Of a DNA stretch of 13,525 nt, positions 1 through 13,525 are shown piece by piece; positions within the stretch are counted from its first letter, which is position 1, and every line of letters starts with the position of its first letter. The translations under genes and the position numbers were made by a program. The stretch lies in the IMG/VR virus record IMGVR_UViG_2937142334_000003; one strand, given 5' to 3'. This DNA comes from a virus. Lineage: Duplodnaviria > Heunggongvirae > Uroviricota > Caudoviricetes. The notes below the pieces were generated by a model. The model ran no database searches and was not told where the DNA came from. It saw only the letters and a list, made by a program, of their open reading frames with translations.

Positions 1-34
1 TAATTTTCCTTAGTTCTTGCTTATCAAATGCCAT
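1..34 (-). CDS. Partial CDS (N-terminus MAFDKQELRKI..., runs off the window edge), hypothetical protein
   Basis: ATG at 34-32 overlaps the TAA of the upstream gene (TAATG coupling) and is preceded by a strong SD, GAGGAGG. Confidence 0.7.
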   Translation of the reverse strand, partial: MAFDKQELRKI

Positions 35-312
35 TACTCTTCCTCCTCAAATTTTTCTCCGCACATGGGACAAAAATGTATTTCTTGACTAGCGCAAAGA
101 TTATACAAGAACCCCACATCTTCTGAATCACCATTAGGTACTACATTTAAGTAATGCAGACCATCGGCATGTTCAATTTGCAAGTAAATCAAACCGTCAA
201 ATAGCCACATTTTTTTGTATGGGTCCTGGCAATAAGGACAGCCCAACGCCGTTATAGTCTGGACGCTTTTAACTTTCTTTTCTTTAACTAATGTCTCGAT
301 TGTTACCACCAT
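34..312 (-). CDS. Hypothetical phage protein with two CxxC motifs (putative Zn-binding)
   Basis: CPYC near the N-terminus and CPMC near the C-terminus; overlaps both neighbours, consistent with translational coupling. Confidence 0.75.
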   Translation of the reverse strand: MVVTIETLVKEKKVKSVQTITALGCPYCQDPYKKMWLFDGLIYLQIEHADGLHYLNVVPNGDSEDVGFLYNLCASQEIHFCPMCGEKFEEEE

Positions 313-539
313 CCATCGTGTTTATTTATCCAAACAGCGCTAAATGTTATTGAAGGAAGAATAACAAAGAACGTCATTAGCAATCCCCAAACCCAGTGTC
401 CAGAATAAAAACAAAAGGTTGTTAAAAATATTGGAAGAAATATAAAAAGTACAAAGCCGAAAACTATAGAAAGTATAATTAAATAGTACTGAAACCAGAT
501 CGATAGAGTTGAAAACTTTTTCTTTAATTTAGAAACCAT
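303..539 (-). CDS. Small membrane protein (about 2 predicted TM helices)
   Basis: Basic N-terminus followed by two long hydrophobic stretches (YYLIILSIVFGFVLFIFLPIFLTTFCF; WVWGLLMTFFVILPSITFSAVWI). Confidence 0.75.
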   Translation of the reverse strand: MVSKLKKKFSTLSIWFQYYLIILSIVFGFVLFIFLPIFLTTFCFYSGHWVWGLLMTFFVILPSITFSAVWINKHDGWW

Positions 540-672
540 GCTTTACTGCTACCTTGAGTAAATCTTGTGTCTTCGCATTACCCAAACGAATTGAGCGACC
601 TTGATCGTTAGTAATCATGTTGATTCCGTTACTACGTAAATACTTCTTAATTTGTGCTTTTAATCCTGTCAT
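529..672 (-). CDS. 47-aa basic protein missing from the ORF track (MTGLKAQIKKYLRSNGINMITNDQGRSIRLGNAKTQDLLKVAVKHGF)
   Basis: Hand translation: ATG 672-670, TAA 531-529. Upstream SD AAGGAG. Fills the gap between ORFs 303-539 and 696-965. Confidence 0.8.
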   Translation of the reverse strand: MTGLKAQIKKYLRSNGINMITNDQGRSIRLGNAKTQDLLKVAVKHGF

Positions 673-695
673 TTAATTAATTCTCTCCTTAAAAT

Positions 696-965
696 TTATT
701 TTGTCATTGGCTTTCCATTTGCGTTTAACCGTGGAGTAACAGAGATACCATCACCATTCTTTACTACAATGTATTGAACATGGGTTTCTTTATCTACAGC
801 TAGTCCTGAACGGTAAATAAACGCCCAACCACCAATTGACTTTAACGGTGAATCTTCATCTGCATATACTGTCTTATTAGTGCAAGTACCAATAAAGATT
901 CCAACGAGTAATACCGCTGGTAAAATGATAATTTTATACTTGTTGTTCTTTAACCAATCTTTCAA
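696..965 (-). CDS. DUF6440-like exported or membrane-anchored small protein
   Basis: N-terminal signal/anchor (KIIILPAVLLVGIFIG...VYA). C-terminal VDKETHVQY...G.SVTPRLNANGKP resembles the DUF6440 pattern (recalled, not searched). TTG start with SD AAAGGTGG. Confidence 0.7.
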   Translation of the reverse strand: MKDWLKNNKYKIIILPAVLLVGIFIGTCTNKTVYADEDSPLKSIGGWAFIYRSGLAVDKETHVQYIVVKNGDGISVTPRLNANGKPMTK

Positions 966-978
966 TAAAATCCACCTT

Positions 979-1383
979 TTACAAATCTTGTTTCAATAGA
1001 TTTGTAACTTCTTTGTCATAGTCTACATTTACGTAATCTGGATATCGTCCTTTTGCAAGAAGATTCTGAAAAAGCTTTAACCAAGCGGATGATCGACTTG
1101 TAAGAATTGTTCTATGAATCGTATTGATTCCATATGGTAGAATCTGGAGAGATAATTGAATATTATCGTCCCCATCTGCAAAAGTAAGAAGTAATATCGA
1201 ATCTTCACCAGTGATCATTCCAGAGTTTTGCGCCGAAAGCCTTTGTTCAAATGATCCTATTTCAAATTTGTCCCCCTTGAGAAAAATAGCCATACGAACT
1301 GAAGACATTGACCGATTATAAATTTTGATAGCCTTATATAGTCCCGGATATTTCTCATCCATATATTCCTTGTAATTATCCAT
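979..1383 (-). CDS. Hypothetical phage protein
   Basis: 134-aa ORF with SD AGGAGG before the ATG; no motif recognised. Confidence 0.75.
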   Translation of the reverse strand: MDNYKEYMDEKYPGLYKAIKIYNRSMSSVRMAIFLKGDKFEIGSFEQRLSAQNSGMITGEDSILLLTFADGDDNIQLSLQILPYGINTIHRTILTSRSSAWLKLFQNLLAKGRYPDYVNVDYDKEVTNLLKQDL

Positions 1384-1405
1384 ACATTCCTCCTAATCAC
1401 TAAAC

Positions 1406-1729
1406 TCATGCCAAAACCAGACCTGAATGATCGTCACTATTATCATTAGAATCAGATTCATCTTCATATTTATCCTGTTCAGTAATGGCTCGCATAACAG
1501 CCACATCAAGTACATTTAACTCCTTGGCGCTTCTCCATACTGCGTAAATTGGCGCTGCGTGATCCATATCCTTAGCAAATTCGTATGAATTACCTACTTG
1601 AACCACTGCTTCTGCAATTGTTTCGTAACCATAGTCATTTTTGTATTCAATAATCTTTTCAGACAATTCTCGGGCAACGTTTTTCTTGGCATTTCGTTTA
1701 CCAAATGTCTTTTTCCAAATTGAAGCCAA
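1406..1729 (-). CDS. Hypothetical phage protein (basic N-terminus, acidic C-terminal tail)
   Basis: TTG start with SD AAAGGA; overlaps the upstream gene. Confidence 0.7.
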   Translation of the reverse strand: MASIWKKTFGKRNAKKNVARELSEKIIEYKNDYGYETIAEAVVQVGNSYEFAKDMDHAAPIYAVWRSAKELNVLDVAVMRAITEQDKYEDESDSNDNSDDHSGLVLA

Positions 1730-1979
1730 ATTGTTTCATCCTTTCCGTGAATTGTTGTTGGAAGTAATTGATATTTCCAACATTATTCATGTCTACATCG
1801 TATGATTTTTGTAACTCTTTCATAAGTGGAATCTTTATAGCTTCCTGTGATATAAGTCCTTCGATAATAAGGTCATGATAATCACGCATAACGCCATTGC
1901 CCACCAAATCATCGAAGTAGTGATCTATCGCTGTTCTTTCCATGTCCTCTTCGGGATCTTTCCAAATGTTGTAAACCAT
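1698..1979 (-). CDS. Hypothetical phage protein
   Basis: 93-aa ORF with AAGGA SD, 7 nt downstream of the preceding stop codon. Confidence 0.75.
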   Translation of the reverse strand: MVYNIWKDPEEDMERTAIDHYFDDLVGNGVMRDYHDLIIEGLISQEAIKIPLMKELQKSYDVDMNNVGNINYFQQQFTERMKQFGFNLEKDIW

Positions 1980-1986
1980 AATTAAC

Positions 1987-2478
1987 TCAATCCTTCAAAT
2001 TCGAAAAAGCTTCCTTTACTAATTCAGATGTGTCATACGTCAAATCTTCTCTAATAAGTGGGTTAAATTTCTTCGTAGTCCCCATGATCTTCACTCGAAA
2101 GTCATGAACTCTTGGAACAATAACTTCAACAGGGACTTTGTATTTATCCGCAAATAATTTGAATCTTAATGCTGCGGCAGAATCAATGGCAAATTGAGTG
2201 AATCCTGATTTAATATCAATTACATGCTTCATTCCACCGTCTTTGTTGTAAAGAACAAAGTCTGGTGTATAAATACTAGACCTAAGTCTTAAATCACCAT
2301 TTTGTAATTCGATAATAGGATGTAACTTAAATCCTTTATGTACTTCGAACTTTAATCCAGATGGCTTAACAAAATTTTCGTAAAAGTTATATTCCTTAAT
2401 TGAATCAAACTTATAGCCATCTTTTTCTATTTTTTGTCCAAACCATGTTCCTGCTTTATTCTTCGCTATGTAAGACAT
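1987..2478 (-). CDS. DUF1064-family PD-(D/E)XK endonuclease (possible Holliday junction resolvase-like)
   Basis: KIEKDGYKFDSIKEYNFY matches the DUF1064 N-terminal pattern (K...DG..FDS..E...Y); catalytic-type YTPDF...VIDIKS. Confidence 0.75.
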   Translation of the reverse strand: MSYIAKNKAGTWFGQKIEKDGYKFDSIKEYNFYENFVKPSGLKFEVHKGFKLHPIIELQNGDLRLRSSIYTPDFVLYNKDGGMKHVIDIKSGFTQFAIDSAAALRFKLFADKYKVPVEVIVPRVHDFRVKIMGTTKKFNPLIREDLTYDTSELVKEAFSNLKD

Positions 2479-2590
2479 TCCTTTCGTTCTATGTATTAAT
2501 TTTCAGGTCACAATTAATTTATTTTAGTATTTTTGTTGTGACTAAACATAAAATAAAGAACATTAAGAATTCATATCTCAATGCTCAGTC

Positions 2591-2641
2591 ATTATATAAA
2601 ATTCAAGATAGGCAAGTCACAGATTTGCATCTATCAGTAAC
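2591..2641 (-). promoter_or_regulatory. Predicted promoter (copy A) with conserved phage-specific upstream box
   Basis: Minus strand GTGACT-N18-TATAAT (-10 at 2596-2591). The 34-nt block 2608-2641 is 29/34 identical to 11614-11647. Confidence 0.7.
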
Positions 2642-2670
2642 GTTTTTTTAAAAAAGTTTTTTTGTTTCTT

Positions 2671-4035
2671 CTAAACTTCATATGAAATATCAGCAAATGT
2701 CTTGTCGGTCCTTTTTTCAACAAAGACTGGGAATCGCAAACTAATATCATTATTGTTTTGATTATGCGTTTCTTCAAAATAGCTAATATCAACTATTTTG
2801 CCAATAATTTCATCTGGATTATTCCAATAGAGGTCTCTATCAACCTCGGTAAAGCCAGTTCCAACCTTAATCTCATATCCTTTGTAATCAATGATAATTC
2901 CACCAAGGGTTCCTTTGAGCTTGCCTGTTCCCTCAAAGACATCCTTTACTAGGACATCAGCATCAAAGAATTCCTTAATTTTAAGTAACCCACTTGTTCG
3001 CTTGGTTACATAATATTCATTATTAAGATTGAGCATAAGTCCTTCCCAACCATTTGGTTCAACGAATTCATGTTGCAGTTTCTTAATTATTGAAATATCA
3101 GAACCTACATATAAATCTTTAACAAGATGAATATGATCAATTGATTGTGGTTCATTGTAATCAAAGTCACTAAAAGCCATCGTTAAGAACCTTTTACGAT
3201 CGTCAAATGTATTTTCAGATTTACCATCCTCAAATTCCTTAGTGGGCAACGCGTCAAAGACATTATATTGAATATTACTCTTATCGGCAGTCTCACTACG
3301 TAATATACGTGAGGTGGCACGGAATAAATCTTTTGTTTCCATATTCTCATCATTAGATAACAATAGCTCTCCGTCTAATACATAGTCTTCAGCACCATGA
3401 TTTCCAAGCAAATCAGCAAGTTTTAACGCTTGTTCTGTTTGTGTCTCTAGTCCATTAATAGGTAATCCCTTACGCGTATAGAATTGCCCCTTGCCATTCT
3501 TAACAATGAATACAGATCTATGACCGTCTAATTTTTGAGTTAAGGTAAATTCGTTGCCTGGAACCTTTTCTGTATACTTATGATACGGATGTGCTAACTG
3601 AACATTAAATTCACGGATAAATCCCTTGCCTAGCGCTTTATTAATAGTTTTAGCCGTGATACCGATCTTTAATTCTTTACCAAAAATTTGATAGATAAAC
3701 TGCTTAGTGTCATCATCAAATAATGAAGCAAAGTCTTGAATCAAATATACAGTGGATAGGGTTCCAGTATTATGTTCCGTTACATAATTCATCAAACCAT
3801 CGAGAGTATAGTCACCAGTATAATCCGTGGCCACAACACTTGATCTTGGGGTTTCATTCAACATTTTTACTGATAATCCTGTACGAATAAAGTCGTCATA
3901 GACAAACTTTAATAATTTTTTGAATTCTTCATTATCCGCATTCTTCTTTAAGATAGTAATTTTGTTGTTATTAGAGCTCTCCGCACTAATTTCATCAAAA
4001 ATTGCTTTTAAGTCATTAATGATTGTTTCTATCAT
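2671..4035 (-). CDS. lig: ATP-dependent DNA ligase
   Basis: Motif I QKLDGHR (KxDG), III LDGEL, IIIa YNVFD, IV EGLMLN, V LLKIK; OB-domain VGTGF and SLRFPVF. Confidence 0.95.
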   Translation of the reverse strand: MIETIINDLKAIFDEISAESSNNNKITILKKNADNEEFKKLLKFVYDDFIRTGLSVKMLNETPRSSVVATDYTGDYTLDGLMNYVTEHNTGTLSTVYLIQDFASLFDDDTKQFIYQIFGKELKIGITAKTINKALGKGFIREFNVQLAHPYHKYTEKVPGNEFTLTQKLDGHRSVFIVKNGKGQFYTRKGLPINGLETQTEQALKLADLLGNHGAEDYVLDGELLLSNDENMETKDLFRATSRILRSETADKSNIQYNVFDALPTKEFEDGKSENTFDDRKRFLTMAFSDFDYNEPQSIDHIHLVKDLYVGSDISIIKKLQHEFVEPNGWEGLMLNLNNEYYVTKRTSGLLKIKEFFDADVLVKDVFEGTGKLKGTLGGIIIDYKGYEIKVGTGFTEVDRDLYWNNPDEIIGKIVDISYFEETHNQNNNDISLRFPVFVEKRTDKTFADISYEV

Positions 4036-4056
4036 ATTTATTATAAGTCCACCTTA

Positions 4057-4485
4057 TTATTCAAATTCGTCCGCCAATTCTTCGATAAAGCCCTCTTCGT
4101 CATTATCTTCTAGTTCTTCGTCTAGGCGAACTACTGTAATATTTTCTCCCCTGAGAGTATCTAGGCCTTCTTCGTTTAATTCTTCTATAGACGGCCAATC
4201 ATAGATTTCAATTGGAGAATCGCCATCTTCAAGATAATTAAGTTCCAAGATCCAGCAGATGCTACGTTCGACCTTACATAGCATCACATTAGCTGTTTCA
4301 GTCTTAGTTATCTTGCGCAATAGAGCGTTCATCTTGGCGTAGCAATTACAGTAAGCTTTATAGCCCTCCAATGATTTTGTTTTAAGTAAAGCTGTACGCA
4401 AATCATATAACTGTTGTACAACTGCAATTAATTCTTCATTTGCATTAAACCATTCGTTAGTAATAGTAACCTGGAAAGTCTTCAT
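4057..4485 (-). CDS. Orphan 142-aa protein with a highly acidic C-terminus (start MKTFQV...)
   Basis: ATG at 4485 has SD AGAGG 9 nt upstream; the track's 4512 ATG has no SD. The last 57 residues contain 24 D/E and only 2 basic residues. Confidence 0.75.
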   Translation of the reverse strand: MKTFQVTITNEWFNANEELIAVVQQLYDLRTALLKTKSLEGYKAYCNCYAKMNALLRKITKTETANVMLCKVERSICWILELNYLEDGDSPIEIYDWPSIEELNEEGLDTLRGENITVVRLDEELEDNDEEGFIEELADEFE

Positions 4486-4494
4486 TATAAATTG

Positions 4495-4538
4495 CCTCTC
4501 TTGGGAAGACATAGCATTTTTATACTATGGAAGAGAAG
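4495..4538 (-). promoter_or_regulatory. Nested inverted repeat covering the SD and a possible -10 of the acidic orphan gene
   Basis: RNA CUUCUCUU...AAGAGAGG (4538-4531 / 4502-4495) encloses CAUAGUAU-AAAA-AUGCUAUG (4529-4510). TATAAA lies at 4524-4519. Confidence 0.45.
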
Positions 4539-4624
4539 CGCTCCTGTTTTTATTATTTGGGATTTTCATGTGTTTAGCAGCTTCCATCCGCACACCAATA
4601 AGGGCTAATTAACCTCCCACGGTA

Positions 4625-5818
4625 TTAATTAGCCTTGTTAACATGTTCGAAACTGTCGATCCATAAGTCCTTGTCGGTCTTACTCTTCACCCATTTACCA
4701 TCTTGCATAATGGTCTTCGGTCGAGCTGAAGTATCACCAACTTTGATGAGATCTCCTTTTACGATACTACTTGAGTTATAAAGTCTTTTAGAGACAAACG
4801 CTTTGACTTCTTTCCCATGTTTAATTGAATACAGTCCCACAATAACTTTATTGCTTCTTACTCCTAGACTGGTAACAAAAGCATAATTAGATGGAATATT
4901 ACTATTAGTAGTTAGGCATCTACCTAGTAAGTCATATTCGTTTTGTAGCGTAGTAATTAATGGGAAGTTATCATCGTCTAACGACTTTTCATATTCTAAA
5001 CATTCGTGATATTTTTGGCTTTTGCCAACGAATCTTTTATTTTTAGGCTTGTAAGTTTTATGAAACTTTTCATAAACAGATTTTAACTTCTTCGGCGAAC
5101 CAAAATCAGAGAAGAAGTTCAGCAATATTAAGTTTAACAAGTCGCGTTGTGTAACTGCAAACGTCTGCTTGTATCCAATGGTTACTGTTTTCGACTTGAC
5201 TTTCACTAACTTATCCAATTGTTTCAATTCATCTTCGTTGAACGAATTGTAAAGCTCTTTTGTATCATATGTTCCAGGCTTTAAGTCTCCGTCAATACTT
5301 TTAATACTTACTTGTGAATTATCATAGATATCCATTAATAAATCCGTAAAAGTTTTATTTTGCTTATCGCGCAATAGGTATAATTGATCTCCCACATCGC
5401 TTGATACGCCTTTAACGGAAGTCGTTCCTTCGTAAATCGTTTTCGAGTTCTTCTCTAGGTAATATCCACTTTTTGACTTACCAAACTTAAATGGTTTTAA
5501 TTGAATATTATGTTCTTTAGCAAAACTAATTACGCGATTAAGTTTATCTTGCTTACCTTCCCAAATCTGGAATGCTGCCGTACACCATTCTAGTGGGTAA
5601 TAATAACGTAACCAAGTTGAGATATAACCTATATAGGAATATGCCATGGAGTGATTAATTGAGAAACCATAATTGGCTGCGTCCATGAAAACTTGAATGA
5701 AATCATCGGCTATTTTTTCGGCATGTTCTTGTGTATCTTGATAAACGTTTATCATTGTTTTAACGAATGCCCTTTTGATTTTAGGAACTTCTTCATCCAT
5801 AACTGATTTAATTTTGTG
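4625..5818 (-). CDS. dnaE: DNA polymerase III alpha subunit, exon 2 (397 aa: fingers end, HhH, OB-like domain)
   Basis: AANYGFSINHSMAY...WLRYYYPLEW corresponds to the DnaE YxFNKSHxxAY...xLKxxYP motif. The frame is open from 5818 (CAC AAA ATT AAA TCA GTT ATG), immediately after the intron's terminal G; no SD precedes the ATG at 5800. Confidence 0.92.
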   Translation of the reverse strand, partial: HKIKSVMDEEVPKIKRAFVKTMINVYQDTQEHAEKIADDFIQVFMDAANYGFSINHSMAYSYIGYISTWLRYYYPLEWCTAAFQIWEGKQDKLNRVISFAKEHNIQLKPFKFGKSKSGYYLEKNSKTIYEGTTSVKGVSSDVGDQLYLLRDKQNKTFTDLLMDIYDNSQVSIKSIDGDLKPGTYDTKELYNSFNEDELKQLDKLVKVKSKTVTIGYKQTFAVTQRDLLNLILLNFFSDFGSPKKLKSVYEKFHKTYKPKNKRFVGKSQKYHECLEYEKSLDDDNFPLITTLQNEYDLLGRCLTTNSNIPSNYAFVTSLGVRSNKVIVGLYSIKHGKEVKAFVSKRLYNSSSIVKGDLIKVGDTSARPKTIMQDGKWVKSKTDKDLWIDSFEHVNKAN

Positions 5819-6104
5819 CGATAGTTATTAACCATAGGCTTTTTATCCTATGCTCTGGAGGTTTCCCCCATTTTCATCGGACGGTCAATTCCGCCCCAGT
5901 CTAGCATACATTCTCACCCTCGTTTAACGTTAGGCTTCTAGTTGGCAAAACTAGCAAGACGTCTACTATATAGACGAGTGGAGGACTCTCGTGGATGGGT
6001 TATATTCTCATATATGAGTTTCACCATCTATGCGTTACAATGCCATATACTATTAAATATACAGTTATCTCGGAATTAGCGTAATTGAGTTGACTATTGT
6101 CTAT

Positions 6105-7043
6105 TTATGCATTTAATAATTCAACGAATTTATCATGTTTTCTGGGAAGATAAAAATTAGCATCTTCGTACAATATCTTAAATAATTGCTTTGCTTGCTT
6201 CTTACCATATGAGATTTGACATGCTCCTTCCTTTTGCACAATGGATGTTTGCAGTCCTGTGAAGTCAATAATAGACATACACATTTTCTCATTCGTAGAA
6301 AAGCCGACAGAGTAGTAGCTGTGTCGAAATTCCCTTCTGAAACTAACATGCCCCTCAGCATCAAAAAAGCCTCTTAAGAAATGTGCTTTTAGCTCATTTG
6401 AAAGTTGATCTGGGAATTTTTCAAACCCCGTCTTTCTTGGAATTACTCCATAATCTATTAGGCTTTTAACCATATGCACGCTCGTAAGCGATACATACGA
6501 TGCCTTCTTTAATTTCCCTTGGGGCGATCTCGCCATGTAGTCATAAATATCGTAATTGGCTCCAATATCTTTTAGGAACTCCTCTATAAGCAGTCTATCG
6601 TCATACTGCACCTTCAATTTTAGAGAATATTGACCGTTATATATAGATACATTGCCATCAGCCATGATCCAGCCTAGCCAATAGGCTTTTCTTTGGTTAT
6701 CGATTAGATCAAAGTAATCTTCTTTTTGTATTTTAGAAGTTGGTCCCTTGTGTCTCGCTATCCCCATTTTATGAACATGATAATTCACAACTCCCTCTTT
6801 TACGTTGAGTTGCTCAGCAATTTCTCGCTCATATTTACCACTCAGATACAATTTTCTAATCTTTGATTGGAACCTTTCAACCTCTTGAGGTGTACGTTTA
6901 GTTTTCCTCGCCAATCCTAACTCTTTAATATATCTACTTACTGACGATGAACTATATGGCGTAATATCAGCTATTTTAGTACAGCTTAAACCACTCTTAT
7001 ATAATTCAACTATAGTATCAATATCATTCTGCGTATATTTCAT
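6105..7043 (-). CDS. Intron-encoded double-motif LAGLIDADG homing endonuclease with two N-terminal HTH repeats
   Basis: AYWLGWIMADG and HFLRGFFDAEG motifs with acidic catalytic residues present. N-terminal repeats IVELYKSGLSCTKIA... and IRKLYLSGKYEREIAEQL.... SD GAGGUG. Confidence 0.9.
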   Translation of the reverse strand: MKYTQNDIDTIVELYKSGLSCTKIADITPYSSSSVSRYIKELGLARKTKRTPQEVERFQSKIRKLYLSGKYEREIAEQLNVKEGVVNYHVHKMGIARHKGPTSKIQKEDYFDLIDNQRKAYWLGWIMADGNVSIYNGQYSLKLKVQYDDRLLIEEFLKDIGANYDIYDYMARSPQGKLKKASYVSLTSVHMVKSLIDYGVIPRKTGFEKFPDQLSNELKAHFLRGFFDAEGHVSFRREFRHSYYSVGFSTNEKMCMSIIDFTGLQTSIVQKEGACQISYGKKQAKQLFKILYEDANFYLPRKHDKFVELLNA

Positions 7044-7044
7044 T

Positions 7045-7079
7045 ATTATTGTCTCACCTCATTACTATGAGACAATAAT
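7045..7079 (-). promoter_or_regulatory. Perfect 12-bp hairpin over the endonuclease ribosome-binding region
   Basis: AUUAUUGUCUCA (7079-7068), 11-nt loop, UGAGACAAUAAU (7056-7045). It covers the 3' end of the SD and the spacer up to 1 nt before the AUG at 7043. Confidence 0.75.
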
Positions 7080-7153
7080 CAACTCAATTTTAGCCTTCTC
7101 CGATTTAGCCCTCTTTCACATAATGTGTTTCCACATTAACAGGCAACAAATTT

Positions 7154-9286
7154 ACCTATGCCTCTGCGAATTACATCCGCCCTTCCTGCGCTATACCCAC
7201 AAAAATCAACTAAGAAATTCAAAATCTGCTCTTGATAAACAAGATTTCCAAGGGTTGGTGCTAAGAACTTGTTTAGTGCTGAATGACCATTATCTTTAAA
7301 TCGTCCATGAGTAACCGCATCAACATAACTTGAACCTGCTGGGCGTTGAGCAGCATTAACCAAGCTTAACAAGTCCATATACTTAACACCTTTACCAGCT
7401 TCATTAGAACGAATATTCCGAATAGTTTCTGGAGATAACATATCACTCAGTAATTTACCAGCACGATCACCTTCCATTTGGAATACACCAATGTTGTTTT
7501 CTCTCATTGAATTCCATACGGCTTCGTCTTCAAAATCAATAAAATCACTATCTGGTGTGGGGAATGGAATCCCTGCTAATTCAGCGGTACGTGAGATTAG
7601 CCCTATATTATCTAGTCCTAACACGTCATACTTAATATTCTTTAAATATTCGATTTCTCCCATGTCTATCTGGGTTACTGGATAATCCCAGCCAGAAATA
7701 GTCTGTATTCCAAGCGTATCGTCAATGGTATTTGTATCAATAATTATACCTGCGGCATGGCGCCCAAACGAATCGATTACACCAACTACCTTTTTAGCGT
7801 CATCAATCAATTGTTGATGTTCTTCATACACTTCGGTTGGGACAACACCATCATCACCAATCTGATTGCGAATCGATTGAATATATGCTGGTTTACCAGC
7901 ATAACGATCCATACCATCCGCGACTGCTTTAATGGCAGCTTTTAGTCCATAGGTGTTAGCGGTCATAATTGACGCGGCGTGCCATTTAGGATTAGTTAGA
8001 ATCCATTGTTGCACCCACTTTTGGTCCTTGCTAAATGCGTCTACATCAATATCGGGAAGGCTAACACGTTCTGGGTTCATAAATCGTTCAAAATTCAATC
8101 CCAATTTTAGTGAATCCATCTCTGTTTGACCACATAGATAGGCAATCAAAGATCCACCAACACTACCACGTCCAGGGCCAAAATGAATACCATGCTCTTT
8201 AGCCGCATTGATAATATCTTGGTGTGATAACATGTAATCAATCGCACCATTATGCTTATAGACACTATATTCATGATTAACACGATTAATATACGCTTGG
8301 CGTTCATCTGTAGGGAGCTTATCTATACCTCGTTTTAGTAGTCCGTTTTTAATTCTTTTTTGAAATTCTTGTTCTGGATTATCATATAATTGAGGATACT
8401 TAGGATTTCTGTCTAATTCGAAATTCTCAACGGAATTAGCAATATCAACAGTGGCGTCCAATGCCTTTTGGATGCTCTCTTGTGTTAATACTCCCTGTTT
8501 GTTGAATTCATCAACCATCTCAGAACGAGTCTTACACCACAACTCGAATTGGTCATCATTGTCATAACCATTTCGCTTGCCCTTCTTAATAATCTTGCGC
8601 AAACGATCATGGTCCTGATCCAAAGCATGAATGTCGTTAGAGGCAATAAGTTGTAGATTATACTGATTAGCATAATCTTGTAAAACACTGTTTAATTCTG
8701 CTTGTTCCACGTTGTCATGAGGTTGGACCTCAAGATAGACATTATCACGATTATTTCGAGCTAAGTCTATCCATTGTTGTAACACATTATTACGATTTCT
8801 TTTCTCTTCATCGCTCACGTCAGAAGAAACTAGGTTTTGAGCAATTGGTCCAGCAAGACAAGCAGTTGTTATAATAATATTTCCGTTTGAGACAACTCGT
8901 TGAAGCTCTTCAAAAGTGATTCTTCCGTGGTAATAAAAGTGTCCATCTTCACGATTAAATGACTTTGAAGACAGTCGATTAATCTCCTTAACGCCATCAT
9001 AATTTTTGGCAATCAAAATAGTATGATATCCACGATTTTTATCTTCTAAATCCATCGTAGTATAGCCTTCCATGCCATGAATGTACTTTAACCCTGTTGA
9101 TTCAATGTCTCGTTTCCTTTGAACCCATCCGCTGATATTTCCGTGATTGGTAATACATACCGCTGGTAAATTATATTTCTTTGCATATTTGATATAATCC
9201 TTAGTACTCGTCACAATTTCAAAATACCCACCAGCATTCGAAAAATAATCGTGTTGATGTAATGATATCCAATAATTGTAGCTCAT
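7154..9286 (-). CDS. dnaE: DNA polymerase III alpha subunit, exon 1 (711 aa: PHP, palm, thumb, part of fingers)
   Basis: HQH, TNHG, GPGRGS, FERFMNPER..PDIDVD, HAAG, KYDVLGL, GVFQME, VYQEQ, RRGIG. The unspliced frame runs 5 codons into the intron and stops (TAA 7138-7136). Confidence 0.95.
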
Positions 9287-9334
9287 TTAATTACCCCTTA
9301 ACTTATGCCGCAATCTTATTATTCGTGTGTTCTT

Positions 9335-10525
9335 CTAAGCAAATAACTCTTTCATAAGTGTTTCGTCACTTCGTTCCTTATTGTCAGATTTAAATAAATC
9401 CAGAATATTATTACCCTTATCTTCAATCTTAAATTTCGGCTGTGTTTCGCAAATCAATGTCTTCTCTTGCTCCAAAAACTTATCAGATGTATGATATGCG
9501 CATAATTTTTTATCATAATAATCATCTGGATTATAATGATGATTCACATCAGCAAAACTATCTTGCGCATCTGGTGATAATTGTTCTAACTCAATGATTT
9601 CATCACATTGTTTTTCAATCTTTTCCAATAAAGCATTGCAGTCTTTTTCATTAATATCTAACTCAATGTAATAGTTAGTCACATAAAATTGGTCTTGAAC
9701 TTCTTTGGGAAGGCTATCCATATTATTCGCAAGTGAAGCAATTTGAATCAATTTTCTTGCTTCTTCTTTATCTATACCTAATTTCTTTAACTTGGTTTCC
9801 AATTTCTTTTGCATTTTTAGAACCCAAATCGAACGTTCTTGCACACTGGTATTCCATTTACCATTTTCTTGCTTATAATGGACAGTTACATATTTCATCA
9901 TGTCAAAGCGTGCTTTGATTTTTTCATAAGGAATGTTTTCCTGTTGGTGAATACCAATGGAATATAGCATTAATTGCATAGACTTTTCTGGCAATTTTGA
10001 TTTAGAGAAACTAGATTTACTAGAAGACTTATAATCTACTAAAACTACATTACCCTCTTTGTCGATGTATTCAGTATCGATATATCCGACAAATACATAA
10101 TGAGGCTTCTCTTTTGTCCCACCAACCTTAGTCATAACGGGCAATTCTGTATGAAATTTACTTCCTTCCGGAATATTTGTATGAGTAAAGTAATGACCGA
10201 GATTTCCAATATAACCTTGTTTAATCTTCTCGGTGTCAAATCTTAAGCCATCGGGGTCATTTTCCCAACGTTTTACGAAGTTATCCCATAAGGATTTAGC
10301 TGAAGTTAAATCAAATTCTTTTTTAGTTAGCCCTTCGGTAATATCATGAACCTCACTACCAAAAATCGTGTAAACATTATCTATTCGTGGCACATCATGA
10401 CGGAGGTATAAATGCACATATTCCTGAATACAATTGTGAAATGTTTGAAGCCTACTAAAGCTCCAAATTCTATCTACGCCGTATTTCTTTTCTAAAGCTT
10501 TTCTTTGTTCTTTACTTAATCTCAA
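9335..10525 (-). CDS. PD-(D/E)XK nuclease, RecB/AddB/Cas4-like exonuclease family
   Basis: WSFSRLQTFHNC, FGSEVHD, FVGYID, VDYKS and QLMLY motifs. Likely TTG start at 10525 (SD GGAGG; TTGA overlap with the primase stop) rather than 10561. Confidence 0.85.
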   Translation of the reverse strand: MRLSKEQRKALEKKYGVDRIWSFSRLQTFHNCIQEYVHLYLRHDVPRIDNVYTIFGSEVHDITEGLTKKEFDLTSAKSLWDNFVKRWENDPDGLRFDTEKIKQGYIGNLGHYFTHTNIPEGSKFHTELPVMTKVGGTKEKPHYVFVGYIDTEYIDKEGNVVLVDYKSSSKSSFSKSKLPEKSMQLMLYSIGIHQQENIPYEKIKARFDMMKYVTVHYKQENGKWNTSVQERSIWVLKMQKKLETKLKKLGIDKEEARKLIQIASLANNMDSLPKEVQDQFYVTNYYIELDINEKDCNALLEKIEKQCDEIIELEQLSPDAQDSFADVNHHYNPDDYYDKKLCAYHTSDKFLEQEKTLICETQPKFKIEDKGNNILDLFKSDNKERSDETLMKELFA

Positions 10526-11571
10526 CTGACAACTTTCCTCCATTTCAATAAGTGATCCCAAATCACTTTGCCCTTATCTATTGGCGAGTCTTTTTCACCT
10601 AAAATATTGTAACTATCAAATATATAACTTGTTTTGCGGAACGGAGAGAACTTCTTAGCTTGACTCAAAATATATTCTTCTCCCTCTTTCTCCTTAGTCA
10701 TTACGTCATGATCAAATGCAATAATTACTTCCCCATCGACAGGTAACTTGCGTAAAATAAAATCAATTTGCTGTTCGCTGATTGAGTGTCCACCCAAGGC
10801 AACTGACACCCCATCTCCTCGGCTCAAAGTAAACTCCTTTAATACTGACTTTTCAGCCTCAAATAAGATTATCCGTTTATGATCATTAATATTTTGACAA
10901 GACTGATTATATCCATACAGATTTAATAGCTTGTAATAATCCTTAATGTAATTCAGATACTTTGGTGTCCCTGTTATTTCAAGTTCGGCTTTAGACATAG
11001 TTGATCGCCCTTGAATACCCACAACTTTGTCAAATTCATTCCAGTCATAATGTGGGAAAACAACTCGATCTAAGTGTGGATCGTACATAACATCAAAACG
11101 CCTAGCAATATCCGGGGAAATACCTTCTTCAATTACCGATGCATGAATTCCGTTGACAAATTTATTTAAAACCCCTTTGTCGTATAACTTATTATTTGTT
11201 ATCCGACGATGTTGAGTATTAGAGTTTTTCGACAACTTCTTTAATGTCACCAATGGATCAAATGAGTTGGCAGCATGCTTGCTGGATAACCCCAATAAGC
11301 TATGGATATAGCTCATCACTTCATAAAATTGCTTTTCAAGAACAACGCCTAGGGCTCCAAAGATATCCCCGGAATACCCCAATTCAAATAGCGATGTATT
11401 TAATGAATTATTTAGTTTAATCATGACACCCGTAGGATTAGTGTAGTTAGGCAAGGCGCACCTAATTTCTTCGGCTCGCTCCCGGAAATCATGAAATCCA
11501 GCATTGCGTAAAATTATGTAAAGTCTTTCTGTATCAGCTAGTATGTATTCCTTTAATTCCTTTGCCTGCAA
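10522..11571 (-). CDS. DnaG-like TOPRIM DNA primase
   Basis: RVVFP, VGIQGR, KYLN, LYG, FEAEKS (catalytic E), ALGG, AFDHD (DxD). Likely TTG start at 11571 behind SD AAAGGGG (the track starts at GTG 11589). Confidence 0.88.
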   Translation of the reverse strand: MQAKELKEYILADTERLYIILRNAGFHDFRERAEEIRCALPNYTNPTGVMIKLNNSLNTSLFELGYSGDIFGALGVVLEKQFYEVMSYIHSLLGLSSKHAANSFDPLVTLKKLSKNSNTQHRRITNNKLYDKGVLNKFVNGIHASVIEEGISPDIARRFDVMYDPHLDRVVFPHYDWNEFDKVVGIQGRSTMSKAELEITGTPKYLNYIKDYYKLLNLYGYNQSCQNINDHKRIILFEAEKSVLKEFTLSRGDGVSVALGGHSISEQQIDFILRKLPVDGEVIIAFDHDVMTKEKEGEEYILSQAKKFSPFRKTSYIFDSYNILGEKDSPIDKGKVIWDHLLKWRKVVS

Positions 11572-11596
11572 GCTTCTAACCCCTTTCACTTGCGTT

Positions 11597-11647
11597 ACTA
11601 TATCAAAAACGGCATAGGCGAGTCACAGAATTGCATCTGTTGGTAAC
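11597..11647 (-). promoter_or_regulatory. Predicted promoter (copy B) for the primase-nuclease-dnaE operon
   Basis: Minus strand GTGACT-N18-TATAGT with extended -10 TG; carries the same 34-nt box as copy A. Confidence 0.7.
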
Positions 11648-11671
11648 AATTTTTTGTTTAATTTTTCAAGC

Positions 11672-11704
11672 AAAAAAACGCCCAGAATTTCTTCTGAGCG
11701 TTTT
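11672..11704 (-). terminator. Rho-independent terminator after the endolysin
   Basis: ACGCUCAGAA-GAAA-UUCUGGGCGU stem followed by a U-tract. Confidence 0.85.
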
Positions 11705-11733
11705 ATAAAACTAAGATTTTACAAACTAATATG

Positions 11734-13029
11734 TTATGCAGCGATTCTTTGGCCGACCCAGATATAGTTAGCGTTTCGAATTCCGTTTACTGCTTGTAAA
11801 TGAGATACAGTAGTTCCGAGCTGTGCAGCAATTCCGCTTAGCGTTTCACCATATTTAACATAATGAACTTTTTGAGTTGCTTGTGCGTTACCACTCACCT
11901 TTAAACGTTGCCCAGGGTAAATAACTGAGTTAATGCTTAATCCATTATTAGCAGCAAGTGTGTACATATTCATTCCATATTTGTTTGCAATGGACCAAAA
12001 TGAATCGCCGTAGCGTACTGTGTAATATTGTGCACTAGGTTGAGCTGGCTTTGGTTGTGCGGGGGTGGTGTTAACCTTGTTTGAAACAGATTGACCATCT
12101 CCTTTATCAGCAACACGAATAACTTGACCTGGGTGAATTACATCATTGATGGTCTTGCCATTCAGTTGTGCTAAAGCGTTCATTTCCATGCCATAACGAT
12201 TTGCTATTGCCCACCAGCTATCACCAGATCTCACGGTGTAGTTATGAGTATCTTTATGAATTTGCTTACCTTGTTCCGTTGCAGGAGTTTCGGTCTTTGG
12301 CTTTTGTGAATTCCCATTGACGTAACCATTATCGGTAATACCAGTAAGGTCAACGTTACCGTCAAGACCTCCAGCCACATATGTGCTAGTGAATTGGAAT
12401 ATACCAATATTATCCCATGATGGGAAATAGTTATAGTTTGGATAACGCCGTACAGAATAATCTGGATATTGAGCCATCCAAAGTGGGTACCTATCGGAAA
12501 TAGCTTTTAAATTAGTGTTATTTTGAAGATAGTTCTTGTATCCATAAACTACTGCGGTATGCCCCGACTGTTCGATTTTTTCACAAGCATAAAGAATAAC
12601 ATCAGTATTCTGTGCTCCTGATTCTACATCTAAAGCTACAATCGAACCTTTATTTCCATTTGCTCCCTTAGGCGTCTGGACTTTAGGTAAGAAATAATTC
12701 AATACATGATCGGCTTTTGCATACGTAGTAACGTTTTGCCACCAAATATAAGTGTGCGCGCGTTGACCTCTAGCTATTGCCGTTGAAGTTTGAGTGGGGT
12801 ACGTCCATTGTTCATAGACGTTCCAACCATTTGTGGTCCCCCCGATTTGATTGATGACGAATTTTTCATCGCCATATCCTTGCTTCCCATAAGTACCTTG
12901 ATAGACTGACTGATCTATTCCTCTGTCGCCCTTGGCGGCAGATACATTCGTTGCACCACCGAAAATCGGTGTTAACAGAACCATCAGCCCAGTTGTCAGT
13001 AACACTTTTTTAAAGAATTTATTAAGCAA
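11734..13029 (-). CDS. Endolysin: signal peptide + GH25 muramidase + 3 LysM domains
   Basis: Sec-type signal peptide ending VSA. GH25 motifs GIDQSVYQG, ALDVE (DxE), FQFTS, GGLDGN. Three LysM repeats (YTVRSGDS, YTVRYGDS, YVKYGET). TTG start with SD GAGGGG. Confidence 0.95.
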   Translation of the reverse strand: MLNKFFKKVLLTTGLMVLLTPIFGGATNVSAAKGDRGIDQSVYQGTYGKQGYGDEKFVINQIGGTTNGWNVYEQWTYPTQTSTAIARGQRAHTYIWWQNVTTYAKADHVLNYFLPKVQTPKGANGNKGSIVALDVESGAQNTDVILYACEKIEQSGHTAVVYGYKNYLQNNTNLKAISDRYPLWMAQYPDYSVRRYPNYNYFPSWDNIGIFQFTSTYVAGGLDGNVDLTGITDNGYVNGNSQKPKTETPATEQGKQIHKDTHNYTVRSGDSWWAIANRYGMEMNALAQLNGKTINDVIHPGQVIRVADKGDGQSVSNKVNTTPAQPKPAQPSAQYYTVRYGDSFWSIANKYGMNMYTLAANNGLSINSVIYPGQRLKVSGNAQATQKVHYVKYGETLSGIAAQLGTTVSHLQAVNGIRNANYIWVGQRIAA

Positions 13030-13074
13030 ATTAATTGCCCCTCTCGGTTAATAATTTGCCTCCTTAATAAATTC
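13015..13074 (-). repeat. Perfect 12-bp inverted repeat bracketing the endolysin SD and start codon
   Basis: RNA GAAUUUAUUAAG (13074-13063) pairs with CUUAAUAAAUUC (13026-13015, codons 2-5 of the lysin). Confidence 0.7.
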
Positions 13075-13093
13075 CTCCTTAAGTCAAATTTTG

Positions 13094-13525
13094 CTAGACT
13101 ACAATATCGCCTATTAAGAGGTCGATTTTATTTTGAATAAGCCTTCCTATATCATCTCCAGTTACAGTATACGGAATGCGTAATAAATTTATATTATGAT
13201 CCTCACAATATTTGTTTTTAATCGCATCGTGTCTACTATTGCGTCTAAAACTTTCAATGCCACCAAAGAACTCTACTGGTTGATAGTGCTGCATTCCGTC
13301 ATATTCTATGATGAGGTTGACAGATGGAATATAAAAGTCAAATGGGAGAGAGTGTTTATCTTTGCAGCCTGGGAATTTCTTTTGCGGAATGTAAAAATAC
13401 CCGTTTCTCTTCAACCAATTCTCAATCGACAATTCTCCATGCGAACTTCGACATCTTGGGCATCGCTTGTCCGATAAAAAGGAATATGGTTTAATCTCCC
13501 AAATATTTCCGCACTTATTATGTCT
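13094..13525 (-). CDS. Partial (5'-truncated by the window edge) Zn-ribbon + EDxHD/Vsr-like PD-(D/E)XK putative homing endonuclease
   Basis: The frame is open to the edge: RHNKCGNIWEIKPYSFLSDKRCPRCRSSHGELSIENWL.... Nuclease core PFDFYIP..IIEYDGMQHY...RHDAIKNKYC..NINLLRIPY. Confidence 0.8.
   Translation of the reverse strand, partial: RHNKCGNIWEIKPYSFLSDKRCPRCRSSHGELSIENWLKRNGYFYIPQKKFPGCKDKHSLPFDFYIPSVNLIIEYDGMQHYQPVEFFGGIESFRRNSRHDAIKNKYCEDHNINLLRIPYTVTGDDIGRLIQNKIDLLIGDIVV

Follow-up and report, generated by a model that had tools for sequence, protein, structure and literature searches.

A probable mobile group I intron with its LAGLIDADG endonuclease gene in a phage DnaE-type DNA polymerase gene

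Introduction

How can a full-length replicative polymerase be made from a gene that is read as two? The DNA analysed here, a 13,525-nt stretch from a virus of the Caudoviricetes (IMG/VR record IMGVR_UViG_2937142334_000003; the whole stretch is called the window below), carries a DnaE-type DNA polymerase in two pieces with a further open reading frame (ORF) between them. An earlier note on this DNA had proposed that the two dnaE ORFs are joined by a group I intron, and that such an intron in a phage dnaE gene seemed to be new. Every gene of the window lies on the minus strand, and the products give it the look of a phage replication and lysis block: a GH25 and LysM endolysin, a primase-like protein, a PD-(D/E)XK exonuclease, the DnaE-type polymerase (two pieces), an ATP-dependent ligase, and a Holliday-junction resolvase.

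Directly upstream of the endolysin gene, a homing-endonuclease-like ORF (13094-13525, minus strand) runs off the window and matches phrog_559 (HNH endonuclease), phrog_9084 (homing endonuclease), and phrog_7140 (intron-encoded nuclease). It looks free-standing, not intron-borne, because a ribosome-binding site and the endolysin start come after it; no intron 3' core motif was found at this ORF.

Results

The two polymerase ORFs and their junction

The ORFs, the exons deduced from them, and the putative intron are as follows.

9286-7136, minus strand: ORF of 716 aa with PHP, DNA_pol3_alpha, and finger domains
5800-4625, minus strand: ORF of 391 aa, phrog_405 DNA polymerase
7154-9286, minus strand: dnaE exon 1, 711 codons, with the PHP, Pol III alpha, and finger domains
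4625-5818, minus strand: dnaE exon 2, 397 codons plus stop
5819-7153, minus strand: predicted group I intron of 1,335 nt, absent from a colinear intron-less allele and recognised by its core helices, covariation, and match to a family profile

When 9286-7154 and 5818-4625 are joined, the resulting 3,327 nt encode 1,108 aa plus a stop in frame, and the junction reads RRGIG|HKIK, which bears out the in-frame GGT|CAC joint and the protein length put forward earlier. In the predicted ligated message, the end of exon 1 (...GGCAUAGGU) is followed by the start of exon 2 (CACAAAAUU); the last base of exon 1 is U7154, and that of the intron is G5819. An alignment to solved DnaE structures places the insertion between G713 and K714 of the E. 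coli protein, in the finger motif RRAMG|KK. Conserved motifs are the usual insertion sites of homing elements. By the same alignment and numbering, the site is approximately 41 residues upstream of the FNKSH motif and is thus distinct from the cyanobacterial intein site, as had been stated.

The exon 1 frame meets a stop at 7138-7136, 18 nt beyond the junction, and exon 2 offers an in-frame ATG at 5800, 18 nt inside the exon; therefore, gene callers list two polymerase genes. Inspection of the sequence upstream of ATG 5800 revealed no ribosome-binding site.

Intron-less and intron-bearing alleles of dnaE

The earlier note had suggested a search of related DNA for an intron-less allele, and one is present in a related 2.1-Mb genome (G001), which encodes an uninterrupted DnaE homologue of 1,108 aa. 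The spliced dnaE of the window and this allele align over 3,327 versus 3,327 nt with 0 gaps and 93.3% identity; exon 1 is 95% identical to G001:C1:183907-186000, and exon 2 is 92% identical to G001:C1:186044-187237. What the allele is missing is exactly the 1,335 nt from 7153 to 5819. Protein colinearity by itself leaves room for a 1-base shift of the junction; only with GGU|CAC does exon 1 finish in U and the intron in G, and 1-base shifts depart from the splice-site rules.

The same arrangement recurs on a 108.6-kb metagenome contig (L014), on which the intron differs at 4 of 1,335 positions (99.7% identity) and the exons are 96.0% and 97.0% identical to those of the window. The dnaE exons stay open in both intron-bearing elements. 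Near-identity of the intron (99.7%) between two elements that have diverged by 3-4% in their exons suggests that it has spread recently and actively.

Compared with the intron-less allele, most of the window dnaE is 95-100% identical, and the identity drops to 58-70% from approximately -135 to +100 nt of the junction; nowhere is the gene more diverged than in these roughly 100-135 nt on each side of the intron. These flanks resemble co-conversion tracts.

7154-7288, minus strand: upstream exon flank, 58-75% identical to the intron-less allele (93.3% overall)
5719-5818, minus strand: downstream exon flank, from the same allele identity analysis

The segments 7154-7255 and 5733-5818 are identical between the two intron-bearing alleles, and variants in two metatranscriptome assemblies have the same pattern of flank divergence. 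Recent homing, in which exon sequence beside the intron is co-converted from a diverged donor, would leave such a pattern of allele identity, which is indirect evidence of it. The window stretch, or part of it, is present in 20 public runs spread over 13 studies; bovine gut, pig gut, and food metagenomes are among the 14 runs, DNA or unclassified, that contain 82-97% of its words.

A phage intron family missed by the Rfam model

The search with Rfam group I models that the earlier note had proposed as a check stayed below threshold: RF00028 reached 13.5 bits in the window versus a threshold of 50, in a partial alignment of the 5' 135 nt only, and the search at the gathering threshold gave no match in the window. 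Six related loci gave no intron with Rfam either. Applied to phage AR9, RF00028 recovered 15 other introns above the cut-off and none at the gyrA intervening sequences of AR9 (KU878088.1 35264-38405) or phiR1-37 (AJ972879.2 243406-247194), although it detects many introns in these jumbo phages. The miss in the window thus reflects the model and not the RNA, because the closest gyrA relatives were missed while 15 AR9 introns were found.

BLAST showed 80-90% identity between the last 100 nt of the intron and sequences in the gyrA genes of Bacillus phages AR9, PBS1, and BpSp and Yersinia phage phiR1-37 as well as in the terL gene of Clostridium phage vB_CpeS-1181 (CpeS-1181). These matches stop exactly where the downstream exon begins, in split genes; for example, the AR9 gyrA annotation is a three-piece join. 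Lower-identity matches (72-76%, covering either the 3' domain or P4-P6) fall within the split major-tail gene in Staphylococcus phage F1 and beside a capsid gene in Dulem virus 41, recA in Acinetobacter phage ME3, and a tape-measure gene in Caldibacillus phage CBP1. A family profile HMM trained on nine relatives, but not on the window, matches window positions 6083-5820 with E = 4.9e-47.

We also searched 61 related species genomes (one genome per species). The intron 3' domain occurs in three of them, in other genes, and the dnaE intron in none. These three loci, from the same genus, are 81-86% identical to the intron 3' domain: L010 (G021:C44:8553-8648), L011 (G012:C33:320-415), and L012 (G013:C45:29364-29462). 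The introns of L010 and L012 are short and have no endonuclease ORF, that of L011 is cut by the contig start, and the downstream exon of L012 looks like a terminase.

Predicted structure of the RNA core

The core elements of the intron were placed as follows.

7139-7159, minus strand: P1, exon AUAGGU (7159-7154) with the internal guide GCCUGU (7144-7139)
7146-7150, minus strand: P10 guide UUUGU, pairing with exon 2 ACAAA (5817-5813) over 5 bp
7123-7136, minus strand: P2 hairpin AUGUG-GAAA-CACAU, present in the minimum-energy fold
7108-7113, minus strand: P3 5' strand GAGGGC, pairing with GUCCUC (5986-5981) and followed by J3/4 UAAA
7099-7103, minus strand: P4 5' strand UCGGA, pairing with UCCGA (6074-6070)
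7080-7089, minus strand: P5 5' strand AAUUGAGUUG, pairing with CAACUCAAUU (6092-6083) over 10 bp, with the endonuclease gene as its loop
6039-6069, minus strand: P6 (GAU/AUU) and P6a (CUGUAUAU/GUAUAUGG), from the fold and comparison with relatives
6029-6033, minus strand: P7 5' strand GCAUA, pairing with UAUGC (5908-5904)
5995-6027, minus strand: P7.1 extension AUGG/CCAU with an inner hairpin, between P7 and P3'
5919-5978, minus strand: P8, closed by CUCGU/ACGAG, exceeding the P8 of each of the nine relatives by approximately 45 nt
5833-5896, minus strand: P9 (GGGCGG/CCGUCC), P9.1 (GGGG-GAAA-CCUC), and P9.2 (CAUAGG/CCUAUG), from similarity to relatives and covariation
5819, minus strand: terminal G (omega G); 9 of 9 relatives likewise end in G

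The helices from P2 to P9.2 consist of canonical pairs throughout, so the statement that the conserved helices all pair holds from P1 to P9.2. As had also been read from the sequence, exon 1 ends in the U of a U.G pair in P1 (U7154.G7144) at the 5' splice site; the weak Rfam alignment draws an identical P1. P10 forms as well, with an offset: it begins at the second base of exon 2, one base off the splice site.

Covariation was counted over P3, P7, P7.1, P9, P9.1, and P9.2 in an alignment of ten family members. Canonical pairs fill 92.7% of the cells over 31 pairs, with compensatory changes in 20 of the 31. None of 500 shuffles reached either figure (maximum 79% and 17), and sliding the partner strand by one or two columns left 37-46% of the cells canonical. 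P3 is canonical in 59 of 60 cells across the 10 introns, with many compensatory changes, and P7 in 50 of 50, with an A-U to G-C change in three relatives. P7.1 pairs fully and co-varies in seven of nine relatives; one further relative pairs at three of four positions, and two (AR9) are misaligned. P4 was compared by eye and reads UCGGU/ACCGA in CpeS-1181, two Limosilactobacillus loci, pCD1602_4, and ME3, and CGGG/UCCG or CUGG/UCAG in the gyrA introns. P6 has 3 bp only, and P6a co-varies in CpeS-1181, the two Limosilactobacillus loci, pCD1602_4, ME3, and AR9 intron 2, the other three relatives being misaligned. Within its extra length, P8 (5919-5978) has two additional hairpins, GUCUA...UAGAC and CUAGUU...AACUAG.

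The P7 sequence, A(C)GCAUA / UAUGCU, matches the guanosine-site pattern of a G-C pair beside a bulged C, and by analogy with known group I architecture, this pair is presumed to be the guanosine site. P7.1 lies between P7 and P3', which we take, from T4 td, to be the typical placement in subgroup IA. P7.1 and P7.2 have been named as class features (PMC3984707). As predicted from sequence and comparison, the core has the T4 td-like (IA) arrangement with a P3/P7 pseudoknot. A promoter scan within the intron gave nothing above chance.

The predicted intron-encoded endonuclease

The loop of P5 holds a gene preceded by a stable hairpin.

6105-7043, minus strand: HTH-LAGLIDADG protein of 312 aa, combining a pair of HTH domains at the N terminus with a pair of LAGLIDADG motifs; phrog_4645
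7045-7079, minus strand: hairpin of 12-13 bp at the ribosome-binding site (-17.4 kcal/mol, z = -3.97)

The protein matches Pfam LAGLIDADG_3 (PF14528) with 32.5 bits versus a cut-off of 22.5. Its two motifs end in ...IMADG (D129) and ...FDAEG (E230), and both catalytic acidic residues are present; among 30 homologues, D129 is invariant, and position 230 is nearly invariantly Asp, with Glu in the window protein. The AlphaFold model (pLDDT 91) matches the bI3 maturase, I-AniI, I-SceI, and I-OnuI at probability 1.0 and also I-Tsp061I, which are single-chain LAGLIDADG enzymes and maturases. By sequence, no close solved structure was found for the 312-aa protein, and the HTH part alone matches 2lvs. 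Judged by its sequence and model, the protein is a two-motif single-chain LAGLIDADG homing endonuclease with an intact predicted fold. The architecture of two HTH domains and a compact two-motif LAGLIDADG part recurs in at least 69 metagenomic homologues, several of them on contigs of 100-260 kb; a scan of viral contigs with the endonuclease gave no relatives.

The endonuclease ORF is in a different frame from exon 1 and ends 286 nt before exon 2. A single base separates the hairpin at 7045-7079 from the start codon of this ORF, and part of the GAGG ribosome-binding site lies within the hairpin, which we infer to limit translation of the endonuclease from the precursor.

RNA-library contigs

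In two gut metatranscriptomes (X15 and X16), assembled contigs, some of which may derive from DNA, run unspliced over the two exon-intron boundaries. No exon-exon joint was found in the contigs of X15, X16, the small transcriptome run X18, or the DNA run X1, given that assembly may drop rare forms, and X18 had no matching contigs.

Other interrupted phage dnaE genes

A diverged phage dnaE on a metagenome contig (L017; ENA contig NODE_18, 128,660 bp, positions 1927-7321) is interrupted at least twice. One interruption is an intron of the same family (family profile E = 4.5e-18) that contains a homologue of the HTH-LAGLIDADG protein (39% identity) and ends just before ...MLIAKKIAGF, approximately 26 codons upstream of the window site. 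Exon 1 of this gene ends in ...EELNL, and a 1.2-kb gap without a called gene follows. The GenBank phages TR-TP1/TP2 and LC76P1 have dnaE split elsewhere, near residue 558 and near residues 404-412, by ORF-bearing inserts that neither Rfam nor the family profile matched.

A tblastn search with a segment spanning the site matched 923 phage records, each at one place. Among the 60 matches listed of the 923, which have an uninterrupted piece over the site or run to within a few residues of the query ends, none has an interruption at the exact window site. A scan of genome contigs with exon 1 gave only two distant matches (26-30% identity).

Discussion

We consider it very probable that 7153-5819 is a mobile phage group I intron of the IA (T4 td-like) type in a DnaE-type polymerase gene, its splicing and cleavage being deduced from sequence. 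The reading of the earlier note, an intron between two dnaE ORFs, is strengthened by an exact colinear insertion, a canonical core, covariation, and the match to the family profile. Against it can be counted the sub-threshold Rfam score, which we ascribe to the model, the one-base offset of P10, and the short P6. dnaE and intron would be transcribed as a single precursor, in which the ribozyme core would fold around the endonuclease gene in the P5 loop. An external guanosine would attack after U7154, held by the U.G pair of P1, and the released exon 1 would in turn attack after the terminal G5819, with exon 2 aligned by P10. The ligated message (...GGU|CAC...) would give the 1,108-aa DnaE, the break having been in the finger motif RRxxG|(K/H)K. 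The HTH-LAGLIDADG protein would most likely cut intron-less dnaE alleles near the insertion site, and repair from an intron-bearing copy would bring in the intron with approximately 100 nt of exon per side. We infer the splicing, as well as the activity and target of the endonuclease, from sequence. It is a reasonable expectation that replication of the element would depend on splicing.

Other readings of the locus dispense with a working ribozyme. The intron might be decayed and non-splicing and dnaE inactivated in this element, a reading with which the unspliced contigs from the two RNA libraries would agree, bearing in mind that they are assembled and may contain DNA. Decay is hard to square, however, with core helices that are all intact, an intron that is 99.7% identical in two elements whose exons are 3-4% different, exons that are open in both, and an endonuclease whose frame and catalytic residues are preserved; we give this reading very little credence. 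Slightly less credence still goes to a dnaE split without RNA splicing, in which a free-standing homing-endonuclease gene separates two products that assemble non-covalently. Such a case is nrdA-a/mobE/nrdA-b of phage Aeh1, a gene split by a homing endonuclease whose products assemble non-covalently. The stop 18 nt past the junction, the ATG 18 nt into exon 2, and the two polymerase genes called would be in keeping with this arrangement, but approximately 400 non-coding nt that surround the endonuclease gene make up a complete group I core with covariation, and the insert, whose ends coincide exactly with the colinear junction, follows the U of a U.G pair and has G as its last base. In addition, ATG 5800 is without a ribosome-binding site, the break falls inside a catalytic motif, and docking tails are absent.

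Readings of the insert as an intein or as a group II intron have next to no chance in our view. In favour of an intein, such elements are frequent in DnaE genes and commonly contain LAGLIDADG domains, and two homologues of the endonuclease are so named by their source. An intein was nonetheless rejected on several counts: the exon 1 frame stops at 7138-7136, the endonuclease is in another frame and ends short of exon 2 (by the 286 nt given above), intein splicing blocks are missing, and no continuous open frame crosses the insert. A group II intron was rejected as well, there being no reverse transcriptase and the RNA topology being that of group I.

The mobile group I intron that we favour can be set beside several known systems. 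The T4 td intron belongs to subgroup IA2 and has P7.1-type helices between P7 and P3', UAAA in J3/4, and extended P9.1/P9.2; it carries the I-TevI gene in a peripheral loop (P6), with a hairpin over the ribosome-binding site of the endonuclease. The window intron resembles this general picture of td in the placement of P7.1, J3/4 UAAA, P9.1/P9.2, the loop-borne endonuclease gene, and the hairpin over its ribosome-binding site. The two differ in the endonuclease (LAGLIDADG with two N-terminal HTH domains versus GIY-YIG), the loop that carries its gene (P5 versus P6), and the host gene (dnaE versus thymidylate synthase). The gyrA introns of AR9, PBS1, BpSp, and phiR1-37 and the terL intron of CpeS-1181 are of the same family, with a 3' domain of 80-90% identity and covariation in P3, P7, P9, and P9.2; in contrast to the window intron, they sit in other host genes, their P8 is approximately 45 nt shorter, and their endonuclease gene is in other loops or absent.

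The DNA polymerase introns of SPO1/SP82 and Bastille (I-HmuI, I-BasI) are likewise of the mobile group I kind, and their insertion sites are conserved (PMC2814812, PMC3984707). They are like the window intron in occupying a replicative polymerase gene in phages of Gram-positive bacteria; however, their polymerases are of family A and their endonucleases are nicking HNH enzymes, whereas those of the window are of family C and LAGLIDADG. DnaE inteins, including the cyanobacterial split intein, are likewise selfish, share homing-endonuclease ancestry, and target conserved DnaE motifs; they differ in being removed at the protein level and in their classic site in the FNKSH motif, approximately 41 residues downstream.

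As a kind, the element is textbook: a phage replication gene is interrupted, at one of its conserved motifs, by a mobile group I intron that encodes a homing endonuclease. As to the host gene and insertion site, a search of open-access full-text literature found no published description of a group I intron in a phage dnaE. The novelty claimed earlier stands to that extent, and it carries less weight given the same-family dnaE intron of L017 and the other split phage dnaE genes.

We think it unlikely that the intron is more than a passenger, with its protein needed for splicing or its endonuclease a weapon between related phage-plasmids sharing a cell. The best structural matches of the 312-aa protein include the maturases bI3 and I-AniI, and if the protein were needed for splicing, the supply of DnaE, and hence replication of the element, would be gated by expression of the intron protein. 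For the weapon role, the intron endonuclease of PhiPA3 is a demonstrated precedent (PMC11620839). Either role, if true, would make this the first functional case for an intron of a family-C polymerase.

The relatives point to a widespread phage intron family (gyrA, terL, recA, capsid, tail, and dnaE genes) that is invisible to the standard Rfam model; therefore, gene callers give two polymerase genes and a 'hypothetical protein'. A dedicated covariance model would fix many phage annotations. With the window intron, family C (DnaE-type) polymerases would join the phage replication genes known to host mobile group I introns, the site being a catalytic motif (RRxxG|K), and the clean natural pair of intron-plus and intron-minus alleles, together with the apparent co-conversion tract, would offer a system for the study of homing among lactobacillus phage-like elements.

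Follow-up and report, generated by a model that had tools for sequence, protein, structure and literature searches.

A group I intron in the dnaE gene of a Limosilactobacillus reuteri-type phage-plasmid encodes a predicted HTH-HTH-LAGLIDADG homing endonuclease

Results

An interrupted dnaE gene

The window analysed here is a 13,525-nt stretch of viral DNA (IMG/VR record IMGVR_UViG_2937142334_000003, Caudoviricetes), which encodes a primase, an exonuclease, a ligase, a Holliday-junction resolvase and a LysM endolysin. Near its centre, a 312-codon open reading frame (ORF) lies between two further ORFs on the same strand (Table 1). The interrupted gene is a dnaE-type gene for the alpha subunit of DNA polymerase III (Pol III), and the flanking ORFs are its two parts. 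Excision of positions 5819-7153, with 7154 joined to 5818, produces a single dnaE frame of 3327 nt. In the nearest genome (G001, 2.09 Mb), the syntenic region is 90-96% identical to the window and dnaE is uninterrupted, the DNA that is absent being exactly window bases 5819-7153. The uninterrupted G001 product and the spliced window product share 94% amino acid identity. A second intron-less allele is found on the 128.8-kb L. reuteri plasmid NZ_CP102426.1. The exon junction first proposed from the sequence (..GGT / CAC..) was borne out, as it restores a dnaE gene of the same length as both intron-less alleles.

Table 1 Features of the interrupted dnaE locus, in window coordinates.
Feature	Position	Strand	Description	Evidence
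dnaE exon 1	7154-9286	minus	711 codons; PHP, Pol III alpha and finger domains	Pfam
P1	7139-7159	minus	exon AUAGGU and intron AA with internal guide UUGCCUGU	cmscan alignment
Group I intron	5819-7153	minus	1335 nt; IA-like with P7.1	missing from intron-less alleles; covariation
P2 hairpin	7122-7137	minus	GAAA loop	
P3 5' strand	7107-7113	minus	GAGGGCU; pairs with 5981-5987 (AGUCCUC)	MFE fold and covariation
P4 5' strand	7098-7103	minus	UCGGAG; pairs with 6070-6075 (UUCCGA)	
P5a 5' strand	7070-7089	minus	20-bp extension of P5	
Local hairpin	7045-7079	minus	13 bp; -14.8 kcal/mol	RNAfold
Homing endonuclease gene	6105-7043	minus	312 aa	open frame without stops; Pfam; PHROG; family alignment; AlphaFold2 model
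HTH1	6921-7031	minus	in endonuclease gene	
HTH2	6768-6890	minus	in endonuclease gene	
LAGLIDADG half 1	6453-6695	minus	D129 codon at 6657-6659	
LAGLIDADG half 2	6111-6398	minus	E230 codon at 6354-6356	
P5a 3' strand	6083-6102	minus	begins 2 nt after the endonuclease stop codon	
P6 hairpin	6043-6064	minus		agrees with P6 in the RF00028 alignment of the ORF-less relative L048
P7	5899-6033	minus	GCAUA 6029-6033 with UAUGC 5904-5908	alignment, covariation
P9, P9.1 and P9.2 hairpins	5833-5896	minus	GAAA loop in P9.1	
dnaE exon 2	4625-5818	minus	397 codons and stop; starts CAC AAA (HKIKS..)	

Exon 1 ends in ..RRGIG with the codon GGT, so that its last base is U, and the intron ends in G (..CTATCG; ..CUAUCG in the RNA). 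Across the junction, the spliced frame reads ..RRGIG/HKIKS.., compared with ..RRAVG/HKIKS.. in G001, and the predicted ligated-exon sequence is ..GGCATAGGT-CACAAAATT.. The insertion point falls within the finger-domain motif of dnaE-type polymerases, between RRxxG and the following K or H. The frame of exon 1 continues for five codons into the intron (KFVAC) and ends with TAA at the 3' edge of P1 (window 7136-7153), where ribosomes on unspliced RNA would stall at the internal guide sequence.

It is conceivable that splicing does not occur at all, and that dnaE, split by a free-standing endonuclease gene, yields two polypeptides that are translated separately and then assemble. Exon 2 does contain an in-frame ATG (MDEEV..) seven codons past the proposed junction, and ORF lists give two separate dnaE ORFs. 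However, the junction removes exactly the DNA that is inserted relative to uninterrupted alleles, about 400 nt of a conserved, covarying group I core flank the ORF, and an ORF-less version of this core in the gyrA gene of Bacillus phage AR9 is annotated as a joined CDS. We therefore regard the split gene as extremely unlikely.

Group I core and placement of the ORF

On the covariation of its predicted helices, positions 5819-7153 are assigned as a group I intron with a P1-P9 core; introns of this class are self-splicing, with guanosine as cofactor. In P1, the splice-site U (the last exon base) pairs with a G of the guide UUGCCUGU. Compensatory changes in P3 were found in four relatives, namely the intron of Alicyclobacillus phage MMB025 and those of contigs L009, L063 and L079, with pairings such as GCGGGCA/UGUCCGC and CCCAGC/GCUGGG compared with GAGGGCU/AGUCCUC in the window. 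P4 retains its pairing in relatives as UCGGUG/(U/C)ACCGA, an A-U pair of the window intron being a U-A pair there. The span assigned to P7 also encloses P7.1, the 3' strand of P3 and an enlarged P8 (5915-5980). In the 3' halves of nine related introns, 96% of the positions in P7, P7.1, P8, P9 and P9.2 are paired, and 20 of the 29 pairs from P7 to P9.2 show compensatory double changes. As a control, sliding the registers by 1-3 columns reduced pairing to 27-46%. A different assignment, with P3 as GUCUUGC/GCUAGAC and a GGGCGG hairpin as P8, was ruled out by the MMB025, L006 and L009 introns, the MFE fold and the alignment of L048.

Rfam gave no match at gathering threshold anywhere in the window. 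A permissive search with the group I model RF00028 (gathering score 50) returned only a 13.5-bit partial match to P1-P2, and permissive searches returned nothing on the 3' part of the intron alone or on the AR9 locus. That the window falls short of the gathering score is due to the 1-kb ORF, which interrupts the model. The ORF-less relative L048 (2763-2994), at 33 bits (E 5.5e-7), is likewise below this score, and its RF00028 alignment assigns P3, J3/4, P4, P5 and P6 to the same segments as mapped in the window. RF00028 is weak on phage IA-type introns, and the missed gathering score thus lowers certainty only slightly.

Since the 5' strand of P4 lies upstream of the ORF and its 3' strand downstream, the ORF occupies the P5 loop. 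The original prediction, that the ORF is looped out of P5 by a 20-bp stem, could be re-derived exactly: P5a comprises 19 Watson-Crick pairs and one G.U pair, with a duplex energy of -26.1 kcal/mol. The endonuclease gene lies in P5 in MMB025, L006, L009, L063 and L079 as well, and ORF-less relatives have a short P5 hairpin in its place. In MMB025, the 3' end of the ORF runs through the 3' strands of P5 and P4; placement of that ORF in P6 was considered and ruled out, as the true P4 3' strand (CACCGA) lies inside the ORF end.

The P5 region also contains signals that bear on expression of the ORF. Its putative ribosome-binding site, GAGGUGA, lies partly inside the local 13-bp hairpin, which uses the same bases as the P5a 5' strand, so that the two pairings compete. 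GAGG is 13 nt from the endonuclease ATG, a long spacing, and translation may thus be weak. A consensus scan of the coding strand from the 5' splice site to the start of the ORF found no sigma-70-like promoter site, so the template for endonuclease translation is probably either the dnaE pre-mRNA or the excised intron. Given the bases shared by the hairpin and P5a, and a stop codon only 2 nt from P5a, translation of the ORF and folding of the ribozyme could disturb one another, a conflict known from T4 introns.

The protein: HTH-HTH followed by a two-motif LAGLIDADG nuclease

The product of the ORF has two N-terminal HTH domains and, after them, a LAGLIDADG nuclease part with two motifs, in which the catalytic residues are intact. 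The first motif, YWLGWIMADGNV (residues 121-132, core LGWIMADG), carries the acidic residue D129, and the second, HFLRGFFDAEGHV (residues 221-233, core RGFFDAEG), carries E230. In a 31-sequence family alignment, G124, D129, G130, K204, R224, G225, G231 and a C-terminal RK pair are invariant; position 230 is D in at least 90% of the family and E in the protein studied here. Pfam LAGLIDADG_3 (PF14528) matches at 32.5 bits, above its curated cut-off of 22.5, LAGLIDADG_1 matches the first nuclease half more weakly, and HTH_7 matches at 28.2 bits (cut-off 23.8). Several Pfam HTH families cover residues 2-39 and 64-115, and the two N-terminal segments are mutually homologous (31% identity over 36 aa, E 2e-4). 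PHROG family phrog_4645 ("endonuclease") matches at 4.1e-43, with residues 16-308 aligned to profile positions 3-302 of 308. Profile searches against PDB sequences retrieved I-AniI and I-HjeMI with the nuclease part, and the 105-residue tandem-HTH protein 2lvs and the Sleeping Beauty PAI domain with the N-terminal part, while NCBIfam gave a sub-threshold match to the tandem HTH of the CRISPR-repeat-binding protein Cbp1.

The AlphaFold2 model built on the same alignment has a mean pLDDT of 91.9 over the 312 aa. It contains two three-helix bundles at residues 5-41 and 52-92, corresponding to HTH1 and HTH2, and a nuclease part with a duplicated alpha-beta-beta-alpha-beta-beta-alpha fold. Pfam, the family alignment and this model thus agree on the arrangement read initially from the sequence, two LAGLIDADG motifs preceded by two tandem HTH-like repeats. 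With Foldseek, the top PDB matches are the bI3 maturase, I-AniI, I-Tsp061I, I-HjeMI, I-SceI and the I-OnuI group, with E values of 3.5e-10 to 1e-6 for bI3, I-AniI, I-Tsp061I, I-SceI and I-OnuI. These five, from organellar and archaeal group I introns, share with the phage protein a pseudo-dimeric two-motif fold with one acidic residue per motif, and are likewise encoded in an intron loop. They differ in lacking the N-terminal HTH pair, in their low identity to the phage protein (12-16%) and in residing in organellar or rRNA introns rather than in a phage protein-coding gene.

Both the profile and the fold searches thus lead to homing endonucleases and not to the regulator WhiA, the non-nuclease identity that had been considered for this protein. 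WhiA also combines a LAGLIDADG fold with an HTH DNA-binding domain, but it is a chromosomal regulator with the reverse domain order (C-terminal HTH) that has lost the catalytic residues. A WhiA identity was rejected since Pfam LAGLIDADG_WhiA (PF14527) reaches only 14 bits (cut-off 23.2), the HTHs here are N-terminal and the acidic residues are kept.

The protein might instead act mainly or additionally as a maturase that binds the intron RNA and assists its folding, like yeast bI3 or I-AniI, with DNA cleavage secondary or lost. In the structural comparison, the bI3 maturase and the bifunctional I-AniI rank highest, and the long peripheral insertions in P5a and P8 might need help in folding. 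Yet these matches (TM about 0.57, 14-16% identity) reflect the shared monomeric LAGLIDADG fold, and family-wide conservation of D129, D/E230 and K204 would not be required by selection for RNA binding alone. ORF-less relatives of the intron, which presumably splice unaided, and the peak of exon divergence described below, which indicates mobility at the DNA level, also argue against a maturase. We consider this role unlikely, and a DNA endonuclease remains the preferred assignment.

Relatives in phage introns

The starting expectation had been that a LAGLIDADG enzyme would be atypical of phage introns. This view of its rarity did not hold, given PHROG 4645, I-MsaII and at least 503 IMG/VR viral contigs with relatives of the endonuclease. 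In a database of 5.8 billion protein clusters, 69 relatives have equal length and domain make-up; the best-matching homologues are 63% and 57% identical, and the close relatives are all free-standing proteins of about 310 aa. A tblastn search of 50,697 phage records found relatives in 137, of which 91 are Staphylococcus phages, where they are annotated as I-MsaII or "intron-encoded endonuclease" and lie inside a RecA-like gene. The Kayvirus gene has been described as an intron-encoded endonuclease with a LAGLIDADG-like domain (PMC5618024, PMC6022877, PMC7698491). Proteins of the I-MsaII type (Kayviruses MSA6 and fRuSau02, and ORF152 of JA1/B1) also have an N-terminal HTH and a double LAGLIDADG_3 domain in about 310-322 aa, and reside in a predicted group I intron of a phage DNA-metabolism gene. 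In tblastn, I-MsaII aligns with residues 3-303 of the window endonuclease at only about 25% identity, and it differs in its host gene (a RecA-like recombinase rather than dnaE) and in its carrier, a lytic myovirus. We found no biochemical study of the PHROG 4645/I-MsaII-type family in the literature.

Phage introns mostly carry GIY-YIG, HNH, PD-(D/E)xK or EDxHD enzymes according to a review (PMC3984707), a statement that holds for the enzymes that have been characterised. Many LAGLIDADG examples are already present in sequence databases, and one from Bastillevirinae is included in a 2025 survey (PMC11878797). Among the characterised systems, the T4 td intron with I-TevI (and those of T-even and SPO1 type) is likewise of group IA, interrupts a phage gene of DNA metabolism and has its endonuclease gene looped out of a peripheral helix (PMC3984707). 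I-TevI resembles the window protein in its modular build, a nuclease domain with an HTH-containing DNA-binding domain, and its homing proceeds with co-conversion of exon flanks, as proposed for the window intron. The T4/SPO1-type systems differ from the window intron in having a GIY-YIG or HNH nuclease, an ORF in P6a or P9 rather than P5, and a single, C-terminal HTH.

The 3'-half core of the intron lies directly downstream of the endonuclease gene in about 16 of 80 sampled IMG/VR loci, as judged by a covariance model. The homologous intron of MMB025 (PV686781) interrupts the identical dnaE codon (..RKAIG/KK.., compared with ..RRGIG/HK.. here) and carries a gene for another 312-aa HTH-HTH-LAGLIDADG protein (28% amino acid identity), but has a short P8 and no counterpart of the window intron's extra P9 hairpin. 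The MMB025 record (L002, 672-5034) annotates two "DNA polymerase" genes, an "endonuclease" and a 31-aa hypothetical protein separately; they represent a single dnaE with a group I intron between exon 1, which ends at L002 position 2878, and exon 2, which starts at 4096. The same intron family includes the gyrA introns of Bacillus phages AR9/PBS1, of which the two in AR9 score 98-108 bits against a model of the 3' core. These gyrA introns differ in having no endonuclease gene, another host gene and a divergent 5' half.

Placement relative to the ribozyme varies among relatives. At L036 (3501-4700), the gene for an endonuclease homologue stops about 50 nt upstream of P3, the core there being complete and of the ORF-less type. 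This gene is thus in or before P1/P2 and not in P5, so that the family has more than one site with respect to the ribozyme.

Exon divergence and origin of the intron

Differences between the exons of the window and G001 are concentrated at the junction. In the 30 bp upstream of it, 16 of 30 positions are mismatched; over the 90 bp downstream, there are 8, 13 and 13 mismatches per 30 bp, and beyond about 300 bp from the junction the values fall to 0-2 per 30 bp. Such a peak is the pattern expected of co-conversion from a more divergent donor during homing, although in this sequence comparison recombination of the ordinary kind with a divergent phage, not driven by the endonuclease, could also have produced it. 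The G001 genome contains no homologue of the endonuclease. With 16 mismatches in the 30 bases ahead of the junction, the G001 allele may fail to serve as a substrate.

Presence or absence of the intron is polymorphic among elements whose exons are 88-95% identical, and the intron is thus not fixed. This bears on the possibility that the protein is only a remnant, in decay or domesticated, that has no nuclease activity and, if it is maintained at all, serves like WhiA as a DNA-binding regulator through its HTHs. Homing endonuclease genes often degenerate once fixed, the spacing of the ribosome-binding site is poor, and the HTH pair resembles CRISPR-repeat-binding Cbp proteins and transposase PAI domains. 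In contrast, the frame is of full length with every family-invariant residue present, an identical protein occurs on two contigs (its cluster has 16 member sequences), and the WhiA profile stays below its cut-off. Together with the polymorphism, these data make a remnant quite improbable, and an intact homing endonuclease is preferred.

As to its origin, the endonuclease had been proposed to be an intein-like or free-standing gene that invaded a pre-existing intron. The intein-like part of this proposal is not supported: Pfam finds no Hint/intein domain in the ORF, and the close relatives are free-standing. An intein-borne endonuclease was likewise rejected because, besides the missing Hint domain, the ORF is delimited by a start and a stop codon of its own, and the frame of exon 1 ends five codons into the intron. 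Recent invasion of this intron is unlikely because at least five further, divergent phage contigs carry homologous introns with the endonuclease gene in P5. As ORF-less relatives exist, an old invasion of an existing intron remains plausible.

The last 88 nt of the intron (window 5821-5908, from the 3' strand of P7 to P9.2) match the ORF-less gyrA intron of the Bacillus jumbo phages AR9, PBS1, Internexus and Goe21 at 90% identity, and the remainder of the intron shows no detectable DNA similarity to the AR9/PBS1-type gyrA intron. This confined match suggests mosaic exchange between introns of phages with different hosts.

Discussion

We interpret the locus, with a probability of roughly 0.85, as a mobile group I intron in dnaE whose P5-borne HTH-HTH-LAGLIDADG homing endonuclease targets intron-less dnaE. 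In the proposed mechanism, the intron RNA would fold into its P1-P9 core and remove itself, as its structure and the exact junction suggest, and a 1108-aa polymerase could then be made. LAGLIDADG enzymes are marked by site-specific, Mg2+-dependent cleavage that leaves 4-nt 3' overhangs. The most likely target of the monomeric enzyme encoded here is intron-less dnaE, cut at the exon junction or close to it, and repair from an intron-bearing copy would then copy in the intron together with flanking exon sequence. The two homeodomain-like HTHs most likely lengthen or anchor recognition beside the roughly 20-bp LAGLIDADG footprint. Translation of the endonuclease would depend on access to the ribosome-binding site, which is expected to vary with which of the two mutually exclusive pairings forms.

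More tentatively, the tandem-HTH LAGLIDADG proteins may form a distinct subclass in which the HTHs read extra DNA or repress their own expression, and in the window intron the choice between P5a and the hairpin may couple translation to folding; we consider this extension doubtful at present.

The element is an additional member of a widespread, already annotated phage family and not a surprising exception. The textbook impression that phage introns carry only GIY-YIG, HNH, PD-(D/E)xK and EDxHD enzymes needs correcting, as a family of LAGLIDADG enzymes with a constant HTH-HTH front end is common among the genomes of phages and phage-plasmids. Annotation of the window element and of MMB025 should join the two dnaE ORFs of each into one spliced gene, and for enzymology the family offers compact, predicted long-site nucleases with an accessory DNA-binding module.

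As for the carrier, NZ_CP102426.1 encodes ParM, RepA and RepC-type proteins and toxin-antitoxin pairs along with a terminase; partition and replication genes beside a terminase are consistent with a phage-plasmid. The fairest description of the window element is therefore a Limosilactobacillus reuteri-type phage-plasmid, which appears better than a plain phage, the host being taken from its relatives. NZ_CP102426.1 (L086, L087) has an extra 540-bp hypothetical gene between dnaE and a nuclease gene, which is absent from the window at 9287-9334.

The family repeatedly targets conserved dnaE motifs. Besides the finger-domain site of the window intron, a relative (L006) lies in dnaE 22 codons upstream of it, and those of L040, L055, L015 and L068 interrupt phage dnaE at about residue 412, beside the conserved PDIDVD motif; Lysinibacillus phage LC76P1 (37133-40605) is also listed among the relatives in dnaE near this motif. 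Other phage dnaE genes, in Bacillus phage vB_BcoS-136 and Thomasclavelia phages, contain HNH endonucleases. From these insertions, dnaE looks like a hotspot for homing elements.

Finally, in the contig L048 (IMGVR_UViG_3300031867_000003), two group I introns appear to abut within 2763-3303. The intron of the window's family ends near position 3028, and a second RF00028 match (80.6 bits) starts at 3026, an arrangement that may represent a micro-exon or tandem introns. A third intron lies 3 kb downstream, at 6414-6765.
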